Source: Polyangia bacterium
GTDB taxonomy: Bacteria; Myxococcota_A; Polyangia; Nannocystales; Nannocystaceae
Length of the DNA: 42,819 nucleotides
Assembly: GCA_030430565.1 (NCBI GenBank)
Contig: JAUIKS010000008.1
Span: forward strand, 303,225 to 346,043
Direction of reading: 5' to 3'
Part shown: one piece after another, positions 1-42,819 of the stretch
How positions within the stretch are numbered: position 1 is the stretch's first letter
Layout: each line of letters opens with the position of its first letter
Position numbers and translations under genes: made by a program
The notes under the pieces: model-generated
Database searches by the model: none
Told to the model about the DNA's origin: nothing
What the model saw: only the letters and a program-made list of their open reading frames with translations

Positions 1-201
1 GGTCTGGGGGTCTTGGCCGCAGCCCTCATCGCACAACGGGCAGCAGCCGAGGCGCTGGACCGCCGCCTGGTGACACACCGACTCGGCCCCGCTCAGGCAG
101 GTCGCGAGGCTGAGTGGGAGCGTCAGCAGCAGGAGTCGCGCGCTCGGTCGCACGCGGTGATCATAGCGGATCTCGAGCGCGCCGGCGGCAGGCGCCGCGC
201 G

Positions 202-1407
202 CTACCTCCCGCGGCCGGAGCCGGCGAACAGCGGCACGAGCAGGAGCCGGCAGTCGATCGGGCCGTTGAAGAAAGGGACGCGCCGGCGCGGCTTGAGGCC
301 GAGCGCTCGGACGCGATCGAAGGCGGTGAACCAGGCGAGCTCGCAGCCCGCGCCTGTCTTTTTCAACCTGTCTCCAAATTCTCGATAGAGCTGGTCGATC
401 GCGTCGAGGTCGTCGCCCATGCGCTCGCCGTAGGGCGGGTTGCAGACGATCGCGCCGGCGCCGGCGTCGGGGCTGAACTCGCGCGCGTCGGCCCGGCGGA
501 GCTCGAGCTGCACCCCGGCGGCGCGGGCGTGCAGGCGCGCGCGCTTGATGGCCCGAGGGTCATGGTCGGAGAGCACGATCGGCGCCTCGAGCTCGCGGCG
601 CTGCAGGTCGCGGGCCTCCTCGAGCTGCCGCGCCCAGGCCCCTTCGTCATGGCTCGGCCAGCGCGTGAACGCGAACGCGCCGTCGAGGCCGGGCGCGCGC
701 CGCAGCGCCTTCCAGGCCGCCTCGATCCCGATGGTCCCGCCGCCGCAGAACGGGTCGTAGAGCGGTCGCGCGCCGTCCCAGCCGCTCGCGCGCACCACCG
801 CTGCGGCCAGCGTCTCCTTCATGGGCGCCTCGCCGGCGCGCTCCCGCCAGCCGCGCTCGTGCAGCGGCCGCCCGGCGAGGTCGAGGGCGAAGGTGACCTG
901 CCCCTCGAGCACGCGCGCGCGCACGCGCACGTCAGGGCGGTCCCGATCGACGTCGGGTCGCTTGCCCGCGCTCGCGCGCACGCGATCGACGATCGCGTCC
1001 TTGACCTTGAGCGCCGCGAAGCCGCTGTGGCGGATCCGGCTGCGCTGCAGGGTCGCGTCGACGCGGAAACGCTGATGCGGGCTGATCCAGCGCCGCCAGT
1101 CGACGCGCGCGGCGCTGTCATAGAGCGCGTCGGCGCTGTGCGCCGGGCCCTCGCCGAGGATCCGGAGCACCCGGACGGCGCTGCGCAGCCACAGGCAGGC
1201 GCGCGTGGCCGCGCTCCAGTCGCCGGCGAAGGCGACGCCGCCTGTGCGCTCCTCGGGGTCCGGCAGGCCCAGCTCGCGGACCTCGGCCGCGAGCCACGGC
1301 TCGACGCCGCGCGGGCAGGTCGCGAACCACGGCCGCGTGGACGCGGCGCGCTCCCGCGGCCGCGACCGATCGCGCGACTGCGGGCCTCTGTGCGCTGGCG
1401 AGGGCAT
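202..1407 (-). CDS. rlmL: THUMP-domain class I SAM-dependent RNA methyltransferase, RlmL-like (23S rRNA m2G methyltransferase module)
   Basis: 401-aa ORF with an ATG at 1405-1407. N-terminal THUMP-like segment (WFATCPRGVEPWLAAEVRELG), SAM-binding DPFCGGGT and catalytic NPPYGERMG motifs. High GC3 coding bias. Confidence 0.7.
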   Translation of the reverse strand: MPSPAHRGPQSRDRSRPRERAASTRPWFATCPRGVEPWLAAEVRELGLPDPEERTGGVAFAGDWSAATRACLWLRSAVRVLRILGEGPAHSADALYDSAARVDWRRWISPHQRFRVDATLQRSRIRHSGFAALKVKDAIVDRVRASAGKRPDVDRDRPDVRVRARVLEGQVTFALDLAGRPLHERGWRERAGEAPMKETLAAAVVRASGWDGARPLYDPFCGGGTIGIEAAWKALRRAPGLDGAFAFTRWPSHDEGAWARQLEEARDLQRRELEAPIVLSDHDPRAIKRARLHARAAGVQLELRRADAREFSPDAGAGAIVCNPPYGERMGDDLDAIDQLYREFGDRLKKTGAGCELAWFTAFDRVRALGLKPRRRVPFFNGPIDCRLLLVPLFAGSGRGR

Positions 1408-1436
1408 CGTTTGTGGCTACCGCGCGACGAGGCGCG

Positions 1437-3212
1437 CTACATCGACATCGAGCCCTTGCGGAAGTCGGTCTTGCCCAGGTGCGCGTTGATCAGCACGGGC
1501 ACGCCGCCGCGGGCTTTCTCCTTGGCCTTGGCGAAGGTGTCGGCGATGTCGGCCGAGCGCGTGAGCTTGAAGCCGGCGCCGCCGAAGCCCTCGGCCGCGA
1601 CGTGGTAGTCGGTGCGCGCGAGCGGGCAGCCGACGTCGTCACCGAGGATCTCGATCTGGTCGCGGGCGATCTGCGTCCAGCAGGCGTCGTTGCCGACGAC
1701 CGCGATGACCGGGAGCTCGTGCCGCGCGAAGGTGTCGAACTCGGGGAGGCTGTAGCCGACCGAGCCGTCGCCGTAGATGATCCAGACCTCGGACTCGGGG
1801 CGCACGAGCTTGGCGCCCAGGGCGAAACCTGCCCCGACGCCCAGGGTCCCGAACACGCCGGGGTCGAGCCACGACAGCGGCCCGCGCGGGCTGACGATGT
1901 AGGACGCGGTGGCGACGAAGTCGCCGCCGTCGGCGACCAGGATGCTGTCGTCGGCGAGCGCCTCCTCCATGCGACCGCAGATGTCGAGCGGGTCGACGAG
2001 CGAGACGCCGTCGACCTCGGACTTCGCCGCGATCGCCTCCGCCGCCTTGGCGCCCTTCTCCCGGATCTCGGTGTCGCGCGCGCTGTTGGCCGCGCTCAGC
2101 TCCTCGATCCACGAGCTCCAGCGGCCCTTGGGCGCCGGGCACTCGCGCGCGAGCAGCTGCAGGAAACGACCCGCGTCGCCGTGCACCGGCAGGTTCGGGC
2201 GGCGGTTCTTGACCATCTCGGCGACGCTGCGGTTGGCCGCGATGTAGAAGGCCTTGCGCCCGATGTGACGACCGTAGTCCATGCGGAAGTCGCAGGGGAC
2301 GCCGGCGAGCAGCACGACGTCGGCCTTCTTGAGCGCCTTGCGCCGACCGTGGCGCATCTGCAGATCGTGGCCCTTGCCGAGCAGGCCGCGCGCCATGCCC
2401 GAGAGGAACACCGGGATGCCGAGATCCTCGACCGCGTTGACGAGCGCGCGGACCTCCCCGGGGACCGACATGGCCTGGCTGCCGATGACGAGCACGGGGC
2501 GCTCGGCCTTCTGCACGCGCTGGGCGGCGCGGCGCACGAGCATGCGCGCGGGCTTGGGGATCCGCGTGGCCGAGGCGTCGTGGACCTCGACCTTGTCGGC
2601 GCCGGCGAACATCCGCCGTGTGTGGATGTCGAGGTAGGTCGTGAGCGCGCGCTCCCCCAGGCTCGGCTTGCGCCCGCTCGCGGACGACTTGGAGCTGTAC
2701 CAGCTGCGCACGAGCTCCGCGTCGTAGAGGAGGTCAACCGGGCACTCGAGGAACACCGGGCCCGGCACGCCGCTGGTCGCGACCTTGAAGGCGTGCTCCA
2801 GCGCCGGCACCAGGTCCTTCACGCGCTTGGCGGTCGCCGCCCACTTCACGTGCGGGCGCAGGAGCGCCATCTGGTCAATGTCCTGCAGCGAGCCGCGGCC
2901 CTTGAGCACCGTCGCCGCGGCGCCGCCGAGCAGCACGACGGGCGACTGCGCCATCTGGGCGTTCTTGACCGCCGTGATCGTGTTGGTGAGGCCGGGCCCC
3001 GCGGTCACGGCGGCGACCCCGGGCACGCCGGTGAGCCGCGCCACCGCGTCGGCGGCGAACACCGCGTTGACCTCGTGTCGCACGTCGACGACCCGGACCC
3101 CGCGCCGCTTCGCGCCGACGAGGATCGGCGAGATGTGCCCGCCGCACAGCGTGAACAGCCAGCGCACCCCTTGCCTGCGCAGGACCTCCGCAATCAGATC
3201 TCCGCCGTTCAT
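1437..3212 (-). CDS. Thiamine-diphosphate-dependent enzyme, acetolactate-synthase large-subunit-like / ILVBL (2-hydroxyacyl-CoA lyase)-like
   Basis: 591 aa starting at the ATG at 3210-3212; the ORF track begins one codon earlier at a TTG. GGGAG RBS 8 nt upstream. Pyr (N-terminal), central and PP (C-terminal) TPP-enzyme domains, including a GDG...N Mg-TPP motif ([10 protein letters not shown]...VGNDACW). Confidence 0.8.
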
Positions 3213-3257
3213 CAAACTCTCTCCCGCTGGTTGGAAAACGTTGCTGGCCCGACGCGT

Positions 3258-3671
3258 CTAGCTCGGGCTGTTCTCAAGAACATGTCGCTTCGGTGTGAAG
3301 CAGGTGAAGGCGCCGGTGAAGACGACCGCGCCGTCGCGCGTGACCTCGGCGTCGACCATCAGCTTCTTGCCCTCGATCGGGCGCCGCCGCGCGCTCGCGA
3401 CGAGCGCGTCGCCGACGACGACCGGCTTCAGAAACCGCGTCTCGGCGGCGCCGAGGACGACGTTCGGGTGGTTGATCGCCAGCATCGCCGCGTAGTCGGC
3501 GAGCCCGAAGATGAAGCCGCCGTGGACCAGGCCGCGCTCGTCCGCCGCCATCTCGGGGACGGTCGTGAGCTGAACCTCGGCCTCGCCCTCGGCGATGCGC
3601 GCCGGCCTCCCGACGAGGCGCGGGTCGATCCGATCGTGTGTGTTCTGGGGATGGTGCTGGTCGTCGTTCAT
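3258..3671 (-). CDS. Hotdog-fold acyl-CoA thioesterase (PaaI/4HBT family)
   Basis: 137 aa with an ATG start. Contains the [14 protein letters not shown] motif typical of PaaI-type thioesterases. Co-directional with the TPP enzyme directly downstream, 42 nt apart. Confidence 0.7.
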
Positions 3672-3804
3672 GGCGAGCCAACGCGCTGAGCCGAGCCTCC
3701 GCCGCTCGCCGATGTGGGCGAGCGTGGGCGAAGGTGCGCTCAGGACCGCGCGGCGCCTTATAACACGCGAGAGCCGCCCGGAAAGGCCGTTCCGTAAAAC
3801 CGCG

Positions 3805-3831
3805 CGCAGACCCGCTTGAAGCGGGTCTGCG
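3805..3831 (-). terminator. Intrinsic terminator hairpin downstream of the epimerase gene
   Basis: Perfect 11-bp inverted repeat CGCAGACCCGC-TTGAA-GCGGGTCTGCG, about 50 nt past the stop of the 3882-4802 minus-strand gene. On the minus strand it is followed by GGTTTTAC, a T4 tract. Confidence 0.6.
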
Positions 3832-3881
3832 TCACCCGAGCGCCGCTCGTGCCGACGCCCTCGCGTCGACGGGATCGGGCG

Positions 3882-4802
3882 TCAGCCGAGCAGGTCACGC
3901 AGCGCCGGCTCGAGCTCCGGGTGGCGAAACTCGAAGCCGAGCCGGGTCAACGCGGCCGGGGCCATGCGCTGCCCGCCGAGGATCGCCTCGGCCATCCCGC
4001 CGACGGCCAGGCGCAGCGCGAACGCGGGGACGCGCATGATCGTCGGCCGGTGGAGGATCTTGCCGACCGCGCGCGTGACCTCGGCGTTGGTCGCTGGCGC
4101 CGGCGCTGACGCGTTGAGCGGGCCGTCGCAGCGCTCATCCGAGAGCGCCCGCTGGAAGATCCGCACGAGGTCCTCGAGGTGGATCCACGGCATGTACTGC
4201 TCGCCGGAGCCGAGCGGTCCGCCGACGCCGAGCCGGATCGGCTGCGCGAGCTTCTCGAGCGCGCCCCCGCCCCGCCCGAACACGATCCCGATCCGGACGA
4301 TCGCGACCCGCACGCCGAGCGTCCGCGCCCGCGCGGCTTCGCGCTCCCACGCGACGCAGACCTCGGCGAGGAAGTCGTCGCCCGCGGGCGCGCGCTCGTC
4401 GAGCGTGCGCTCGCCGCCGTCACCGTAGTAGCCGGAGGCTGAGGTCGACACGAGCACGGGCGGGCGTCGCTCGCCGAGCCGCCCGCAGGCCTCGACCAGC
4501 GCGCGCGTGGTCTCGACCCGGCTGTTCATGATCCGGCGCTTCCACTCCGCGCTCCAGCGCCGACCCGCGACCGACTCGCCCGCGAGGTTCACGATCCCCG
4601 CGCATCCCGCGAGCGCCTGGTCGAGCGCGTCCTGACCGGCGCCTGTTGCGACGAGCTCGACCTCGTCACCCAGCCGCGAACGCGCGCGCTCGGGGTCCCG
4701 GACCCAGGCGCGCACGCGGTGCCCAGCCGAGCGCAACGCGCTGACGAGCGGCGCACCGACGAAGCCCGTCGCGCCGGTTACGAAGATAGTTTGCTGCTCC
4801 AT
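3882..4802 (-). CDS. NAD-dependent epimerase/dehydratase family protein, TIGR01777/YfcH (SDR39U1)-like
   Basis: Most likely start is the internal ATG at 4800-4802, giving MEQQTIFVTGATGFVG, a Rossmann GxxGxxG motif at the N-terminus. About 306 aa. The ORF track extends a further 26 codons upstream. Confidence 0.75.
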   Translation of the reverse strand: MEQQTIFVTGATGFVGAPLVSALRSAGHRVRAWVRDPERARSRLGDEVELVATGAGQDALDQALAGCAGIVNLAGESVAGRRWSAEWKRRIMNSRVETTRALVEACGRLGERRPPVLVSTSASGYYGDGGERTLDERAPAGDDFLAEVCVAWEREAARARTLGVRVAIVRIGIVFGRGGGALEKLAQPIRLGVGGPLGSGEQYMPWIHLEDLVRIFQRALSDERCDGPLNASAPAPATNAEVTRAVGKILHRPTIMRVPAFALRLAVGGMAEAILGGQRMAPAALTRLGFEFRHPELEPALRDLLG

Positions 4803-5109
4803 GGTCTTTCGGCCTTGTTGGCTGGCGTCGTCCGCCTCGCTCGCGCCGACGTCGGTAGACGTAGCATGTCGCCCGCGCACGGTACACCGCCGCCACCGAC
4901 GTCTGCGGCCGACGGACCGCGCGGGCTATGTTTCGCGTAGTAGCGATGACGCGACCCGAACCTACCGCCGCCGCTCGCCGCGAGCGCGCCGCGTCGACGA
5001 ACGCGAGCGTTGATGGCGAACTACCTCGCGGGCGAGCGGGCGCGACGCGCCTGCGCTGGACCGTCGATCGCGTCGACGAGACCTACGGGCGACCTCCGCC
5101 CCCCAGCGC

Positions 5110-5982
5110 TCAGCGCGTCGCGTCGCCGGGCTCGAGCGCCGGCGCGCCGTCCCAGCCGCGCCGCTCGAAGCGGAACGGCAGCCGTCGCAGCTCGCCGCCG
5201 ATGACCGCGCGCTGGTGCTGCAGCCCGCGGCTCAGGCAGCGGTAGCGCTCGAGATCGTCGGTGAGGCCGGCGTCGCCGCGCGCGGTCACGGCCGCGCGCG
5301 CGCGCAGCAGCTCGGCGACGCGCTCGCCGATCCACGTGCCGATGCTCATCGACGCGGACATCACGAAGTAGATGATGACCACCAGCATCAGCGCGCTAAC
5401 CGTCGCCAGCGCGTCGACCATGTACTGCGGCGGGTTGCGGATCAGGAAGCTGAACAGCGCCACGAGCGCGCTGACGCCGACGCCGGCGCCGGCCCAGCGC
5501 AGCGCCTCGGCGAGCTGGCGGCCGTAGTCCGTCACCTGGTCGATGCTGCGGGAGCCGGCCCGGCCGACGAGGCGCACCGCGAGCGCCTCCGAGGTCGCCG
5601 CGCGATCATTGGACATGTTCGATCCATCAGGTGACTTAAGCGCCAGCAGCTCGCGCCGCGCCGGAGCGCGGCGGTAGCACTCGAGGCCGAACTCGGCGCG
5701 GAAGTCACCGCGCGCGATCTGGATCCGCAGGCCGTCGATCGGGCCGTCGACCGCGCGGGTCGTTACCGCGTAGCCCGCGTCCGCGGGGAAGAAGTGCGCC
5801 GCCGCCTTGCTGAGATGACGCTCGACCTCGCTGAACTCTGGCTCGAGCTGGCTCGAGCTCCGGCCCGGGCAGGTCAGCGACCAGCCGAAGCTCTCCTCGA
5901 GATCGCGTCGCACGAGACCGGATTCCACCGCGAGCCCTCCGGTTTTCAAGCTAGCCCCCGCGCGACGCGTCGTCCACTTCAT
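5110..5982 (-). CDS. Hypothetical membrane protein (two predicted TM helices)
   Basis: 290-aa ORF with an ATG at 5980-5982. Hydrophobic segments VGVSALVALFSFLI and ALATVSALMLVVIIYFVMSASM. The opposite-strand ORF has a composition typical of antisense artifact. An internal ATG (MSNDRAA) gives a shorter alternative start. Confidence 0.45.
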   Translation of the reverse strand: MKWTTRRAGASLKTGGLAVESGLVRRDLEESFGWSLTCPGRSSSQLEPEFSEVERHLSKAAAHFFPADAGYAVTTRAVDGPIDGLRIQIARGDFRAEFGLECYRRAPARRELLALKSPDGSNMSNDRAATSEALAVRLVGRAGSRSIDQVTDYGRQLAEALRWAGAGVGVSALVALFSFLIRNPPQYMVDALATVSALMLVVIIYFVMSASMSIGTWIGERVAELLRARAAVTARGDAGLTDDLERYRCLSRGLQHQRAVIGGELRRLPFRFERRGWDGAPALEPGDATR

Positions 5983-6028
5983 GGGCCGCCGCGGCCCGTC
6001 TAGACCGGTTTAAGGCCGTTGGCGGAGG

Positions 6029-7903
6029 GTGGTGTCCGTTCTGATATCGTCCCGCGGCATGTCCGGCGCCCGGCCGCAACGAAATTTCGCCTGCTTCGCG
6101 CGCTGGGTCGAACGCGCTCGGATCGCGGAGCGGCTCGCAGTCGCGGCCTGTGGCAAATCCACATCGACCGCGACGCGGGCCATCGACCGCGACGCCGTCC
6201 AGACCGCCTGGCGACGCGCGAGCCGGGCCGTGGCCGCCCGCGTGGCCATGGCCTGCGCGCGGGAGCGACTCGTGGACGGTACGTGGGCCAACGATTCGCT
6301 CGTACTCCGGCCGCTGGGCATCTCCTTGCCGCTCGCGCGGCTGTCCGCCTTTGAGCTCCACGAGCCCGAGCTGGACGCCCCGCGGGCCGCGACGCTCGAG
6401 GACCCGGTCGCGCTGCTCGACGCGCTGTGGCCGACGCTGTCGGCGGTCGTGGAGATCCCGCGTGTGGGCGAGGGACGCGTGCGCGCCGAGCTCGAGGACT
6501 GCGTCTTTAACCTCGCGCTCAACGAGTACGCCGCGGGCGCGCGTCATCGCGTCGCCGCCGAGCGCGGCGAAGTCGGGCCGAGCCCCGCGCTCATCGACTC
6601 CGAGCAGCTCCCGACGGCCGGGCACCCGTGGCACCCGCTGTGTAAGACCCGGCTCGGGCTCTCGCTGCGCGAGAACCTGCTGCACGCGCCCGAGCTCCTG
6701 GGCGACGGCTCGTTCCTCGCGGTCGACATCGACGCCGCCCACGCGGCGACCAGCGGGCGCTACCTCGAGCTCGCCGCGCGGGTGCTGCCGACCCCGCCCA
6801 AGGGACAGGTGCGTGTGCCGGTCCACCCCGCGCAGCTGCGGCGCCTGCCCGCGCTGCTCGGGCGCTCCTTCGGACAGGTCGTACGCGCGGTCGCGCTCCC
6901 ACACGGATCCGTTCGCGCGCGCGCGCTGCTCAGCACGCGCACGGTCGTCGTCGACGCCCCGCGCGTCGCGGCGCGGCTGCACGTCAAGCTCGCCGTCAAC
7001 GTGCTCACGACCAGCGCCACGCGGACCGTCTCCCCGATGAGCCAGATCAACGGTCCGCGCGTGAGCGCGCTGCTCGAGCGCATCCGAGCCCGCGACCCGG
7101 AGACGCGCGGGCGCGTGCTGATTCAGCCCGACGGCGGCGGCGCGGGCCTGCTGCAATCACGCTACGGCGACGCGGCGCGCCAGCTGGGCGTCATCCTCCG
7201 CGAGTCCCACGAGCCGCTGGCGCGCGCGCTCGTCCCCGAGCCAGCGCGCACGCCGAGAGCCTGGGTCTGCGCGGCCTTGGGAGAGCGCCCCCCCGGGGGC
7301 GCCCGCTGTCTGCTCGCCGAGCTCGCGGCGGGCTACCCCGGCGCACCGCAGGCCCGCGGCGAGGCGATGATCGCCGACTACGTGAACGCCCTCGCGCCGC
7401 CGCTGCTGCGCATGCTCACGGCCCACGGCGTCGCCCTCGAGGCGCACCTGCAAAACACCCTGGTGGTCAGCGACGGCGCGCGCGTCCGCGGCTTCCTCAT
7501 CCGCGATCTGGGCGGCATCCGCGTGCACAGGCCGCGCCTGCGCGCCGCCGGTCACTCCCTCGAGCTGGCGCCGGGCTCGTTCATCGCCACCGACTCCCTC
7601 GAGGAGGTCCAGCGCAAGCTCAGCCACGTGCTGTTTCACGCCCACCTCGCCGCCGTGTTCTCGGCGGCGGCGCGCTCGCTCGCGATCCCCGAGCGCCGGT
7701 GCTGGGCGCTGACGCGGGACGTCGTCGCGCGCGCGCTCACGACCTGGTCCCGAGATCCAGCGCTGCGCGCGGCCTGTGAACGCGACCGCGTCGCCTTGCT
7801 CGCGCCGCGCTGTCACGCCAAGGCGCTGTTTCACATGCGCCTGCTCGACCGCAGCAGCGACTACCGCTACACGGTGGTCGACAACGCGCTCGCCGGGGGC
7901 TGA
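6029..7903 (+). CDS. IucA/IucC-family ATP-dependent amide ligase (NRPS-independent siderophore synthetase-like) with FhuF-like C-terminal domain
   Basis: 624 aa. GTG start at 6029 with GGAGG immediately upstream; the start is uncertain and the next ATG is at 6059. Motif [14 protein letters not shown] resembles the conserved H-x-Q-N segment of IucA/IucC enzymes. The C-terminal [11 protein letters not shown] region resembles the FhuF-like domain. The family call is motif-level only. Confidence 0.6.
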
Positions 7904-7941
7904 GCGCGCTCCCGGATCACGGGCCTGGTATCGTGCGGCGC

Positions 7942-8859
7942 ATGACGACGCCCCGTCTCCCGCTCCTGTTCTCGCTGCCCGCGTACGAATACTTGCAGCG
8001 CGACCTGCTGGCGCTCGGGGGCCTCGAGCGCGGCGAGCTGAGCACCAAGCTGTTCCCCGACGGCGAGCGCTACATGCGGCTGCTGACCGCGGTCGAGGGG
8101 CGCGAGGTCGTGCTACTCGGCGGCACCGTCGACGACGCCGCGACGCTGATGCTCTACGACCTGGCCTGCGCGATCGTGAAGCTCGGCGCGCGCAAGCTGA
8201 CGCTCGTCGTCCCCTACTTCGCCTACTCGACCATGGAGCGCGCCGTGAAGCCCGGCGAGGTCGTCACGGCCAAGACGCGCGCGCGCCTGCTCTCGGCAAT
8301 CCCGCCGGCGAGCTACGGCAACCGCATCGTCCTGCTCGACCTGCACAGCGAGGGCATCCCGCACTACTTCGAAGGCGAGCTGACCGCGATCCACGTGTAC
8401 GGCAAGCCGCTCGTGCGCGCGGCCGCGCGCCGGCTCGGCGGCGAAGAGTTCGTGCTCGCGTGCACGGACGCCGGCCGCGCCAAGTGGGTCGAGTCGCTCG
8501 CCCACGACCTGCACGTGACGCCCGCGTTCGTGTTCAAGCGCCGGCTCTCGGGCTCCGAGACCGAGGTCGCGGCCGTGAGCGCGCAGGTCGAGGGCCGCCG
8601 CGTGATCATCTACGACGACATGATCCGCACGGGCGGCTCGCTGCTCGGCGCGGCCCGAGCCTACAAAGACGCCGGCGCGACCAGCCTCGCGTGCATCACG
8701 ACCCACGCGCTGCTGCCGGGCGACGCCTTCGGCCGGCTGCAGCGCAGCGGGGTCTTCACGGACATCGTGGCGACCGACAGCCACCCGCGCGCCCGCGAGC
8801 TCGCGGCCCAGGGCCTCGGCGTCGAGAGCTGCGCCGCGCTGCTCCACGAGCACCTCTGA
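7942..8859 (+). CDS. Ribose-phosphate pyrophosphokinase (PRPP synthetase) paralog, divergent
   Basis: 305 aa from the ATG at 7942; the ORF track starts at a GTG at 7933. Collinear with Prs throughout: N-terminal LFS...LA..L.LG......KLFPDGE (Prs FSDGE motif), [22 protein letters not shown] (Prs DLHA.QIQGFF), and a PRPP-binding loop [13 protein letters not shown]. The canonical YARQDRK stretch is replaced by YSTMERAVK. Confidence 0.7.
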
Positions 8860-8903
8860 CGCGCCGCACGGCCTGAGCGCTCCCCACCAACACGACGACG
8901 CCC

Positions 8904-10892
8904 ATGCAGCTCATCAAAGTCGCCGCCGCCGCGGTCAACCAGACCCCGCTCGCCTGGGACACCAACCAGGCCAACATCACGCGCGCGATCGCGCTGGCCC
9001 GCGCGGCCGGCGTGACGCTCTTGTGCCTGCCCGAGATGTGCACCAGCGGATATGGCTGTGAGGACAGCTTTCACAGCCGCGGCGTGATCGAGCAGGCCTG
9101 GCGCGTGCTCACCGAGATCGCGCCCGCGACCGCCGGGATGATCGTCTCGCTCGGCCTCCCGATCGTGCACCGCGCGGCCGTCTACAACGCCGCCGCGCTG
9201 CTCGTCGACGGGCGCGTCGCCGGCCTGGTCGGCAAGCGCTTCCTCGCCGGCGACGGGATTCACTACGAGCCGCGCTGGTTTCGCCCGTGGCCCGCCGGCG
9301 CCGCGGTCGACTGGTCCCACCAAGGCGAGCGCTACCGGCTCGGCGACCTGCTGTTCGAGGTCGGCGGGCTGCGGATCGGCTTCGAGATCTGCGAGGACGC
9401 GTGGGTCCCCAACAGGCCCGCGGGGCGCCTCGCCGGTCAGGGCGCCGACTTCATCCTCAACCTCAGCGCCTCGCACTTCGCCTTCGGCCGCCACGAGCAG
9501 CGCCGACGGCTCGTCGTCGAGGGCTCGCGCGCGTTCGGGACGACCTACATCTACGCGAACCTGCTGGGCAACGAGGCCGGCCGCGTCATCTACGGCGGCG
9601 ACGCGCTGATCGCCTCCTGCGGCAAGCTGCTCGCGGCGGGGCCGCGCTTCGGCTTCGAGCCCGCCTACCTGACCGCCTGCGTCGTCGACGTCGACGCGAC
9701 GCGCCTCTACCACGCGCGCACCGCCAGCTTCACGCCCTCGGTCGTCGACCCGCCGGGCAGCGTCGTCGAGGTCCCGGCCGAGTTCCTGCGCGAGCAGATC
9801 GACATCGAGACGCAGTCGGTCGTCGACCCGGCGTGGGCGCGCAGCGACGACTGGAAGTTCGAGGAGTTCACGCGCGCCGAGGCGCTCGCGCTCTACGACT
9901 ACCTGCGCAAGAGCAAGACGCGCGGCTTCGTGATCTCGCTCAGCGGCGGCGCCGACTCGGCGGCCTGCGCCTGCCTCGTCTACTACGCGATCGCGCTGGC
10001 GACCGAGGAGCGCGGCCTCGCCCGCGTCTGCGAGGCGCTGGGATATGACCCCGAGGCCATCCCGAGCTTCGCGGCGCTGATGCGTCAGCTGCTGACCTGC
10101 GTGTACCAGGCGACGCGCAACAGCTCCGAGACCACGCGCGCGGCCGCCGAGGCCGTGGCCGCGGCGGTGCACGCCGACTACCTCGAGCTCGACGTCGACG
10201 CGCTCGTCAACGGCTACACGTCGATGATCGCCGGCGCGCTCGCGCGGCCGCTGACTTGGGAGACCGACGACATCGCGCTGCAGAACATCCAGGCCCGCGC
10301 CCGCGCGCCGGGCGTGTGGATGATCGCCAACATCCGCAACGCGCTATTGCTCGCGACCAGCAACCGCTCGGAGGCCGCCGTCGGCTACGCGACCATGGAC
10401 GGCGACACCAGCGGGAGCCTGAGCCCGATCGCGGGCATCGACAAGGCGTCGCTGCGCAAGTGGCTGCGCTGGGCCGAGGTCCGCGGCCCCGAGGGCGTCG
10501 GCCCGATCCCCGCGCTGAAGGCCATCAACTCACAGCAACCAACCGCCGAGCTGCGCCCGCCCGGCGAGGGGCAGACCGACGAGGGCGACCTGATGCCCTA
10601 CCCGATCCTCGACGCGATCGAGCGCGCGGCGATCCGCGACAAGCTGCCGCCGCGCGACTGCTTTCGGCGCATGCGCACGCGCTATCCCGAGCTCGCCAAG
10701 GCCACGCTGTTCGCCTACATCGAGCGCTTCTTCAAGCTGTGGAGCCGCAACCAGTGGAAGCGCGAGCGCTACGCGCCCTCGTTCCATCTCGACGACGAGA
10801 ACCTCGACCCGAAGACCTGGTGCCGCTTCCCGATCCTCTCTGGCGGCTTTCAGCGCGAGCTGGACGAGCTGCGCCGCGAGCTCGAGCTGTAG
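8904..10892 (+). CDS. nadE: Glutamine-dependent NAD(+) synthetase (N-terminal CN-hydrolase/nitrilase domain + C-terminal NAD synthase domain)
   Basis: 662 aa with an ATG start. Nitrilase-domain start (LLCLPEMCTSGYGCED). NAD-synthase P-loop SGGADSAA (GFVISLSGGADSAACACLV). Length and architecture match long-form NadE. Confidence 0.85.
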   Translation: MQLIKVAAAAVNQTPLAWDTNQANITRAIALARAAGVTLLCLPEMCTSGYGCEDSFHSRGVIEQAWRVLTEIAPATAGMIVSLGLPIVHRAAVYNAAALLVDGRVAGLVGKRFLAGDGIHYEPRWFRPWPAGAAVDWSHQGERYRLGDLLFEVGGLRIGFEICEDAWVPNRPAGRLAGQGADFILNLSASHFAFGRHEQRRRLVVEGSRAFGTTYIYANLLGNEAGRVIYGGDALIASCGKLLAAGPRFGFEPAYLTACVVDVDATRLYHARTASFTPSVVDPPGSVVEVPAEFLREQIDIETQSVVDPAWARSDDWKFEEFTRAEALALYDYLRKSKTRGFVISLSGGADSAACACLVYYAIALATEERGLARVCEALGYDPEAIPSFAALMRQLLTCVYQATRNSSETTRAAAEAVAAAVHADYLELDVDALVNGYTSMIAGALARPLTWETDDIALQNIQARARAPGVWMIANIRNALLLATSNRSEAAVGYATMDGDTSGSLSPIAGIDKASLRKWLRWAEVRGPEGVGPIPALKAINSQQPTAELRPPGEGQTDEGDLMPYPILDAIERAAIRDKLPPRDCFRRMRTRYPELAKATLFAYIERFFKLWSRNQWKRERYAPSFHLDDENLDPKTWCRFPILSGGFQRELDELRRELEL

Positions 10893-10897
10893 CGATC

Positions 10898-11959
10898 GTG
10901 CACCCGGCGGACCGCGAGCGCGTCGACGCGATCAAGGACTGGCTCGAGGAGGAGCCGAGCCGCGGCCTGTTTCGCTCGCTGCTCCGCGCGCTGCGTGAGC
11001 TCCTCGATCCGGCGCTGCGGCGCGACCTCATCGCCTACTGCGCGCGCGCGCTGCGGCCGTGGCCGACAACGCTGCGCGAGGTCCAGGAGCCGTTCTTCCT
11101 CGACGCCTGGATGGACGCGCCGGACGAGGTCATGACCCTGATCCAGGCGATCGCGGCCCACGAGATCGGCGTCGACGACGACGCGCTCACGCGACTCGCC
11201 GCGCTGCCGGAGCTCCGCGGGCTGCGGCGGCTCGAGCTGTACTGGAACGGGGTCGGGCTCGCCGGCGTGCAGGCGCTGGTTCACTCCCCGCACCTCCACG
11301 GCCTCGAGCACCTCGGGCTGCGCTACAACCGGATCGACGCGCGCTGCGTCCGCGCGATCGCGGACGCGCCGAACCTCCGGCGCCTGCGTCACCTCGACCT
11401 CGGCGAGAACGCGCTCGGCCCCGCGTCGGTGCGGGCGCTGGGCGACTCGGGCGACCTGCCGGCGCTGCGCTCCCTGGTGATCTCGGAGGTTCGGGAGGGG
11501 CTCACGAGCGCGCGGGCGCTGTCGCGGTCGCGGCTGAGCGCGCGGCTCGAGCGACTCGAGCTCGTCAACGCGCGGCTGGGCGATCGCGGCGCCGCAGCCC
11601 TGGTCGCCTCCTCGCGCTGGCGCGCGCTCCGGCACCTCGATCTCAGCGCCAACCAGATCGGCTCGCCGGGGCTCGCAGCGCTGCTGCGCGGCGGCCTGCC
11701 CACGCTCGAGCGATTCGAACTCGGCGAGAACCAAGTCGGCCCCGAGGGCCTCCGCGCGCTCGCCCGCCCTGGCGCGCTCCCGCGGCTCCGCGTGCTCAAC
11801 CTCGCGCAGAGCCCCATCACCGAGATCGGCGCCCGGCTCCTCTCGGAGCCGGCTACGCTGCCCGCCCTGCGGCACCTCGACGTCTCGAGCTGCGGGCTCG
11901 AAGAGCCCGCGCTCGCGCGTCTTCGACGCGCGCGCCCTGAGTGCGCCGTCGAAGGGTAA
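10898..11959 (+). CDS. Cytoplasmic leucine-rich-repeat protein (ribonuclease-inhibitor-like LRRs)
   Basis: Frame is open from within nadE. Proposed GTG start at 10898, 5 nt after the nadE stop; about 353 aa. About 9 tandem 28-29-residue repeats with LxxLxLxxNxIGxxGxxAL spacing (LRHLDLSANQIGSPGLAAL, LERFELGENQVGPEGLRAL). No signal peptide. Confidence 0.7.
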   Translation: MHPADRERVDAIKDWLEEEPSRGLFRSLLRALRELLDPALRRDLIAYCARALRPWPTTLREVQEPFFLDAWMDAPDEVMTLIQAIAAHEIGVDDDALTRLAALPELRGLRRLELYWNGVGLAGVQALVHSPHLHGLEHLGLRYNRIDARCVRAIADAPNLRRLRHLDLGENALGPASVRALGDSGDLPALRSLVISEVREGLTSARALSRSRLSARLERLELVNARLGDRGAAALVASSRWRALRHLDLSANQIGSPGLAALLRGGLPTLERFELGENQVGPEGLRALARPGALPRLRVLNLAQSPITEIGARLLSEPATLPALRHLDVSSCGLEEPALARLRRARPECAVEG

Positions 11960-11963
11960 GCGC

Positions 11964-12833
11964 CTACATCTCGGGGTCGATCAGGACCGTGAGCGAGGTC
12001 CCCGGCAGCGCGCCGAGGGTGTATGTCATGAAGTTCAGATCGGGGTGGGTCACCGTGTACTCCGAGGCGGCCGGCGCGCCCGGGACGATGAACAGGCCCG
12101 TCGACGAGGTCTCGGTGTTGACGGCCCCCATCGTCTGGAAGATCCCGTCCTCGTGGAAATCATCGCCGTAGTACACGGTCGGGCAGCCGCCGCAGCTGAT
12201 GCTCGCGCCGGGCACACCGCCCTTGTTCATGTCGCGGATGTAGCCGATCACGGCGCCGTCGGTCGCGATCGTCGCGGTCGAGCCGGCCATCATGAGCCCC
12301 ATGTCGGTGCCGGCCACCGTGTCGACGTCGAGCACCCACGCCTTGTGCTCGGGGAGCTCGTCCCCGTCCGCCAGGTCCATGTAGCGGATCGGGCGCATGC
12401 CCGAGGCCGAGGGTGAAACGATCGTCCCGGAGTTGTCGCAGTCGTGGACCAGGATCACGAGCCCGAACTCCGGCTTGCTCATGATCCCGGTGACCATGAA
12501 CTTCCCGTCAGGCATGAGCTCGGTGCTCGCGAGCGCCACCGCCTCGCCCTGCTCCATCGTCGGCACTGGATCGACGATGCTGACGCACACGCTGCCCGCG
12601 GCCGACATGTACGGCTCGCCGGTGAACAGGTCGACCGCGGTGCCGGAGATCGCGAAGCCTGGGCCCATCATCCCGGTCTCGCCCATGGTCATGGGGCCTG
12701 CGCTGGGGTCGGTCTCGGCCGTGGTCTCGCCGGTCGCGTCGGTGTCCTCGCCGCTGTCGCCGCACGCGCCCGCGCTCGCCAAGAGCAAGAACGCCGCGGC
12801 GCTGGTGATCGCTACTAGTCTGCTGCGTTTCAT
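11964..12833 (-). CDS. Hypothetical secreted lipoprotein
   Basis: 289 aa with an ATG start. N-terminus MKRSRLVAITSAAAFLLLASAGACGDSGED is a signal peptide plus lipobox Cys followed by an acidic low-complexity tether. Convergent with the LRR gene, 4 nt gap. Confidence 0.6.
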   Translation of the reverse strand: MKRSRLVAITSAAAFLLLASAGACGDSGEDTDATGETTAETDPSAGPMTMGETGMMGPGFAISGTAVDLFTGEPYMSAAGSVCVSIVDPVPTMEQGEAVALASTELMPDGKFMVTGIMSKPEFGLVILVHDCDNSGTIVSPSASGMRPIRYMDLADGDELPEHKAWVLDVDTVAGTDMGLMMAGSTATIATDGAVIGYIRDMNKGGVPGASISCGGCPTVYYGDDFHEDGIFQTMGAVNTETSSTGLFIVPGAPAASEYTVTHPDLNFMTYTLGALPGTSLTVLIDPEM

Positions 12834-13093
12834 GGTGTCGTCGCCTTCCGCCTGAGCACGTCGCTGGTGCAGCGACCGCGCGCGGATCTACGCGGCCCCC
12901 AATGGCCGCGGCTGAAGCACGTTGGACAGCGCGCGCGTCTCAAGAGTGTCATCACGAAGGACCGCGGATCCATTCAGCCTGCCCCATAAGACCTGTGGTT
13001 TTTTTTCCCCCCGCGCGCGTCCGCGCCGGCGAGAGGAAATATCCCCGCGACGACGCCCCGCGCGTCACGGCCGCGCGCGTGACCGCGCCCGAC

Positions 13094-13888
13094 TCAGGAG
13101 GCCGGCGCCGGATCGTCGAGCTCGGGATAGCGGCGAAAGATCCCGTCCTCGTTGAACGGGATCCGGCGCGGAGACGCGAGGTACGCGGCGATACGCGGCA
13201 GCGCGGCGACCCTCGCCCGCAGCGCCGTGAGCCGCGGGATCGTCGGCTCGACGCGCGCGTAGGCCCGCGGGAACGCGTAGGCCAGGCCCTCGAGGGTCTG
13301 GAACATCGAGAGGTCGACGTAGCTGAGGCGCGCGCCCACGAGGTGTCGCCCGCCGCTGGCCGTGTTGGCCGTGAGGACATGTTCAAAATAACCCAGGAAC
13401 TTGGGCAGGCGCGCGCCGCGAAAGCCCTCGGCGCACCGCCTCGCCGCCTCGACCTGGTCCTCGAAGTACTTCGACTTGGCGATCGGGTGGTGCGTGTCGT
13501 GGGCCTCCGCGACCAGGTCGGCGATCGTCAGCTGCAGCTGGTTGGCCTCGAGCTGGCGCCCCTCGTCCGCCGGCGCGAGGCCGTGACGGCGCGCGAGGTA
13601 CAGGCAGACGTTCGCGACCTGCGCGAGCACGAGCTCGCCATGACGCAAGATCGGCGGCGCGAGCGGCAGCACGCCGACGCCGAGGCCGCCGCCCCGAAAC
13701 GCGCCGACCACCGCCTTGAGCCCGCCGCCCTCCGACTCGGGCAGGCGCGCGACGCCGCGGTAGCGCGCGCCGGCCTGCTCCAGCACGAGGCGGACGTACT
13801 CGCCGCGCCCTTGCAGCGTCGGCCAGTAGTACAGCTCGTAGGTCGGATCCTCGTGGTTCGCGCCCGCGTCGATTGTCGCTTCTTGCAT
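13094..13888 (-). CDS. Glutathione S-transferase family protein
   Basis: Start taken at the internal ATG at 13886-13888, preceded by AGGAG; the ORF track extends 11 codons further. YELYYWPTLQGRGEYVRLVLEQ thioredoxin-like N-domain plus a helical C-domain, as in GSTs. Confidence 0.75.
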   Translation of the reverse strand: MQEATIDAGANHEDPTYELYYWPTLQGRGEYVRLVLEQAGARYRGVARLPESEGGGLKAVVGAFRGGGLGVGVLPLAPPILRHGELVLAQVANVCLYLARRHGLAPADEGRQLEANQLQLTIADLVAEAHDTHHPIAKSKYFEDQVEAARRCAEGFRGARLPKFLGYFEHVLTANTASGGRHLVGARLSYVDLSMFQTLEGLAYAFPRAYARVEPTIPRLTALRARVAALPRIAAYLASPRRIPFNEDGIFRRYPELDDPAPAS

Positions 13889-13929
13889 CTCGCTCCTGCT
13901 CCTCTCGGCTGGCGCGAGCATAGACGAGC

Positions 13930-13958
13930 GGGCGGCCCGCGGTCTCCCGGGGCCGCCC
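13930..13958 (-). terminator. GC-rich hairpin downstream of the VWA lipoprotein gene (candidate terminator, no T tract)
   Basis: GGGCGGCCC-N11-GGGCCGCCC 9-bp inverted repeat, about 25 nt past the stop at 13982. Confidence 0.3.
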
Positions 13959-13981
13959 GCGAGGGCGCGGCGCGGCGTCGA

Positions 13982-15334
13982 TCAGCCCGCCGGCGGGCAC
14001 GAGTAGTAGAGCTCCAGATCGCCGGAGCTCTGGTACCCCGCGCACACGGCCCCGCACAGCTCGATCTCGGTCTCGCTCTCGTCGGTGTAGCGCCAGCCGT
14101 CCTCGGTCATGCAGTCGGCGCCGTCGGGCAGCGGCTCCGGGTACTCCTCGCCGTCGATGACGATCTTCTCGAACAGCTTGCCCTCGGGGATCGAGAGCAG
14201 GATGTTGCAGGAGAGCACCTCGTCCTGGAAGATCTGGTCGAGCGCCTCCTGCAGCTCGATCTTGTTGACCGCGTTGAAGAACTTCTCGCCCGGGTCGTCC
14301 TTCGGCGAGCCGCCGGCGACCGCCGCGTCGTTGAGCACCTCGAAGGCGTTGATGCCCTGCGCGTCGACCTCGTTGGAGATGTCGACGCCGACCACGAAGG
14401 TCGTGATCCCGAGCTCGAGCGCCGCCGAGATCGTCGGCACCAAGTTCGCGTCGTAGTTGAGCAGCTCGGCGTCGTCGGCCGCCGAGGTGCTGCAGTTCGC
14501 CGCGCCGTCGGTGATCAGGATGATGTAGCTGTCCTGCATCTCCTGCTCCGGCAGGCTCTGCAGGTGCGCGATCGCGGAGCTCATGCCCTTCTCGGCCGGC
14601 GTGCCGCCGGCGAGGTCGGTCGCGCCCGCGAGCGGGATGCCCGAGAGCACCGCCTCCGCGTTCTCGAAGGCGACCGAGACCTCCGGGGTGTCCATCACCA
14701 CGCAGGCCTGCGGGCCGAGCACGGCCTGGGCGTCGACCGCGGGGAACAGCTGGGCGCCGAGGTTGATCTGCGAGTCGAAGGACTCACCGATCACCTGCAC
14801 GACCTCGTGCAAGCTCCGCCAGCGCGTCACCTTGGGCGTCGCCTCGACCCCGGGCTCGTCGTCCTTGATGCCATCGTCGTCGGCGTCGTCGGCGTCGTCG
14901 TCCCAGTTGTTGTCGGGGTTGACCATCGAGCCTGACTTATCGAGCACGAGCACCACATTGGGCGGGATGTACACTTCCTCCTCGATCTCGGCGGTGTCGC
15001 AGACCAGCGGGTCGATCTCGCAGTAGCCGCTCTCGCACTTCTCGTTCCACTCGCAGTCCTGCTTCGACTCGCACTCGTCGCCGACGCTCGGATCGATCGG
15101 GCCGGTGGTCTCGGTCCCGTCGCTCGAGCCGGCCGTCGTCGCGGTGTCGCCCGTGGACGACCCGCCGATCGTGTCGAGCGTGACGAGGCTGTCGCTGTCG
15201 GCCGGGGTGTCCTGGGTCGTCTCGCCCGGCATGTCGTCGCCGGTGCAGGCCGTGAGCGCGAGGCCGACGAGCGCGAGCGCCAGCGGCAGGCAGGAGCGAC
15301 GGGGACGGGAGATACGGTGGGTGCTTCGGTACAT
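13982..15334 (-). CDS. Secreted lipoprotein with von Willebrand factor type A (VWA) domain
   Basis: Start at the internal ATG at 15332-15334, giving MYRSTHRISRPRRSCLPLALALVGLALTACTGDD (signal peptide plus lipobox). A Cys-rich module (CESKQDCEWNEKCESGYCEIDPLVCD) is followed by a MIDAS motif (VLVLDKSGSM) and ...ILITDG. The upstream 128 codons of the ORF track look like non-coding read-through. Confidence 0.7.
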   Translation of the reverse strand: MYRSTHRISRPRRSCLPLALALVGLALTACTGDDMPGETTQDTPADSDSLVTLDTIGGSSTGDTATTAGSSDGTETTGPIDPSVGDECESKQDCEWNEKCESGYCEIDPLVCDTAEIEEEVYIPPNVVLVLDKSGSMVNPDNNWDDDADDADDDGIKDDEPGVEATPKVTRWRSLHEVVQVIGESFDSQINLGAQLFPAVDAQAVLGPQACVVMDTPEVSVAFENAEAVLSGIPLAGATDLAGGTPAEKGMSSAIAHLQSLPEQEMQDSYIILITDGAANCSTSAADDAELLNYDANLVPTISAALELGITTFVVGVDISNEVDAQGINAFEVLNDAAVAGGSPKDDPGEKFFNAVNKIELQEALDQIFQDEVLSCNILLSIPEGKLFEKIVIDGEEYPEPLPDGADCMTEDGWRYTDESETEIELCGAVCAGYQSSGDLELYYSCPPAG

Positions 15335-15729
15335 GGCAGACCTCTTCTTCGATAGCGACGGACCGCGCCACGTAGACGCGCTGCAGCGAGCGCGCGCGCG
15401 CGGCGAGGTGGACACAGGTGAGCTGGACGCGCGACCGATCGCTGAGGAGCTCAGCGTCGACGCGGCGGCTCGTCTGCGGGCGCTCGCCGACCGGGCCGGC
15501 GAGCGAGGTTTGACCTCACTGGCGCGGCGCGGCGCGGCTCGTTCGCCCGAGGCGAGTCCTGTTGAACTTGCCCCTTCGACACCCCGCCCCGGGGTTTTTA
15601 CGGAAACCGCGATCAACAAAAATTCTCGCCGCGGCGGCGCGCCGCTCCAGCTGCGACGCTGTGGGCGCCCGCGCACAGCCAGCGCCCGGCTTGACCGCGC
15701 CCGCGCGCGACGGGACACTCATCTCCTAC

Positions 15730-16911
15730 ATGTCCATCAAGACATACGCTTCACTCCTGGCGCTGCTCGTGACCGCGGGCTGCGTGAGCCCGAGCAGCGG
15801 GGCGCGCCAGCTCGATCGGACGATCCGCGCCGAGCTGAAGAAGATGGAGCTGCCGCGGGCGGAGCGCTCGACCCTCGATCCGCTCGCCGCCGACATCCGC
15901 GTCACGCTGAAGGACGGCGTGGTGAAGGTCGACGACGTCGCGGTCTGGTCCGCGGTCCCTGACACCAAGCGCGCGCGCGAGCGCGAGCCCGATGAGCCGC
16001 GCGCGCGCTACTCACGGTCCGCGGCGCTGCGCCTCGGTCCCGCGCCGCCGCCCGATGGCTCCTCATGGGCGCAGCCCGAGCTGACGCGCGCGCTCGAGGC
16101 CGCGAAGGACGGCGCCCGGGCGGGGCGCGAGGCGGCCGGCGAAGAGTACCGTGGTCGCTACACGATCTACGCCGACGCGCGCGCCCGCTTCGGCGAGCTG
16201 GTCGCGGTGATGTACAACGCCGGGCGCCTCGAGCTGCGCCAACCATCGCTCGCGGTCCGCGGGCGCGACGGCGAGCTGGCGGCGCTGCCGATCTCGATCC
16301 CCAAGTTCTGCGCGATCGAGCGTGACGACGCGCGCGCGCACCACGAGCTCGCCGACTGCTACGAGCCGCGCGTGACGGTGATCGAGGACGTCGTCGCGCT
16401 GCGCGGCCGCGCCAGCCACCCGCGGGGCGAGTGCATGTACGCGATGCGAGCGACCGACCTCAAGCCGACCAGCGTGGAGATGATGGCCGCCTGGAAGACG
16501 CCCTTGACGCCTGAGGAGCAGAAGGAGCTGCACAAGAAGTTGGGCTTCCCCCGCGTCGAGGAGCGGGCGAAGAGTGAGAGTGAGAGTGGGAGTGAGAGTG
16601 AGAGTGAGCGTGGGAGTGAGCGTGAAAGCGAGCCCGCGCCGCCGGCCGCTCCGCCTCCGCCTCCGCCGTGCCGCGCGCTCACGATCGCCGACATCGAGCG
16701 CGACCCGGAGGTGATGCGCGCCGCGATCGCCGAGCTCCACGAGGGTCTCGACCCCTGCCCCCAGACCACGCTCACCGCCAGCTTCCCCACGCGCTGGCAG
16801 GCGGTCATCACCGTCTTCGACGCCCTGCGCTCGCTCGGCTACGAGCGCGTCGTCATCGAGGCCGGCGCGGAGGATCCCGAGCCCTGCGTCAGCCCTCCTG
16901 AAACTCGTTGA
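15730..16911 (+). CDS. Hypothetical lipoprotein with Ser-Glu microsatellite repeat and poly-Pro linker
   Basis: Internal ATG at 15730 gives MSIKTYASLLALLVTAGCVSP (signal peptide plus lipobox). Two segments are weakly reminiscent of ExbD/TolR-like folds (RYTIYADARARFGELVAVMYNAGRLEL; WQAVITVFDALRSLGYERVVIEAG). The central SESESGSESESERGSERESEPAPPAAPPPPPP is encoded by a (GAGTGA)n repeat. Confidence 0.6.
   Translation: MSIKTYASLLALLVTAGCVSPSSGARQLDRTIRAELKKMELPRAERSTLDPLAADIRVTLKDGVVKVDDVAVWSAVPDTKRAREREPDEPRARYSRSAALRLGPAPPPDGSSWAQPELTRALEAAKDGARAGREAAGEEYRGRYTIYADARARFGELVAVMYNAGRLELRQPSLAVRGRDGELAALPISIPKFCAIERDDARAHHELADCYEPRVTVIEDVVALRGRASHPRGECMYAMRATDLKPTSVEMMAAWKTPLTPEEQKELHKKLGFPRVEERAKSESESGSESESERGSERESEPAPPAAPPPPPPCRALTIADIERDPEVMRAAIAELHEGLDPCPQTTLTASFPTRWQAVITVFDALRSLGYERVVIEAGAEDPEPCVSPPETR
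16571..16628 (+). repeat. (GAGTGA)n hexanucleotide microsatellite, in-frame within a CDS (Ser-Glu repeats)
   Basis: agagtgagagtgagagtgggagtgagagtgagagtgagcgtgggagtgagcgtgaaagc; about 9 units with point variants. Confidence 0.8.
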
Positions 16912-17182
16912 TCACGGTGAACTTCCCGCACGCGCCGCACACGAGCTCGACGTCGTCCCACGAGTGCCCGTTCGGGTAGCTGAAGCCCCAGTTGTTGTAG
17001 ATCTTCAGGTTGCCGGCGACGTTCTCGCACGCGCCGCAGGCGAGCGCGGTCGCCACGCCCGATCCGTGCCAGGTCTCGAACAGCCCCTCGCCGTCCTTGA
17101 TAACCACCCGCGCCGGCAGCTCGCGAAAATTCGCGGGCGCCCAGCGGGGCGCGTCCGCGACCGAGATAAGCCGCTGTCCCAT
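16889..17182 (-). CDS. Small hypothetical protein with two CGAC (CxxC) pairs, possible zinc ribbon
   Basis: 97 aa with an ATG at 17180-17182 and strong GC3 bias. LACGACENV ... LVCGACGKF. The 3' end overlaps the convergent gene 15730-16911 by 23 nt. It sits 30 nt downstream of the secreted-protein gene on the same strand. Confidence 0.45.
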   Translation of the reverse strand: MGQRLISVADAPRWAPANFRELPARVVIKDGEGLFETWHGSGVATALACGACENVAGNLKIYNNWGFSYPNGHSWDDVELVCGACGKFTVINEFQEG

Positions 17183-17211
17183 ACCTGTCTCTTACAACAC
17201 ATTACTCGCGG

Positions 17212-18027
17212 TCAGAAGGACTCATCCGGCCGCGCGGGGTCGTCGACGCAGGCGGCGTAGGTGACGCTGGGCCTGACGCCGCGGGACACGCGTACGCAGC
17301 CCGGGCGCAGCCGCCACGGCGTACGCGTCTCGAGCTGCCCCTCCCCCGAGGCGACGCAGGACCACAGCGCGGTCTCGGCGGCCTTGTCGTCGGCGTCGCT
17401 GAGGTGGGGGCGGACGCGCTCGCGCGTCCGCTCGCACTCGAGCTCGACGCGGGCCGCGAGCTCGTCACAGGCGCCCTGCTGCTCGGGACGATCGGCCTCG
17501 CGCTCGCGCTGCACGCAGTCGCGGTCTCGCGGTCGCGCGACGATCTGCACGCGCCCGCGCTGATCCGACCAGCGCCCCGTCCACGTCGTCTTCCAGACCC
17601 GCAGCCGCTTGCGGTAGCCCCAGCGGTTCGAGAGCCGCGACTCTCGGTGGGCGCCGTCTTCGACGATCGTCACGGCGCCGCCGGGCGCGAACTCGATCGT
17701 CAGCGAGGCCTCGAGGTGCTCCCCGTCCGCGCCCCCGCGGAAGTGTCGATTGTAGGAGGCGCTGCTCTGCATCGACCACGACCTCGGAGGCGCGCCCGCG
17801 GGCGCAGGCAGCTCGATCGGCGCGAGCGCGTCGCCATCGTCCTCCGGCGGCGCGTCGGGGACGACCGCGGCCTCCGGCGCGGGGAGCTCCGCCGCTGCGT
17901 CCTCCGACTCGACGGGCGCCGAGACCGAAGGCTCCACCGAGGCGCTCGGCGCCCGCTCTTGGGCTCTGCACGCGCCGAGCGCGACCACGACCACAACCAG
18001 CCCGTGCCGAAGGTCCGCGCGCACCAT
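17212..18027 (-). CDS. Hypothetical secreted protein
   Basis: Start at the internal ATG at 18025-18027, giving MVRADLRHGLVVVVVALGACRAQE (signal peptide). An acidic/Pro-rich region precedes a C-terminal Cys-containing domain. The upstream portion of the ORF-track entry overlaps the divergent cupin gene and is rejected. Confidence 0.55.
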   Translation of the reverse strand: MVRADLRHGLVVVVVALGACRAQERAPSASVEPSVSAPVESEDAAAELPAPEAAVVPDAPPEDDGDALAPIELPAPAGAPPRSWSMQSSASYNRHFRGGADGEHLEASLTIEFAPGGAVTIVEDGAHRESRLSNRWGYRKRLRVWKTTWTGRWSDQRGRVQIVARPRDRDCVQREREADRPEQQGACDELAARVELECERTRERVRPHLSDADDKAAETALWSCVASGEGQLETRTPWRLRPGCVRVSRGVRPSVTYAACVDDPARPDESF

Positions 18028-18075
18028 CCTCCGATCGTACACGATCGTCCGCGCGGCTTCGTGTAGCCTCGGTCC

Positions 18076-18420
18076 ATGTCGGCAGTTCGCAAGGGTCAGG
18101 CGTTTACGCGCGAGGCGCTGTTCGGGGGTCGCGGCGCGGTCCAGGTCTGGAACCTCTTGGCCGGGCGGGCGGCGCCGCCGTTCACGGCCGTGCTCTCCTG
18201 CGAGCTCGCGCCCGGCGGACGCGTGGGTCGCCACCGGCAGGAGCACTTCCCGGAGATCGTGATCGGTCTCGAGGGACAGGGCGAGGCGCGGGTCGGCGAC
18301 GCGGCGCAGCCGCTCACCCCCGGCGACGTGGTCCACCTCCCACTCGGGCAGGCGCTCGAGCTGCGCAACCTCTCGGACGAGGCGCCGCTGCGCTACCTGA
18401 TCATCAAGGCGCGCGGCTAG
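18076..18420 (+). CDS. Cupin-domain protein
   Basis: 114 aa with an ATG start. RHRQEHFPEIVIGLEGQGEARVGD ... GDVVHLPLGQ matches the two-motif cupin pattern G(X)5HXH..E / G(X)5PXG(X)2H. Confidence 0.6.
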   Translation: MSAVRKGQAFTREALFGGRGAVQVWNLLAGRAAPPFTAVLSCELAPGGRVGRHRQEHFPEIVIGLEGQGEARVGDAAQPLTPGDVVHLPLGQALELRNLSDEAPLRYLIIKARG

Positions 18421-20756
18421 TCCGCCGGCGTCTCGAGGTACGCGCGCGCCAGCGCGTCGAGCACCACGCCCAGGCTGAAGCGCGCCAGCTCGCGCCACTC
18501 CCTCGCGTGCCCCTGGAGCTGCACGCGCATCCGCCCCGCGCGATCAATGAAGGTCAAGGTGCCGGAGGATCGGTTGCCTCGCATCAGCCGCAGCGCCTCC
18601 TCGAGCACGACCGGCGCGTCGTCGAGCGAGATCGAGGTCGAGCCTGCCCGGCCGAGCGAGCGCGCGGCCTCCCACAGCAGCAGCGGCGCGTAGTCCTCGA
18701 TCCCCGCGATCATCCGGCGGGCCTCCTCGAGCTCACCGCGCGCGCGGGCGACGAGCGCGTAGTTGATCCACGCGCCCAGGCGAAACGGCTGCCCGGGCTG
18801 GACGACGCCGTGGAGACACGCGCGCGCGCGCTCGAGCTCGCCGCGCTTGCGCCACAGCTCGCCCTCGTAGGTGTGCGTCGCCTCGTGCTCGAGGTACGTG
18901 TAGTACTGCTGCCCCTCGCGCCAGCGCGCCAGCGCCTCGTCAAAGCGCCCCATGAGCATGTACGACGCGCCCGCGCCGATGTAGCCCCAGCGCGTCCGGG
19001 TCGCGCGCCAGATCCCGTCGAAGGCCCGCGCGGTCGCCTCGTACTCCCCCATCCACAGCCGGATCTCGGCGCCGTAGGTGCCGCCGAAGGGCACCTCCGG
19101 GTAGTCGCGGGCGAACCGCTCGAGCGACGCGATCACCGTCTCCGGCGACGCCGCGCGCAGCCGCCCCTGGAGCCGCTCGACGCGGACGCGCGACGAGATC
19201 ACGTGGCTGGCGTCCTCGAGCGCCGCGCCGGGCTCAGAGAGGAAAGTGCGACGCTCGGAGAGGTTGCCGCCGAAGCGCCGCAGCGCCGTCCGGACGAGCG
19301 CGAGGATGTGATCCGGCTCGTCGAAGCGCAGCCGCGCGGGCTGATCAGAGAACACGTCGCGCAAGAGGCTCTTGTAGATGTAGCGCGTGCGGTCCCGCAG
19401 GTACTTGCGCCTGCTGTCCACGCTGCACTCGGCGAGCACGCGCACGAGCTGCCAGGCCGCCGCGTCGGCGAAGCCGTCCTCGCGGGCCGCCGCGAGCGCC
19501 TCCTTGCCGCGACCCAGCTCGAGGAGCGTGAGGACCCGCCACAGCCGCGTGGGGATGTGCGCCGCGTCGCGGCGGTAGGCGACCTCGAGCAGCTCGAGCG
19601 CCGCCGCGTGCCGCCCCTCGAGATAGGCCGCCGCGCCCAGCACCATCCAGGCGTAGGCCGCGTCGTCTCCCCCCGCCCGCGCCGACTCGGCGAGCGCGAC
19701 CGCCTCGTCGAGCTGCAGACGCCAGAGCTTGAGCTTCGCGAGCTCGAGCGTGATCGCGCGCGCCCGCGGATCGGCGTCGCGCGCCCGCGACTGCAGGCTC
19801 GTCAGCAGCGCCTCGCCCTCGGCGTAGCCCCCGGTCTCGATCAGCGCGCGCGCCAGCGCCAGCCCGACCTTCAGCGCCCCGTCGTCGCGGGCCATGAAGG
19901 CGCTCGCGCGCCGCTTGAGCAGCTCGACCGCGCGCGTCTCGCGAGCGAGCGAGTCGAGGAACAGCTCGTCGGCCGGGCGCAGCGCCTCGCCGACCCGCTC
20001 GAGGCACACGAGCGCCTCCCGCCCGCGCCGCAGCAGGAACAGCAGGCGCGCGCACACCAGCCAGTCGTCGCTCCGCGCGGCCGCGGACGCGAGCGCGCGC
20101 GCCTCGCTCGTCGCGGGCTCGTGGAGCCCGAGCAGCCCGAGCAGCAGCGCGCGCGTGAGCGCGGTGGCGTCGTCCTCCCGCGTCTCCCACGCCGCGAGCG
20201 CGCGGTCGGTCTCGTCTGTCGCTACGAGCAGGTGAGTGAGCGCGCTGAACAGCGCGGGCGGGCACGCCTCGTCGGCGAGCAGCGACTCCGCAGCCGCGCG
20301 CGCCGCCCCGGGGAGCGCGGCCTCACGGGACAGCATGGCGTCCCGCGCCGCCGCGTAGCAGCGCCGCAGCGCCGCCCGCCGCGGGCTCGCGGCGCGGGCG
20401 GGCGTCGACCCCTCGTCCTCCTCGAGCGCGCGGCAGCTCGCCCGCAGCGCCTGCACCCGCCAGAACACGTCGTCCGGGGCGCGCTCGAGCTGCCGGCGCA
20501 CGGCGAGCTGCAGGCGCTGAAGCATCGGCCTCGCGTCCCCGGGCCGCGAGATCACGCGCACCGCCAGCCGCCCGCGCCCAGGGTCGTCCAGCGCGACGTC
20601 GATTTGCTCGCCCGCCGGCGTTCGGTACCGCAAGAGGATCGAGTCGCTCGAGACGCGCACGCGCGCCGGACGCAGTCCACGGGGCCACGACGCGAACCAC
20701 GCCGGCGGCTCGAGCTCGCAGCGAACACGGATCCTCGGGCGCTCCGGCATGGGCAC
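18417..20756 (-). CDS. Large TPR-repeat protein (hypothetical)
   Basis: 779 aa. GTG at 20756 or ATG at 20750. Ala/Leu-rich helical repeats throughout (YAWMVLGAAAYLEGRHAAALELLEVAYRRD and similar), consistent with TPR-like solenoids. The stop overlaps the cupin gene stop by 4 nt (convergent). Confidence 0.65.
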   Translation of the reverse strand: MPMPERPRIRVRCELEPPAWFASWPRGLRPARVRVSSDSILLRYRTPAGEQIDVALDDPGRGRLAVRVISRPGDARPMLQRLQLAVRRQLERAPDDVFWRVQALRASCRALEEDEGSTPARAASPRRAALRRCYAAARDAMLSREAALPGAARAAAESLLADEACPPALFSALTHLLVATDETDRALAAWETREDDATALTRALLLGLLGLHEPATSEARALASAAARSDDWLVCARLLFLLRRGREALVCLERVGEALRPADELFLDSLARETRAVELLKRRASAFMARDDGALKVGLALARALIETGGYAEGEALLTSLQSRARDADPRARAITLELAKLKLWRLQLDEAVALAESARAGGDDAAYAWMVLGAAAYLEGRHAAALELLEVAYRRDAAHIPTRLWRVLTLLELGRGKEALAAAREDGFADAAAWQLVRVLAECSVDSRRKYLRDRTRYIYKSLLRDVFSDQPARLRFDEPDHILALVRTALRRFGGNLSERRTFLSEPGAALEDASHVISSRVRVERLQGRLRAASPETVIASLERFARDYPEVPFGGTYGAEIRLWMGEYEATARAFDGIWRATRTRWGYIGAGASYMLMGRFDEALARWREGQQYYTYLEHEATHTYEGELWRKRGELERARACLHGVVQPGQPFRLGAWINYALVARARGELEEARRMIAGIEDYAPLLLWEAARSLGRAGSTSISLDDAPVVLEEALRLMRGNRSSGTLTFIDRAGRMRVQLQGHAREWRELARFSLGVVLDALARAYLETPAD

Positions 20757-20803
20757 ACTCTATCAAGCCGCGCCGGCGGCGGCGCGGCCGCGAGCGCGGG
20801 CGC

Positions 20804-22516
20804 TCAGCCGATGTCAGGTAGGCACTGGTACTCGAGATCGATCTGCGCGTCGAAGTCCCCCTGCACGAGATCGCACGCCTCCGGGCACAGGAAGACCGTG
20901 TCGCCGAGGATGTAGAACTTGTCGGGGCCGCACTCTTCGGGCCCGGGGACCTGCTCGAAGGGGACGGCGTCGCCCATCCCCATCGGCGTGTAAAAAATCT
21001 CGATCGACGAGAGGTCGAGCTCCTGCTCGTCGGGCGGGACCGGGACCGGGAACTCGCAGGCGACCGAGGAGCCCTCGATGACGCCCTGCGCGATCGCCTG
21101 GAACACCACGTCGTAGGAGGTCGTGTCGCACAGCGGGAAGCGCAGCGCGTTGGTCTGCACGCTGAGCGCCTGGTGCCCCGTGCCCGGATCGGCGGCGGAG
21201 GGGCAGTCCGCGGTGAGGATCGGGTCGTCCGGCGTGTACGGGGCGTCCGGCGGGTCGTTGTAGTCCACGCCGACGATCGAGTAGTAGCTGTAGCGACGAT
21301 CCTCGGCCGTCCCGAATTGCTCTTCGGACAGGCCGAGCAGCGCCGCGTCGAACTCCATCGCCTCGCTCACGCCGTCGTTGACGTTGTCGTTGTCGTCAAA
21401 GTCGTGGCCGCTGTAGCTGCAGTTGATCCCGTCGTCGCTGATCCCGATGAAGGTCTTGATCGAGTCGTCGCGCAGCCACTGGAGGTAGCCGGTCTGACCG
21501 AACTCGTCCTGGGCGTCCAGCGGGAAGTGCTCGATCAGCTTGCACCACGCGTTGTGGCTGCCGATCGGCGTGCTGTAGTGATAGAAGATCGGCGGGTTGT
21601 TGACGGGCTGGTTCGGCGGGTTGTCGCAGCCGCCCGCCTGGATCCCGCTCAGCGGCTCCTCGATGCAGATGCTCTCGGGGCCGTTCCACGCGCCGTGCTG
21701 GCTGACCATGATCACGCGGTAGTCGAGGCCGCTCTGCTTGATGATGTTGGCGAAGTTGACGTTGATGTTGTCCTGAACGCCCTTGATCTCCTGGCCCATG
21801 CTGCCGGAGTTGTCGATCACGAAGATCACGTCGACGGGGCTGATCTCGAGGGTCGCTTCGAAGTCCTGGGTCCCGCAGGGCGAGGGCGGCGGCACGCAGG
21901 TGTTGGTGCACGCGTCCTCGTCAACGTCGTTGCCGTCGTCGCACTCCTCGCCAGGGTCGAGCACCCCGTTGCCGCAGGTCTGGACCGCGCAGGCGTTGGT
22001 GCACGCGTCGTCATCTACGTCGTTGCCGTCGTCGCAACCCTCGTCCGGGCCGTCGAAGCCGTCGCCGCAGACGTTGAGCGTGCAGTCCTCCTTGCACACG
22101 CCGTTGTTGTGGTTGCTGCCCCCGTCGTCGCACTCCTCGCCGGGGCCCTTGTCGTCGTCGCCGCAGACGTTGACGACGCAGCCGTCCAAGCACGCGCCGC
22201 CCGGGCCGTTGTCGTCGCCCTCGTCGCACTCCTCGCCGGCGTCGACCGTGCCGTCGCCGCACACGCCGCCCGCGGTGACGTCCATCGTCGTCTCGGTCGT
22301 GCTCCCGCCGGTCTCCGACATCGAGCCCGTGCCGCCCGGGCCCGCGGTGCTGTCGGTCTCCGACGCGCCGCCGCTCGTGCTCGAGGAGCCGGACGCGGCG
22401 ACGCCCGTCGAGGAGCTCGTCTCGCCAGCGCTCGCGCCGGTCTCTGTGGAGTCGTCCCCGCAGGCGAGCGGGGCGAGCAGGAGCAGCGGGATGATCAAGT
22501 CAGTCTTCACAGACAT
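20804..22516 (-). CDS. Secreted lipoprotein with myxobacterial Cys-rich repeats (CxDG...GEECDDGN type) and a VWA-like domain
   Basis: 570 aa with an ATG start. MSVKTDLIIPLLLLAPLACGDD signal plus lipobox. Ser/Thr/Gly-rich tether. Five tandem repeats of the form CGDG.(V)D.GEECDDGN....DGC...C (CGDGFDGPDEGCDDGNDVDDDACTNACAVQTCGNG, CGNGVLDPGEECDDGNDVDEDACTNTC and others), then VIFVIDNSGSMG (MIDAS-like). Confidence 0.75.
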   Translation of the reverse strand: MSVKTDLIIPLLLLAPLACGDDSTETGASAGETSSSTGVAASGSSSTSGGASETDSTAGPGGTGSMSETGGSTTETTMDVTAGGVCGDGTVDAGEECDEGDDNGPGGACLDGCVVNVCGDDDKGPGEECDDGGSNHNNGVCKEDCTLNVCGDGFDGPDEGCDDGNDVDDDACTNACAVQTCGNGVLDPGEECDDGNDVDEDACTNTCVPPPSPCGTQDFEATLEISPVDVIFVIDNSGSMGQEIKGVQDNINVNFANIIKQSGLDYRVIMVSQHGAWNGPESICIEEPLSGIQAGGCDNPPNQPVNNPPIFYHYSTPIGSHNAWCKLIEHFPLDAQDEFGQTGYLQWLRDDSIKTFIGISDDGINCSYSGHDFDDNDNVNDGVSEAMEFDAALLGLSEEQFGTAEDRRYSYYSIVGVDYNDPPDAPYTPDDPILTADCPSAADPGTGHQALSVQTNALRFPLCDTTSYDVVFQAIAQGVIEGSSVACEFPVPVPPDEQELDLSSIEIFYTPMGMGDAVPFEQVPGPEECGPDKFYILGDTVFLCPEACDLVQGDFDAQIDLEYQCLPDIG

Positions 22517-22570
22517 GACTTATAAAACATGTATTTGAGTTAATGCCGCCGAAGCGGCGCGCGTGCGCGC
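22517..22570 (-). promoter_or_regulatory. AT-rich putative promoter region for the Cys-rich lipoprotein gene; also contains a small hairpin that could terminate the upstream kinase gene
   Basis: gacttataaaacatgtatttgagttaat is strikingly AT-rich for this genome and lies directly upstream of the ATG at 22516. A GCCGC-CGAA-GCGGC hairpin at 22545-22558 lies 11 nt past the kinase stop. Confidence 0.3.
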
Positions 22571-24412
22571 CTACGCGCCCGCCTCGACCGCGCGGAGGGC
22601 CACGATCGCGCGCCGCAGGTCCTTGCGCAGGCAGCCCAGGCAGTCACGCCGCTTAAACGCCTTGCCGCACTCGTCCCGCGGGAGCTTGCTCATCCGGCGC
22701 AGCAGCGGGAGCACGCGCGGGTCGCCGAGCTGCTCCAGCTCGAGCAGCACCGGCTGCTTCTCTTTGCAGGTGCTCGCGCGCTCGATCGCCGCGGCCAGGC
22801 GCGCGTAGTCGGGGACCTCGTCGGCGGGCTCGTGCTCGAGGATCGTCTCGATCGACCTCTTGAGCCGGTTGGGTCGCTTGCCGTCGATCACGACCGCGAT
22901 GGGCTCCTCGAGCTCGGCCGGCGCCGACGCGCCGCGTGATCCCGCGCCTGCCCGCTTCGACACCTTCGCTGTCGCGGCCGCGGGCTCCTCCACGTCTTCG
23001 TCGTCGCGCGACGACGCGCCGTCGTCGGACGATCCCGTCAGCGCGACGACCAACCCACCCACCAGCGCGACCAGCAGCAGCGCCGCGCCAGCGACGATCG
23101 CGAGGTTGCGCCCCGGCGCGCGGGACCGAAGCTCCCCCCGCGCCCCCGCGAGGATGCCGAGCGGGCTGTTCGGGCTCCGCGACGCCGACAGCAGCCGCTC
23201 CGCGGCGGCGGTCGGGGACTCGGCGATCTGCGTGACCGCGACCGGCTCGCGCGCTCCGCTCGGGGGCCCCGCCGGGAACACGACGCCGGCCGCGACGCTC
23301 AGCTCCTTGGGCGCGCCGTCGGCGAGCGCGTTGAGCCGCGTGCAGACCTCGACCGCGTCGCGCGCGCGCGCGGAGGCGTTTCGCGCCAACAGGCGCTCGA
23401 CCAGCTCGACCAGCTCCGCCGGCAGCTCCACGCCCTCGACGCCCGAGAGCGAGGGTGCCTCCTGGGTCAGCTGCATCTCGACGAGCGACTCCAGATCGTC
23501 GGCCGGCCACAGCCGCCGCCCCGAGATGCACTCCCACAGCAGCACGCCGAGCGAGTAGAGGTCGGCGCGCGCGTCGACGACCCCGCCGATCGCCTGCTCC
23601 GGCGCCATGTAGCCGGGCGTGCCGAGCACGACGCCGACGCGCGTGAGGACCGCGCCGTCGTCCGCGACCGGCGAATTCTCGGTGATGCGGGCCAGCCCGA
23701 AGTCGAGCACCCGCGCGAACGCGCTGCCGTCGGCCTGGCGCTCGATGATCAAGTTGTCCGGCTTGAGGTCGCGATGGATGATCCCCAGGCCGTGCGCCAT
23801 GGCGAGCGCGTCGGCGATCTGCCCGCCGAGCCGACACGCGAGCCCCCACGGCAGCGGCCCGCGGGCGAGGATCGCCTCGAGGCTCTGACCGTGCACCAGC
23901 GTGCTCACGAGGAAGGCGCCGCCCTCGAGGAGCTCCCCGTAGTCCATCGCGCCGACGATGTGCGGGTGGTCGAGCAGCGCCGTCACCTTCGCCTCGCGTT
24001 CGAAGCGCGCGAGCACCTCGTCGTGGTTGAGCGTCTCGGCGCGGATGAGCTTGACCGCGACCTGCTTGTTGAGCTTGAGGTGCTCGGCGCGGTACACCGA
24101 GCCCATGCCGCCCTCGCCGATCTTGTCGAGGATCCGGTAGCGCCCCTCGATGACGCGCCCGATCATCGGGTCGATCGCCACGCCGAGCTCCGCCTCGTCC
24201 GCGACGACCTGCGCGGTCAGGCCCGCGGGCCCCTGCTCCTCGCTCGGCGCCGCCGCGGGCGCGGGGGCCGGCTCGATCGGGCGCGGCGTGACGAACATGG
24301 TGCCGCCCTTGGCGAGCGCGCTCCAGTCGGGCGCCCCGGGCTGCGCCCCCTGCAGCTGGGCCTCTGAGCCGATGCCGGAGAACGCTCCGCCCTGCGAGTC
24401 ATCGTTCGTCAT
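22571..24412 (-). CDS. Eukaryotic-like Ser/Thr protein kinase with single TM segment and C-terminal extracytoplasmic region
   Basis: ATG at 24410-24412 (MTNDDS); the ORF track starts 20 codons earlier. Hanks-type motifs: GEGGMGSVYRA (Gly loop), VAVK, HRDLKPDN (catalytic loop), DFG, GTPGYMAPE. TM helix LAIVAGAALLLVALVGGLVVAL. Confidence 0.85.
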   Translation of the reverse strand: MTNDDSQGGAFSGIGSEAQLQGAQPGAPDWSALAKGGTMFVTPRPIEPAPAPAAAPSEEQGPAGLTAQVVADEAELGVAIDPMIGRVIEGRYRILDKIGEGGMGSVYRAEHLKLNKQVAVKLIRAETLNHDEVLARFEREAKVTALLDHPHIVGAMDYGELLEGGAFLVSTLVHGQSLEAILARGPLPWGLACRLGGQIADALAMAHGLGIIHRDLKPDNLIIERQADGSAFARVLDFGLARITENSPVADDGAVLTRVGVVLGTPGYMAPEQAIGGVVDARADLYSLGVLLWECISGRRLWPADDLESLVEMQLTQEAPSLSGVEGVELPAELVELVERLLARNASARARDAVEVCTRLNALADGAPKELSVAAGVVFPAGPPSGAREPVAVTQIAESPTAAAERLLSASRSPNSPLGILAGARGELRSRAPGRNLAIVAGAALLLVALVGGLVVALTGSSDDGASSRDDEDVEEPAAATAKVSKRAGAGSRGASAPAELEEPIAVVIDGKRPNRLKRSIETILEHEPADEVPDYARLAAAIERASTCKEKQPVLLELEQLGDPRVLPLLRRMSKLPRDECGKAFKRRDCLGCLRKDLRRAIVALRAVEAGA

Positions 24413-24735
24413 CAAGCGCCACTCACCGTCGCCAGCCGGTCGCGCGCGCGAGCGCGGCGCCGATCCACCCACGACGAGAGTACCGCGTGCGCGCGCTCGG
24501 GGACTAGCCCCATCGCGCGCCGTGGTTCTGCCGCGAACGACGAGCGCACGAGGCTACAGCAGATGCTCGCGCGTCGCTTCGCGTTCGCCTCGTTCGCGCT
24601 TCGGTCCGCTCGCTGCATTTCCGCCCCCTTGCCGATCGCGCGTCGAGACGTGATGAGCGATGGGGACTCGCGCGAACGGACCGACGACGACCGGGCCGCG
24701 GGCCCGCGCGCCATCGCGCCGAGCGGGCGCGCGAC

Positions 24736-26592
24736 TCAGGCGCGCTCCTGCGTGATCCCGTAGCGCTTGAGCTTGTTCAAGAATGTCCGCAGGGGCATCT
24801 TGATCAGCCGGGCCGCCTGGGTCTTGTTCCCGCCGGAGGCGCGCATCGCCTCGGAGATCCGGCGCACCTCGAGCTCGCGGATCTCCTCCTGCAGCGGGCG
24901 GAAGCGGGGCGTGTCGTCCTCCCCGGGCGCCGGGCGCTGCGGAGCCGCGCCCGCGCCCGCGCGCGGCGGCGGCTCCTGCTCCAGCAGATCTCCGACGTGC
25001 CAGGACTCGAGCGTGCTCCCCGAGATCACGCTCGCGGCGTACTCCATCGCGTTGCGGAGCTGCCGGATGTTCCCGGGCCACGAGCGCGCCGCGAGGTCCC
25101 GCATCGCGTCGCCCGTGATCACGAGCGGCGCGCGGCCCTGGCGGACGCAGGCGTCCGTCAAGAACTTGCGCGCGAGGATGGCGAGCTCGCGCGGCCGGTC
25201 GCGCAGCGGCGGCAGCCACAGCCGCGCACCACCTAGCCGAAAGAACAGGTCTTCCCGGAACCGCCCCTCGCTGACCGCGTCCTTGAGCTCGCGGTGGGTC
25301 GCCGCGATCATCCGGACGTCGATCGAGATCTCGGAGATGCCGCCGACCCGCATGATCCGCTGGCTCTCGAGCGCGCGCAGCAGCTTGGCCTGCGCGACCA
25401 GGCTCAGCTCCGCGACCTCGTCGAGGAACACCGAGCCGCCGTTCGCCGCCTCGAGCAGGCCGACCTTGGTCGCGTGCGCGCCCGTGAAGGCGCCCCGCTC
25501 GTGGCCGAACAGCTCGCTCTCGATCAGGCTGTCTTGCAGCGCCGCGCAGTTGAGCGCGACGAGCCGCCCGCTCGCCCGCGGCGACCAGTGGTGTATCGCG
25601 CGCGCGACCAGCTCTTTGCCGGTCCCGGTCTCGCCGCACACGAGCACCGGGATGTCCGAGGCCGCGACTCGCTCGGCGATCCCGTACACGCGCAGCGTCG
25701 CCAGGTCCGCCGCGACGATCTCGACGTCACCCGTGTGGATCATGCGATAGGCGTCCGTCGCGTCGATGACCAGGCCGGGCGCCGCCGTGTCGACGGCCGC
25801 GCGCGCGGCCGCGATCATCGTCTCGATCTGCGCGCCGTCGCGGGGACAGCACGCGAAGCCCATCCGGCACCCCGGGTCGACCCGCGAGAGCGCCGCGTGC
25901 ACCCCCCGCGCCAGCTCGCGCCCGTCCTCGGCGTCCGCCTCCGGCATCAGCAGCAGCAGCACGCCGTCGGGCTCGGGGGCCGCCGTGTCGATCGCCCGCA
26001 GCTGCTTCATCAGCACCGGCTCGATCGCGCGGTGATCCGCGGCGGGCAGACGCACCGCGACGACGCAGAGGTCGCGCCCGAAGTTGACCGCGCGCAGTAG
26101 CTCCTCGCCGAGCCGCGCGCGGAAGTCCGCCTTGTCGATCATGCGACGCCCGCCGCGCGCCCGCCCGCGCGCGTGGTAGATGATCGTCGTGTTCGCGATC
26201 GAGATGACGTCGCCCGGGTGGAGCAGGTGCGGCGCGTCGATCCGCTGGTCGTTGACCGCGGTGCCGTTCTGGCTGCCGAGGTCGAAGATCGTCGCGCGGC
26301 CGTCCTCGATCACGAGCTGCGCGTGCCGCCGCGACGCGAGGTAGTCGACGATCTGCAGGCCGACCTCGACCGCGCGGCCGATCAACACGACGCCGGCGCG
26401 CGGGAGCGTGAAGACGAAGGCCGAGTCTCGCTGCAGCACCATCAGGTAGCCCGGCGCGTCAGCCTGCCCGTCGGCCTGCTCGTCCGCGCTCGACGAGCTC
26501 GGCGCCGAGAGGGTGTTGTGCAGCGTCGGCGCCGACCACAGGTGCCCCTTCGGTTTGCGCGGGGCCGCGCCGCCGCTGTTGCTCTCGTCCAT
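24736..26592 (-). CDS. Sigma-54-dependent transcriptional activator (bacterial enhancer-binding protein) with N-terminal FHA domain and C-terminal Fis-type HTH
   Basis: 618 aa with an ATG start. FHA-like GRAVEVGLQIVDYLASRRHAQLVIEDGRATIFDLGSQNGTAVN. AAA+ sigma-54 interaction domain: Walker A GETGTGKE, ESELFGHERGAFTGA (GAFTGA motif), Walker B SVFLDEV, arginine finger region RQLRN. C-terminal HTH KTQAARLIKMPLRTFLNKLKRYG. Confidence 0.85.
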   Translation of the reverse strand: MDESNSGGAAPRKPKGHLWSAPTLHNTLSAPSSSSADEQADGQADAPGYLMVLQRDSAFVFTLPRAGVVLIGRAVEVGLQIVDYLASRRHAQLVIEDGRATIFDLGSQNGTAVNDQRIDAPHLLHPGDVISIANTTIIYHARGRARGGRRMIDKADFRARLGEELLRAVNFGRDLCVVAVRLPAADHRAIEPVLMKQLRAIDTAAPEPDGVLLLLMPEADAEDGRELARGVHAALSRVDPGCRMGFACCPRDGAQIETMIAAARAAVDTAAPGLVIDATDAYRMIHTGDVEIVAADLATLRVYGIAERVAASDIPVLVCGETGTGKELVARAIHHWSPRASGRLVALNCAALQDSLIESELFGHERGAFTGAHATKVGLLEAANGGSVFLDEVAELSLVAQAKLLRALESQRIMRVGGISEISIDVRMIAATHRELKDAVSEGRFREDLFFRLGGARLWLPPLRDRPRELAILARKFLTDACVRQGRAPLVITGDAMRDLAARSWPGNIRQLRNAMEYAASVISGSTLESWHVGDLLEQEPPPRAGAGAAPQRPAPGEDDTPRFRPLQEEIRELEVRRISEAMRASGGNKTQAARLIKMPLRTFLNKLKRYGITQERA

Positions 26593-26754
26593 CGCGCTCG
26601 ACTCGTCGCCCAGCAGGCCGTGCTAGGGCTCGAGAGTAGGTCAGTCGCGCCTCGGTGTGGGGCGTGGTTTGAAAACCCCGATCGCGCTGAGTCCAACAGA
26701 CAGCTCGCTCGCCGCACGTCACCGCGCCAGCCAGCCCGCGCGCGCGCGCTCGCG

Positions 26755-26806
26755 CCGTGCAACAGCTGCATGGCAGGATCGATTCGACCGTGCAGCAGCT
26801 GCACGG
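26755..26806. promoter_or_regulatory. Direct repeat of a 19-nt palindrome-containing element (CCGTGCA[A/G]CAGCTGCA[T/C]GG) in the divergent EBP / ECF-sigma promoter region
   Basis: Copies at 26755-26773 and 26788-26806, 33 nt start-to-start. The second copy contains a perfect 7-N-7 palindrome GTGCAGC-A-GCTGCAC. Confidence 0.45.
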
Positions 26807-26878
26807 TCGAGCCGCCGAGCCGCCGCCAATTCGCTGGCGCGACGCGGCTGGAACGGCGCCTGCACTACCGCGTCGCTG

Positions 26879-27568
26879 ATGCCTACCGCTCAGCCCAGCT
26901 CGCCGTACATGCCCCCGCCCGCCCGCCACGCGCGGGAGCGCGCGCGGAGGTACGGCGGCACGCGACGCGCTCCGCTCCGACGACGCGCGCCCCCACGCAG
27001 TGAAGACGAGTGTCTCGCCGCCGCGCGCCGCGGCGACCGCGAGGCGCAGGGGCAGCTGTTTCGCCGGCACGCGCGCCGCGTCACGAGGACGATCCTGCGC
27101 GTCACCCGTGACGAGAGCGGCGTCGAGGACTTGGTGCACGAGGTGTTCATCCGCGCCTTCAACAGCGTCCGCCGGTTCCGCGGCGACGCCCGGATCGAGA
27201 CCTGGCTGCACGTCATCGCCGTCAACCTCGCGCGCACCTGGCTCGACCGCGAAGCGCGGAGGCGACGGCGCGACGCGTTCGCGGTCACGCGCGCGCACGA
27301 GGAGCCGCTCAGCCCCGATGAGCACGTCGAGCGCGCGCTCCACCGCGAGCGCCTGCACACCGTGATCGCGACGCTCCCGAAGATCTTTCGCGACGCCTTC
27401 ATCGCCCGCGCCGTCGACGGGCTCTCGCTGCGCGAGGCCTCGCGCCGGCTCGGCGTCGGCGTGAGCACGGTTTCGTTTCGCGCCCAGCGCGGTGAGCAGC
27501 TGGTCTGCGCGGCGCTCGGCCTGGAGTGGGTCTCGCCCAGGCGACGCCGCGCACAGCCGGCGACATAA
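26879..27568 (+). CDS. ECF (group IV) sigma-70 family RNA polymerase sigma factor
   Basis: Start taken at the internal ATG at 26879 (alternative ATG at 26909); the ORF track extends 74 codons upstream. Region 2 (VEDLVHEVFIRAFNSVRRFRGDARIETWLHVIAVNLARTWL) and region 4 HTH (DAFIARAVDGLSLREASRRLGVGVSTVSFRAQRGEQ). Confidence 0.75.
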   Translation: MPTAQPSSPYMPPPARHARERARRYGGTRRAPLRRRAPPRSEDECLAAARRGDREAQGQLFRRHARRVTRTILRVTRDESGVEDLVHEVFIRAFNSVRRFRGDARIETWLHVIAVNLARTWLDREARRRRRDAFAVTRAHEEPLSPDEHVERALHRERLHTVIATLPKIFRDAFIARAVDGLSLREASRRLGVGVSTVSFRAQRGEQLVCAALGLEWVSPRRRRAQPAT

Positions 27569-27670
27569 CATGACCCCATAGCCAGGCGCACACACGCCGC
27601 GGGCGCGCCTGTGGCGTTTCGCGTCACGCGGATCTCCTGACGCCCGCTAGCACGCCTGTACTTACGGTCA

Positions 27671-27676
27671 TATAAT
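27671..27676 (+). promoter_or_regulatory. Perfect TATAAT hexamer (candidate -10 element) about 140 nt upstream of the GD-repeat lipoprotein gene
   Basis: cttacggtcaTATAATacgcc. There is no good -35 match (TAGCAC at 17-nt spacing). Weak on its own in a high-GC genome. Confidence 0.2.
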
Positions 27677-27816
27677 ACGCCGGAGGGACGGGCCGCGCGC
27701 GGTCCGTCCTGCTTACACGGCCCCGCGCTGACGCGAGACCGCGAGCTGCTCGGCAGACGAGCGCGGCGCCCAGCGCTATGCCCGCGAGATACAAGACGAT
27801 GATCACGATTAGCCGA

Positions 27817-29058
<1,242 letters not shown>

Positions 29059-29085
29059 CGCGCCGCCGCGGGCGGCTGACCAAAG

Positions 29086-29115
29086 ATGACCCCGAGGACC
29101 TTTCCTCGGGGTCAT
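29086..29115 (+). terminator. Strong stem-loop (13-bp perfect stem, 4-nt loop) downstream of the GD-repeat lipoprotein gene
   Basis: ATGACCCCGAGGA-CCTT-TCCTCGGGGTCAT, 28 nt after the stop at 29058. No downstream T tract, which is common in high-GC bacteria. Confidence 0.55.
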
Positions 29116-29167
29116 GTCGTTCGCGCCGCGCGTGAGGTGGTACTCTCGGGGCGCTCAGAGGTTGACC

Positions 29168-29689
29168 ATGTACGTCTGCGATCACTGTCAGCGCCACTAC
29201 CGGGCGCGCGAGCCCCACTGCCCGTTCTGCGGCCCGACGCCGCGCAGCGTCGCGGCGTCGACGCTGCTGACGCTCGGCCTCGGCCTCGCGCTCGGCGTAG
29301 CGACGACGAGCTGCGGGGACGACAAGACGAACGAGAGCGGGAACGAGAGCTCGCAGACCTCGACCGACGCGGACGACTCCACCACGACCTTCTACGCGGG
29401 CCCGGGCCCCAGCACGGAGCTCTCGAGCTTCGGGACCACCGCGGCCGAGACCACCGACGCGACCGCGGGCACGACCGGCACCGACCCGGGCACGGAGACC
29501 GATACAACCACCGGCGACAGCACGGGCCAGAGCACGACCGACGCGACCGAGGGCGACAGCAGCTCGAGCGCGTCGGACTCCGACGCGACGACAGAGGCGA
29601 CGACCGAGGCGACGACAGGCGCGACGACGGGCGACAGCTCGGGCTCCGGCGGGGACCTCGACGTCGACCCGCCGCGCGCAGACAAGTAG
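29168..29689 (+). CDS. Zinc-ribbon / single-pass membrane (or lipo-)protein with long Thr/Ser/Asp/Gly-rich extracytoplasmic tail
   Basis: Internal ATG at 29168 gives MYVCDHCQRHYRAREPHCPFCGP (CxxC-x10-CxxC zinc ribbon), then the hydrophobic AASTLLTLGLGLALGVATTSCGDD, then about 110 residues of low-complexity T/S/D/G. The ORF track starts 18 codons earlier, inside the terminator hairpin. Confidence 0.55.
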   Translation: MYVCDHCQRHYRAREPHCPFCGPTPRSVAASTLLTLGLGLALGVATTSCGDDKTNESGNESSQTSTDADDSTTTFYAGPGPSTELSSFGTTAAETTDATAGTTGTDPGTETDTTTGDSTGQSTTDATEGDSSSSASDSDATTEATTEATTGATTGDSSGSGGDLDVDPPRADK

Positions 29690-29725
29690 CGAAGTTTAGG
29701 CGCGCAGAGAGCTTCAGGTGACGCC

Positions 29726-31060
29726 GTGAGCCTTGAGGACACCCGCCGGCGCCTGCCGATCGTCGACTCGCTGCCGCGACCGAAGACGCGCTCGCTCCTG
29801 CCGGTCGCGCCGGGACAAGGTCCGCGCCCGCGGCTCGCGGTGTGGGAGTTCACGCTCGCCTGCGACCAGCGCTGCCTCCACTGCGGACCCCGTGCCGGGC
29901 GGGCGCGACGGGACGAGCTGAGCACCGAGGAGGCGCTCGCGCTCGTCCGCGAGCTCGCCGCCGCGGGCGTGGGCGAGGTCGCGCTGATCGGCGGCGAGGC
30001 GTACCTGCGAAACGACTTCATCCTGGTCATCCGCGCGATCCGTGAGACTGGGATGACGGCGACCATGGTCACCGGCGGCTACAACCTGACGCGCGCGCGC
30101 GCGGAGGCGGCGGTCGAGGCCGGGATCAGCAGCGTCAGCCTCTCGATTGATGGCCTCGAGGACAGCCACAACCGAGTCCGCGACACGCCCGACAGCTGGC
30201 GCCGCGCGTTCCGGGCGCTCCGCCTGCTGCGCGAGGCCGGCTCGCGGATCTCGGTCAACACGCAGCTCAACGTGTGGACGCGCCACGAGCTCCCCGCGCT
30301 GCTCGAGCTGATCGCCGCCGAGGGCGCGTGGGCGTGGCAGCTGCAGCCCACGGTCGCCCACGGCAACGCGGCCGATCACCCCGAGCTGCTGCTGCAGCCG
30401 TACATGTACCTGGAGCTCTTCGACGCCGTGGAGCGCGTGCTCACCCGCGCCGAGTCGCTCGGCGTGCGGGTCTCGCCCGGCAACAGCCTCGGGTACTTCG
30501 GTCCGCTCGAGCACCGCCTGCGGAGCAGACAGATGCGCCGCACGGGGCACTTCCGGGGCTGCGAGGCCGGGCGCTCGACGATCGGCATCGAGAGCAACGG
30601 GATGATCAAGAACTGCCCGAGCAACGGCGGCCCGACGAATATCGGCGGGAGCTGGCGCGAGCGCAGCCTCGAGGAGCTGTGGACAGAGACCCCGCAGCTC
30701 AGCTCGCTGCGGGCGCGGACGGTCGAGGACCTCTGGGGCTACTGCCGCGAGTGCTACTACGCCGACCTCTGCCTCGCCGGCTGCACCGCCGTCTCGGAGC
30801 CGCTGCTCGGTCGACCGGGCAACAACCCGTACTGCCACCATCGCGCGCTCGAGCTCGACAAGCTCGGTCTGCGGGAGCGCGTCGAGCTCGTGCGGCCGGC
30901 GACCGCGGAGGCCTTCGCTAGCGCGCTGTTCCGCGTGGTCCGTGAGCACAAAGACGCGGCGGCGCGCGAGCGCCACGGCGGCCCCGTCGCGATCGAGGAG
31001 CCCCGGACGTCGCGGCTCGGAGATTGGCGGGGGCCCGGCGCGCCCGTTCCGCAGAGGTGA
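29726..31060 (+). CDS. Radical SAM enzyme with C-terminal SPASM domain (peptide/protein-modifying maturase family)
   Basis: 444 aa with a GTG start at 29726 and GGTGA 5 nt upstream. CxxxCxxC radical-SAM cluster motif FTLACDQRCLHCG. GGEAYLRNDF (GGEP-like). SPASM Cys motifs CEAGRSTIGIESNGMIKNCP and WGYCRECYYADLCLAGCTA. Confidence 0.8.
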   Translation: MSLEDTRRRLPIVDSLPRPKTRSLLPVAPGQGPRPRLAVWEFTLACDQRCLHCGPRAGRARRDELSTEEALALVRELAAAGVGEVALIGGEAYLRNDFILVIRAIRETGMTATMVTGGYNLTRARAEAAVEAGISSVSLSIDGLEDSHNRVRDTPDSWRRAFRALRLLREAGSRISVNTQLNVWTRHELPALLELIAAEGAWAWQLQPTVAHGNAADHPELLLQPYMYLELFDAVERVLTRAESLGVRVSPGNSLGYFGPLEHRLRSRQMRRTGHFRGCEAGRSTIGIESNGMIKNCPSNGGPTNIGGSWRERSLEELWTETPQLSSLRARTVEDLWGYCRECYYADLCLAGCTAVSEPLLGRPGNNPYCHHRALELDKLGLRERVELVRPATAEAFASALFRVVREHKDAAARERHGGPVAIEEPRTSRLGDWRGPGAPVPQR

Positions 31061-31063
31061 CGG

Positions 31064-31618
31064 CTATCGCGTCGCCGCGGCGAGCGAGCGCAGCACGCCG
31101 GGCTCGAGGCGCGCGAGCGCGGAGCGGATGAAGTCCCCGGTCTCGACGCCCTGCGCGGCGCTGTAGCGGCGCGCCTGCAGGGCCATGTCGAGCTTGTCGC
31201 AGGCCTTCACGAAGCGCCCTTCTGGGCTCGATCCGTCCTCGTACTCTCGCCAGAGCGCCGTCAGCTCGCGTCCCCGCGGTCCTAGCGGCGCGAGCATCCC
31301 CGAGAGCGCCGCGAGCTCGCGCGCCCGCTTCTCCTCCGCCGGCACGCCGTCGTGGGGCGTGATATCGCCGACCCGGACCTCGGCGAGATCGTGAATCACC
31401 GCGATCGCGAGCGCGCGCCCGCGGTCGAGCGCCGGGGGACACAGCGCCAGCACGAGCCACGCGACCCCCCACGAGTGGGCCGCGACCGACTCGGCCCCCT
31501 CGACGCCCACGCGCAGCCAGCCGGCGCGCGTAACCTCTTTAAGCGCGAGCGCCTCGAGCAGCTGCTCGCGCAGCTCGTGCAGCTGCGCGTCGGGACAGGG
31601 CGGCTCATGTTCGCGCAC
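31064..31618 (-). CDS. HD-domain phosphohydrolase (YfbR-like 5'-deoxynucleotidase family)
   Basis: 184 aa with a GTG start. The H...HD motif is present (ESVAAHSWGVAWLV...IAVIHDLAEVRVGDITPHD), and CDKLDMALQA matches YfbR-like HD proteins. Convergent with the radical-SAM gene, 3 nt gap. Confidence 0.7.
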   Translation of the reverse strand: MREHEPPCPDAQLHELREQLLEALALKEVTRAGWLRVGVEGAESVAAHSWGVAWLVLALCPPALDRGRALAIAVIHDLAEVRVGDITPHDGVPAEEKRARELAALSGMLAPLGPRGRELTALWREYEDGSSPEGRFVKACDKLDMALQARRYSAAQGVETGDFIRSALARLEPGVLRSLAAATR

Positions 31619-32041
31619 GCGCTCGATCGTAGCACCCTCTCAATCGCGGGTGCGCAGACCCGCGCCGCGCAGACCCGCAATCTGCATCTGAGGACATCAA
31701 CGCAGGAGGGCGCGCGAACGCGCGAGGTACTGCTCACACGATCCGGCGCGCTCCCTCGCGGTCGCGCCGGATCATGACGCGTCCCCGCGACCGCGTCCGC
31801 GGATTCAACACACAGCGATGATTCAACGCCGTTTTAAACACACATTTTATCTCCACCTTAAATCACAACACCTCCGTGTTGAGGGTCAGGACAGGCTACA
31901 GACCAGACACGCGCCCCGCGTGATTTCAACCGTCCAACTCACGTGATTAACTCGCTGGATAGTCGACGCGGCGCCGCTCGCCGGGAGCGCGACGCTGTGG
32001 CGTTTTGACCCGCTTGACCGCGAATCTCTCGATCTCGATCG

Positions 32042-32080
32042 CGTCGAAGGAACGACGTTAAATCGTTGACTTTAATCAAC
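32042..32080. promoter_or_regulatory. Two adjacent inverted repeats (CGTCG-AAGGAA-CGACG and GTTGA-CTTTAA-TCAAC) in an AT-rich region about 120-160 nt upstream of the cytochrome c peroxidase gene
   Basis: Read from the sequence at 32042-32057 and 32065-32080. Candidate operator sites. Confidence 0.3.
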
Positions 32081-32200
32081 ACCGCGTGAGAGCGTGCCAT
32101 CAAAGCGCCGACTGTTTTCCGGCGTGTTTGTACGCGCGACATTGCGAGCTGTTTGTTCGCTGGCTCGCTGCTGTCCGCGATCGCATGAGAGAAGGTGGAG

Positions 32201-33799
<1,599 letters not shown>

Positions 33800-33822
33800 G
33801 GTCGAGCGCCCCTGGACGCTGT

Positions 33823-33848
33823 CCGAGCGACCCCCGCGGGCGGCTCGG
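33823..33848. terminator. Candidate bidirectional terminator hairpin between convergent genes (ccp and histidine kinase)
   Basis: CCGAGC-N14-GCTCGG with an internal CCCGCGGG palindrome. Lies in the 68-nt convergent gap. No T tract. Confidence 0.3.
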
Positions 33849-33867
33849 CCAGCCTCCCGGGGCGCGC

Positions 33868-35253
33868 TCAGGTCGGCAGCCGGACCGTGAAGCAGCTGCC
33901 GACGCCGAGCCGCGAGGTGACCGAGATGCTGCCGCCGAGGCCGTCGATGATGTGCTTGGCGAGGCTCAGCCCGAGGCCCGCGCCCTCGAACGCGCGCGCC
34001 CGCGAGCCGTCGACCTGCTGGAAGGGCTGGAAGATGTCGTCGAGGCGCTCGGCCGGGATCCCGATCCCCGTGTCCTCGATCGAGACCTCGACGCCGCTCG
34101 CGCCCGCGAGGCCGACGCCGCGGACCGTGCACTTCACCCGCCCCTTCTCGGTGAATTTGATCGCGTTGCTGAGCAGCGCCGTCAGGACCCGGCGCAGCTG
34201 CATCGGGTCGCTGCGGACGTGCGTCAGATCGCTGGCGAGCTCGCAGGTGATCTCGAGGCCCTTGGCGTAGGCCAGCGGCTCGAGCGTCGCGATCAGCTCG
34301 TTGAAGAAGGGCAGCAGCTCGAAGCGATCGAGCTCGTAGGAGGCGCGCGAGGCGTCGAACTGCGAGAGCTCGAGGACGTCCGAGATCATCGTCACGAGGT
34401 GCCGGCCCGAGGCGATGATCTGGTTGAGCAGCTCGAGCTGCTCGTCGGGCTCGATCTCCTCGTCGACGATGCCCTCGCTGAGCTCCTCGGCGTAGCCGAT
34501 CATCGCGTTGAGCGGGGTCCGCAGCTCGTGGCTCATCGTCGCCATGAACGCGGCCTTGGCCCGGTGGCTCACGTCGATCCGCTCGGCGAAGGCGCGGGCC
34601 TCGACCTCCTCGAGCGCGGCGCGCGTGAAGCGTCGCTCGGAGGCGACCGCGATGTCGATGCTCTCGTTGCGCAAGCGCTCGAAGTGAACCATCAGCCAGG
34701 TGATGATGGTGATGACGACGAGGTGCCCGACCAGCGCGAGCGTCAGCCAGTCGCTGTCGCCGGGGATCAGCCGCCCCGGGAGGCGCCCGCCGAGGTCGAG
34801 GAGGTAGAAGCTGACGAGCGCCGTAGCGACGACGCCGGCCCACACGAGGCCCGAGCGGAAGCCGGCGATCAGGATGCTGATCGGGACGACGATCGCGAAG
34901 CCGACGCTCAGCGAGCCGCGCAGCCCCCCGTCGAAGGCGACCGCGTAGCTGAAGCTGATGAACGCGAGCGCGGTCAGCCAGTTGCCCGCGATCAGCAGCG
35001 ATCCAGTCTGGCGCAGGAGCACGGGCGTCACGAGGAACATCCCGCTGACCACGAGGCTGTAGGCGATCCCGATCAGCTGCGCGCGGTCCTCGGCGATCAG
35101 CAAGAGCAGCGGGATGAAGGCGAGCGCGAGCACGCCGCAGACGACCGAGATGAAGACCGCGAGGCTGACGCGATGAGCGCTCTCGGCGTTCATCAGCATC
35201 GCCCGAGGGAGACCTTCCTCGACGAAGGCGCGCACGTGGCCGAACAGCTGCAC
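33868..35253 (-). CDS. Membrane-bound sensor histidine kinase (multi-TM N-terminal sensor, HisKA + HATPase_c)
   Basis: 461 aa. GTG at 35253, or internal ATGs at M19/M21. Five to six hydrophobic helices, then the H-box AAFMATMSHELRTPLNAM, N-box LSNAIKFT, and G-boxes DTGIGI ... GAGLGLSLAK. Confidence 0.8.
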   Translation of the reverse strand: MQLFGHVRAFVEEGLPRAMLMNAESAHRVSLAVFISVVCGVLALAFIPLLLLIAEDRAQLIGIAYSLVVSGMFLVTPVLLRQTGSLLIAGNWLTALAFISFSYAVAFDGGLRGSLSVGFAIVVPISILIAGFRSGLVWAGVVATALVSFYLLDLGGRLPGRLIPGDSDWLTLALVGHLVVITIITWLMVHFERLRNESIDIAVASERRFTRAALEEVEARAFAERIDVSHRAKAAFMATMSHELRTPLNAMIGYAEELSEGIVDEEIEPDEQLELLNQIIASGRHLVTMISDVLELSQFDASRASYELDRFELLPFFNELIATLEPLAYAKGLEITCELASDLTHVRSDPMQLRRVLTALLSNAIKFTEKGRVKCTVRGVGLAGASGVEVSIEDTGIGIPAERLDDIFQPFQQVDGSRARAFEGAGLGLSLAKHIIDGLGGSISVTSRLGVGSCFTVRLPT

Positions 35254-35330
35254 CCTCTATGAGCATGCCCCAAAGGACCTGTCCCAACAATACAAAGCGC
35301 GATCGGGGCGGGTACGCGATCGCTCGCGCC

Positions 35331-37070
35331 TCAGCGGGTGGCCGCGAAGGTCCGCCGCTCGGCGTAGCGCGGCAGCACCATCGTGAACCGCGATCCCTCG
35401 CCGTGTCGGCGCTCGGCGAAGACCTCGCCGCCGAGCAGCTCGGCGAAGCGCCGGATGATCGCCACCCCGAAGCCGGTCCCGTCGTGGGGGACGCTCGCGC
35501 CCGGGGACTCGGGCGTCGTGTAGGGGTCGAACATCGCGGCGACGCGCCCAGGATCGACCGCGCCGCCGCTGTCCTCGACCACGAAGCGCACGCGGTCGCC
35601 CTCGCGCTCGCGCCCCCACTCGTCCTCGACGAGCACCGTGATGAGACCGCGCTGCGTGAACTTGCACGCGTTGGCGACCAGCGTCAGCATGCACTGACGC
35701 ACCTTGGTCACGTCCGCGTGCATCGTGCCGGCGCCGTCGAGGCCGCGCACGACGATCTCGTTGCCGCGGCTCTCGGCCAGCGGCAGCACGTTGTCGACCA
35801 CCTCCGTCACGATCTCGGCGAGTTCGAAGGTCTCGGGCGCGAGCTGGGCGGTCCCGGCCTCGAGGTGCGCGAGATCCAGCACGTCGTCGGTCAGCTCGAG
35901 CAGGCGCTTGCCGGCCGCGAGGATCTTCGCGAGGTCCTGGGCGACCTCGAGCTGCTCGCTGTCGCGCGCGTCCTCCTCGAGCATCTCGGCGTAGCCGATG
36001 ATCGCGTTGAGCGGCGTGCGGACCTCGTAGGTCATGCTCGCCATGAAGGTGTTCTTGGCCTTGTTCGCGACCTCGGCCTTGTCGAGCGCCTCGACGAGCT
36101 GCTCGTTCTTGCCGGCGAGCTCAGCCGCGGCGAGCTTGAGCCGCTCGCGCGCGTCTTTTTGCTCCGTGATGTGCTCGGTGAACAGGATGAGCCCGCCGAT
36201 CTCGCCGTTGGTGTGCCGCCACGGGTGCACCTCCCAGCGCAGCCACTCGACCCGGCCGTCGCGGCGGCGGAAGGGCTCCTCGGCGCGACGCTCGACCCGA
36301 CCCTCGAGACATCTTTTGTACGCGACCCGGATGTCGCGCGTCGTCTCGGGGAACACGTCGTAGTAGCCGACGCCGATCAGGTCGCGACCGTGCAGGCCGT
36401 AGTCGGAGAGGAAGCGTCGACTGACGAGCATGAAGCGCATGCGCGAGTCGAGCATCGCCACGGCCGCCGAGGTGTGCTCGACGAGCAGGCGCAGCAGCCA
36501 CTGGCTCTGGTGCAGCGCGCGCTCGGCCTGCCGCCCCGAGAGCGGCGCGCCGAAGCCGTTGTCGCCGCGCCCGCCGGGCCCGGTCGCGATCTGAAAGGCC
36601 GAGCGCGCCTGCCTGCGCAGCATCGCCTCCCAGCGCTTCTCCTCGGTGACGTCGCGCGCGAGGCCGAAGATGTGCCCCGCGTCCACGCCGTCGCGCGCCC
36701 CCTTGTTCAGGCTCCACGTCAGCCAGCGGTGCGCGCCGTCCTCACAGCGCATGCGCACGAGGCAGCTGGCCTTGTCGTGCTCAGCGCGCGCCCGCTCGAG
36801 CTCGCCGTCGAAGACCTCGCGGTCGTCCTCGTGCACGAGCTCCTGCAGACGCCGCTGGTTCACCAATTCAGGCGAGTAGCCGAGCACCGACTCGAAGGCT
36901 CGATTGACGCGGAGGATCCTGCCGCTGAGGTCTACGAGACACATCGGATCGGGCGACAGCGCGAAGAATCCGACCGTCGGATCGACCCCTGTGGTTACGG
37001 AACCCATGAAAATTCTGTGCGCGGTCGCAGTCCAGGGAGGCTCGCCGCGCAGACCTGCCCAGGGTAGCAC
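35331..37070 (-). CDS. Cytoplasmic PAS-domain sensor histidine kinase (2 PAS + HisKA + HATPase_c)
   Basis: 579 aa from the GTG at 37070, or 558 aa from the ATG at 37005-37007. PAS segments (FFALSPDPMCLVDLSGRILRVNRAFESVLGY; AVAMLDSRMRFMLVSRRFLSDYG), a coiled-coil, H-box NTFMASMTYEVRTPLNAI, HATPase N/G boxes (VANACKFT, DSGGAV, GTGFGVAI). Confidence 0.8.
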   Translation of the reverse strand: MLPWAGLRGEPPWTATAHRIFMGSVTTGVDPTVGFFALSPDPMCLVDLSGRILRVNRAFESVLGYSPELVNQRRLQELVHEDDREVFDGELERARAEHDKASCLVRMRCEDGAHRWLTWSLNKGARDGVDAGHIFGLARDVTEEKRWEAMLRRQARSAFQIATGPGGRGDNGFGAPLSGRQAERALHQSQWLLRLLVEHTSAAVAMLDSRMRFMLVSRRFLSDYGLHGRDLIGVGYYDVFPETTRDIRVAYKRCLEGRVERRAEEPFRRRDGRVEWLRWEVHPWRHTNGEIGGLILFTEHITEQKDARERLKLAAAELAGKNEQLVEALDKAEVANKAKNTFMASMTYEVRTPLNAIIGYAEMLEEDARDSEQLEVAQDLAKILAAGKRLLELTDDVLDLAHLEAGTAQLAPETFELAEIVTEVVDNVLPLAESRGNEIVVRGLDGAGTMHADVTKVRQCMLTLVANACKFTQRGLITVLVEDEWGREREGDRVRFVVEDSGGAVDPGRVAAMFDPYTTPESPGASVPHDGTGFGVAIIRRFAELLGGEVFAERRHGEGSRFTMVLPRYAERRTFAATR

Positions 37071-37275
37071 CCCTCACGTCGCGCAAACCCGTGGCGCGCG
37101 GCGTGCAGGGATTTCGCGCGCGAGAGTGCTCCGCCGTCTGCGTGACACGGAATACATGTTCACCCGTCACGCTCCGCGCGGCTGTGCTCGTCGCCGCCGC
37201 GCGACTCGTTCTCCCGCGTTCCTTGAGTGAACAACTTGGTCCGCGCGAGGCGCGGGCTCGTGCTCCCACCGCGGC

Positions 37276-38409
37276 TCACACGGCCGTCGAGGGTAGGCCG
37301 ACATGCTCGAGCATGCGCTCGGGATCGTCGGTCTCGATCCAGTCAACGCCGAGCGCGATCAACCGCTCGATCTCACCTCGGCTCTGCCCCTCGAGCTCGC
37401 CCGCGTGCGCGACCGCGGACGCGCTGCGCCGCGTGTCGAGGGGGAACAGGGTGTAGGCGCCGACCGCCGCGATCGAGCGCTCGCGCAGGGTCTCGACCGT
37501 GGTCATGTGCAGCAAGGTGTGCTCCGCCGAGCAGACTGACGAGCCGACCCAGCGACCGACGGCGTTCGCCTCGAGCAGGCTCCCGATCAGCGCGGCGCTG
37601 CTGCGCGCGCCCTCGGGCAGGCGGAGATGCGCGCGCAGGCCCGGGACCCACTGCATCCAGTTGATGACGTCGTCGAACAGCCCGTCGTTGTAGGCGAAGC
37701 CCGAGCGCAGCCCGGGGTGCTCGTGCTCGAGCGCGACGAGCTTGAAGAGGTCGAACGAGGTGACGACGACCGAGTCCTCCGCGCCCGCGTCTCGAATCAC
37801 GCGCGCGACCGTCGCGCCATCCTGTCTCTGCGACCAGATCGGCCTCGAGGGCCGCATCTCGACGTTGATCGCTAGCTTGCCCTTGAACTCGTCGAGCACC
37901 TCGGCGAGCAGCGGGATCCGACGCGCCCGCGGGTAGTTGATCCAGCACTGACCCTCGGCGCCGTAGCCCATGAAGACGCGCCGCTGCAGCCGCAGCCGCG
38001 AGACCTCGTCAAAGCGGCGCGCGGCGATCGAGCCCGACTCGCCGGTGAGCCGCGCGGTGTCGTCGTCGTGGAAGCAGACGACGCGCCCGCAGGCCGTGAC
38101 CATCACGTCGAGCGCGACCGCCGGGATCCCCAGCTCGACCGCGCGCCGGAGGCCCTCGATCGTGTTCTCCTGCTCGATCCCTGGAACGCCGCGGCGCCCC
38201 GTGACCAGCGGTCGATCCTTCGCTCGCACGAACGGATTGTTCTCCCCCAACGCGCCCCCCGCTGCTCGCGTCGCCACGGCCTCCGCCACGGAGGCGAACC
38301 GATCGAACGCCGCTCTACGCCGGCATTCTCGATGATTGCGACCTGCGACGCATCTCGCGTTCTCGACGGTCCTCGCGGCGTAACGCGGCCCCAAAGCCGG
38401 TTGATGCAT
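37276..38409 (-). CDS. Glycerophosphodiester phosphodiesterase (GDPD/GP-PDE) family protein, non-canonical first catalytic His
   Basis: Internal ATG at 38407-38409 (MHQPALGP...). RPLVTGRRGVPGIEQENTIEGLRRAVELGIPAVALDVMVTACGRVVCFHDDD is collinear with the GDPD N-terminus (xxAHRGxxxxxPENTxxAF..A...GAD.IE.DV..T.DG..VV.HD). The HRG motif appears as RRG here. Upstream ORF-track codons are rejected. Confidence 0.65.
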   Translation of the reverse strand: MHQPALGPRYAARTVENARCVAGRNHRECRRRAAFDRFASVAEAVATRAAGGALGENNPFVRAKDRPLVTGRRGVPGIEQENTIEGLRRAVELGIPAVALDVMVTACGRVVCFHDDDTARLTGESGSIAARRFDEVSRLRLQRRVFMGYGAEGQCWINYPRARRIPLLAEVLDEFKGKLAINVEMRPSRPIWSQRQDGATVARVIRDAGAEDSVVVTSFDLFKLVALEHEHPGLRSGFAYNDGLFDDVINWMQWVPGLRAHLRLPEGARSSAALIGSLLEANAVGRWVGSSVCSAEHTLLHMTTVETLRERSIAAVGAYTLFPLDTRRSASAVAHAGELEGQSRGEIERLIALGVDWIETDDPERMLEHVGLPSTAV

Positions 38410-38540
38410 AATGTTGCGGCGTACCCGAGCGCCCCGCGACGCCCGGCGTCCTCCCGCGCCCCAACGGGTCTCTGCGCGGTCGCACGCCGTCTGGCACGGG
38501 TTGTGCTTTGTACACTGAGCGTCACGGGAAAGGAGCCCAC

Positions 38541-39038
38541 GTGTACTTGGCCACACTGATTCACGCTGACTTGTGCGCGTCCGTAGGCTCGCCGCTGGTC
38601 GCAAACGCCTCGCTCGCGCTCGACCTCTCCACCGCGCTGTTCGGCGGCGCGCTCATCGGTCTGGCGTCCATGCTCGTCCTGCTGTTCTCCGGCCGCGTCG
38701 TCGGGATCAGCGGGGTCGTCGGCGGCCTCCTCCCGCCGCGCCCCGGGGACCTCGACTGGCGCGTCAGCTTCGTCGTGGGGCTGCTCGTCGGCGGGCTGGC
38801 GTTGAGCGTCATTCTGCCCGGGGCGCTCGACCTCTCCGCGCTGCCGCGCGGGCCGCTGGAGCTCGTGCTCGGCGGCGCGCTCGTCGGCGTCGGCACGCGG
38901 ATGGGCAACGGCTGCACCAGCGGTCACGGCGTGTGCGGGATCGGCCGCCTCTCGCGTCGCTCGATCCTCGCCACGATCACCTTCATCTCGTTCGCCGCGT
39001 TGACCGTCTTCCTCACCCGACATGTCTTCGGAGGCTAA
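38541..39038 (+). CDS. YeeE/YedE-family sulfur-compound transporter component (N-terminal half-type)
   Basis: GTG at 38541 preceded by AAAGGAG (38527-38533, 7-nt spacer); the ORF track starts 11 codons earlier. Multi-TM protein with the family signature GNGCTSGHGVCG. Confidence 0.65.
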   Translation: MYLATLIHADLCASVGSPLVANASLALDLSTALFGGALIGLASMLVLLFSGRVVGISGVVGGLLPPRPGDLDWRVSFVVGLLVGGLALSVILPGALDLSALPRGPLELVLGGALVGVGTRMGNGCTSGHGVCGIGRLSRRSILATITFISFAALTVFLTRHVFGG

Positions 39039-39042
39039 GCAG

Positions 39043-39489
39043 ATGCGCGGAGTCCGACAGGTCCACATCACCTTCCTCGCGGGCGTCCTGTTCGCGATCG
39101 GCCTCGGCGTCTCTGGCATGACGCGGCCGGACAAGGTGCTCAACTTCCTCGACTTCACCGGCGCGTGGGATCCCAGCCTCGCCGGCGTGATGATCGGCGC
39201 GATCCTGGTCTACGGGGTCGCCTTCCGCCGGATCACCGCGCGGATGCAGCGTCCGCTGCTGCTCGATCGATTCAGCCTGCCGACGCGCACGGACATCGAC
39301 GCGCGCCTGGTTCTCGGCTCGATCCTGTTCGGCGTCGGCTGGGGCCTGCTCGGGCTGTGCCCCGGCCCCGCGCTGACCTCGCTCGTCACCGGAGACCACG
39401 CGCTGCTGCTGTTCATCGCCAGCATGCTCGTCGGCATGTTCGGCTTCAACGTCATCCTGGCGCGCGCCCAGCAGCGACGCGGGAGCTGA
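39043..39489 (+). CDS. YeeE/YedE-family sulfur-compound transporter component (C-terminal half-type)
   Basis: ATG at 39043 preceded by GGAGG (39030-39034); the ORF track starts at an ATG at 39022, which overlaps the upstream gene. Multi-TM protein with the LLGLCPGP signature. Immediately follows the first half, as in split two-gene yeeE/yedE arrangements. Confidence 0.65.
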   Translation: MRGVRQVHITFLAGVLFAIGLGVSGMTRPDKVLNFLDFTGAWDPSLAGVMIGAILVYGVAFRRITARMQRPLLLDRFSLPTRTDIDARLVLGSILFGVGWGLLGLCPGPALTSLVTGDHALLLFIASMLVGMFGFNVILARAQQRRGS

Positions 39490-39513
39490 TCCGAGCCGGG
39501 CCCGTCGGCGACG

Positions 39514-39583
39514 CTGCGCCTGAACCTGCGCCTGAACCTGCGCGCCCGAGCCTGCGCCCGAACCTGCGCGCCCGAACCTGTGG
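39514..39583 (+). repeat. Five degenerate tandem 12-14-nt repeats (CTGCGC[GC]C[T/C]GA[A/G]C) in the intergenic region
   Basis: ctgcgcctgaac ctgcgcctgaac ctgcgcgcccgagc ctgcgcccgaac ctgcgcgcccgaac ctgtgg. Lies between the yeeE/yedE pair and the next gene. Confidence 0.8.
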
Positions 39584-39597
39584 TAGGTCCACAGGAG
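39577..39597 (+). promoter_or_regulatory. 7-bp hairpin (CCTGTGG-TAGGT-CCACAGG) whose 3' arm overlaps the AGGAG Shine-Dalgarno of the downstream gene
   Basis: cctgtggtaggtccacAGGAGtcgATG. Stem at 39577-39583 and 39589-39595; SD at 39593-39597; ATG at 39601. Confidence 0.35.
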
Positions 39598-39600
39598 TCG

Positions 39601-40950
39601 ATGCGCGTCGCGGGGATCACACCGACGGTCAGCTCGCGCGCGCGACGCTGGCTCCCAATCACCGCGGCCTCGCTCGCGCTGCTCTCCGCCGGCGCGCCGG
39701 CTCGCGCGGCGCCCAGCGAGCCGGCGAACGCCCCCAACGCGCGGGCCCAACATGTCCCCTCGGCCACGCCGCCGCGGCGAGGAGATCCGGCGCCGCGCCG
39801 CGGCTTCACGGCCTGTAACCCCGGGAGCGAGCCGTGCACGCGCTCGCGACCGGCGCGCCTGCTGCTCGCGCTCACCGGCCTCGCGCTCGGTGGCGCCGGC
39901 GCGGCGCTGTTCCTCACCCTCGGCGACAGCGTGGGCGCCGGTGACCCCGCCGGCCTGATGATCGGCGCGGGCATGACCGCGATCGGCGGCGCGACGCTCG
40001 GCTCGATCTTCGCGCTCGTCGATCACGATCGCCCGACGGACGCGGATCGACTTCGACCCGCGACGCTCTCGCTGGGCTACGGCCTCGGACCGAGGCCCGC
40101 GCTCGGCGAGCGTACGCCCGGCGCGCTGCGGCTCCGCGTCGCGCCGACCTACTGGATCGCCCCCGGCGCGCGCGTTCGCTTGCTCGCGCACGTCGGCGGG
40201 CTCGCCGGGACCCAGGCGCACGTCGATCCCAGGCCGCAGCTCAGCGACGCAGACGGCGCGTTCCCGACCGCGCTGCGCGAGCGTCGGCTCGATATCGGGG
40301 TCGCGCTCGACTCCGCGATCGCGCTCCCCTACCCGACGCTCGCGCCCGAGCGCTCGGCGCGGCTCGGCGGCGCCGAGCTGCGCTGGAAGCCCGAGGCGCA
40401 GATCCGTCGTCACACGTACAACCCCCAGACCCCCGAGGAGGAGCTGCTCGAGCGCGTGATGCTCCTGCCGCTGACGATCGGCGCGCGCTGGAACGTGTCC
40501 TCGCGTCAGCGCTTCACGGTCTACGCGGGCCCGCGCTTCGACTTCACGTCGCACCGCGGCTCGGGGTCAGCGCAGCAGACCCTCCGGCGCGGGGCCCCAG
40601 CGGCCGGCCCGTTCTACGGCGAGGTCTGGTACGAGCTCGATGTCCCGTTCGCGACGCGATCCGGGCGGACCCGCGTCAACGGTCAGCTGGGGCTCGGCTA
40701 CGTGCACTCCCGCTTCGACGGCCGCGGGCTCAACCTCGACGCGGCGCTCGGCTTCCTCGGCCCGCTGCACCTGCGCTGGGCCATGCGCTTTCGGCCGCCG
40801 CGCGCTCGCGTCGCGGCCCAGGCCGGCGCGGGCGTGATCCTCGGCAACGGCGCGGCGGTGACGCTCAGCCTGGGCGTGGTGCTCCCAGATCTCGGCCACC
40901 AGCGCGCGCCCACGCGCGTCTCCGCGGCGGCGAGCGAGGCGACCCTATGA
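39601..40950 (+). CDS. Hypothetical secreted protein (signal peptide; possibly outer-membrane)
   Basis: Internal ATG at 39601 with AGGAG 4 nt upstream gives MRVAGITPTVSSRARRWLPITAASLALLSAGAPARAAPS. The remainder is Gly/Ala/Leu/Arg-rich with no recognisable catalytic motifs. The stop overlaps the next gene's start (ATGA). Confidence 0.55.
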   Translation: MRVAGITPTVSSRARRWLPITAASLALLSAGAPARAAPSEPANAPNARAQHVPSATPPRRGDPAPRRGFTACNPGSEPCTRSRPARLLLALTGLALGGAGAALFLTLGDSVGAGDPAGLMIGAGMTAIGGATLGSIFALVDHDRPTDADRLRPATLSLGYGLGPRPALGERTPGALRLRVAPTYWIAPGARVRLLAHVGGLAGTQAHVDPRPQLSDADGAFPTALRERRLDIGVALDSAIALPYPTLAPERSARLGGAELRWKPEAQIRRHTYNPQTPEEELLERVMLLPLTIGARWNVSSRQRFTVYAGPRFDFTSHRGSGSAQQTLRRGAPAAGPFYGEVWYELDVPFATRSGRTRVNGQLGLGYVHSRFDGRGLNLDAALGFLGPLHLRWAMRFRPPRARVAAQAGAGVILGNGAAVTLSLGVVLPDLGHQRAPTRVSAAASEATL

Positions 40951-42209
40951 ACATGTCTTTCTATACCTGTATCGCAGGAGCGCTCGCGGGGCTGCTCGCG
41001 CTCCCCGCCTGCGTCCAGCCGCTCTGCGCCCAGCCCGACTACCGCGAGGCCGAGTGCCGCGTGCTCGCCGAGAACGAGCGCGCGCGCCTGCGGGCCGCGC
41101 CCGGCGCCGAGCTGCGCTTCCACGACCCCCGCGCGCGCGACACCGCGAGCTGGGACGCGCTCGGCCTGCTCCGAGAGACATCCAGCCGCGTGAGCGCGCG
41201 CGTCGCCGCGCCCGGTGACTTCGCGCTCTCGATCACGCCGCGCGACTCGAGCGGCGCGGGCGAGCTCGAGCTCGAGCTGCTCAACGTCGACCCGCGCCTC
41301 AACGTCACCGTCACGCGCGTCGCCGACGACGCGCCGGTCGCCGGGGCCGAGCTCGCGCTCGCGGCCGACGGCGAGGGCCTCACGCGCCGCGCGACGATCC
41401 CAATGAGCGAGGGCGCGCTGTGGATCCGCGGTCAGCTCCCCTGCCCCGAGCGATTTCGAATCGCGGCGGTCGGCGACGTCCAAGACGGCGTCGCCCAGTT
41501 CGCGCGCATCCTCGACCGCCTCGCGCTCGAGCGCGAGCAGGCGGAGGAAGCCGGCGAGCCGCTGCTCGGGCTCTTGCTGCTCGGGGACCTCAGCGATCGC
41601 GCCGAGCCGCTCGAGCTCGACGAGCTCCGCGAGCGCCTCGATCACGCGCCCGTCCCCGTCGCGACGACCCCCGGCAACCATGATGTCTTCCGCGAGCTCG
41701 AGCCCGCTTACACGTCGCGCTTCGGCCCGGGCACCTACTCGTTCGAACTCTGCCGCGCGCGCGTCGCTATGCTCGACACGGCCAGCGGGGCGCTCGCGGA
41801 CTCCGTCGAGGGACGGCTCGATGAGCTGGTCGCACGCGACCGCGAGCGCCTGCCCTTCCTGCTCGTCGGGACCCACTACCCGGCCTACGCCGGCCTGACC
41901 GGGAACGGCTGGTCGCGCGAGGAGCAGGCGCAGCATCTCCTCGTGACGCTCGCGGGCGCGGACGTCGACCTCCTGCTGACCGGGCACATTCACGCGCTCC
42001 GCGAATTCGCCTCGATCCCGACGCCCCGCGGTCCGGTGCGCGAGCTCGTCGTAGGGACCGGAGGCGCGTCCCAGGGCAGCGGCCCCCTCAACTTCGGCTA
42101 CCTGCGCGCGACGTTTACGGGCGCGACCTTGCGCACCTGCTTCGTCGAGGTCCCGCCGCCCGGCGGGAGCGCGCCCCAGGGCGCCCAGCCGATCCCCACC
42201 TGTAATTAG
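40947..42209 (+). CDS. Calcineurin-like metallophosphoesterase lipoprotein
   Basis: 420 aa with an ATG start. MNMSFYTCIAGALAGLLALPACVQ (signal plus lipobox). Metallophosphoesterase motifs AAVGDVQDG (GDxHG-like), LLLLGDLSDR (GDxxDRG), TTPGNHD (GNH[DE]), LTGHIHA (GH.H). Confidence 0.7.
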   Translation: MNMSFYTCIAGALAGLLALPACVQPLCAQPDYREAECRVLAENERARLRAAPGAELRFHDPRARDTASWDALGLLRETSSRVSARVAAPGDFALSITPRDSSGAGELELELLNVDPRLNVTVTRVADDAPVAGAELALAADGEGLTRRATIPMSEGALWIRGQLPCPERFRIAAVGDVQDGVAQFARILDRLALEREQAEEAGEPLLGLLLLGDLSDRAEPLELDELRERLDHAPVPVATTPGNHDVFRELEPAYTSRFGPGTYSFELCRARVAMLDTASGALADSVEGRLDELVARDRERLPFLLVGTHYPAYAGLTGNGWSREEQAQHLLVTLAGADVDLLLTGHIHALREFASIPTPRGPVRELVVGTGGASQGSGPLNFGYLRATFTGATLRTCFVEVPPPGGSAPQGAQPIPTCN

Positions 42210-42639
42210 CCCGAGGACGAGCGCGCCTCTCGACGGGGCGACGCGACCTGGCGAAGACGCGCGGCGGAGGATTCGAAGATTCGTTGCACGTCCAAAGATC
42301 GGCGTGCGTGAGCGCGCGCTGACACGCTCATCACCGCACGCTCACCGCGCGGCCCCGCGAGTCAGCCCGCAAGCCGTGCGCGCCGCGAATTCACTTGTTG
42401 AGATATGTCCCCAAATTAACAGGCGTGCGTATTCGTGCCAAAAAGACGCATCGCGCCCACGCGATCTCGATCACGCGCGGAACAAATCAACACCCCTACG
42501 AACGCGAATGCCTGCCCCTCGCGGCGAAACTGTGCCATCATCGTCACCGCTCGCCACCGATAGAAAGGGACTGCGGGGGCCGGCACGACGCAGTTGTATG
42601 TCGCAACAGTTCGCCACCTCCCTACCCGCACGGAGATCG

Positions 42640-42819
42640 ATGACCAGGCACAAGTCAGTCTTTTTTGCCACGCTGCTCTCTCTCTCTCTCGCCGGCACGG
42701 CCCACGCGTCGAGCAACGAGCTCGCCGAAGGTCCCGCCGAAGCCGACGGCGGCGCCTCCGCGGAGGGCTCCCTCTCGTTTGGCGGAGGCGACGGCGCCTC
42801 GGCCGAGGGCGACGCCTCG
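42640..42819 (+). CDS. Secreted protein, 5' fragment (truncated by the window edge)
   Basis: ATG at 42640 with GGAG 4 nt upstream. MTRHKSVFFATLLSLSLAGTAHASSNELAEG is a signal peptide followed by a Gly/Ala/Asp/Ser-rich region. Open to the end of the window and preceded by a roughly 430-nt lower-GC intergenic region. Confidence 0.4.
   Translation, partial: MTRHKSVFFATLLSLSLAGTAHASSNELAEGPAEADGGASAEGSLSFGGGDGASAEGDAS

Follow-up and report, generated by a model that had tools for sequence, protein, structure and literature searches.

Bacterial NAD salvage operons are known to include prs paralogs, and clusters of the prs-nadV and pncA-pncB-nadE types have been described (Rodionov et al. 2008; PMC2330246). 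The PRPS fold is associated with NAD metabolism in phages as well, where the NARP1 protein Adps demonstrates that this fold can accept ADP-ribose (ADPR) (PMC13586617). According to a recent survey, catalytic residues are kept in many sporadic bacterial PRPS classes (PMC13252144). The IucA/IucC family comprises the NIS siderophore synthetases AsbB, DesD/DfoC, IucA, IucC, AlcC, AcsD and SbnC, as well as the rhizoferrin synthetases FslA/LbtA; in siderophore clusters, such enzymes are accompanied by genes for precursor synthesis and for export or uptake. Nannocystis exedens and N. pusilla make citrate-hydroxamate siderophores, the nannochelins (PMC4902002, PMC10127202), and no description of a nannochelin gene cluster was found in the literature searched.

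Here, we analyzed a 42,819-nt stretch of DNA from a Polyangia bacterium (JAUIKS010000008.1), hereafter the window, in which an IucA/IucC-type gene (hereafter IucA) is followed by a prs-like gene, nadE, and a gene for a leucine-rich repeat (LRR) protein. No description of the combination IucA-prs-nadE was found in the literature. We conclude that the cluster is probably a mosaic of three unrelated pieces, which are probably co-transcribed in this genome. What looks like an exotic gene combination would then come down to an everyday pair of NAD genes next to an orphan ligase and an inserted segment, averting a false lead.

Organization of the locus

The four genes lie on the plus strand and encode an IucA/IucC- and FhuF-like protein (6029..7903), a Prs-like ribose-phosphate diphosphokinase (7942..8859), a glutamine-dependent NAD(+) synthetase NadE (8904..10892) and an RNI-type LRR protein (10898..11959). 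With ATG 7942 as the prs start, the intergenic gaps are 38, 44 and 5 nt, and the operon-like spacing noted in an earlier, sequence-only reading of this DNA is real. All four family assignments made in that reading also proved right, as the Pfam profiles of each gene exceed their gathering cut-offs: IucA_IucC (112 bits, E 4e-32) and FhuF (94 bits, E 1e-26; cut-offs of 25) for 6029-7903; Pribosyltran_N (54 bits), Pribosyltran (36 bits) and Pribosyl_synth (36 bits) for 7933/7942-8859; CN_hydrolase (64 bits) and NAD_synthase (102 bits) for 8904-10892; and LRR_6 (80 bits) for 10898-11959. The prs open reading frame opens at GTG 7933, and ATG 7942 is the start of a 305-aa database protein (P0080). 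For IucA, the start proposed earlier at 6029 gives way to ATG 6059, which is likelier because the N-terminus there fits the family consensus.

Analysis of GC3 supported the plus-strand ORFs 6014-7903, 7780-8859 and 8877-10892 (GC3 of 0.91-0.97). The LRR ORF was not recovered by the GC3/GC2 filter, probably because its frame lies within a longer stop-to-stop ORF (10256-11959) that overlaps nadE; its call is supported by the ORF list, the translated sequence and the Pfam match. The cluster is flanked by two genes on the minus strand. Upstream and divergent from IucA is a gene for a 290-aa protein with hydrophobic stretches, possibly membrane-bound (5110..5982), which is a conserved neighbor by tblastn; downstream is a gene for a predicted lipoprotein of 289 aa (11964..12833; N-terminus MKRSRLVAITSAAAFLLLASAGAC). 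Pfam searches gave no match for either protein.

An orphan NIS synthetase in Nannocystaceae

The IucA/IucC-type protein shares the fold, both Pfam domains and the motifs of the NIS synthetases. Its AlphaFold model (pLDDT 88.8, pTM 0.90) superposes along its entire length on AsbB, DesD, DfoC, IucC, AlcC, IucA, AcsD and SbnC (TM-scores 0.66-0.79, 16-20% identity), indicating a predicted full-length NIS fold; in phmmer comparisons with solved NIS enzymes, the E-value is 7.5e-9 at best. Columns invariant among 16 homologs of the clade include S302/R304/T305, K320, T328/S329/R332, E471/H473/Q475/N476 and R492/D493. They correspond to the motifs SxRT, Lys, TSxxRT, HxQN and RD, which we take to be the ATP- and carboxylate-binding residues known from AcsD and other NIS enzymes. 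Homologs (n = 79) come nearly all from Nannocystaceae or Myxococcales MAGs, and the clade is confined to Nannocystaceae.

Unlike NIS siderophore synthetases in their usual setting, IucA in the window is a stand-alone gene. Twenty further ORFs were scanned across the window, short ones around 16.9-18.4 kb and 38.4-39.5 kb excepted, and none of them is a precursor or export/uptake gene; in particular, none encodes a PLP decarboxylase, an N-monooxygenase, an acyltransferase, a TonB receptor or an exporter. The absence of siderophore partner genes remarked on earlier thus holds within the ORFs scanned, and the annotated Nannocystis and Plesiocystis loci likewise lack siderophore precursor and export/uptake genes. 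The Nannocystaceae harbor, in other words, a well-conserved NIS clade, catalytically intact as judged from its motifs, with no partner genes found nearby. The enzyme would most likely adenylate a carboxylate, with citrate as the default guess, and join it to an amine or alcohol, drawing on primary metabolites or on partners encoded elsewhere. Nothing in evidence requires a PRPP- or NAD-derived substrate for this ligase.

It is possible, if somewhat doubtful, that IucA is a siderophore synthetase whose adjacency to prs-nadE is incidental. The product could be a rhizoferrin-like polycarboxylate, made from citrate and a diamine, for which a single NIS enzyme is enough, or a citrate-hydroxamate assembled in the nannochelin manner, with the hydroxylase, acyltransferase and transport genes located elsewhere. 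The full NIS fold and intact invariant motifs are consistent with such a role, as are distant homologs from Bacillus, which sit in canonical siderophore clusters that also encode another IucA/IucC protein, MFS exporters and a PLP decarboxylase. The top NCBIfam match, rhizoferrin synthetase FslA, points in the same direction, but its score of 108 bits is far under the cut-off of 1000. Aerobactin-type siderophores normally require two NIS enzymes, whereas a single IucA locus per Nannocystis genome is found among the 80 loci kept. Production of nannochelins by N. exedens and N. pusilla (PMC4902002, PMC10127202) fits the nannochelin route; however, neither the scanned ORFs of the window nor the relatives with neighbor annotation examined yielded a transporter, decarboxylase, monooxygenase or acyltransferase, and IucA has been cleanly lost in one lineage.

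The prs-nadE pair is a probable NAD salvage module of a known type

NadE combines an N-terminal CN-hydrolase glutaminase with a C-terminal ATP-pyrophosphatase carrying the SGGxDS P-loop. It exceeds the cut-off of TIGR00552 (88.1 vs 63.65) and falls short of the cut-offs of the curated full-length equivalogs PRK13981 and PRK02628 (240 vs 479 and 217 vs 473, respectively). These low scores probably mirror clade structure, the models having been built on other NadE clades, and not a loss of function. Its match to the solved NadE of Cytophaga hutchinsonii (PDB 3ILV) is full-length, with an E-value of 6e-174 and, by eye, ~55% identity; human NADSYN1 (6OFB) is matched with an E-value of 1e-66. Both structures have the same two-domain architecture, with the SGGADS P-loop kept. 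The motifs CLPEMC, GKRFLA, FEICEDAW and SLSGGADS are present in the translation and aligned with 3ILV, the first three presumably containing the Glu/Lys/Cys glutaminase triad. At least 8,000 homologs are 60-63% identical to this protein, every source name given in the list being NAD(+) synthase; the annotated NAD synthases of Planctomycetota and Acidobacteriota fall in this same range. Far from being an odd paralog, the protein belongs to a very large and highly conserved NadE clade. Given its close homology to solved NAD synthetases and its P-loop and triad motifs, NadE would adenylate nicotinate adenine dinucleotide and then amidate it with glutamine-derived ammonia.

The genomic context of the pair was surveyed in 80 metagenome loci of the Prs-like subfamily. 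NadE is encoded directly downstream of the Prs-like protein in 29 of 69 assessable loci (35 with any match), and PncB upstream of it in 21 of 60 (31 with any match); NrtR was found in 14 of the 80 loci, PncA in 11 and IucA in only seven. Two loci (L086 and L088) have the arrangement pncB-prs-nadE-nrtR(-pncA) with overlapping genes, and in Lignipirellula cremea a nadE of the window type overlaps pncB directly. Both PncB and PncA of these operons exceed the NCBIfam equivalog cut-offs, and the pncB-prs-nadE-nrtR-pncA operons of other phyla are nicotinate salvage operons.

The NrtR-linked salvage operons share with the window the same Prs-like subfamily (~65% identity), the same NadE type (~60%), the same gene order and intergenic distances that range from several to some tens of nucleotides, the gap between prs-like and nadE in the window being 44 nt. 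In contrast to these operons, the window has no pncB, nrtR or pncA, and an IucA/IucC gene sits upstream of prs; when PncB, NrtR and PncA of L086 served as tblastn queries, neither the window nor any locus from Nannocystaceae gave a match. The suggestion that prs-nadE forms an NAD-metabolism module is borne out by the occurrence of the same pair in pncB/nrtR/pncA operons of other phyla. Since prs paralogs in NAD salvage operons are already documented, this module is of a known kind and does not represent a new pathway. The window Prs and NadE resemble typical members of their respective families, and thus there is no sign of neofunctionalization in the IucA context. Family membership and the operons kept elsewhere suggest that the Prs-like protein would supply PRPP to pyridine phosphoribosyltransferases.

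History of the IucA-prs junction

Downstream sequence was sufficient for assessment in 37 IucA loci of Nannocystaceae. Of these, 19 have neither prs nor nadE and 18 contain prs, in 12 cases together with nadE; the LRR gene is found in none of the other IucA loci. The four genes are therefore not conserved together, a condition that the earlier reading had named as refuting its proposal, and even the IucA-prs and IucA-prs-nadE combinations are limited to one clade. Whether the tree is built from IucA or from Prs, all prs-bearing IucA loci group together in one clade, indicating that the junction arose once; one ancestral rearrangement would have placed IucA in front of prs-nadE in one subclade. 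In one subclade nadE is gone from the locus, with IucA and prs still together.

Conversely, prs-nadE occurs without IucA in two other Myxococcota loci (L089 and L091). The first of these is ~80% identical to L014 at the DNA level and collinear with it, with 1.9 kb containing IucA in L014 corresponding to 0.53 kb in L089, which keeps prs-nadE despite the clean loss of IucA. The existence of prs-nadE without IucA, together with about half of the IucA loci lacking prs and nadE, speaks against the new, uncharacterized pathway that had been proposed for the cluster. IucA is the fastest-evolving of the three proteins, with 41-60% identity across the same loci compared with 65-90% for Prs and 62-86% for NadE. 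Genes 3' of IucA vary by clade, whereas the upstream neighbor is common to the clades: homologs of the 290-aa protein lie directly upstream of IucA in eleven loci by tblastn (L008, L012, L014, L017, L024, L027, L028, L031, L032, L039 and L041), and this protein is kept in L089, where IucA is missing. The 290-aa protein is IucA's most widely conserved neighbor.

Where the junction exists, it is tight. The IucA-prs spacing is about -13 to +31 nt in most species-level genomes with the junction, the IucA stop and the prs start overlap in Nannocystis, and the adjacency persists in the clade with IucA only ~45-50% identical. This lasting arrangement is compatible with selection for co-expression. 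It also favors an integrated pathway, in which the NIS ligase, the Prs-like protein and NadE of the tight-operon clade jointly make a nucleotide-, ribose- or NAD-linked amide, for example an N-substituted nicotinamide nucleotide formed when the carboxylate of nicotinate is adenylated and then joined to an amine that is not ammonia. Such a pathway would agree with the pairing of IucA and prs even where nadE has moved away, and with the adenylate-then-amidate chemistry that NIS synthetases and NadE have in common; moreover, the IucA clade is about equidistant (16-20% identity) from all characterized NIS types, which points to no one substrate. We nevertheless consider it unlikely: the junction arose only once, half of the IucA clade has no prs or nadE nearby, prs-nadE survives clean IucA loss, Prs and NadE are undiverged from their homologs in pncB operons, and the literature offers no description of the three-gene combination.

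A Prs-like subfamily with an altered ATP loop

The mosaic interpretation treats the Prs-like protein as a PRPP synthetase relative of the salvage operons. It scores 170 bits against TIGR01251 (cut-off 113) and under the cut-off of every class-specific NCBIfam equivalog; more than 5,700 homologs are ~65% identical across phyla, and the best PDB match is Prs of S. solfataricus (4TWB, E 3e-32). Together with the family HMM match, all of the PRPP synthetase catalytic elements were found, namely the flag FxDGE, the DLH His, the flexible KRR loop, the paired DD residues and the ribose-5-phosphate loop TGG(T/S), and F41/D43/G44/E45, H138, K202/R203/R204, D228/D229 and T233 are invariant in comparison with E. 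coli and B. subtilis Prs. In place of the class-I ATP-binding loop YARQDR there is Y[SA]TMER, and at the C-terminus, where class I has its allosteric segment, the final ~15 residues of class I are lacking. Throughout the subfamily the class-I Arg-Gln is replaced by an invariant Thr-Met, and DDMIDTGGT by DDMIRTGGS. An alignment of 10 subfamily members from several lineages has 107 invariant columns, and the window protein conforms to every one of them. By sequence, this is a distinct and widespread subfamily of predicted ribose-phosphate diphosphokinases, and it accompanies pncB, nadE and nrtR in many phyla. No biochemical characterization was found in the literature searched, and with Thr-Met in place of Arg-Gln in the ATP loop, its substrates may differ from ATP and ribose 5-phosphate.

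The same replacements could point to a different acceptor, with the protein pyrophosphorylating ADPR, for example, like the phage Adps, rather than acting as a PRPP synthetase. The pncA/pncB/prs-like/nadE/nrtR operons would then constitute a "deamidated NARP1", in which NAD is rebuilt from ADPR and nicotinate without NadD and of which the window would hold just the last two steps; bacteria would own a NARP1-like loop for NAD recycling. The Adps precedent (PMC13586617), the link of these operons to the ADPR-sensing regulator NrtR (PMC2330246) and the failure of tblastn to detect NadD in them are in line with this scenario. However, PncB in these operons exceeds canonical equivalog cut-offs, and the catalytic KRR loop, His and T-G-G-S phosphate loop of true PRPP synthases are all kept in the Prs-like protein, as catalytic residues are in many sporadic bacterial PRPS classes (PMC13252144). 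Although both proteins share the PRPS fold and an association with NAD metabolism, identity between the window protein and phage-encoded homologs does not exceed 30%, its loop differs from the CDxAAS PP loop of Adps, and the window offers neither a Namat neighbor nor a Nampt-like gene that would make it a phage-type NARP1 (Adps-Namat) system. We regard ADPR as an improbable acceptor. At least as improbable are the two boldest proposals: that IucA of the tight-operon subclade takes as its substrate a pyridine- or ribose-nucleotide carboxylate (NaMN or NaAD, for example) or an acid derived from PRPP and gives an amide-modified nucleotide, which would be the first non-siderophore, nucleotide-directed role of the IucA/IucC family; and, independently, that the Prs-like protein pyrophosphorylates ADPR instead of ribose 5-phosphate.

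The LRR gene lies within a 2.2-kb indel

The third piece of the mosaic is the LRR gene, whose product has no N-terminal hydrophobic segment. No homolog was found by tblastn in ~90 related loci, and the segment equivalent to window positions 10885-13100 is just 0.53 kb long in L031, the closest relative. This 2.2-kb indel, together with the absence of the gene from the other IucA loci, marks the LRR gene as a lineage-specific insertion and not a conserved member of the cluster. The lipoprotein gene at 11964..12833 lies inside the same indel and is missing from L031; the LRR gene and the adjoining lipoprotein gene would thus represent one recent 2.2-kb insertion.

Origin and organization of the IucA–prs–nadE–LRR cluster

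The four-gene cluster is probably a mosaic composed of an NAD pair, an orphan NIS synthetase and an inserted LRR gene. The prs-like and nadE genes would constitute an ordinary pair for NAD biosynthesis and salvage, which in one Nannocystaceae subclade would have ended up behind the orphan synthetase, whereas the LRR gene would have arrived by a recent insertion.

In the window, which has a G+C content of ~72%, GC3-based calling identified three + strand ORFs of the cluster, at positions 6014–7903 (Pfam IucA_IucC and FhuF), 7780–8859 (Pribosyltran_N, Pribosyltran and Pribosyl_synth) and 8877–10892 (CN_hydrolase and NAD_synthase). The LRR gene (10898–11959, + strand) was recognized from the ORF list, its translation and strong LRR_6 matches; it was missed by the GC3/GC2 filter, the probable reason being that a longer ORF overlapping nadE encloses its frame. 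All Pfam assignments of the four genes are above the gathering thresholds and agree with those of an earlier, sequence-only reading. The intergenic gaps of 38, 44 and 5 nt reported there are reproduced if translation of the Prs-like protein starts at ATG 7942, as in the 305-aa database protein. For IucA, ATG 6059 is a more likely start than GTG 6029, because a 16-residue stretch agrees with the family consensus.

The IucA protein and its possible role

The AlphaFold model of IucA (pLDDT 88.8, pTM 0.90) can be superposed along its entire length on AsbB, DesD, DfoC, IucC, AlcC, IucA, AcsD and SbnC with TM-scores of 0.66–0.79, and the sequence identity to these eight solved NIS enzymes is 16–20%, with no NIS type preferred. 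The NIS motifs, which we take to be the ATP- and carboxylate-binding residues, are invariant across 16 members of the clade. Judged by fold and motifs, the protein would have ligase chemistry and is very probably active as an adenylating enzyme of this kind. Nearly all of its 79 homologues (E up to 1e-10) belong to Nannocystaceae or Myxococcales MAGs. The remoter relatives with 26–36% identity are haloarchaeal and Bacillus enzymes. The one Bacillus homologue examined is encoded in a canonical cluster, where it is accompanied by another IucA/IucC gene, MFS transporters and a PLP decarboxylase. Of the 20 further ORFs scanned across the window, none encodes a decarboxylase, N-monooxygenase, acyltransferase, TonB receptor or exporter, which bears out the lack of siderophore partners noted previously. 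A siderophore role with partners encoded elsewhere, either through a rhizoferrin-like one-enzyme product or in nannochelin assembly (PMC4902002, PMC10127202), is possible, if on the unlikely side, and is compatible with a mosaic origin of the cluster.

Co-conservation and history of the IucA–prs junction

The scan of the genome collection yielded 38 Nannocystaceae IucA loci, 37 of them with enough downstream sequence. By our tally, the IucA–Prs–NadE arrangement is present in 12 of the 37 loci and IucA–Prs only in 6 more; prs thus occurs in 18/37 loci, in one case with a 1.5-kb insertion between the genes, while 19/37 have neither prs nor nadE. The LRR gene was found in none of these loci.

The genes downstream of IucA vary by clade. 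For example, in Plesiocystis pacifica SIR-1 (L002, 10001–20579) and in the Enhygromyxa loci L024, L027, L028 and L032, IucA is followed by a ~870-aa protein with a weak VWA match and then by a ~1085-aa Tubulin_2-domain protein and a ~900-aa protein without known family. In Nannocystis punicea (CP114040, L001, 7680–14779), six genes overlap or nearly abut, encoding a STAND-like AAA_16 NTPase (394 aa), two unknown proteins (180 and 202 aa), IucA, Prs and NadE; the three proteins upstream of IucA have no confident family or PADLOC match. The most widely conserved neighbor of IucA is the divergent gene on the – strand (5110–5982), whose 290-aa product has hydrophobic stretches and could not be assigned to a family. 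The gene is common to several clades and is kept even where IucA was lost.

In neighbor-joining trees of both IucA and Prs, all IucA-linked prs loci fall into one clade, indicating that the junction arose once and was then inherited. Within this clade, the locus L089 is collinear with L014 at ~80% DNA identity and keeps prs–nadE, but a 1.9-kb IucA segment, located in L014 between the conserved upstream gene of the 290-aa type and prs, is cleanly missing from it (L014 9856–11776 versus L089 7424–7951). Likewise, L091 has prs–nadE without IucA. Across the same loci, IucA diverges faster (41–60% identity) than Prs (65–90%) and NadE (62–86%). The argument that IucA displaced pncB was discarded, as pncB is also missing from other Myxococcota prs–nadE loci.

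The sequence-only reading had proposed a single pathway encoded by all four genes, a proposal that fails on co-conservation, given the 12/37 loci with IucA–Prs–NadE, the absence of the LRR gene and the single origin of the junction. An integrated pathway of IucA with the Prs-like and NadE proteins is accordingly given little credence. Some residual functional coupling is suggested by the tight IucA–prs spacing, which is approximately –13 to +31 nt at most of the junctions and includes overlapping genes in Nannocystis, and by the persistence of the IucA–prs pair where nadE has left the locus. We found no literature description of a combination of IucC, NadE and PRPP synthetase, nor of ADPR-PP with NaAD.

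Insertion of the LRR gene

The window and its closest relative, L031 (NadE 86% identical), are collinear over 5130–10884 and again from 13101, whereas the intervening 2.2 kb of the window (10885–13100) correspond to only 0.53 kb in L031. This segment holds the LRR gene and a divergent gene for a 289-aa lipoprotein. The LRR gene, previously suggested as a possible regulatory partner, is by these comparisons part of a lineage-specific indel rather than a conserved partner of the cluster.

In L031, IucA contains one frame shift (11083–11116), and its database entry is an N-terminal fragment of 363 aa. We do not read this gene as a pseudogene, because similar frameshifts occur in prs and nadE of L034, where they are probably assembly errors; the L031 shift may stem from faulty long-read assembly or else mark a pseudogene.

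The Prs-like and NadE proteins as an NAD module

NadE matches the Cytophaga hutchinsonii NAD synthetase 3ILV from end to end (E 6e-174, ~55% identity as judged by eye from the alignment), the next structural match being human NADSYN1 (E 1e-66), and the SGGADS P-loop and glutaminase motifs are present in its sequence. Among the best 120 of at least 8,000 homologues, identity is 60–86%; these 120 include proteins from Pirellulaceae, Thermoanaerobaculia, Polyangia and Nannocystis, and source names, where given, are all NAD(+) synthase. The low scores of NadE against two NCBIfam equivalog models can be explained by clade structure rather than by an unusual enzyme, in view of this large NAD(+) synthase clade and the match to 3ILV. 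By close homology to solved enzymes, NadE is predicted to be a glutamine-dependent NAD synthetase.

The Prs-like protein clears the generic TIGR01251 model, fails every class-specific equivalog and is ~27% identical to Prs of E. coli and B. subtilis. Its identity to the over 5,700 members of its subfamily, which spans several phyla, is ~65%. This subfamily retains the flag motif, the catalytic His, the KRR loop, the DD pair and the T-G-G-S phosphate loop, and it is missing the class-I C-terminal segment. Two motifs are invariant across phyla, Y[SA]TMER (YARQDR in class I) and DDMIRTGGS (DDMIDTGGT in class I). No canonical class-I prs was detected by tblastn with the E. coli Prs query in any of the collected loci, which the search covered. 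A 2026 survey described many bacterial PRPS classes outside class I that occur sporadically, have the catalytic residues intact and often coexist with class I (PMC13252144); Nannocystaceae are absent from its supplements, and we found no biochemical characterization of the Prs-like subfamily in the literature. Kinship with Adps, the ADP-ribose pyrophosphokinase of the phage-borne NARP1 pathway, was rejected, as phage matches are at most 30% identical.

In the loci L086, L088 and L094–L173, Prs-like genes often lie between canonical pncB and nadE, beside nrtR and pncA. A 3.1-Mb metagenomic contig and a Sericytochromatia MAG encode NAPRTase (490 aa), Prs-like, NadE, NrtR and, in part, PncA in overlapping genes, and the pncB–prs-like–nadE–nrtR–pncA operons span 6532–12220 in L086 and 5696–10914 in L088. 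Their NAPRTase and nicotinamidase pass the NCBIfam equivalog cut-offs. Scanning metagenome contigs with the alignment of the Prs-like subfamily yielded 80 loci. Of those that could be assessed, 29 of 69 have NadE directly downstream (35 if any match is counted) and 21 of 60 have PncB upstream (31 if any match is counted); NrtR occurs in 14 of the 80 loci, PncA in 11 and IucA in just 7. The Prs proteins of all seven IucA-bearing loci are at least 68% identical to that of the window, and these loci are therefore considered Nannocystaceae-like. In Lignipirellula cremea, whose genome is complete, pncB is directly overlapped by a NadE of the window's type.

A 2008 study described dedicated prs paralogues in NAD salvage operons under NrtR control and noted that the genomes concerned carry two prs genes (PMC2330246). 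Together with the operon contexts in other lineages, this identifies the Prs-like/NadE pair as an NAD module of a known kind; the NAD-metabolism module proposed from sequence alone thus survives for this pair, but as one already described. The operons of this type in L086, L088 and ~25 metagenome loci of L107–L171 cover all NAD recycling steps except NadD.

Conserved catalytic residues and operon context suggest that the Prs-like protein synthesizes PRPP. Use of a non-PRPP substrate by the subfamily, as in an ADPR-based 'deamidated NARP1' scheme, draws on its altered ATP loop, on the precedent of the PRPS-fold enzyme Adps and on the failure of a low-sensitivity tblastn search with E. coli and B. 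subtilis NadD queries to detect nadD near the salvage operons, and is quite improbable.

Other features of the window

PADLOC identified no defense systems for the four proteins or the related-locus neighbors, apart from sub-threshold noise, and an anti-phage role of the cluster was set aside. The sole Rfam match in 4800–13200 (E up to 1) was to a snoRNA, by chance, with no NAD riboswitch, and a scan of 5000–13000 gave no promoter-like sites or + strand terminators, a result that is uninformative at 72% GC. The products of the 20 further ORFs include an RlmL-type methyltransferase, a TPP enzyme, a thioesterase, an epimerase, a GST, kinases, a sigma-54 activator and a radical SAM protein. At 27676–31060, a 460-aa protein without known family is followed by a radical SAM/SPASM enzyme, and the two may form a peptide-modification pair.

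Follow-up and report, generated by a model that had tools for sequence, protein, structure and literature searches.

A Class IV (STMER-type) PRPP synthase gene adjacent to nadE in a member of the Nannocystaceae and its likely link to NAD salvage

PRPP synthases make PRPP, an activated form of ribose from which nucleotides and NAD are assembled. Those of Class I, known from E. coli, B. subtilis and human (PRPS1/2), combine an RQDR(K) motif in the regulatory flexible (RF) loop with an allosteric site for ADP/Pi and an interface for filament formation. RQDR belongs to a region that interacts with the diphosphoryl donor and with the allosteric effector, whereas the ribose-phosphate acceptor is bound elsewhere; within this region, R96 (human/E. 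coli numbering) is hydrogen-bonded to N1 of adenine and R99 contacts the beta-phosphate. Allosteric site 1 for ADP/Pi is formed in human PRPS2 by S47, R49, K100, R104, Q135, D143, S308, S310, and F313. The Class II enzymes of plants (spinach, Arabidopsis isozymes 3 and 4; Krath & Hove-Jensen) are independent of Pi, are not allosterically inhibited by purine nucleoside diphosphates and accept a broad range of diphosphoryl donors. They form mixed oligomers, including trimers.

A preprint of June 2026 (bioRxiv 10.64898/2026.06.01.728777) describes Class IV, which is defined there by an STMER sequence in the RF loop together with retention of the FLAG glutamate (E39 of human PRPS1). [quoted passage not shown] According to the same source, a Class IV representative forms hexamers without filaments, and 74% of the species with Class IV also carry a Class I gene (“augmenters”). 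The other 26% have none, and Class IV must therefore supply the PRPP in these species. In the main text of the preprint, no mention of the genomic context of Class IV genes was found.

A connection between prs genes and NAD metabolism is known from the prs-nadV operons of Shewanella, Acinetobacter and Cytophaga, in which NrtR-regulated prs paralogues are dedicated to NAD salvage (Rodionov et al., 2008; PMC2330246). In addition, Prs-fold enzymes using ADP-ribose exist in phages (Adps, NARP1), and a Namat (Nampt-family) gene adjoins 97% of the genes of the Adps clade.

The window analyzed here, a stretch of 42,819 nucleotides from a Polyangia bacterium of the Nannocystaceae, contains the following features:

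6029..7903, + strand: gene with IucA/IucC and FhuF domains (NIS-synthetase-like; Pfam, NCBIfam), 38 nt upstream of prs
7942..8859, + strand: prs, Class IV (STMER-type) PRPP synthase (ribose-phosphate diphosphokinase), 305 aa (ORF, Pfam/NCBIfam, identity, AlphaFold2)
8053..8067, + strand: FLAG region FPDGE (translation; F, D and E invariant in 84/84 family members)
8224..8244, + strand: RF loop YSTMERA, aa 95-101, in place of YARQDRR of Class I (alignment)
8338..8346, + strand: DLH motif with H135, corresponding to E. coli H131 (alpha-phosphate and Mg site; invariant in 84/84)
8536..8544, + strand: catalytic flexible (CF) loop KRR with K199 and R201, corresponding to E. coli K194 and R196 (invariant in 84/84)
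8614..8640, + strand: R5P binding loop DDMIRTGGS (alignment to E. coli)
8904..10892, + strand: nadE, glutamine-dependent NAD+ synthetase with CN_hydrolase and NAD_synthase domains, 44 nt downstream of prs

Sequence class and RF loop of the encoded enzyme

The open reading frame of prs extends from the ATG at 7942 to the TGA at 8857-8859 of the + strand. An in-frame GTG at 7933 represents a possible earlier start, which would add three residues; the database copy (P0001, 100% identical, 305 aa) starts at the ATG. The protein contains the Pfam domains Pribosyltran_N, Pribosyltran and Pribosyl_synth and passes the broad subfamily model TIGR01251 with 170 bits (cutoff 113). Its scores stay far below the cutoffs of all NCBIfam equivalog models, the best one being 153 bits at a cutoff of 296. 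The AlphaFold2 model (pLDDT 91.5) displays a complete two-domain fold and superimposes on the PRPP synthases of human (PRPS1/2), E. coli and Sulfolobus with TM-scores of 0.82-0.88. Some relatives are about 520 aa long and carry N-terminal extensions without any Pfam domain. A plasmid or otherwise mobile origin of the gene was considered and rejected, as all PLSDB matches were below 35% identity and none of them belonged to Class IV; it is also opposed by the other genes of the window, which are ordinary chromosomal genes of myxobacteria.

An earlier note, made from the DNA sequence, had described the product as a Prs paralog lacking the RQDR(K) stretch and had named a mere shift of the RQDR equivalents as the finding that would speak against this. 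HMMER alignments with solved Prs structures placed the RF loop of the window protein directly on PYLAYSRQDRRF (4twb), PYFGYARQDRRP (3dah) and PYYGYARQDRKA (1dkr), and a search of these three alignments for a gap or shift between TMER and the structural RQDR yielded none. RQDR is thus genuinely replaced by TMER, as the note had proposed, and the FPDGE, DLH, KRR and DDMIRTGGS motifs are all in place, in the collinear arrangement that it had recognized. The replacement comprises the changes of R96 to T97, Q97 to M98 and D98 to E99, with R99, the beta-phosphate contact, being kept as R100; the residue reading adenine N1 is consequently a threonine. In the AlphaFold2 model the loop has pLDDT values of 70-74, the lower confidence to be expected of a flexible loop.

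T97, M98, E99 and R100 are invariant in 84 of 84 bacterial family members, whose overall identities range from 55 to 100%. Of the 150 best-matching representatives of 50%-identity clusters, at least 100 displayed a motif of the xTMER/xTMDR type, 76 of them STMER. Judged by this sequence conservation, the replacement is neither chance nor decay, and it is functionally meaningful. Considering the known role of the region, the residue pattern supports an altered nucleotide recognition and regulation.

The TMER loop, the FLAG glutamate and the catalytic set, combined with a C-terminus from which the residues for filaments and allostery are missing, assign the window Prs to Class IV, which also provides its closest sequences. 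With the eukaryotic Class IV sequences listed in supplementary table 4 of the preprint as comparison, the named members from Monocercomonoides, Anaeramoeba and Streblomastix are 37% identical to the window Prs (166-181 bits), compared to 28.7% (108 bits) for the Class I enzyme of E. coli and 25% (65-69 bits) for Adps-type phage proteins, the lowest value of all comparisons. As far as Class IV is described in the preprint, it has the same STMER loop, the threonine at the R96 position, the FLAG glutamate and a truncated or divergent C-terminus. Further traits common to both are the arginine in the R5P loop, a class-specific insertion that precedes DLH, and the motifs GIxHYFEG, DxGRxKWV, YDDMxR[ST]GG and [DN]SHP. 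Class I shares the fold, the catalytic, metal and R5P residues and the expected reaction with the window Prs at 26-29% identity, whereas the RQDR(K) loop, allosteric site 1, the filament interface and scores above the equivalog cutoffs are all absent. Class II has a related RF loop, TTMER, but has lost the FLAG glutamate, in contrast to the combination of STMER and FPDGE (E42) found here. In contrast to the assayed eukaryotic Class IV enzyme, the window Prs is myxobacterial and known from its sequence, and its relatives are tied to NAD-salvage operons with an NrtR-type operator. The missing RQDR is, by this sequence comparison, the known STMER signature of Class IV and not a pointer to a new substrate. 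The gene is a member of an already described class, ordinary apart from its link to NAD salvage, and as a bacterial representative of a class described in 2026 it changes little by itself.

Active site and predicted regulation

The residues F38, D40, E42, R100, H135, D176, K199, R201, D225, D226 and T230 are invariant in 84 of 84 members. Their roles were taken from E. coli cryo-EM structures, with those of the FLAG residues known from both E. coli and human structures, where F38 stacks on the adenine, while D40 and E42 reach the donor nucleotide from the neighboring subunit. The lysine equivalent to K199 is essential in Prs of B. subtilis. In the R5P loop, D225, D226, T230 and S233 correspond to D220, D221, T225 and T228 of E. 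coli. As a second class-specific residue R229 replaces D224 of Class I; it does not vary among the bacterial members, and the five eukaryotic Class IV sequences all have it as well. By alignment, the window Prs keeps every catalytic and metal contact as well as every contact to the ribose and the 5-phosphate. The enzyme would accordingly be expected to transfer the beta,gamma-diphosphoryl group of ATP to C1 of R5P, yielding PRPP and AMP.

A catalytically dead regulatory paralogue, comparable to the PRPS-associated proteins, might explain why the window Prs remains below all NCBIfam equivalog cutoffs, and PRPS pseudoenzymes are, according to the preprint, common in eukaryotes, Class IV lineages included. 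However, the diagnostic residues (FLAG, H130/131, D170/171, K and R of the CF loop, R5P loop) are intact and invariant, the family is strongly conserved (61% mean column identity in 57 sequences) and the predicted fold comprises both complete domains, which makes a pseudoenzyme extremely improbable.

Three elements of Class I are lost, namely the two RF-loop residues, arginine and glutamine, by which the adenine ring is recognized, the arginines of the allosteric site and the C-terminal segment completing this site. The position of R49 is occupied by E, A or D in the family (E52 in the window Prs) and that of human R104/E. coli R105 by an invariant glutamate (E106). The C-terminus of the window Prs stops about 12 residues before S308-F313 of E. 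coli, and an equivalent of R302 is absent. Judged from these residues, the enzyme no longer has a canonical allosteric site 1 for ADP/Pi. Because of the three losses, the enzyme is predicted to be independent of Pi, insensitive to feedback by ADP and GDP and less specific for its donor, like plant Class II; NTPs other than ATP might also serve as donors. This prediction of lost feedback and a relaxed donor range draws on the residue pattern and on the analogy to Class II. With respect to the earlier suggestion of an altered substrate or regulation, the part concerning nucleotide recognition and regulation is supported by the threonine at the R96 position and the lost allosteric site 1, whereas a substrate other than R5P is not.

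Neighboring genes and the link to NAD salvage

The relatives of the window gene were examined in the 80 most similar matches, a set biased towards Myxococcota. Since length-based ORF calling is unreliable in loci of high GC content, neighbors were scored by tblastn with reference proteins instead, and Pfam annotation was used for low-GC loci only. The order of genes in the operons found was pncB-prs-nadE-nrtR-pncA, behind an NrtR-type palindrome. Immediately upstream of prs, pncB was present in 40 of 75 loci, and nadE followed immediately downstream in 36 of 66. At least one NAD gene occurred in 41 of the 61 loci having both flanks. The pncB-prs-nadE linkage recurs in Myxococcota, Acidobacteriota, Planctomycetota, Bacteroidota and Melainabacteria, and the genes are separated there by tens of bases. 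PncB of the relatives scores 581 against its equivalog model (cutoff 469) and the downstream PncA 267 against its own (cutoff 174), and one relative is a fusion of Prs with an isochorismatase (PncA-like) domain. The palindrome (T)AGTGTA-N5-TACACT(A), which contains GT-N7-AC, the core of NrtR sites, was located upstream of pncB in 20 of 25 operons, compared to at most 4 in shuffles.

These neighbors suggest that Class IV would typically serve as a source of PRPP for NAD salvage. In many relatives, prs would be co-transcribed with pncB, nadE, nrtR and pncA behind the NrtR-type operator, and the supply of PRPP would rise when ADP-ribose signals the breakdown of NAD. A comparable arrangement is known from the prs-nadV operons (PMC2330246), in which a second prs is likewise under control of the ADP-ribose-responsive NrtR via an operator with the GT-N7-AC core; the partner of prs is nadV (Nampt) in that case, but pncB, nadE and pncA in the Class IV relatives. 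Taken together with the predicted insensitivity to feedback, this suggests that the supply of PRPP for the rebuilding of NAD escapes purine-nucleotide feedback and is turned on during NAD breakdown. Such a wiring of Class IV bears on NAD homeostasis and on stress by NAD depletion, and offers, as a by-product of this analysis, a physiological rationale for many bacteria keeping a second, feedback-insensitive PRPP synthase.

In the window itself, pncB, pncA and nrtR are all absent, and a search for AGTGTA-N5-TACACT yielded no match at up to 2 mismatches. The nrtR gene nearby and the 21-bp palindromic operator with the GT-N7-AC core, by which an NrtR regulon is recognized, are therefore found in the relatives and not here. 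The product of the downstream nadE passes TIGR00552 (88, cutoff 63.65). The position held by pncB in other lineages is occupied in Nannocystaceae by the IucA/IucC-like gene, orthologues of which precede prs in loci of Nannocystaceae only and whose subfamily (79 proteins) is restricted to this family. An obligate functional pair of the IucA-like gene with prs was rejected, since members of the subfamily are located away from prs in Plesiocystis and on one JGI contig; the neighborhood is better regarded as synteny within the lineage. In the lineage of the window only the prs-nadE pair remains, behind the IucA/IucC-like gene and without nrtR or operator. A role of the window prs in NAD salvage would be derived from the adjacent nadE and by analogy to the relatives.

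Given this reduced setting, the enzyme could also be a general housekeeping PRPP synthase, the main or only Prs of the cell, with the adjacent nadE reflecting gene order and not function. The intact catalytic residues are compatible with this, as are the missing pncB, pncA, nrtR and NrtR site in the window and the 26% of Class IV species for which the preprint gives no Class I gene. Moreover, NAD genes are absent nearby in about a third of the loci (17/61), where TPR proteins, CvpA, YqeY and DnaJ are found as neighbors. As these loci show only unrelated neighbors, Class IV is not exclusively an enzyme of NAD operons, and some genomes may rely on it as their general or only PRPP synthase. Against a purely housekeeping role speak the Class I gene reported for the remaining 74% of Class IV species, the recurrence of the pncB-prs-nadE linkage across five lineages from Myxococcota to Melainabacteria, the existence of the fusion with a PncA-like domain and the persistence of the prs-nadE pair in Nannocystaceae even after replacement of pncB. 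For the window gene this explanation is therefore considered unlikely, and the enzyme is very probably an active, feedback-insensitive Class IV PRPP synthase linked to NAD salvage.

R5P or ADP-ribose as acceptor

From the missing RQDR and the adjacent nadE, the earlier note had derived a possible NAD-related substrate, with ADP-ribose as an example. The connection to NAD holds, as it is reflected in the pncB-prs-nadE-nrtR-pncA operons of the relatives; the step from there to an acceptor other than R5P does not. An Adps-like enzyme would pyrophosphorylate ADP-ribose, a partner would join nicotinate or nicotinamide to the resulting ADPR-PP, giving NaAD or NAD, and NadE would finish the pathway. 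Prs-fold users of ADP-ribose do exist, the operons of the relatives are without nadD and governed by a regulator family sensing ADP-ribose, which would fit such a shortcut, and the class-specific R229 lies in the R5P loop, where Class I has D224. Furthermore, the Class IV assay of the preprint was carried out with R5P, no ADP-ribose being offered as acceptor. Adps-type phage genes also resemble the window prs in the Prs fold, the NAD-related operon and the KxR catalytic loop.

In contrast to the window Prs, however, the Adps-type phage proteins lack the N-terminal approximately 20 residues and are encoded next to a Nampt homolog. Two phage prs genes from prs-nampt operons keep ARQDR and have DDICDGG as 5-phosphate loop (T225 to Gly), whereas T230 and S233 are retained in the family of the window Prs. 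With RQDR preserved in the phage prs genes beside nampt, and the alteration located in their 5-phosphate loop, the idea of ADP-ribose as substrate is unsupported. With only 25% identity the phage proteins are also distant in overall sequence, and neither their signature nor the Namat neighbor of the Adps clade was found for the window Prs: tblastn with two phage Nampt/Namat queries (E<=1e-3) detected no homolog, either in the window or among 83 related loci. A kinship to phage Adps was likewise rejected after a tblastn search against 50,697 phage records, in which the best matches reached only about 30% identity or less. In addition, the eukaryotic Class IV enzyme makes PRPP from R5P, 26% of the Class IV species depend on it in the account of the preprint, many family members are located among unrelated genes, and the window itself is without pncB. 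A divergent PncB using ADPR-PP in the relatives was considered and discarded, as their PncB is canonical, passing the equivalog cutoff and matching PncB of E. faecalis with E = 4e-119. NARP3, being based on PnuC/NadR, is irrelevant as a parallel.

It is thus highly unlikely that the window Prs is an Adps-like ADP-ribose pyrophosphokinase. The same small chance is given to the more specific proposal that bacterial Class IV enzymes of the operon type prefer ADP-ribose, with PncB making NaAD from nicotinate and ADPR-PP and NadE amidating it; if true, this would constitute an ADP-ribose-induced, NadD-independent “Preiss-Handler NARP” in free-living bacteria. For the annotation of Prs-like proteins, a missing RQDR is a mark of Class IV or Class II. 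It does not indicate an ADP-ribose kinase, since these enzymes retain the motif and differ in the 5-phosphate loop.

The prs gene and its RQDR replacement

The prs gene lies on the forward strand between two closely spaced neighbours, in a window with a G+C content of about 72% whose genes have nearest protein relatives named as Nannocystaceae or Myxococcales:

6029-7903, + strand: IucA/IucC-like gene, 38-nt gap before prs (7942-8859)
7933/7942-8859, + strand: prs open reading frame, strong third-position GC bias (0.97)
8904-10892, + strand: glutamine-dependent nadE, 44-nt gap after prs

A start of prs at ATG 7942 agrees with the database protein P0001 (100% identical, 305 aa) and with the N-termini of homologues. 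The product matches three Prs Pfam domains and passes the broad model TIGR01251 (170 bits, cutoff 113), and it is far under all bacterial Prs NCBIfam equivalog cutoffs (the best score was 153 bits, where 296 is required). Its AlphaFold2 model (pLDDT 91.5, pTM 0.89) has a complete two-domain fold with reduced confidence solely at three loops, namely the regulatory flexible (RF), the DLH-proximal and the catalytic one. Foldseek returned TM-scores of 0.82-0.88 to the human PRPS1/2, E. coli, Thermus, Mycobacterium and Sulfolobus enzymes.

The earlier note described this protein as a Prs paralog without the RQDR(K) stretch. This was borne out by phmmer alignments with three Class I/III sequences of solved structure, in which the RF-loop stretch aligned free of indels on PYLAYSRQDRRF (Sulfolobus, 4twb), PYFGYARQDRRP (Burkholderia, 3dah) and PYYGYARQDRKA (B. 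subtilis, 1dkr), so that an RQDR that is present but shifted can be dismissed. The other motifs (FPDGE, DLH, KRR and DDMIRTGGS) were located where the same note had placed them. T97, M98, E99 and R100 were invariant in 12 and then in 57 homologues (62-90% identity), and T-M-E-R is kept in 84/84 bacterial members, namely the window and 83 genome and metagenome loci. The best 150 cluster representatives (50% identity) among 1.84 billion library proteins include at least 100 with an xTMER/xTMDR-type motif, STMER in 76 cases, the remainder being mostly fragments. Given this conservation of T-M-E-R across homologues, the loss of RQDR is not decay.

Class IV assignment and residue-level reading

According to a June 2026 preprint (bioRxiv 10.64898/2026.06.01.728777), in which more than 35,000 PRPS sequences were analyzed, bacterial PRPS are divided into Classes IA-C, II and IV-XI. 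Class IV is defined there by an 'STMER' RF loop together with a preserved glutamate in the FLAG (the FPDGE region). Class II is described as carrying 'TTMER' and lacking this glutamate, and adenine N1 as normally hydrogen-bonded by R96. [quoted passage not shown] Class I is also present in 74% of Class IV species, termed 'augmenters', and absent from 26%.

For comparison, five Class IV sequences of eukaryotic origin were taken from the preprint's supplementary table 4. In BLASTP, the window protein showed 37-38% identity (166-181 bits) to Class IV from Monocercomonoides, Anaeramoeba and Streblomastix, compared to 28.7% (108 bits) for Class I from E. coli and 25% (65-69 bits) for two phage Adps-type proteins. 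It shares with the eukaryotic Class IV sequences GYSTMERA, a 4-residue insertion ahead of DLH, and the motifs GIxHYFEG, DxGRxKWV, YDDMxR[ST]GG and [DN]SHP. Judged by its sequence, the window protein is therefore best placed as a new bacterial member of the already known Class IV PRPP synthases. Several STMER-type relatives of about 510-540 aa (database proteins P0216, P0220, P0228, P0234, P0258 and others) have N-terminal extensions of about 170-250 residues, in which no Pfam domain was found; these may be eukaryotic or mis-called genes.

Residue roles were taken from E. coli cryo-EM structures and the hPRPS2 structure and each mapped onto the window family. F35, D37 and E39 of the FLAG, the beta-phosphate contact R99 (as R100), H131, D170, K194, R196, D220, D221 and T225 (as T230) are kept and invariant; the T228 position, occupied by S233, is counted among them. 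Invariant changes in the RF loop are R96 to T, Q97 to M and D98 to E. In the R5P loop (8614-8640, aa 225-233), D224 of Class I is replaced by R229 in 84/84 bacterial and 5/5 eukaryotic Class IV sequences, a class-specific change of which no mention was found in the searched sections of the preprint. Allosteric site 1 is dismantled, as the R49 position holds E/A/D, the hR104/EcR105 position is an invariant Glu (E106), and the chain stops about 12 residues short of the S308/S310/F313 segment. Also lacking is a counterpart of R302, a filament residue. The residue pattern thus points to an intact acceptor (R5P) site and chemistry with altered donor-base recognition and feedback control. Of the altered substrate or regulation proposed in the earlier note, it favors changed regulation and donor recognition and speaks against a new acceptor. 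Class II enzymes, with which the window protein shares a TMER-type loop, are Pi-independent, show no allosteric inhibition by purine NDPs and can use several NTPs; by analogy, similar behavior would be predicted for the window protein.

ADP-ribose as a possible acceptor

The Prs-like phage enzyme NARP1 Adps pyrophosphorylates ADP-ribose (ADPR) and nearly always adjoins Namat. Such an activity, raised in the earlier note as an idea for the window enzyme, is very improbable. The prs genes of Salmonella phage SE131 and Escherichia phage 4MG, both situated in prs-nampt operons, were picked by this gene context and are distinct from the assayed SpβL1 and Bas63 enzymes. Both retain PY(L/I)PYARQDR, and therefore RQDR loss is no Adps signature. 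They differ in a 5-phosphate loop DDICDGG (T225 to G) and a missing N-terminal segment, and the window protein does not have the Adps-type loop. No Nampt/Namat homolog was found in the window or the 83 related loci, and the PncB partner in relatives is canonical (581 for NF006695, cutoff 469; 537 for TIGR01513, cutoff 297; E = 4e-119 to E. faecalis PncB 2f7f). Additionally, NAD genes are absent nearby in about one third of the related loci, and Class IV must make PRPP, given these loci and the 26% of its species that lack Class I according to the preprint.

NAD-salvage operons and other neighbors

Pattern scanning across GTDB, with one genome for each species, revealed at least 575 loci for the family, with hosts among the matches listed in Myxococcota, Bacteroidota (Cytophagales), Acidobacteriota, Planctomycetota, Melainabacteria and others. 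Neighborhoods were compared for the best 80 of these loci plus three from protein look-ups. In this sample, pncB is directly upstream of prs in 40/75 loci with sufficient flank, nadE directly downstream in 36/66, and at least one NAD gene is present in 41 of the 61 loci having both flanks. In other loci pncA or nrtR is next, the usual order being pncB-prs-nadE-nrtR-pncA. A palindrome (T)AGTGTA-N5-TACACT(A) precedes pncB in 20 of 25 pncB-prs-nadE-nrtR operons (at most 4 in shuffles), lying within 300 nt in loci L001, L021, L031, L033 and about 20 others. It carries the GT-N7-AC core described for operators of NrtR by Rodionov et al. (PMC2330246). NrtR-regulated prs paralogs (prs-nadV) were already known to these authors, with a role 'yet to be elucidated'. 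ADP-ribose releases NrtR from DNA. Neither pncB, pncA, nrtR nor the palindrome was found in the window, whose prs-nadE pair is a remnant of this operon arrangement. The modestly new observation is that Class IV is repeatedly wired into NrtR-type NAD-salvage operons, which provides a testable reason to retain a PRPP synthase predicted to be feedback-insensitive.

A link of this Prs clade with nicotinamide salvage is also hinted at, in the Rosetta-stone sense, by P0276, a natural fusion protein of 578 aa among the 50%-identity representatives, in which a Prs of Class IV-like type (RF loop YATQER, R5P loop DDMIRSGGT) is joined to a C-terminal isochorismatase (PncA-/nicotinamidase-like) domain. 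In low-GC Bacteroidota loci (L027, L032, L037-L039, L042, L051, L067, L071, L076), Class IV prs lies amid unrelated genes (TPR proteins, CvpA, YqeY, DnaJ, ECF sigma factor), compatible with a role as general or sole PRPP synthase.

The window NadE belongs to a divergent subfamily accompanying Class IV prs, with 54-86% identity between loci; it passes the nadE domain model and stays well under the two NCBIfam equivalog cutoffs for full-length NadE (240 against 479; 217 against 473).

In Nannocystaceae, the slot of pncB is filled by the IucA/IucC and FhuF-domain (NIS-synthetase-like) gene, with 45-60% identity among loci. Its subfamily (79 proteins at E<=1e-10, Nannocystaceae only) is distant from characterized siderophore synthetases (AsbB, 7.5e-9; FslA, 108 bits where the cutoff is 1000), and no further siderophore genes were found near the window copy. 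The gene adjoins unrelated genes in Plesiocystis pacifica and one JGI contig and once more precedes prs-nadE in another MAG; its adjacency to prs is treated here as lineage synteny.

Directly 3′ of nadE follows a leucine-rich-repeat protein gene (about 10900-11959, + strand), listed as an open reading frame beginning at 10256 within nadE in another frame; the actual start of the gene probably lies beyond 10892. The other content of the window is ordinary chromosomal (THUMP methyltransferase, TPP enzyme, histidine kinases, radical SAM protein, MauG-like peroxidase). At 22571-26592 (- strand) a Ser/Thr protein kinase adjoins a sigma-54 activator that has an FHA domain (AAA+ with HTH_8), a signaling pair typical of myxobacteria.

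Follow-up and report, generated by a model that had tools for sequence, protein, structure and literature searches.

Two phased palindromes in a Myxococcota-like divergon form a predicted tandem enhancer of a sigma-54 promoter facing an ECF sigma factor gene

Positions 26755-26806 of the window, the 42,819-nucleotide stretch of DNA analysed here, consist of two 19-nt palindromic copies whose starts lie 33 nt apart and which have 17 of 19 bases in common. The two palindromes probably constitute a tandem enhancer, or upstream activator sequence (UAS), of a sigma-54-dependent promoter transcribing an ECF sigma factor gene, bound by the enhancer-binding protein (EBP) encoded by the adjacent, divergent gene; we give this reading a probability of approximately 0.65. 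The adjacency and architecture of the locus make this EBP the most likely ligand of the sites, and we also infer the role of its neighbouring kinase, the position of the transcription start, and activation itself. Comparison across lineages provides stronger evidence for the pair than the chance statistics internal to the window.

Results

Organisation of the divergent locus

The presumed binder of both sites is encoded by the divergent EBP gene (24736-26592, - strand), the product of which combines FHA, Sigma54_activat (1.2e-62), AAA_lid_14 and HTH_8 (2.5e-10) domains, with a Walker A motif, GETGTGKE, and a GAFTGA loop visible in its translation. Directly downstream of it is a gene for a Ser/Thr protein kinase (22571-24472, - strand; Pkinase, 2.1e-40), the presumed upstream input via the FHA domain. 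The promoter is predicted to transcribe a + strand gene (26879-27568) for an ECF-type sigma factor with Sigma70_r2 and Sigma70_r4_2 domains, and this protein scored 87.8 bits against the TIGR02937 sigma70-ECF model, relative to a cutoff of 42.9.

The start codon of the ECF gene is uncertain, with the only in-frame ATGs close upstream of the conserved region being those at 26879 and 26909, and homology to the ortholog in the more distant relative, L005, beginning at residue 45. In each of the three lineages compared, an ATG is found 14-15 nt past the -12 TGCA of the predicted sigma-54 promoter (L005:586-591), only approximately 4 nt beyond where transcription is predicted to start. In the window this ATG, at 26879, is in frame with the ECF open reading frame, whereas its L005 counterpart is out of frame and opens a separate frame of 55 codons. 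This early ATG could represent either a leaderless start or a small upstream open reading frame. A 20-nt direct duplication (gcgaccgagcgtcgcgcgtc, present twice) occupies L005:611-650, downstream of the predicted sigma-54 start site and ahead of the ECF start called in this ortholog.

The next + strand gene after that for the ECF sigma factor (27778-29058) encodes a lipoprotein-like product with a signal peptide and Cys, and no Pfam domain, which is not recognisable as an anti-sigma factor. Hence, with no obvious anti-sigma gene adjacent, control over the ECF sigma factor would act on the transcription of its gene. This lipoprotein-like gene carries a repeat at 28041-28252, where approximately 35 tandem CGGCGA units specify a long (Gly-Asp)n tract, ahead of which is a short (Thr-Glu)n tract at 27928-27956. 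Further downstream, an unannotated 211-aa open reading frame (29086-29721) precedes a + strand gene for a radical SAM/SPASM peptide maturase (29726-31060), for which the best NCBIfam matches, TIGR03913 (GDL-motif peptide-associated) and TIGR04103 (nif11-class), were both below cutoff. The region 29086-31060 may therefore be a RiPP-type cluster.

Two similar palindromes with a shared axis position

The preliminary description of this DNA had identified two 19-nt copies, 33 nt apart, between the EBP and ECF genes, and both the sequences and the coordinates proved correct. Copy 1 (CCGTGCAACAGCTGCATGG; 26755-26773, with no strand assigned) has its dyad at 26764 and is the predicted distal enhancer site, and copy 2 (CCGTGCAGCAGCTGCACGG; 26788-26806, again with no strand assigned) has its dyad at 26797 and is the predicted proximal site. 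Copy 2 had been characterised as a perfect 7-N-7 palindrome, and in fact the perfect 7-N5-7 symmetry extends to 9-N1-9, with the axis on A26797; in copy 1, six of the seven outer arm pairs match. The initial view that the copies are centred on CAGCTG was slightly off, as the dyad axis is at position 10 of the 19-mer, CAGCTG occupies positions 9-14, and this hexamer varies in relatives.

Searching the 42.8-kb window, which is 71.7% G+C, for the motif with up to three mismatches returned four hits, corresponding to the two copies on both strands, against an expectation of 0.33, and no further copy beyond the pair; none of 100 shuffled windows reached four hits. Perfect 7-N5-7 palindromes were nevertheless at chance level (15 in the window versus 13.3 simulated), and nine of 400 Markov simulations produced two like palindromes in tandem. 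Hence the pair is only moderately unusual within the window. It might then lack any regulatory role, having been duplicated by chance or belonging to a family of dispersed repetitive palindromic elements, given that single palindromes of this size are expected by chance in 72% G+C DNA and that roughly 2% of simulated windows contain a comparable pair. However, a dispersed element is not favoured by the lack of other copies in the window, and neither version of this explanation accounts for the arm-specific conservation and exact spacing in a lineage in which the surrounding non-coding sequence is only ~30-55% identical, making it extremely improbable.

Immediately before copy 1, at 26736-26754, is a nearly alternating sequence in which CG/GC steps are frequent (ccgcgcgcgcgcgctcgcg); it is only partly kept in L001 and L005.

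A predicted sigma-54 promoter at enhancer distance

Beginning 43 nt past copy 2 is a predicted sigma-54 (-24/-12) promoter, TGGAACGGCGCCTGCA (26849-26864, + strand), which was absent from the preliminary description and which faces the ECF sigma factor gene. Its GG (26850-51) and GC (26862-63) are separated by 12 nt, as in the consensus, and it is the sole match in the window to the search pattern TGGNACGNNNNYTGCW, with 0.03 matches expected. It also has the highest score (15.4 bits) among the ~85,600 window positions evaluated with a sigma-54 position weight matrix (PWM), an approximate consensus matrix.

The promoter GG follows the centres of the palindromes at distances of 53 and 86 nt. With a predicted start site near 26875, placed relative to the promoter by the usual convention, the centres would hence be at about -78 for copy 2 and -111 for copy 1. 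This placement would represent classic enhancer geometry, although copy 2 is closer to the promoter than many characterised enhancers, which counts against the enhancer reading.

Four features expected of a UAS can be recognised in the sequence of this locus. Firstly, both copies are dyad-symmetric, suiting a dimeric HTH protein. Secondly, the sites are followed by a predicted GG/GC promoter, that at 26849-26864, as expected for a promoter ~70-200 bp downstream. Thirdly, the adjacent divergent EBP gene encodes a candidate cognate activator with an AAA+ GAFTGA domain and an HTH. Fourthly, both the sites and the promoter are conserved in the orthologous regions of L001/L002 and L005, such that they are present in three lineages. 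No rpoN gene was found within the 42.8-kb window.

The orientation of the promoter distinguishes between the regulatory circuits originally envisaged. No sigma-54-like site facing the EBP gene was found in the intergenic region. Hence autoregulation of the EBP is unsupported, whereas cross-regulation between the sigma-54 and ECF circuits is favoured, in the form of the EBP acting through sigma-54 on the ECF gene that the promoter faces. A TTGGAC-N17-TTCAAA sequence (26691-26696 / 26668-26673, - strand) faces the EBP gene, and the block around it (~26633-26697) shows good conservation in L001. This sequence was not called by a consensus scan, and makes only a weak candidate for a sigma-70-type promoter of the EBP gene itself.

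A second strong sigma-54-like promoter, TGGCACGGGTTGTGCT, is present in the window at 38492-38507 (+ strand), scoring 15.0 bits with the same approximate matrix. It is located before, or inside the 5' end of, the genes for Sulf_transp (38412-39038) and DUF6691 (39004-39489), a sulphur-transport-like pair, and neither a CGTGCA-N5-TGCAyG site nor an EBP gene was identified alongside it.

Conservation of arms, phasing and promoter across lineages

The comparison encompassed three lineages: the window itself, L001/L002, which are very close to it, and L005. A further contig, L006, showed no difference from the window, as judged by eye, in the part of its DNA that was read, and was taken to be from the same organism. 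L001/L002 represent a metagenomic relative with an EBP 95% identical to that of the window; apart from this relative, EBP homologs were at most 49% identical. Looking up the exact EBP sequence returned no match, and a search with its N-terminal 290 aa returned no orthologs beyond P0001. Similarly, the only close homologs of the ECF sigma factor were P0121 and P0122. This Myxococcota-like lineage would appear, from these searches, to be rare and seldom sampled.

In L001/L002, copy 1 has a single change, the spacer between the copies is identical at 14 of 14 positions, copy 2 is kept, and the promoter is identical at 16 of 16 positions, with both substitutions and indels in the flanks of these kept elements. 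Copy 2 in this relative is CCGTGCAGCTGTTGCACGA, in which the arms stay and the centre is changed; counted against the window, 13 of 14 arm positions are identical in each of the two copies of L001.

The divergence of L005 is much greater, its ECF sigma factor being 61-64% identical to that of the window, and the divergent gene fragment matching the N-terminus of the EBP with 59% identity (E = 2e-27), such that the EBP ortholog holds the same divergent position. The two copies of the palindrome in L005, CCGTGCAACTGCTGCATGG and TCGTGCAGGATGTGCATGG, are again spaced by exactly 33 nt, and 26 of the 28 arm positions are identical to the window (14/14 in copy 1 and 12/14 in copy 2). The 14-nt spacer between the copies, by contrast, is 29% identical, within non-coding surroundings that are ~30-55% identical. 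Hence conservation in orthologous intergenic regions, which the preliminary description had named as a check on the sites, was borne out, with both sites, their 33-nt spacing and the promoter being kept in L001/L002 and L005.

Across the six instances of the site, columns C2-A7, T13-C15 and G18 are invariant, giving the consensus yCGTGCA-N5-TGCAyGG with a free centre; the central five nucleotides of copy 2 are GCAGC, GCTGT and GGATG in the different lineages. The conserved determinant is CGTGCA-N5-TGCAyG, rather than CAGCTG. Such a combination of conserved arms and a free centre is characteristic of DNA that a dimeric protein binds through contacts to two half-sites. The proposal that these are UAS sites for a dimeric regulator of the EBP type is strengthened both by the sigma-54 promoter at enhancer distance, and by the retention of arms and phasing in two other lineages, with the EBP as the probable ligand.

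Inverted arms may also be maintained for their ability to pair, with the repeats acting as two stem-loops or one long hairpin in + strand RNA, or as a DNA cruciform, instead of as protein sites. The + strand RNA folds at -43.9 kcal/mol (z = -4.6), and 97.6% of the + strand arm cells are standard pairs, with the deviations mostly G-U; all but one of the departures from perfect symmetry are G-T on the + strand, which an RNA hairpin could tolerate, with this bias not being significant. However, the strong predicted fold is a trivial consequence of there being two copies of a palindrome. No compensatory, two-sided changes were found, nor any match to an Rfam family, and an intrinsic terminator scan at 26755-26806 returned nothing, the sequence past copy 2 (TCGAGCCGCC) having no T run. 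Furthermore, the sites are upstream of the only predicted + strand promoter, and a 33-nt phasing conserved across a diverged spacer suits protein docking better than folding. The RNA structure, Rfam family and terminator readings are therefore unsupported, and it is very improbable that the repeats function as nucleic acid structures.

The predicted sigma-54 promoter is itself preserved in L005 (TGGTACGCGCTGTGCA, 15.1 bits), where it faces the ECF gene and matches the window at 10 of 16 positions, which include all nine of the bases fixed in the pattern (TGG, ACG, TGC). The TGG, ACG and TGCA of the promoter are kept in all three lineages, and in every one of the three orthologous intergenic regions this promoter outscores any other sigma-54-like site, always on the strand directed towards the ECF gene. 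The distance from the sites to the promoter is 12 nt longer in L005, roughly one helical turn.

This pattern of conservation also bears on whether the same stretch of DNA, TGGAAC...CGTC, is instead, or in addition, an ECF-type autoregulatory promoter (-35 GGAAC, 16 nt, -10 CGTC) modulated by the palindromes. ECF sigma factor genes are commonly autoregulated, and GGAAC-N16-CGTC is present at 26850-26874. Yet the pattern is no more frequent in the window than expected by chance (two instances versus 2.85 expected), and CGTC is replaced by CCGG or CGGG in L001, with GGTAC and CGCG being found in L005, whereas none of the three lineages has lost the TGG, ACG and TGCA of the sigma-54 promoter. Hence an ECF-type promoter was rejected as the primary reading, and we consider it distinctly improbable. 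As this sequence overlaps the sigma-54 promoter, the newly-made ECF sigma factor could nevertheless feed back on its own promoter.

FHA-EBP paralogs and wider motif searches

The FHA-EBP paralogs whose recognition helices are similar (P0004, P0002, P0027, P0012 and P0096) had no convincing tandem site and no ECF neighbour nearby, and the loci L003, L004 and L247-L250 had neither an ECF neighbour nor a comparable tandem site. Hence the specificity of the EBP for the motif is not corroborated by its paralogs, which speak neither for nor against the assignment of the sites to it. A single near-match, CGTGCCAGTGTTGCACG, was found in L249, downstream of its kinase gene and without a proper sigma-54 promoter. 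The association with a kinase is more general, as a Ser/Thr kinase gene is immediately adjacent in four of five paralogous FHA-EBP loci (L003, L247/L248, L249 and L250); the fifth, L004, ends 72 nt beyond the EBP gene, with no kinase within that stretch. In both L003 and L249 the kinase is a large Pkinase-nSTAND-FGE-sulfatase protein, and L003 contains a strong sigma-54 promoter, TGGCACGCTCCCTGCT, at 12043-12058, just past the kinase gene.

These paralogs are relevant to the possibility that the palindromes are operators for another dimeric transcription factor, encoded elsewhere and acting on sigma-70-type promoters of the EBP gene, the ECF gene, or both, with the sigma-54 promoter served by the EBP in another manner or from solution. 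Conserved arms with a free centre would suit any dimeric HTH protein, paralogous EBPs with similar recognition helices are not accompanied by the motif, and the weak TTGGAC-N17-TTCAAA facing the EBP gene is kept in L001. However, the consensus scan found no sigma-70-type promoter, and the ortholog contigs, which are short, share no gene for another regulator at this locus. Moreover, the EBP as the binding protein is the simplest way to account for the conserved co-occurrence, in one divergon, of the sites, a sigma-54 promoter at enhancer distance and an HTH-bearing EBP gene. We therefore regard a different factor as an unlikely ligand.

A scan of genome contigs for two CGTGCA-N5-TGCA elements separated by N{5,35} returned at least 120 matches, filled by 9-nt tandem repeats, (CGTGCAnnn)n. 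In a scan of metagenome contigs for tandem GTGCA-N5-TGCA at a fixed 33 nt, none of the listed matches that were sampled combined extended arms, high G+C and a downstream sigma-54 site. A chance find of the motif scan was an iteron-like array in a Deltaproteobacteria metagenome-assembled genome (L084:768-886; JAEUKK010000096.1), consisting of approximately seven 15-bp palindromes, GTGCAayGGTTGCAC, 17-23 nt apart. These have the GTGCA-N5-TGCAC frame in common with the window sites, with no evident relation to the locus.

Discussion

The tandem enhancer reading leads to a simple model of how the locus may operate. EBP dimers would bind each yCGTGCA-N5-TGCAyGG site via the C-terminal Fis-type HTH. 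The 33-bp spacing, approximately three helical turns, would place both dimers on one face of the DNA, where they could nucleate an active AAA+ hexamer. Through its GAFTGA loops and ATP hydrolysis, this hexamer would open the sigma-54 closed complex at 26849-26864. As input, the FHA domain would probably read phosphorylation carried out by the co-transcribed Ser/Thr kinase, with synthesis of the ECF sigma factor as the output.

Such a scheme can be extended to a four-tier relay, from Ser/Thr kinase to FHA-EBP, sigma-54 promoter and ECF sigma factor, in which a eukaryote-like kinase signal would govern an ECF regulon purely via sigma factor synthesis, an adjacent anti-sigma factor being absent. 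We propose this relay tentatively, at slightly less than even odds. Were it to operate, the tandem CGTGCA-N5-TGCAyG sites would, to our knowledge, be among the few defined DNA targets of FHA-type EBPs.

Both an enhancer next to the gene of its activator, and an ECF gene driven by sigma-54, as in the case of hrpL, are already established. What is new is a further instance of a well-known control element, found in a Myxococcota-like lineage that has rarely been sampled. The value of this locus is therefore as an annotation and an experimental entry point, rather than as a new principle. If confirmed, it would provide a compact, testable example of target choice by myxobacterial FHA-type EBPs, with a defined 19-bp site, a defined phasing and one target promoter, and sigma-54 would be the link from Ser/Thr kinase signalling to an ECF sigma regulon. 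A full genome could also be searched for further targets with the binding motif.

The nearest precedents for the locus are NtrC-glnAp2 and HrpRS-hrpL. The predicted arrangement is similar to that of NtrC at glnAp2 in Escherichia coli and Salmonella, where the enhancers are at -140 and -108, 32 bp apart (PMC5159524), and the NtrC site is TGCACC(A/T)4TGGTGCA (PMC4987338). In both cases two dyad-symmetric sites, approximately three helical turns apart, are upstream of a -24/-12 promoter, with the sites of the window at ~-111/-78 and spaced by 33 bp; the binding protein, presumed in the case of the window, is an AAA+ activator with a C-terminal Fis-type HTH; and the half-sites have the pentamer GTGCA/TGCAC in common. 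However, the order of the half-sites is reversed, and they are closer together, in the window (CGTGCA-N5-TGCACG, as opposed to TGCACC-N5-GGTGCA), the sites are ~30 bp nearer to the promoter than those at glnAp2, the activator has an FHA domain instead of a receiver domain, and the predicted target is a sigma factor gene, rather than one for nitrogen assimilation. These differences in site order and span and the lack of a receiver domain, together with an EBP score of 263 bits relative to the NtrC cutoff of 558.6, place the locus outside the NtrC-type enhancers.

A different likeness is that to hrpL of Pseudomonas syringae, which encodes an ECF-family sigma factor and has a sigma-54 promoter activated by HrpR/HrpS (PMC3105312, PMC5263251). 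In the window, an ECF gene is likewise preceded, at the sequence level, by a sigma-54 promoter, predicted to be activated by an EBP, such that the ECF sigma factor would be controlled via its own synthesis. HrpR and HrpS form a co-dependent pair of EBPs and are not known to have a sensory N-terminal domain, whereas the window has a single FHA-EBP linked to a Ser/Thr kinase. Furthermore, the matches of the window sigma factor are to generic ECF proteins, with none of the searches run detecting a specific similarity to HrpL, and the hrpL cascade belongs to Gammaproteobacteria, unlike the Myxococcota-like lineage of the window. Hence the parallel with hrpL is in the ECF gene being preceded by a sigma-54 promoter, and does not extend to paired EBPs or an HrpL-like sigma factor.

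A further parallel is with the FHA-domain EBPs of Myxococcus xanthus (Jelsbak, Givskov and Kaiser 2005, as cited in PMC12288465). The domain order of FHA, AAA+ sigma-54 activator and HTH is the same, as is the myxobacterial background. Relative to the FHA-EBP paralogs that were inspected, the window locus is unlike in having an ECF neighbour and the palindromes, and the closest full-length homologs of its EBP are no more than 49% identical. In comparison with these paralogous loci, the predicted sites and their target promoter appear to be specific to this rare lineage.

Follow-up and report, generated by a model that had tools for sequence, protein, structure and literature searches.

The window analyzed here, a 42,819-nt stretch of DNA from a Polyangia bacterium of the Nannocystaceae, contains two adjacent genes that probably encode a substrate and its modifying enzyme, as judged from comparative sequence analysis. 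The upstream gene specifies a zinc-ribbon-headed pre-lipoprotein and the downstream gene a radical SAM/SPASM enzyme. With moderate confidence, we favor the model as a whole in which the two form an enzyme-substrate module of the splicease type, with a maturase acting on a lipoprotein precursor in five steps. The initial annotation had proposed a substrate/maturase pair, and this proposal is supported by three lines of comparative genomics, namely the classification of the enzyme, the synteny of the two genes, and their co-diversification. The features of the locus are listed in Table 1.

TABLE 1. Features of the zinc-ribbon lipoprotein/radical SAM enzyme locus (positions in the window).
Feature	Position	Strand	Details
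Hairpin (perfect, 13 bp) separating the zinc-ribbon gene from the upstream lipoprotein gene	29086..29115	+	
Gene of zinc-ribbon/lipobox/T-S-D-G-rich pre-lipoprotein, probable substrate	29168..29689	+	173 aa, GC3 0.95
Four-Cys zinc ribbon	29177..29230	+	MYVCDHCQRHYRAREPHCPFCG; C4-x2-C7-x10-C18-x2-C21, CPFC knuckle
Uncharged h-region closing on lipobox-like TTSC with Cys49	29246..29314	+	22 aa, ...GVATTSC49GDD
Acidic low-complexity tail	29315..29686	+	124 aa, net charge -23
TTFYAGP with the sole tail Tyr (Y76), proposed modification site	29384..29404	+	
Spacer between zinc-ribbon and enzyme genes	29690..29725	+	36 nt; AGGTGA 4 nt ahead of the GTG start
Gene of radical SAM/SPASM maturase, splicease-type superfamily	29726..31060	+	444 aa, GC3 0.93, GTG start
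CX3CX2C, ligands of the radical SAM [4Fe-4S] cluster	29861..29884	+	C46, C50, C53
SPASM region with seven Cys	30560..30835	+	C279, C297, C340-x2-C343-x5-C349-x3-C353, C370

The 173-aa protein has the architecture described in the initial annotation, i.e., a CxxC-x10-CxxC zinc ribbon, a hydrophobic segment running up to a lipobox-like cysteine, and a T/S/D/G-rich tail; profile searches yielded no Pfam or NCBIfam match for it. All four cysteines of the ribbon, together with P19 and F20, are invariant across 36 aligned family members, as is Cys49 (36/36). The net charge of the N-terminal part is +2, which is also the family median. The zinc ribbon is probably cytoplasmic, and it may serve as a recognition or leader element for the enzyme. 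The lipobox of bacterial lipoproteins follows the pattern [LVI][ASTVI][GAS]C, with the cysteine around positions 15–35; in the window protein this residue lies as far in as position 49 because the zinc-ribbon extension precedes it. A relaxed lipobox pattern fits 78 of 88 family members, the commonest contexts being LAGC, LAAC, LFAC, and LSGC, whereas the T-T-S-C of the window protein is atypical compared with the L-[A/S/F]-[G/A]-C of most relatives. We know of no precedent for a zinc ribbon placed N-terminally to a lipoprotein signal peptide. When the 53-aa N-terminal alignment was used as a profile to search 5.8 billion proteins, only 6 matches were returned, the profile being too short for a database of this size.

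Once exported, the tail presumably extends outside the cytoplasm. Across 80 family tails, it is composed mainly of T (24%), S (17%), G (15%), and D (13%), with a median charge of -20. A "GDL" near the C-terminus of the window protein was considered as a family motif and rejected, as it is missing in the orthologs; this "GGDL" is probably coincidental and stands outside the helical A-x-G-D-L-A-x-M context.

The assignment of the downstream product to the radical SAM/SPASM enzymes was upheld by matches to the Pfam domains Radical_SAM (PF04055, E 2e-23) and SPASM (PF13186, residues 279–344, 24.8 bits against a cut-off of 21.5). The three cluster-binding cysteines that characterize the radical SAM superfamily show no variation when the window enzyme is aligned with its relatives (100% conserved), and each of the seven cysteines in the SPASM region is kept in at least 99% of 80 relatives; the latter would be expected to hold two auxiliary clusters. 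An AlphaFold2 model of the enzyme has pLDDT values mostly above 85 (residues 1–440), and the closest solved folds are those of SkfB, PqqE, SuiB, and anSME, all of them radical SAM enzymes. PADLOC found just a generic, viperin-level radical SAM similarity.

Profile classification, one of the checks suggested in the initial annotation for telling a peptide maturase from a sulfatase maturase or a cofactor-biosynthesis enzyme, placed two peptide-maturase families on top. The best NCBIfam match is TIGR03913 (404.9 bits against a cut-off of 591.75, profile positions 19–393 of 477), followed by TIGR04103 (388.5 bits against 725); the window enzyme is 46–49% identical to annotated members of these families. 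Scores for cofactor families were 133 bits for NirJ2 (cut-off 500), 123 for AhbD (500), 94 for MftC (265), and 69 for PqqE (381), with MoaA at 133 bits or less. No sulfatase-maturase family occurs among the best 25 NCBIfam matches listed. A genetic pairing of a SPASM enzyme with a lipoprotein has a precedent in another family, TIGR04133 (rSAM_w_lipo, "radical SAM/SPASM protein"), part of a radical SAM/lipoprotein system of Bacteroidota, but the window enzyme scores only 130 bits against its cut-off of 425 and belongs to a separate clade.

Members of both top families are encoded next to proteins with X-Y-G sites. True members of TIGR03913 (GDL motif peptide-associated maturase) are 47–49% identical to the window enzyme, and their partners carry (P/L/M)-Y-G-V sites. 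For one of them (47% identical), the downstream neighbors are DUF1843 proteins in which (V/A/P)LYGV sites recur, and a member from B. pseudomallei is preceded by proteins with TPYGV and AMYGV. In contrast to these DUF1843 neighbors, the window partner has no DUF1843 domain, and the window enzyme falls under the family cut-off. For TIGR04103 (nif11-class peptide radical SAM maturase 3, cyanobacteria), the identity to the member from Nostoc sp. C057 is 45.7%. The Nostoc locus combines the X enzyme with a Nif11 precursor ending in SIALYGLPPELF (...ALYGLPP) and, downstream, a Y-like protein of small size, whereas the window system has neither a Nif11/NHLP precursor nor a downstream Y-like small protein, and its enzyme is again under the cut-off. 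A search seeded with the Nostoc enzyme retrieved solely other cyanobacterial members, none of them from Pleurocapsa.

The splicease systems PlpX, PcpX, and RhaX are traced in PMC11414181 to studies by Morinaka in 2018 and Scott in 2022, and a catalogue of 939 predicted splicease systems is said to be given by Scott et al. in Chem (2022). The nearest known counterparts are PlpX-PlpY-PlpA, PcpX, and RhaX-RhaA (PMC11414181; PMC10533398; PMC11626197). In type I spliceotide pathways, whose described architecture is that of the Nostoc locus, PlpX excises tyramine at XYG (PMC11414181), and PlpA-derived splice tags have the sequence PIRPLYGLPI (PMC10533398). Beyond the original cyanobacterial systems, spliceotide pathways are mostly binary two-gene modules without a Y protein (PMC11414181). 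The window system resembles spliceases in having a radical SAM/SPASM enzyme gene adjoining the gene of a probable ribosomal substrate, and in the conserved substrate tyrosine between small residues, which forms X-Y-G in about half of the Nannocystaceae family motifs. The initial annotation saw no resemblance to a known precursor family; this should be revised, since the conserved tyrosine motif resembles the X-Y-G core found in substrates of spliceases. The likeness of the enzyme itself was measured through the Nostoc sp. C057 enzyme and the TIGR03913 members and not through PlpX, PcpX, or RhaX themselves. Several differences are also evident. The probable substrate is neither Nif11, NHLP, nor DUF1843 but a lipoprotein precursor headed by a zinc ribbon, with a disordered tail that is acidic and ~100 aa long; no activating Y protein was identified in the window system, where the zinc ribbon might take that part; and the window site is F-Y-A-G-P, with Y-T in other Nannocystaceae clades, whereas published spliceases act at X-Y-G (PMC11414181, PMC9811515). 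No statement that spliceases accept a residue other than Gly after Tyr was found.

The pairing recurs throughout the Nannocystaceae. The synteny sample comprised 81 loci, namely the window and 80 related loci from this family. At 63 of the 81 loci, the enzyme gene has a zinc-ribbon/lipobox/TSDG gene of matching architecture within 400 bp, in four arrangements, and at 68 of them it has one within 1.6 kb, so that the synteny which the initial annotation had named as a touchstone for the pair was indeed found. The remaining 13 loci, several of which are on short contigs, have no recognizable zinc-ribbon partner within 1.6 kb. Farther from the enzyme, 23 zinc-ribbon/lipobox genes were found in about 1.2 Mb, and many of these are tandem copies. 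Zinc-ribbon genes often stand in tandem groups of two to four beside a single enzyme, and Nannocystaceae have at least 3–5 enzyme-substrate pairs per genome. No third gene that might correspond to a Y protein is conserved around the enzyme across the related loci, and, of the window genes compared, neither the sigma-54 activator, ECF sigma, GD lipoprotein, HD protein, MauG-like protein, nor histidine kinase is conserved beside it. A PMT_2 glycosyltransferase, considered as a conserved partner, was found at two loci only (L001 and L003).

Apart from one to three copies of the motif x-Y-[G/A/T]-[G/A]-P (FYAGP in the window), the family tails are nearly free of tyrosine. Only 148 tyrosines occur among the 8,960 residues of 80 tails, and 122 of them fall within Y[GAT][GAPVSTD][PAGSV], compared with 26.5 ± 4.5 in shuffled tails (maximum 38). 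At least one motif is present in 75 of the 80 tails. At the family level, the residue after the motif tyrosine is Gly (79/145), Ala (41/145), or Thr (8/145). Small residues and Pro aside, the family tails show no other conserved residue alongside the tyrosine that could, for example, be its partner in a cross-link. Orthologs of the window protein contain SFYAGP or SYYAGP, and in a scan of the 29 large window ORFs with the strict motif, TTFYAGP was the only match. Enzyme clades correspond to motif classes, these being [F/Y]YAGP, SFYTVSG, TYAGPD, ADYGGAPP, FIYGxPD, PLYGP, LPYGAPMP, and AYGGPP. The X-Y-(+1) triple is common to the nearest enzyme neighbor in 40 of 64 cases, compared with 6.4 after permutation (maximum 17 in 1,000 permutations). 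By this comparison, enzyme clades and substrate motif classes have diversified together. Adjacency at 63 of 81 loci and co-diversification argue that the pairing of the enzyme with the zinc-ribbon protein is not due to chance. AlphaFold2 single-chain fusions (the full substrate with the enzyme, and the enzyme with tail residues 50–106) gave no docking of the motif, with substrate pLDDT of 25–40; the peptide part had no alignment and only one chain was modeled, which makes this outcome uninformative rather than negative.

The layout of the locus is consistent with a two-gene unit. The 36-nt gap between the genes, reported in the initial annotation, was read from the sequence, and the genes are probably co-transcribed. 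The 112-nt intergenic region containing the upstream hairpin folds at -61.6 kcal/mol (z -3.8), a value equaled by none of 200 shuffles, and the hairpin has no T-tract on the + strand. It is probably a transcript boundary, in which case the pair would be its own unit. Position 29086, from which the initial annotation counted the finding, is the first base of this hairpin and the ATG of a non-coding ORF in a different frame (29086–29721, GC3 0.67); it does not belong to the zinc-ribbon gene. Missed tiny ORFs at 29059–29167 and after 31060 were rejected, as nothing fits there; the former region holds the hairpin and a ribosome-binding site, and the latter a convergent HD-domain gene ending at 31064, just past the enzyme gene. 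The upstream GD-repeat lipoprotein, suggested as a second substrate, is not supported in this role: homologs of it are missing near related enzymes, it lacks the strict motif, and its only loose match falls within the signal peptide of the protein itself.

Based on these observations, the following course of events is proposed. As its sequence and family conservation show, the 173-aa protein consists of a four-Cys zinc ribbon, probably cytoplasmic, followed by a hydrophobic segment like a signal peptide, the lipobox cysteine, and an acidic tail that is disordered. Synteny, motif conservation, and co-diversification suggest that the adjoining enzyme modifies the lone tail tyrosine, T-F-Y76-A-G-P, in the cytoplasm before export. 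By analogy with the related splicease family, the likeliest reaction would be a tyramine-equivalent excision. The lipobox points to subsequent Sec export of the modified precursor and lipidation at Cys49, with signal peptidase II probably cutting off the zinc ribbon and signal peptide, which would thus act as a built-in leader. More speculatively, this would yield an acidic, disordered polypeptide that is anchored by its lipid and bears an electrophilic ketoamide; it might act as a tethered inhibitor of proteases.

The same pair might instead use the same tyrosine for another chemistry, such as a C–C or C–O cross-link, beta-hydroxylation, epimerization, or oxidative side-chain cleavage without backbone re-ligation. 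The Ala after Tyr in the window and TYAGPD clades and the Thr in the SFYTVSG clade depart from the published X-Y-G sites (PMC11414181, PMC9811515), the window enzyme is under both equivalog cut-offs (TIGR03913 and TIGR04103), and SPASM enzymes overall catalyze many reactions, its closest folds being SkfB, PqqE, SuiB, and anSME. We nevertheless consider another chemistry rather unlikely, given that the enzyme is 46–49% identical to enzymes with classic X-Y-G partners, that about half of the family motifs are Y-G, with PLYGP and AAYGG near known cores, and that the tyrosine lacks a conserved companion that could serve as a cross-link partner.

Readings that dissolve the enzyme-substrate relationship itself are less easily reconciled with the data. 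The zinc-ribbon protein would be a membrane-anchored accessory or regulator, either anti-sigma-like, as the initial annotation considered, or an activator like the splicease Y protein, if the real substrate were encoded elsewhere. Its zinc-binding N-domain, single hydrophobic segment, and extracytoplasmic tail do resemble anti-sigma factors, and the ECF sigma gene reported in the initial annotation (26879–27568) is real and lies 1.6 kb upstream of the zinc-ribbon gene, but the lipoprotein gene and the hairpin intervene, ECF-like sigma genes occur within 8 kb at just 9 of 80 loci and never adjoin the zinc-ribbon gene, and the CxxC-x10-CPFC motif differs from the HxxxCxxC of anti-sigma factors. 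An enzyme clade with no zinc-ribbon partner (L067, L072, and L076) adjoins a 274–303-aa protein instead, which would favor this reading; the C-terminal ends of these proteins read AAYTAAP (L067), AAYTAGP (L072), and QVYTERPARVG (L076). An accessory role of the zinc-ribbon protein leaves unexplained why it is these proteins that carry the tyrosine motif and why the motif varies together with the enzyme clade, and two to four tandem zinc-ribbon genes per enzyme are typical of precursors, so we regard it as improbable. It is highly improbable that the enzyme serves cofactor biosynthesis or sulfatase maturation next to an incidental zinc-ribbon neighbor. Homologs bear database names such as "heme biosynthesis protein" (Plesiocystis) and "subtilosin biosynthesis protein AlbA" (Enhygromyxa), and weak NCBIfam matches to NirJ2, AhbD, PqqE, and MoaA exist, but these score 49–133 bits against cut-offs of about 231–650, compared with 389–405 bits for the peptide-maturase families, no sulfatase-maturase family is among the best 25 matches listed, and the recurrent adjacency and co-diversification cannot be incidental.

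Extended to the family, the splicease-type model leads to a tentative proposal of lipoprotein spliceotides, which we put forward as possible rather than probable. The zinc ribbon and the lipoprotein signal peptide together would act as the leader, a splicease-type enzyme would install a ketoamide or another Tyr-derived modification in the cytoplasm, and Sec, Lgt, and signal peptidase II would provide for export and leader removal, leaving a disordered, electrophile-bearing lipid-anchored polypeptide in the myxobacterial envelope. Each genome would have several co-diversified, possibly mutually specific pairs, some of which would accept Y-A or Y-T outside the X-Y-G rule.

If the model is true, radical SAM chemistry that edits the backbone, as known for secreted peptides of small size, would extend to lipoproteins, and the ordinary lipoprotein-processing pathway would double as the leader-removal step. 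In addition, the co-evolved enzyme/motif pairs of the family (D-Y-G, T-Y-A, F-Y-A, L-Y-G, P-Y-G, I-Y-G, and F-Y-T) make up a natural panel, which could broaden the sequence rules for site-specific protein labeling with spliceases. Native spliceotide end products were still elusive as of a 2022 review (PMC9811515), and the model, if true, would answer, as far as this family is concerned, how such products are released and where they act. It would likewise give a function to hundreds of pairs now named "radical SAM protein" and "hypothetical protein" in the Nannocystaceae, and the names "heme biosynthesis protein" and "AlbA" on homologs of the enzyme would be corrected.

The window has a G+C content of ~72% and encodes a radical SAM/SPASM enzyme with a zinc-ribbon protein immediately upstream, an arrangement described in the initial annotation and confirmed by the domains, motifs, and 36-nt spacing read in the sequence. 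The enzyme matches the Pfam families Radical_SAM (E 2e-23) and SPASM (over the gathering score); its CX3CX2C motif (C46/C50/C53) and seven-Cys SPASM pattern are kept in at least 99% of 80 relatives. The zinc-ribbon protein begins with MYVCDHCQRHYRAREPHCPFCG, which is followed by an uncharged 22-residue stretch closing with T-T-S-C49 and by a 124-residue tail with a net charge of -23. Besides the Tyr motif described below, a second short conserved element, limited to the window clade, is the C-terminal ending shared with the L001 and L003 partners (...DLDVDPPRADK, ...LWEELDPAKAP, ...LWHEADPAKRPVP). The previously proposed start at 29086 had to be abandoned, since it falls in a non-coding alternative frame (GC3 0.67) and coincides with a 13-bp hairpin. 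This hairpin has no T-tract on the forward strand, may represent a terminator or else a repeated extragenic element, and sets the pair apart from the upstream lipoprotein gene. There is no space on either side of the pair for the additional tiny ORFs envisaged earlier.

Coordinates of features in the window and in loci around relatives of the enzyme (L numbers)
Feature	Locus	Coordinates	Strand	Remarks
Radical SAM/SPASM enzyme	window	29726-31060	+	444 aa, GC3 0.93
Zinc-ribbon protein gene	window	29168-29689	+	173 aa, GC3 0.95; 36 nt upstream of enzyme gene
Shared C-terminal ending	window	29650-29686		
Hairpin, perfect 13-bp, G+C-rich, 4-nt loop	window	29086-29115		between lipoprotein and zinc-ribbon genes; z -3.8
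GD-repeat lipoprotein gene	window	27778-29058		
CGGCGA repeat, ~35x	window	28041-28252		in lipoprotein gene
ACCGAG repeat, x4.8	window	27928-27956		
MauG-like di-haem peroxidase	window	32195-33799		
Ser/Thr protein kinase and adjoining FHA-domain sigma-54 activator	window	22571-24472 and 24736-26592	-	upstream of ECF sigma gene
PMT_2-family glycosyltransferase	L003 (= L085)	2970-4943	-	
PMT_2-family glycosyltransferase	L001	2459-4375		
Divergent neighbour	L067	7039-7950	-	end AEAAYTAAP
Divergent neighbour	L072	7049-7873	-	end AAYTAGPGAA
Divergent neighbour	L076	7054-7959	-	end QVYTERPARVG
Tandem zinc-ribbon/lipobox genes	L015	9568-11578		
Tandem zinc-ribbon/lipobox genes	L045	9440-11690		
Tandem zinc-ribbon/lipobox genes	L052	3968-9886		
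Longer partner	L062	9329-10363		
Longer partner	L078	9528-10580		
Longer partner	L049	1877-2869		
Longer partner	L052	3968-4972		

A scan of one genome per species yielded 111 relatives of the enzyme. The best 80 of the 111 loci were kept. They all belong to Nannocystaceae or related Polyangia, and a single genome often has 3-5 paralogs; the closest relatives are confined to Nannocystaceae (Nannocystis, Enhygromyxa, Plesiocystis, Paraliomyxa, and related metagenome-assembled genomes). When all six frames were searched for C..C-x6-14-CP.C, nearly all loci yielded a gene of the same architecture, in which a zinc ribbon is followed by a hydrophobic segment that ends in Cys and by a T/S/D/G-rich tail. 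The synteny that the initial annotation had proposed to check was borne out, with the partner located <400 bp from the enzyme gene in 63 of 81 loci, window counted, and <1.6 kb in 68. The 67 partner genes within 400 bp are arranged convergently downstream (33), on the same strand upstream (16) or downstream (15), or divergently (3); only 23 farther copies occur in ~1.2 Mb, many belonging to tandem arrays. Residues C4, C7, C18, P19, F20, C21, and C49 are invariant in 36 aligned N-termini. No conserved homologs of the sigma-54 activator, ECF sigma factor, GD-repeat lipoprotein, HD protein, MauG-like haem protein, or histidine kinase were found beside the enzyme in related loci, and thus the conserved unit is a two-gene module.

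The tails are rich in T (24%), S (17%), G (15%), and D (13%), and contain only 148 Tyr among 8,960 residues. The majority of these tyrosines (122/148) lie within Y-[G/A/T]-[G/A/P...]-[P/A...], as compared with 26.5 +/- 4.5 in shuffled tails (maximum 38 in 500). At least one copy of the motif, whose consensus is [G/A]-[A/S]-[D/T/A/F/L]-Y-[G/A]-[G/A]-P, is present in 75 of 80 tails. The window protein has a single copy, T-T-F-Y76-A-G-P, the sole strict match in 29 large window ORFs scanned, and its orthologs have one or two copies of SFYAGP or SYYAGP. When the enzymes are placed in a neighbour-joining tree, every clade shows a distinct motif class and, in most cases, a distinct gene arrangement; the motif classes are [F/Y]YAGP (window clade), SFYTVSG, TYAGPD, ADYGGAPP, FIYGxPD (longer proteins), PLYGP, LPYGAPMPEPLW, and AYGGPP (tandem arrays). 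Of 64 cases, 40 have the same X-Y-(+1) triple as their nearest enzyme neighbour, with 6.4 expected by permutation (maximum 17 in 1,000). Since the motif differs between paralogs of one genome and agrees between orthologs across genera, the sequences indicate that the enzyme and its putative substrate have co-diversified, beyond mere shared ancestry. One enzyme clade (L067, L072, L076) has no zinc-ribbon neighbour; a divergent 274-303-aa protein without Pfam match adjoins instead and may represent an alternative, non-lipoprotein substrate class. Its Tyr-containing ends are a further sign that the Tyr motif is the element shared by all these systems.

In L015, L045, and L052, a single enzyme gene is accompanied by three or four zinc-ribbon/lipobox genes in tandem, each with its own AYGGPP- or ADYGGP-type site; tandem precursor genes are typical of multi-precursor RiPP loci. 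In the longer partners (330-350 aa), the zinc ribbon, lipobox, and Tyr motif are all kept, and they are followed by a C-terminal domain that contains Cys (...CVAFFEPG.AP.G.E..G.C..P) and matches no Pfam family.

The best NCBIfam matches to the window enzyme are two peptide-maturase families, each under its curated cut-off: TIGR03913, the GDL motif peptide-associated maturase (405 bits vs 592), and TIGR04103, 'nif11-class peptide radical SAM maturase 3' (389 bits vs 725). A set of 1.84 billion cluster representatives, searched exhaustively, contained 408 relatives with E < 1e-30. One true TIGR03913 member (771 bits; 47% identity to the window enzyme) is followed by two DUF1843 proteins with repeated VLYGV, ALYGV, PLYGV, and VPYGS sites and 'GDL' motifs, and a Burkholderia pseudomallei member (48.7% identity) is preceded by DUF1843 and DUF1842/1843 proteins bearing TPYGV and AMYGV. 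Upstream of a relative that is closer to TIGR04103, a 61-aa peptide ending in CARPLYGVWV is encoded. The Nostoc sp. C057 enzyme, which carries the annotation TIGR04103 (45.7% identity), is encoded with a Nif11 precursor ending in GGRGSIALYGLPPELF and then a 71-aa protein. Because such relatives adjoin X-Y-G proteins, the window enzyme is assigned to a superfamily consistently paired with X-Y-G-bearing proteins, in which it forms a branch of its own, specific to Nannocystaceae and with a substrate of a new type. To our knowledge, spliceases are still without a solved structure; in sequence and in fold, the closest proteins of known structure are SkfB, PqqE, SuiB, and anSME, which are peptide-modifying SPASM/twitch enzymes. 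The AlphaFold2 model is confident over essentially all 444 residues; an N-terminal recognition domain of the PqqD type would not fit, since the radical SAM core begins at ~residue 36. Two AlphaFold2 substrate/enzyme fusion models gave no docking signal.

Conserved adjacency, the Tyr motif, and co-diversification support the protein-modification pair that the initial annotation placed at the core of its interpretation; its view that the substrate resembles nothing known is amended, as the core motif is splicease-like. The HMM classification contradicts a sulfatase-maturase or cofactor-enzyme class, as the next NCBIfam families (NirJ2, AhbD, MftC, PqqE, MoaA) score <=133 bits. An anti-sigma role of the zinc-ribbon protein, also considered earlier, is unsupported: only 9 of 80 loci have an ECF-like sigma factor within 8 kb, in no case adjacent, and the Cys pattern differs from the HxxxCxxC of zinc anti-sigma factors. 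The GD-repeat lipoprotein was rejected as a second substrate, having no homolog near related enzymes and no strict motif, and being separated by the hairpin. A different chemistry on the same tyrosine is the serious rival, to which we give a fairly low probability. The published splicease site is X-Y-G, whereas the window has Y-A and other clades have Y-T; the window enzyme scores under both equivalog cut-offs, and its relation to PlpX/RhaX is inferred via family members.

Among the neighbouring genes, the CGGCGA hexanucleotide encodes the (Gly-Asp)n run of the lipoprotein, whose ~260-aa C-terminal domain has no Pfam match; ACCGAG forms a second short repeat. The MauG-like peroxidase has a poly-Asp run following the signal sequence and scores 163 bits against TIGR03981 ('His-Xaa-Ser system-associated MauG-like protein'), under the 340-bit cut-off; in L035, a paralogous radical SAM gene has a homolog of the peroxidase (70% identity) ~6.5 kb upstream. 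Since MauG-type enzymes modify proteins, a link is conceivable. The Ser/Thr kinase and FHA-domain sigma-54 activator are a typical myxobacterial signalling pair. A PMT_2-family glycosyltransferase is directly divergent to the enzyme gene only in the two closest Nannocystis orthologous loci (L001, L003); O-glycosylation of the Thr/Ser-rich tails might take place once they are exported.

In the published type I spliceotide pathway (PMC11414181), a Nif11/NHLP precursor ('A') is encoded with a radical SAM enzyme ('X') and a small activator ('Y'), a layout matched by the Nostoc sp. C057 locus. Engineered PlpA-derived tags have the form PIRP(L/G)YGLPI (PMC10533398), and the survey of Scott et al. 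2022 covers 27 confirmed pairs and 939 predicted systems in 189 genera (PMC10533398, PMC10849128). No paper joining spliceases and myxobacteria was found in the literature searched; that survey may already list these enzymes. The enzyme class itself is already known. As far as we can tell, the new features, judged from sequence, are a substrate in which a zinc ribbon plus lipoprotein signal peptide would act as the leader, sites at which Tyr is followed by a residue other than Gly, and a lineage-specific expansion with several apparently co-evolved pairs per genome.

The architecture of both proteins, their adjacency, the Tyr motif, its co-diversification with enzyme clades, and the enzyme family relationship are established here. 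We propose that the cytoplasmic enzyme modifies Y76 of the tail ahead of export, most likely by tyramine excision converting F75 to a ketoamide. The zinc ribbon would remain cytoplasmic, because the N-terminus is net positive and the tail strongly acidic, and may serve as a recognition or activator element. The invariant Cys would be a lipobox residue (LAGC, LAAC, or LSGC in most relatives; atypical in the window, with Cys at position 49), and Sec export, lipidation, and signal peptidase II cleavage would discard the zinc ribbon and signal peptide. More speculatively, the lipid-anchored, ketoamide-bearing tail might act as a tethered protease inhibitor, by analogy with free spliceotides, which are described as Ser/Cys protease inhibitors (PMC11626197).

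Follow-up and report, generated by a model that had tools for sequence, protein, structure and literature searches.

The stretch between a divergently oriented HD_3 hydrolase gene and a CCP_MauG gene (positions 31619-32200 of the window, by which we mean the whole analysed DNA of 42,819 nt, from a myxobacterium of marine type) is a 582-nt non-coding gap. In our judgement it is rather probably a divergent regulatory region whose functional core, 32058-32200, lies beside the di-haem gene. The gap looks like an ordinary, if elaborate, multi-site promoter followed by a 5' leader, and not like a new RNA or a new element. The features on which this reading is built, together with those considered and set aside, are collected in Table 1.

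Table 1. Position and basis of the features in the gap and of the two genes that border it (window coordinates).
Feature	Position	Strand	Basis or remark
HD_3 / YfbR-like phosphohydrolase gene	31064-31618	-	Pfam HD_3, 4.6e-36
GC-rich inverted repeat CACGATCCGGCGCG / CGCGCCGGATCATG	31737-31776	.	14-nt arms, 93% complementary
AT-rich island	31800-31960	.	50-nt bins down to 38% GC; sequence not conserved
GATTCAAC, first copy	31802-31809	+	GGATTCAAC kept in L007
TTWAATCA-type copy TTGAATCA	31819-31826	-	overlaps second GATTCAAC
TTWAATCA-type copy TTTAAACA	31833-31840	+	motif scan
TTTATCTCCACCTT	31846-31859	+	13/14 complementary to ribosome-binding site and start of the di-haem gene (32192-32205)
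TTWAATCA-type copy TTAAATCA	31858-31865	+	motif scan
TTWAATCA-type copy GTTAATCA	31944-31951	-	within CACGTGATTAAC
Palindrome CGTCG-N6-CGACG	32042-32057	.	not kept in L007
Conserved block, read as promoter and 5' leader of the di-haem gene	32058-32200	+	82% identity over 146 nt to L007, blastn
24-nt box TTAAATCGTTGACTTTAATCAACA	32058-32081	+	24/24 identical in L007, against ~80% in the rest of the block
Dyad GTTGA-N6-TCAAC	32065-32080	.	centre at 32072.5, 128.5 nt upstream of the ATG
-35-like hexamer TTGACT	32066-32071	+	inside the dyad; close to TTGACA
Exact TTWAATCA copy TTTAATCA	32071-32078	+	makes up the right arm of the dyad
Short hairpin GCGCCG / 9-nt loop / CGGCGT, then GTTTGT	32105-32125	+	sequence and comparison with L007 and L008
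Second possible stem GCGAGC...GCTCGC	32144-32168	+	A-to-G change in L007 keeps G.U pairing; weak, three sequences
8-nt palindrome GCGATCGC	32177-32184	.	alignments with L007 and L008
Ribosome-binding sequence AAGGTGGAG	32192-32200	+	read from sequence; kept in L007
Di-haem CCP_MauG-superfamily lipoprotein gene	32201-33799	+	Pfam CCP_MauG, 5.7e-30, 105 bits against a cut-off of 25.6

The gap and the genes that border it

The right end of the gap depends on the start codon of the di-haem gene: it falls at 32194 with the GTG at 32195 and at 32200 with the ATG at 32201, which gives a length of 576-582 nt, and the ATG, placed after the ribosome-binding sequence, is the better candidate. An earlier note on this DNA had described the gap as long, AT-rich and unusual for its surroundings, and our measurements agree. 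Its overall GC content is 0.60 in a window of 71.7% GC, the GC minimum of the window falls in the stretch 31663-32353 (the lowest 200-nt value is 0.52, the mean of the window 0.717, sd 0.042), and in a GC3-based gene map of the window all other gaps of at least 180 nt have a GC content of 0.69-0.75. The large gaps elsewhere are occupied by long ORFs with high GC3, two of them with Pfam domains.

It is very improbable that the gap holds an unannotated gene for a small protein, for example the 91-aa ORF at 31939-32214 on the minus strand or one of two further ORFs of 40-42 aa. Such ORFs are present; the earlier note had called the 91-aa one poorly coding, in which it was right, and the only one in the gap, in which it was mistaken. 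There is also, at 31859-31834 on the minus strand, a Shine-Dalgarno sequence identical to that of the di-haem gene and followed by an ATG. None of the ORFs has a coding look, however: codon-position GC shows no periodicity across 31620-32190, the small ORFs of the gap have no Pfam match, and the minus-strand ATG opens an ORF of 3 codons only and is missing in L007, the close syntenic relative described below. Peptide segments that match between the window and L007 are scattered over three frames, so that no peptide is kept; this, together with indels of 1, 2 and 1 nt in the best conserved part, means that there is no conserved ORF on either strand. With no periodicity, no conservation and frames broken in L007, the small ORFs, including the Shine-Dalgarno sequence with its three codons, were dropped as candidates. 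An origin of the gap as a repeat or as a relic of a mobile element was dropped as well, since blastn found no second copy of its sequence in the window or in 99 fetched loci.

The HD_3 protein shares 86% aa identity with the product of a partial gene on L007. The di-haem protein has a lipobox, LGVSAC, with a D12 run after it, and its translation contains two CxxCH haem sites, CGTCH and CASCH. Di-haem peroxidases from the PDB match it at 1e-20 to 1e-22; with 532 aa it extends ~190 residues beyond the solved peroxidases. Its best NCBIfam match is a His-Xaa-Ser-associated MauG-like model, which at 162 bits does not reach the cut-off of 340, and the MbnH model likewise gives 108 bits where 363 would be needed. 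Because all NCBIfam matches are below cut-off and the protein is longer than the solved enzymes, "cytochrome c peroxidase" is a superfamily label only, and judging by its sequence the protein may be a MauG/MbnH-like maturase instead of a peroxidase. A link to the neighbouring two-component genes was considered and rejected, since the PAS kinase that neighbours the orthologue in L008 is not orthologous to the kinases of the window.

The conserved block and its invariant box

An ENA metagenome contig, L007, is the sole close syntenic orthologue of the locus, with a gap of 576 nt and a di-haem protein of 92-93% aa identity. A Logan contig (L001) is 100% identical over the gap and is thus taken to come from the same strain. 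In all relatives other than L007 the di-haem protein is at most 72% identical (L008, 72% aa); its homologues in Plesiocystis pacifica and in a Nannocystis sp. reach 66% and 69%, respectively, and they put the organism with the Nannocystaceae-type myxobacteria. A search of metagenome contigs with an alignment of 25 proteins yielded 80 loci with 5 orthologues (62-68%), none of them nearer than L007 or L008, and a search of genome contigs with the CCP protein returned matches from Pyrinomonadaceae only, which at 26-33% identity are useless for footprinting. Multiple alignment of 8-13 orthologous upstream regions failed beyond sub-clades.

The earlier note had read the gap as regulatory for the ccp-like gene and had named its conservation in relatives as a check. 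The regulatory reading is supported: in the comparison with L007 the 146 nt beside the gene are conserved and the distal ~440 nt are not. Only 32058-32200 can be aligned with L007: in 40-column sliding windows the identity of this single genome pair, on which the constraint was measured, is 0.75-0.88 there against 0.40-0.60 in 31619-32057. The spacer that follows the di-haem gene on its 3' side (68 nt), with about half of its columns identical in L007, is as diverged as the distal gap, which indicates that unconstrained DNA of this pair is near saturation and that selection acts on the 146-nt block. At four-fold degenerate sites the two genomes are 76% identical, a value probably due to strong GC3 pressure in the genome and not to neutrality.

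A long upstream region is characteristic of the gene family. In 12 of the 13 distinct loci measured, the window included, the gap upstream of the di-haem orthologue spans 450-780 nt, the exception being L014 with 218 nt, and except in the syntenic L007 the neighbouring gene upstream varies from locus to locus; the long region therefore belongs to the di-haem gene and not to the HD gene. With the window left aside, the range is 456-780 nt in 11 of 12 loci. In the sub-clade formed by L011 and L016 (proteins 87% identical) conserved islands reach as far as ~350 nt upstream of a TTGACC, and these islands are unrelated in sequence to the window. Seen across the orthologues, the overall picture appears to be that of an elaborate, fast-evolving promoter region, not of one conserved element.

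The conserved block begins with the invariant 24-nt box, which holds the second of two palindromes picked out in the earlier note, GTTGA-N6-TCAAC. That choice proved well placed, as the palindrome marks the start of the block and contains a -35-like TTGAC, which is found again upstream of most orthologues. Within it the sequence 32066-32079, TTGACTTTAATCAA, has a perfect TTGA-N6-TCAA core with 1 mismatch to the FNR box TTGAT-N4-ATCAA, and the flanking G and C extend the core to the full dyad. Perfect GTTGA-N6-TCAAC occurs a single time in the 42.8-kb window, and the one other TTGA-N6-TCAA core, at 24767, is located inside a coding region. Among the orthologues compared, only the window and L007 possess the dyad: allowing up to 2 mismatches, none of the seven further orthologous gaps scanned (L008 to L016) has it, the second half-site is missing after the promoter-proximal TTGAC of L018, L021 and L022, and no TTGA-N6-TCAA core is present in L098 and L099. 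Since L008 and the more distant orthologues do not have the second half-site, the dyad is lineage-specific, and the conserved feature, as far as the sequences tell, may be a bare -35 element. No cNMP-binding or Crp-type (CRP/FNR-family) gene was found among the genes of the window.

Of 11 orthologues compared, 8 have TTGAC between -93 and -140 relative to the start codon, and one more (L099) has it at -89; this recurrence makes the -35 reading the best-supported element of the region. A -10 hexamer near TATAAT was not found 16-18 nt after the TTGACT, and a sigma-70 scan of 31400-32400 returned 0 sites; at the expected place the window has AGAGCG, and both L007 and L008 have CGAGCT. In a scan for sigma-54 -24/-12 elements (GG-N10-GC, TGGCAC/TTGCA) the candidates in the gap were at window background and none was conserved as a good match. 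Inspecting the gap by eye, we saw no good fit to the consensus sequences of OxyR, Fur/PerR, IHF, the DnaA box, CtrA or the dif site.

Alternative readings of the leader and of the AT-rich part

The conserved 146 nt could also be mainly a structured 5' leader (an attenuator, a riboswitch-like element or a device of translational control), or a separate small RNA, such as the earlier note had thought possible, could be encoded in the gap; we hold either to be distinctly unlikely. Some observations do point this way. The stem of the hairpin at 32105-32125 (six pairs, five G-C and one G.U) is identical in L007 while 4 of the 9 loop bases are changed, and in L008 the same place is taken by a hairpin of other sequence, GAGCGCGC...GCGCGCTC, with no T tail. 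In the second stem an A-U to G.U change is tolerated at 32144/32168, local pairing of UCCGC with GUGGA could hide the ribosome-binding site, and the hairpin at 32105-32125 is followed by a U-containing tail, GUUUGU. The short palindrome at 32177-32184 is altered symmetrically at two positions in L007, where it reads GCAATTGC; in L008 it reads GCAATTGT. Against an RNA stand the searches and the folds: Rfam 15 gave 0 matches at gathering threshold in the whole window and, below threshold, nothing in the gap better than 11-17 bits, at E above 1; the tRNA/tmRNA scan gave nothing; and the scan for intrinsic terminators found 0 sites on both strands, the hairpin at 32105-32125 failing its definition of GC-rich stem, 3-8-nt loop and T-run. 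The leader folds no more stably than its shuffled versions (z = 0.13 and 0.20). Covariation in 3 sequences amounted to a term of -0.75 kcal/mol with 2 compensatory pairs, and the sequence of the AT-rich part is not kept in L007. A long-range pairing of 31846-31859 with 32192-32205 was dropped, as the anti-SD match is missing in L007 and so is probably fortuitous; leader RNA structure was dropped too, with z-scores about 0 and negligible covariation.

In the distal part of the gap, whose sequence is not conserved, the GC minimum is equally far from the ATG in the window and in L007, falling in the 350-400 nt bin with 38% and 40%, respectively. The direct repeats and palindromes listed in the earlier note are all present: there are exactly two copies of GATTCAAC, at 31802 and 31820, GTGATT is found at 31920 and 31943, and the palindromes are at 32042-32057 and 32065-32080. 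Both repeated words turn out to be parts of a TTWAATCA motif, read on one strand or the other, of which the window has 5 copies and L007 has 4. Allowing up to 1 mismatch, TTTAATCA has 5 matches in the window, all of them within the gap, against 0.68 expected for the whole window; in L007 it has 4 against 0.26 expected (local block shuffle), 3 of which are in unalignable DNA. The 12-mer GTTAATCACGTG, at the copy 31944-31951, also occurs in L007 on the opposite strand. The palindrome CGTCG-N6-CGACG and the second copy of GATTCAAC are not kept in L007 and are thus likely due to chance. The inverted repeat at 31737-31776 is located nearer the HD gene, in a weakly conserved island (57-62% identity).

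Each short repeat by itself is weak: the gap has 11 exact 8-mer repeats where 6.5 are expected (P=0.12). In aggregate, compared with dinucleotide shuffles, the gap is enriched in TCAAC (7 vs 1.2 expected), in TT[ACT]AA[CT] (8 vs 0.85) and in dyads with 5-nt arms and a 6-nt spacer (4 vs 0.97, P=0.008); as these patterns were picked after inspection, the P-values are optimistic. Altogether there are 20 dyads in the gap where 7.7 are expected, and AT-rich words are strongly clustered. In more distant orthologues the enrichment of AT-rich words is absent.

CarD/IHF-like factors are myxobacterial examples of nucleoid-associated or AT-hook-type proteins, and a protein of this kind, sitting on the AT-rich distal island, might silence or shape the divergent promoters, with the AT-rich words as its preferred sequence. 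The persistence of low GC at one position in two genomes despite turnover of the sequence agrees with this, as do the clustered words with their excess of dyads and the observation that the upstream gaps of orthologues elsewhere are also long and relatively AT-rich. We nevertheless find it unlikely: the defined G/C positions in the motif (..AATCA) argue for a sequence-specific factor, the word enrichment does not reach the more distant orthologues, and promoters in high-GC genomes are AT-enriched generally. To a multi-site operator we give the same low probability. Here the TTWAATCA sites together with the GTTGA-N6-TCAAC box would serve an undescribed Nannocystaceae DNA-binding protein that loops or coats ~300 bp and controls the MauG/MbnH-like gene; were this true, selection would keep the number of sites, their spacing and the low GC, while the sequence in between turns over. 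Lower still we place the possibility that the distal 440 nt have no function, being leftover spacer or a decayed lost gene or insertion, with small repeats and palindromes arising by chance. An identity of 40-60% to L007, like that of the 3' spacer, is what such DNA would show, L007 has kept neither CGTCG-N6-CGACG nor the second GATTCAAC nor the anti-SD match, and exact 8-mers are not significantly enriched. Unconstrained DNA of this genome, however, is GC-rich, the other gaps having 0.69-0.75 GC, and yet the island has 38-40% in both genomes; the TTWAATCA copies recur independently in L007, and neither the rest of the window nor any fetched locus has another copy of the gap sequence.

Proposed promoter architecture and comparison with known systems

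In the promoter architecture that we favour, RNA polymerase would use the TTGACT region, the core opening with an A/T-rich lead-in before this hexamer. A dimeric protein of the CRP/FNR family would bind GTTGA-N6-TCAAC, overlapping the -35 element, and act as an activator or as a repressor. The transcript would start ~30-45 nt downstream, which would give a leader of ~100 nt opening near the hairpin at 32105-32125 and ending in the AAGGTGGAG ribosome-binding site. The distal 440 nt would constitute a fast-evolving spacer that stays AT-rich, with 4-5 TTWAATCA sites scattered along it, one of them the right arm of the dyad; the upstream copies of this motif are probably auxiliary sites, bound by this protein or by a different one, and the distal AT-rich stretch probably also holds the promoter of the divergent HD gene. 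Directly observed are the lack of coding signal, the base composition, the extent of conservation, the return of the motif in two genomes and that of TTGAC among orthologues, whereas promoter function, the point where transcription starts, the regulator and a response to oxygen or peroxide are inferred.

Control of the ccp-like gene by a CRP/FNR-type regulator is suggested, as a possibility, by analogy with FNR/Anr-dependent ccp promoters, at which the activator binds around -41.5. The window resembles them in having TTGA-N6-TCAA upstream of a gene for a CCP-superfamily lipoprotein and overlapping a -35-like hexamer. It differs from them in that only two closely related genomes share the dyad, that the host is a Nannocystaceae-like myxobacterium (of aerobic type), and that the product is a 532-aa MauG/MbnH-like variant, unlike the canonical peroxidase of ~340 aa. 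In Neisseria gonorrhoeae the ccpR gene is under FNR control (PMC6172773), and ccp of E. coli is induced under hypoxia with OxyR (PMC8115020). An FNR or redox reading of the window promoter is plausible by such analogy only, and the analogy becomes weaker if the protein is a MauG/MbnH-like maturase. For the peroxide- or redox-responsive gene proposed in the earlier note the outcome is thus mixed: the FNR core within the dyad speaks in its favour, while the dyad is missing in distant orthologues and the name peroxidase holds at superfamily level only.

Developmental and carQRS-type promoters of Myxococcus xanthus are known for long upstream DNA with upstream sites and for the involvement of CarD and IHF. 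The window region is like such multi-site myxobacterial promoters in being long, comparatively AT-rich and furnished with several dispersed short sites; none of the known M. xanthus motifs (MrpC, FruA, sigma-54 -24/-12) was recognised in the gap. Some likeness exists also to 5'-terminal stem-loops and attenuators, as a GC hairpin is placed ~35-40 nt downstream of the -35-like element and its position is kept in three orthologues, but unlike attenuator hairpins it has six pairs, no proper U-tract and no significant fold stability.

The obtained results change no general concept, and in practice they are useful chiefly as a negative finding: the conspicuous AT-rich stretch is neither a new RNA gene nor a mobile element nor a hidden ORF. 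They may be of use for annotation and for studies of regulation in Nannocystaceae, a family whose promoters are poorly characterised. If our reading is right, it would provide a testable promoter architecture, with the -35 element within a CRP/FNR-type dyad and a leader of ~100 nt, for a gene family common in marine myxobacteria, and it would hint that the MauG/CCP-like lipoprotein may respond to oxygen or to redox state.

Upstream regions of the di-haem gene family

In nearly all orthologues of the di-haem lipoprotein gene that we compared (loci L007-L022, L098 and L099), the start codon is preceded by a gap of 450-780 nt, and these gaps are lower in GC than the loci in which they lie, as in L099 (0.48 versus 0.59). 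The upstream neighbour varies from locus to locus, with the exception of the metagenome contig L007, the only close syntenic relative of the window locus. Another sub-clade of the family, represented by L011 and L016, has its own conserved islands in the upstream region (L011:3229-4000 and L016:3339-4000), which extend as far as some 350 nt 5' of the start codon and include a 16-nt near-palindrome, GGGGGAGATCTTCCCC, as well as CAGCTGnGGACACAT, located just 5' of a TTGACC hexamer.

Within the gap of the window, the minus strand reads AAGGTGGAGATAAAATG TGT GTT TAA at 31834-31859, i.e. the same Shine-Dalgarno sequence as that of the di-haem gene, followed by a three-codon ORF. No counterpart of this element was found in L007.

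Yardsticks of conservation

In the comparison of the window with L007, four-fold degenerate sites of the di-haem gene (window 32201-33796) are 76% identical, while in non-coding spacers, including window 33800-33867, about half of the columns are. Synonymous sites thus seem far from neutral in this high-GC genome and, judging from these alignments, would be a poor yardstick for intergenic conservation.

Neighbouring genes

The small ORF and the radical SAM/SPASM gene listed in the table are probably a peptide-maturase pair. In the product of the former, an N-terminal CxxC...CxxC zinc-ribbon is followed by a TM helix, after which a linker rich in T, S and D leads to a C-terminal ...GSGGDLDVDPPRADK; the top NCBIfam match of the latter is TIGR03913, the model named 'GDL motif peptide-associated radical SAM/SPASM maturase', with 405 bits, under the cut-off of 592. 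Two other proteins carry acidic runs: about 50 Asp-Gly repeats in a single run in a 426-aa protein, and twelve Asp residues immediately after the lipobox of the di-haem lipoprotein. Both are acidic low-complexity linkers of secreted proteins or lipoproteins.

Features of the window
Feature	Position	Strand	Remark
IucA/IucC siderophore synthetase	6029-7903		
Ser/Thr kinase	22571-24472		
FHA-domain sigma-54 activator	24736-26592		
426-aa protein	27778-29058		Asp-Gly run
Small ORF, 191 aa	29114-29689	+	
Radical SAM/SPASM gene	29726-31060		directly downstream of 191-aa ORF
Twelve-Asp run	32330-32368		
Two histidine kinases	33868-37070		convergent with di-haem gene

The second lowest GC in the window (200-nt minimum 0.575) is found at 42250-42700, 3' of the Metallophos gene and near the window end. 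None of the kinases of the window is an orthologue of the PAS kinase encoded beside the di-haem gene in L008. The gene content of the window, with its sigma-54 activator, kinases and siderophore synthetase, is typical of myxobacteria.
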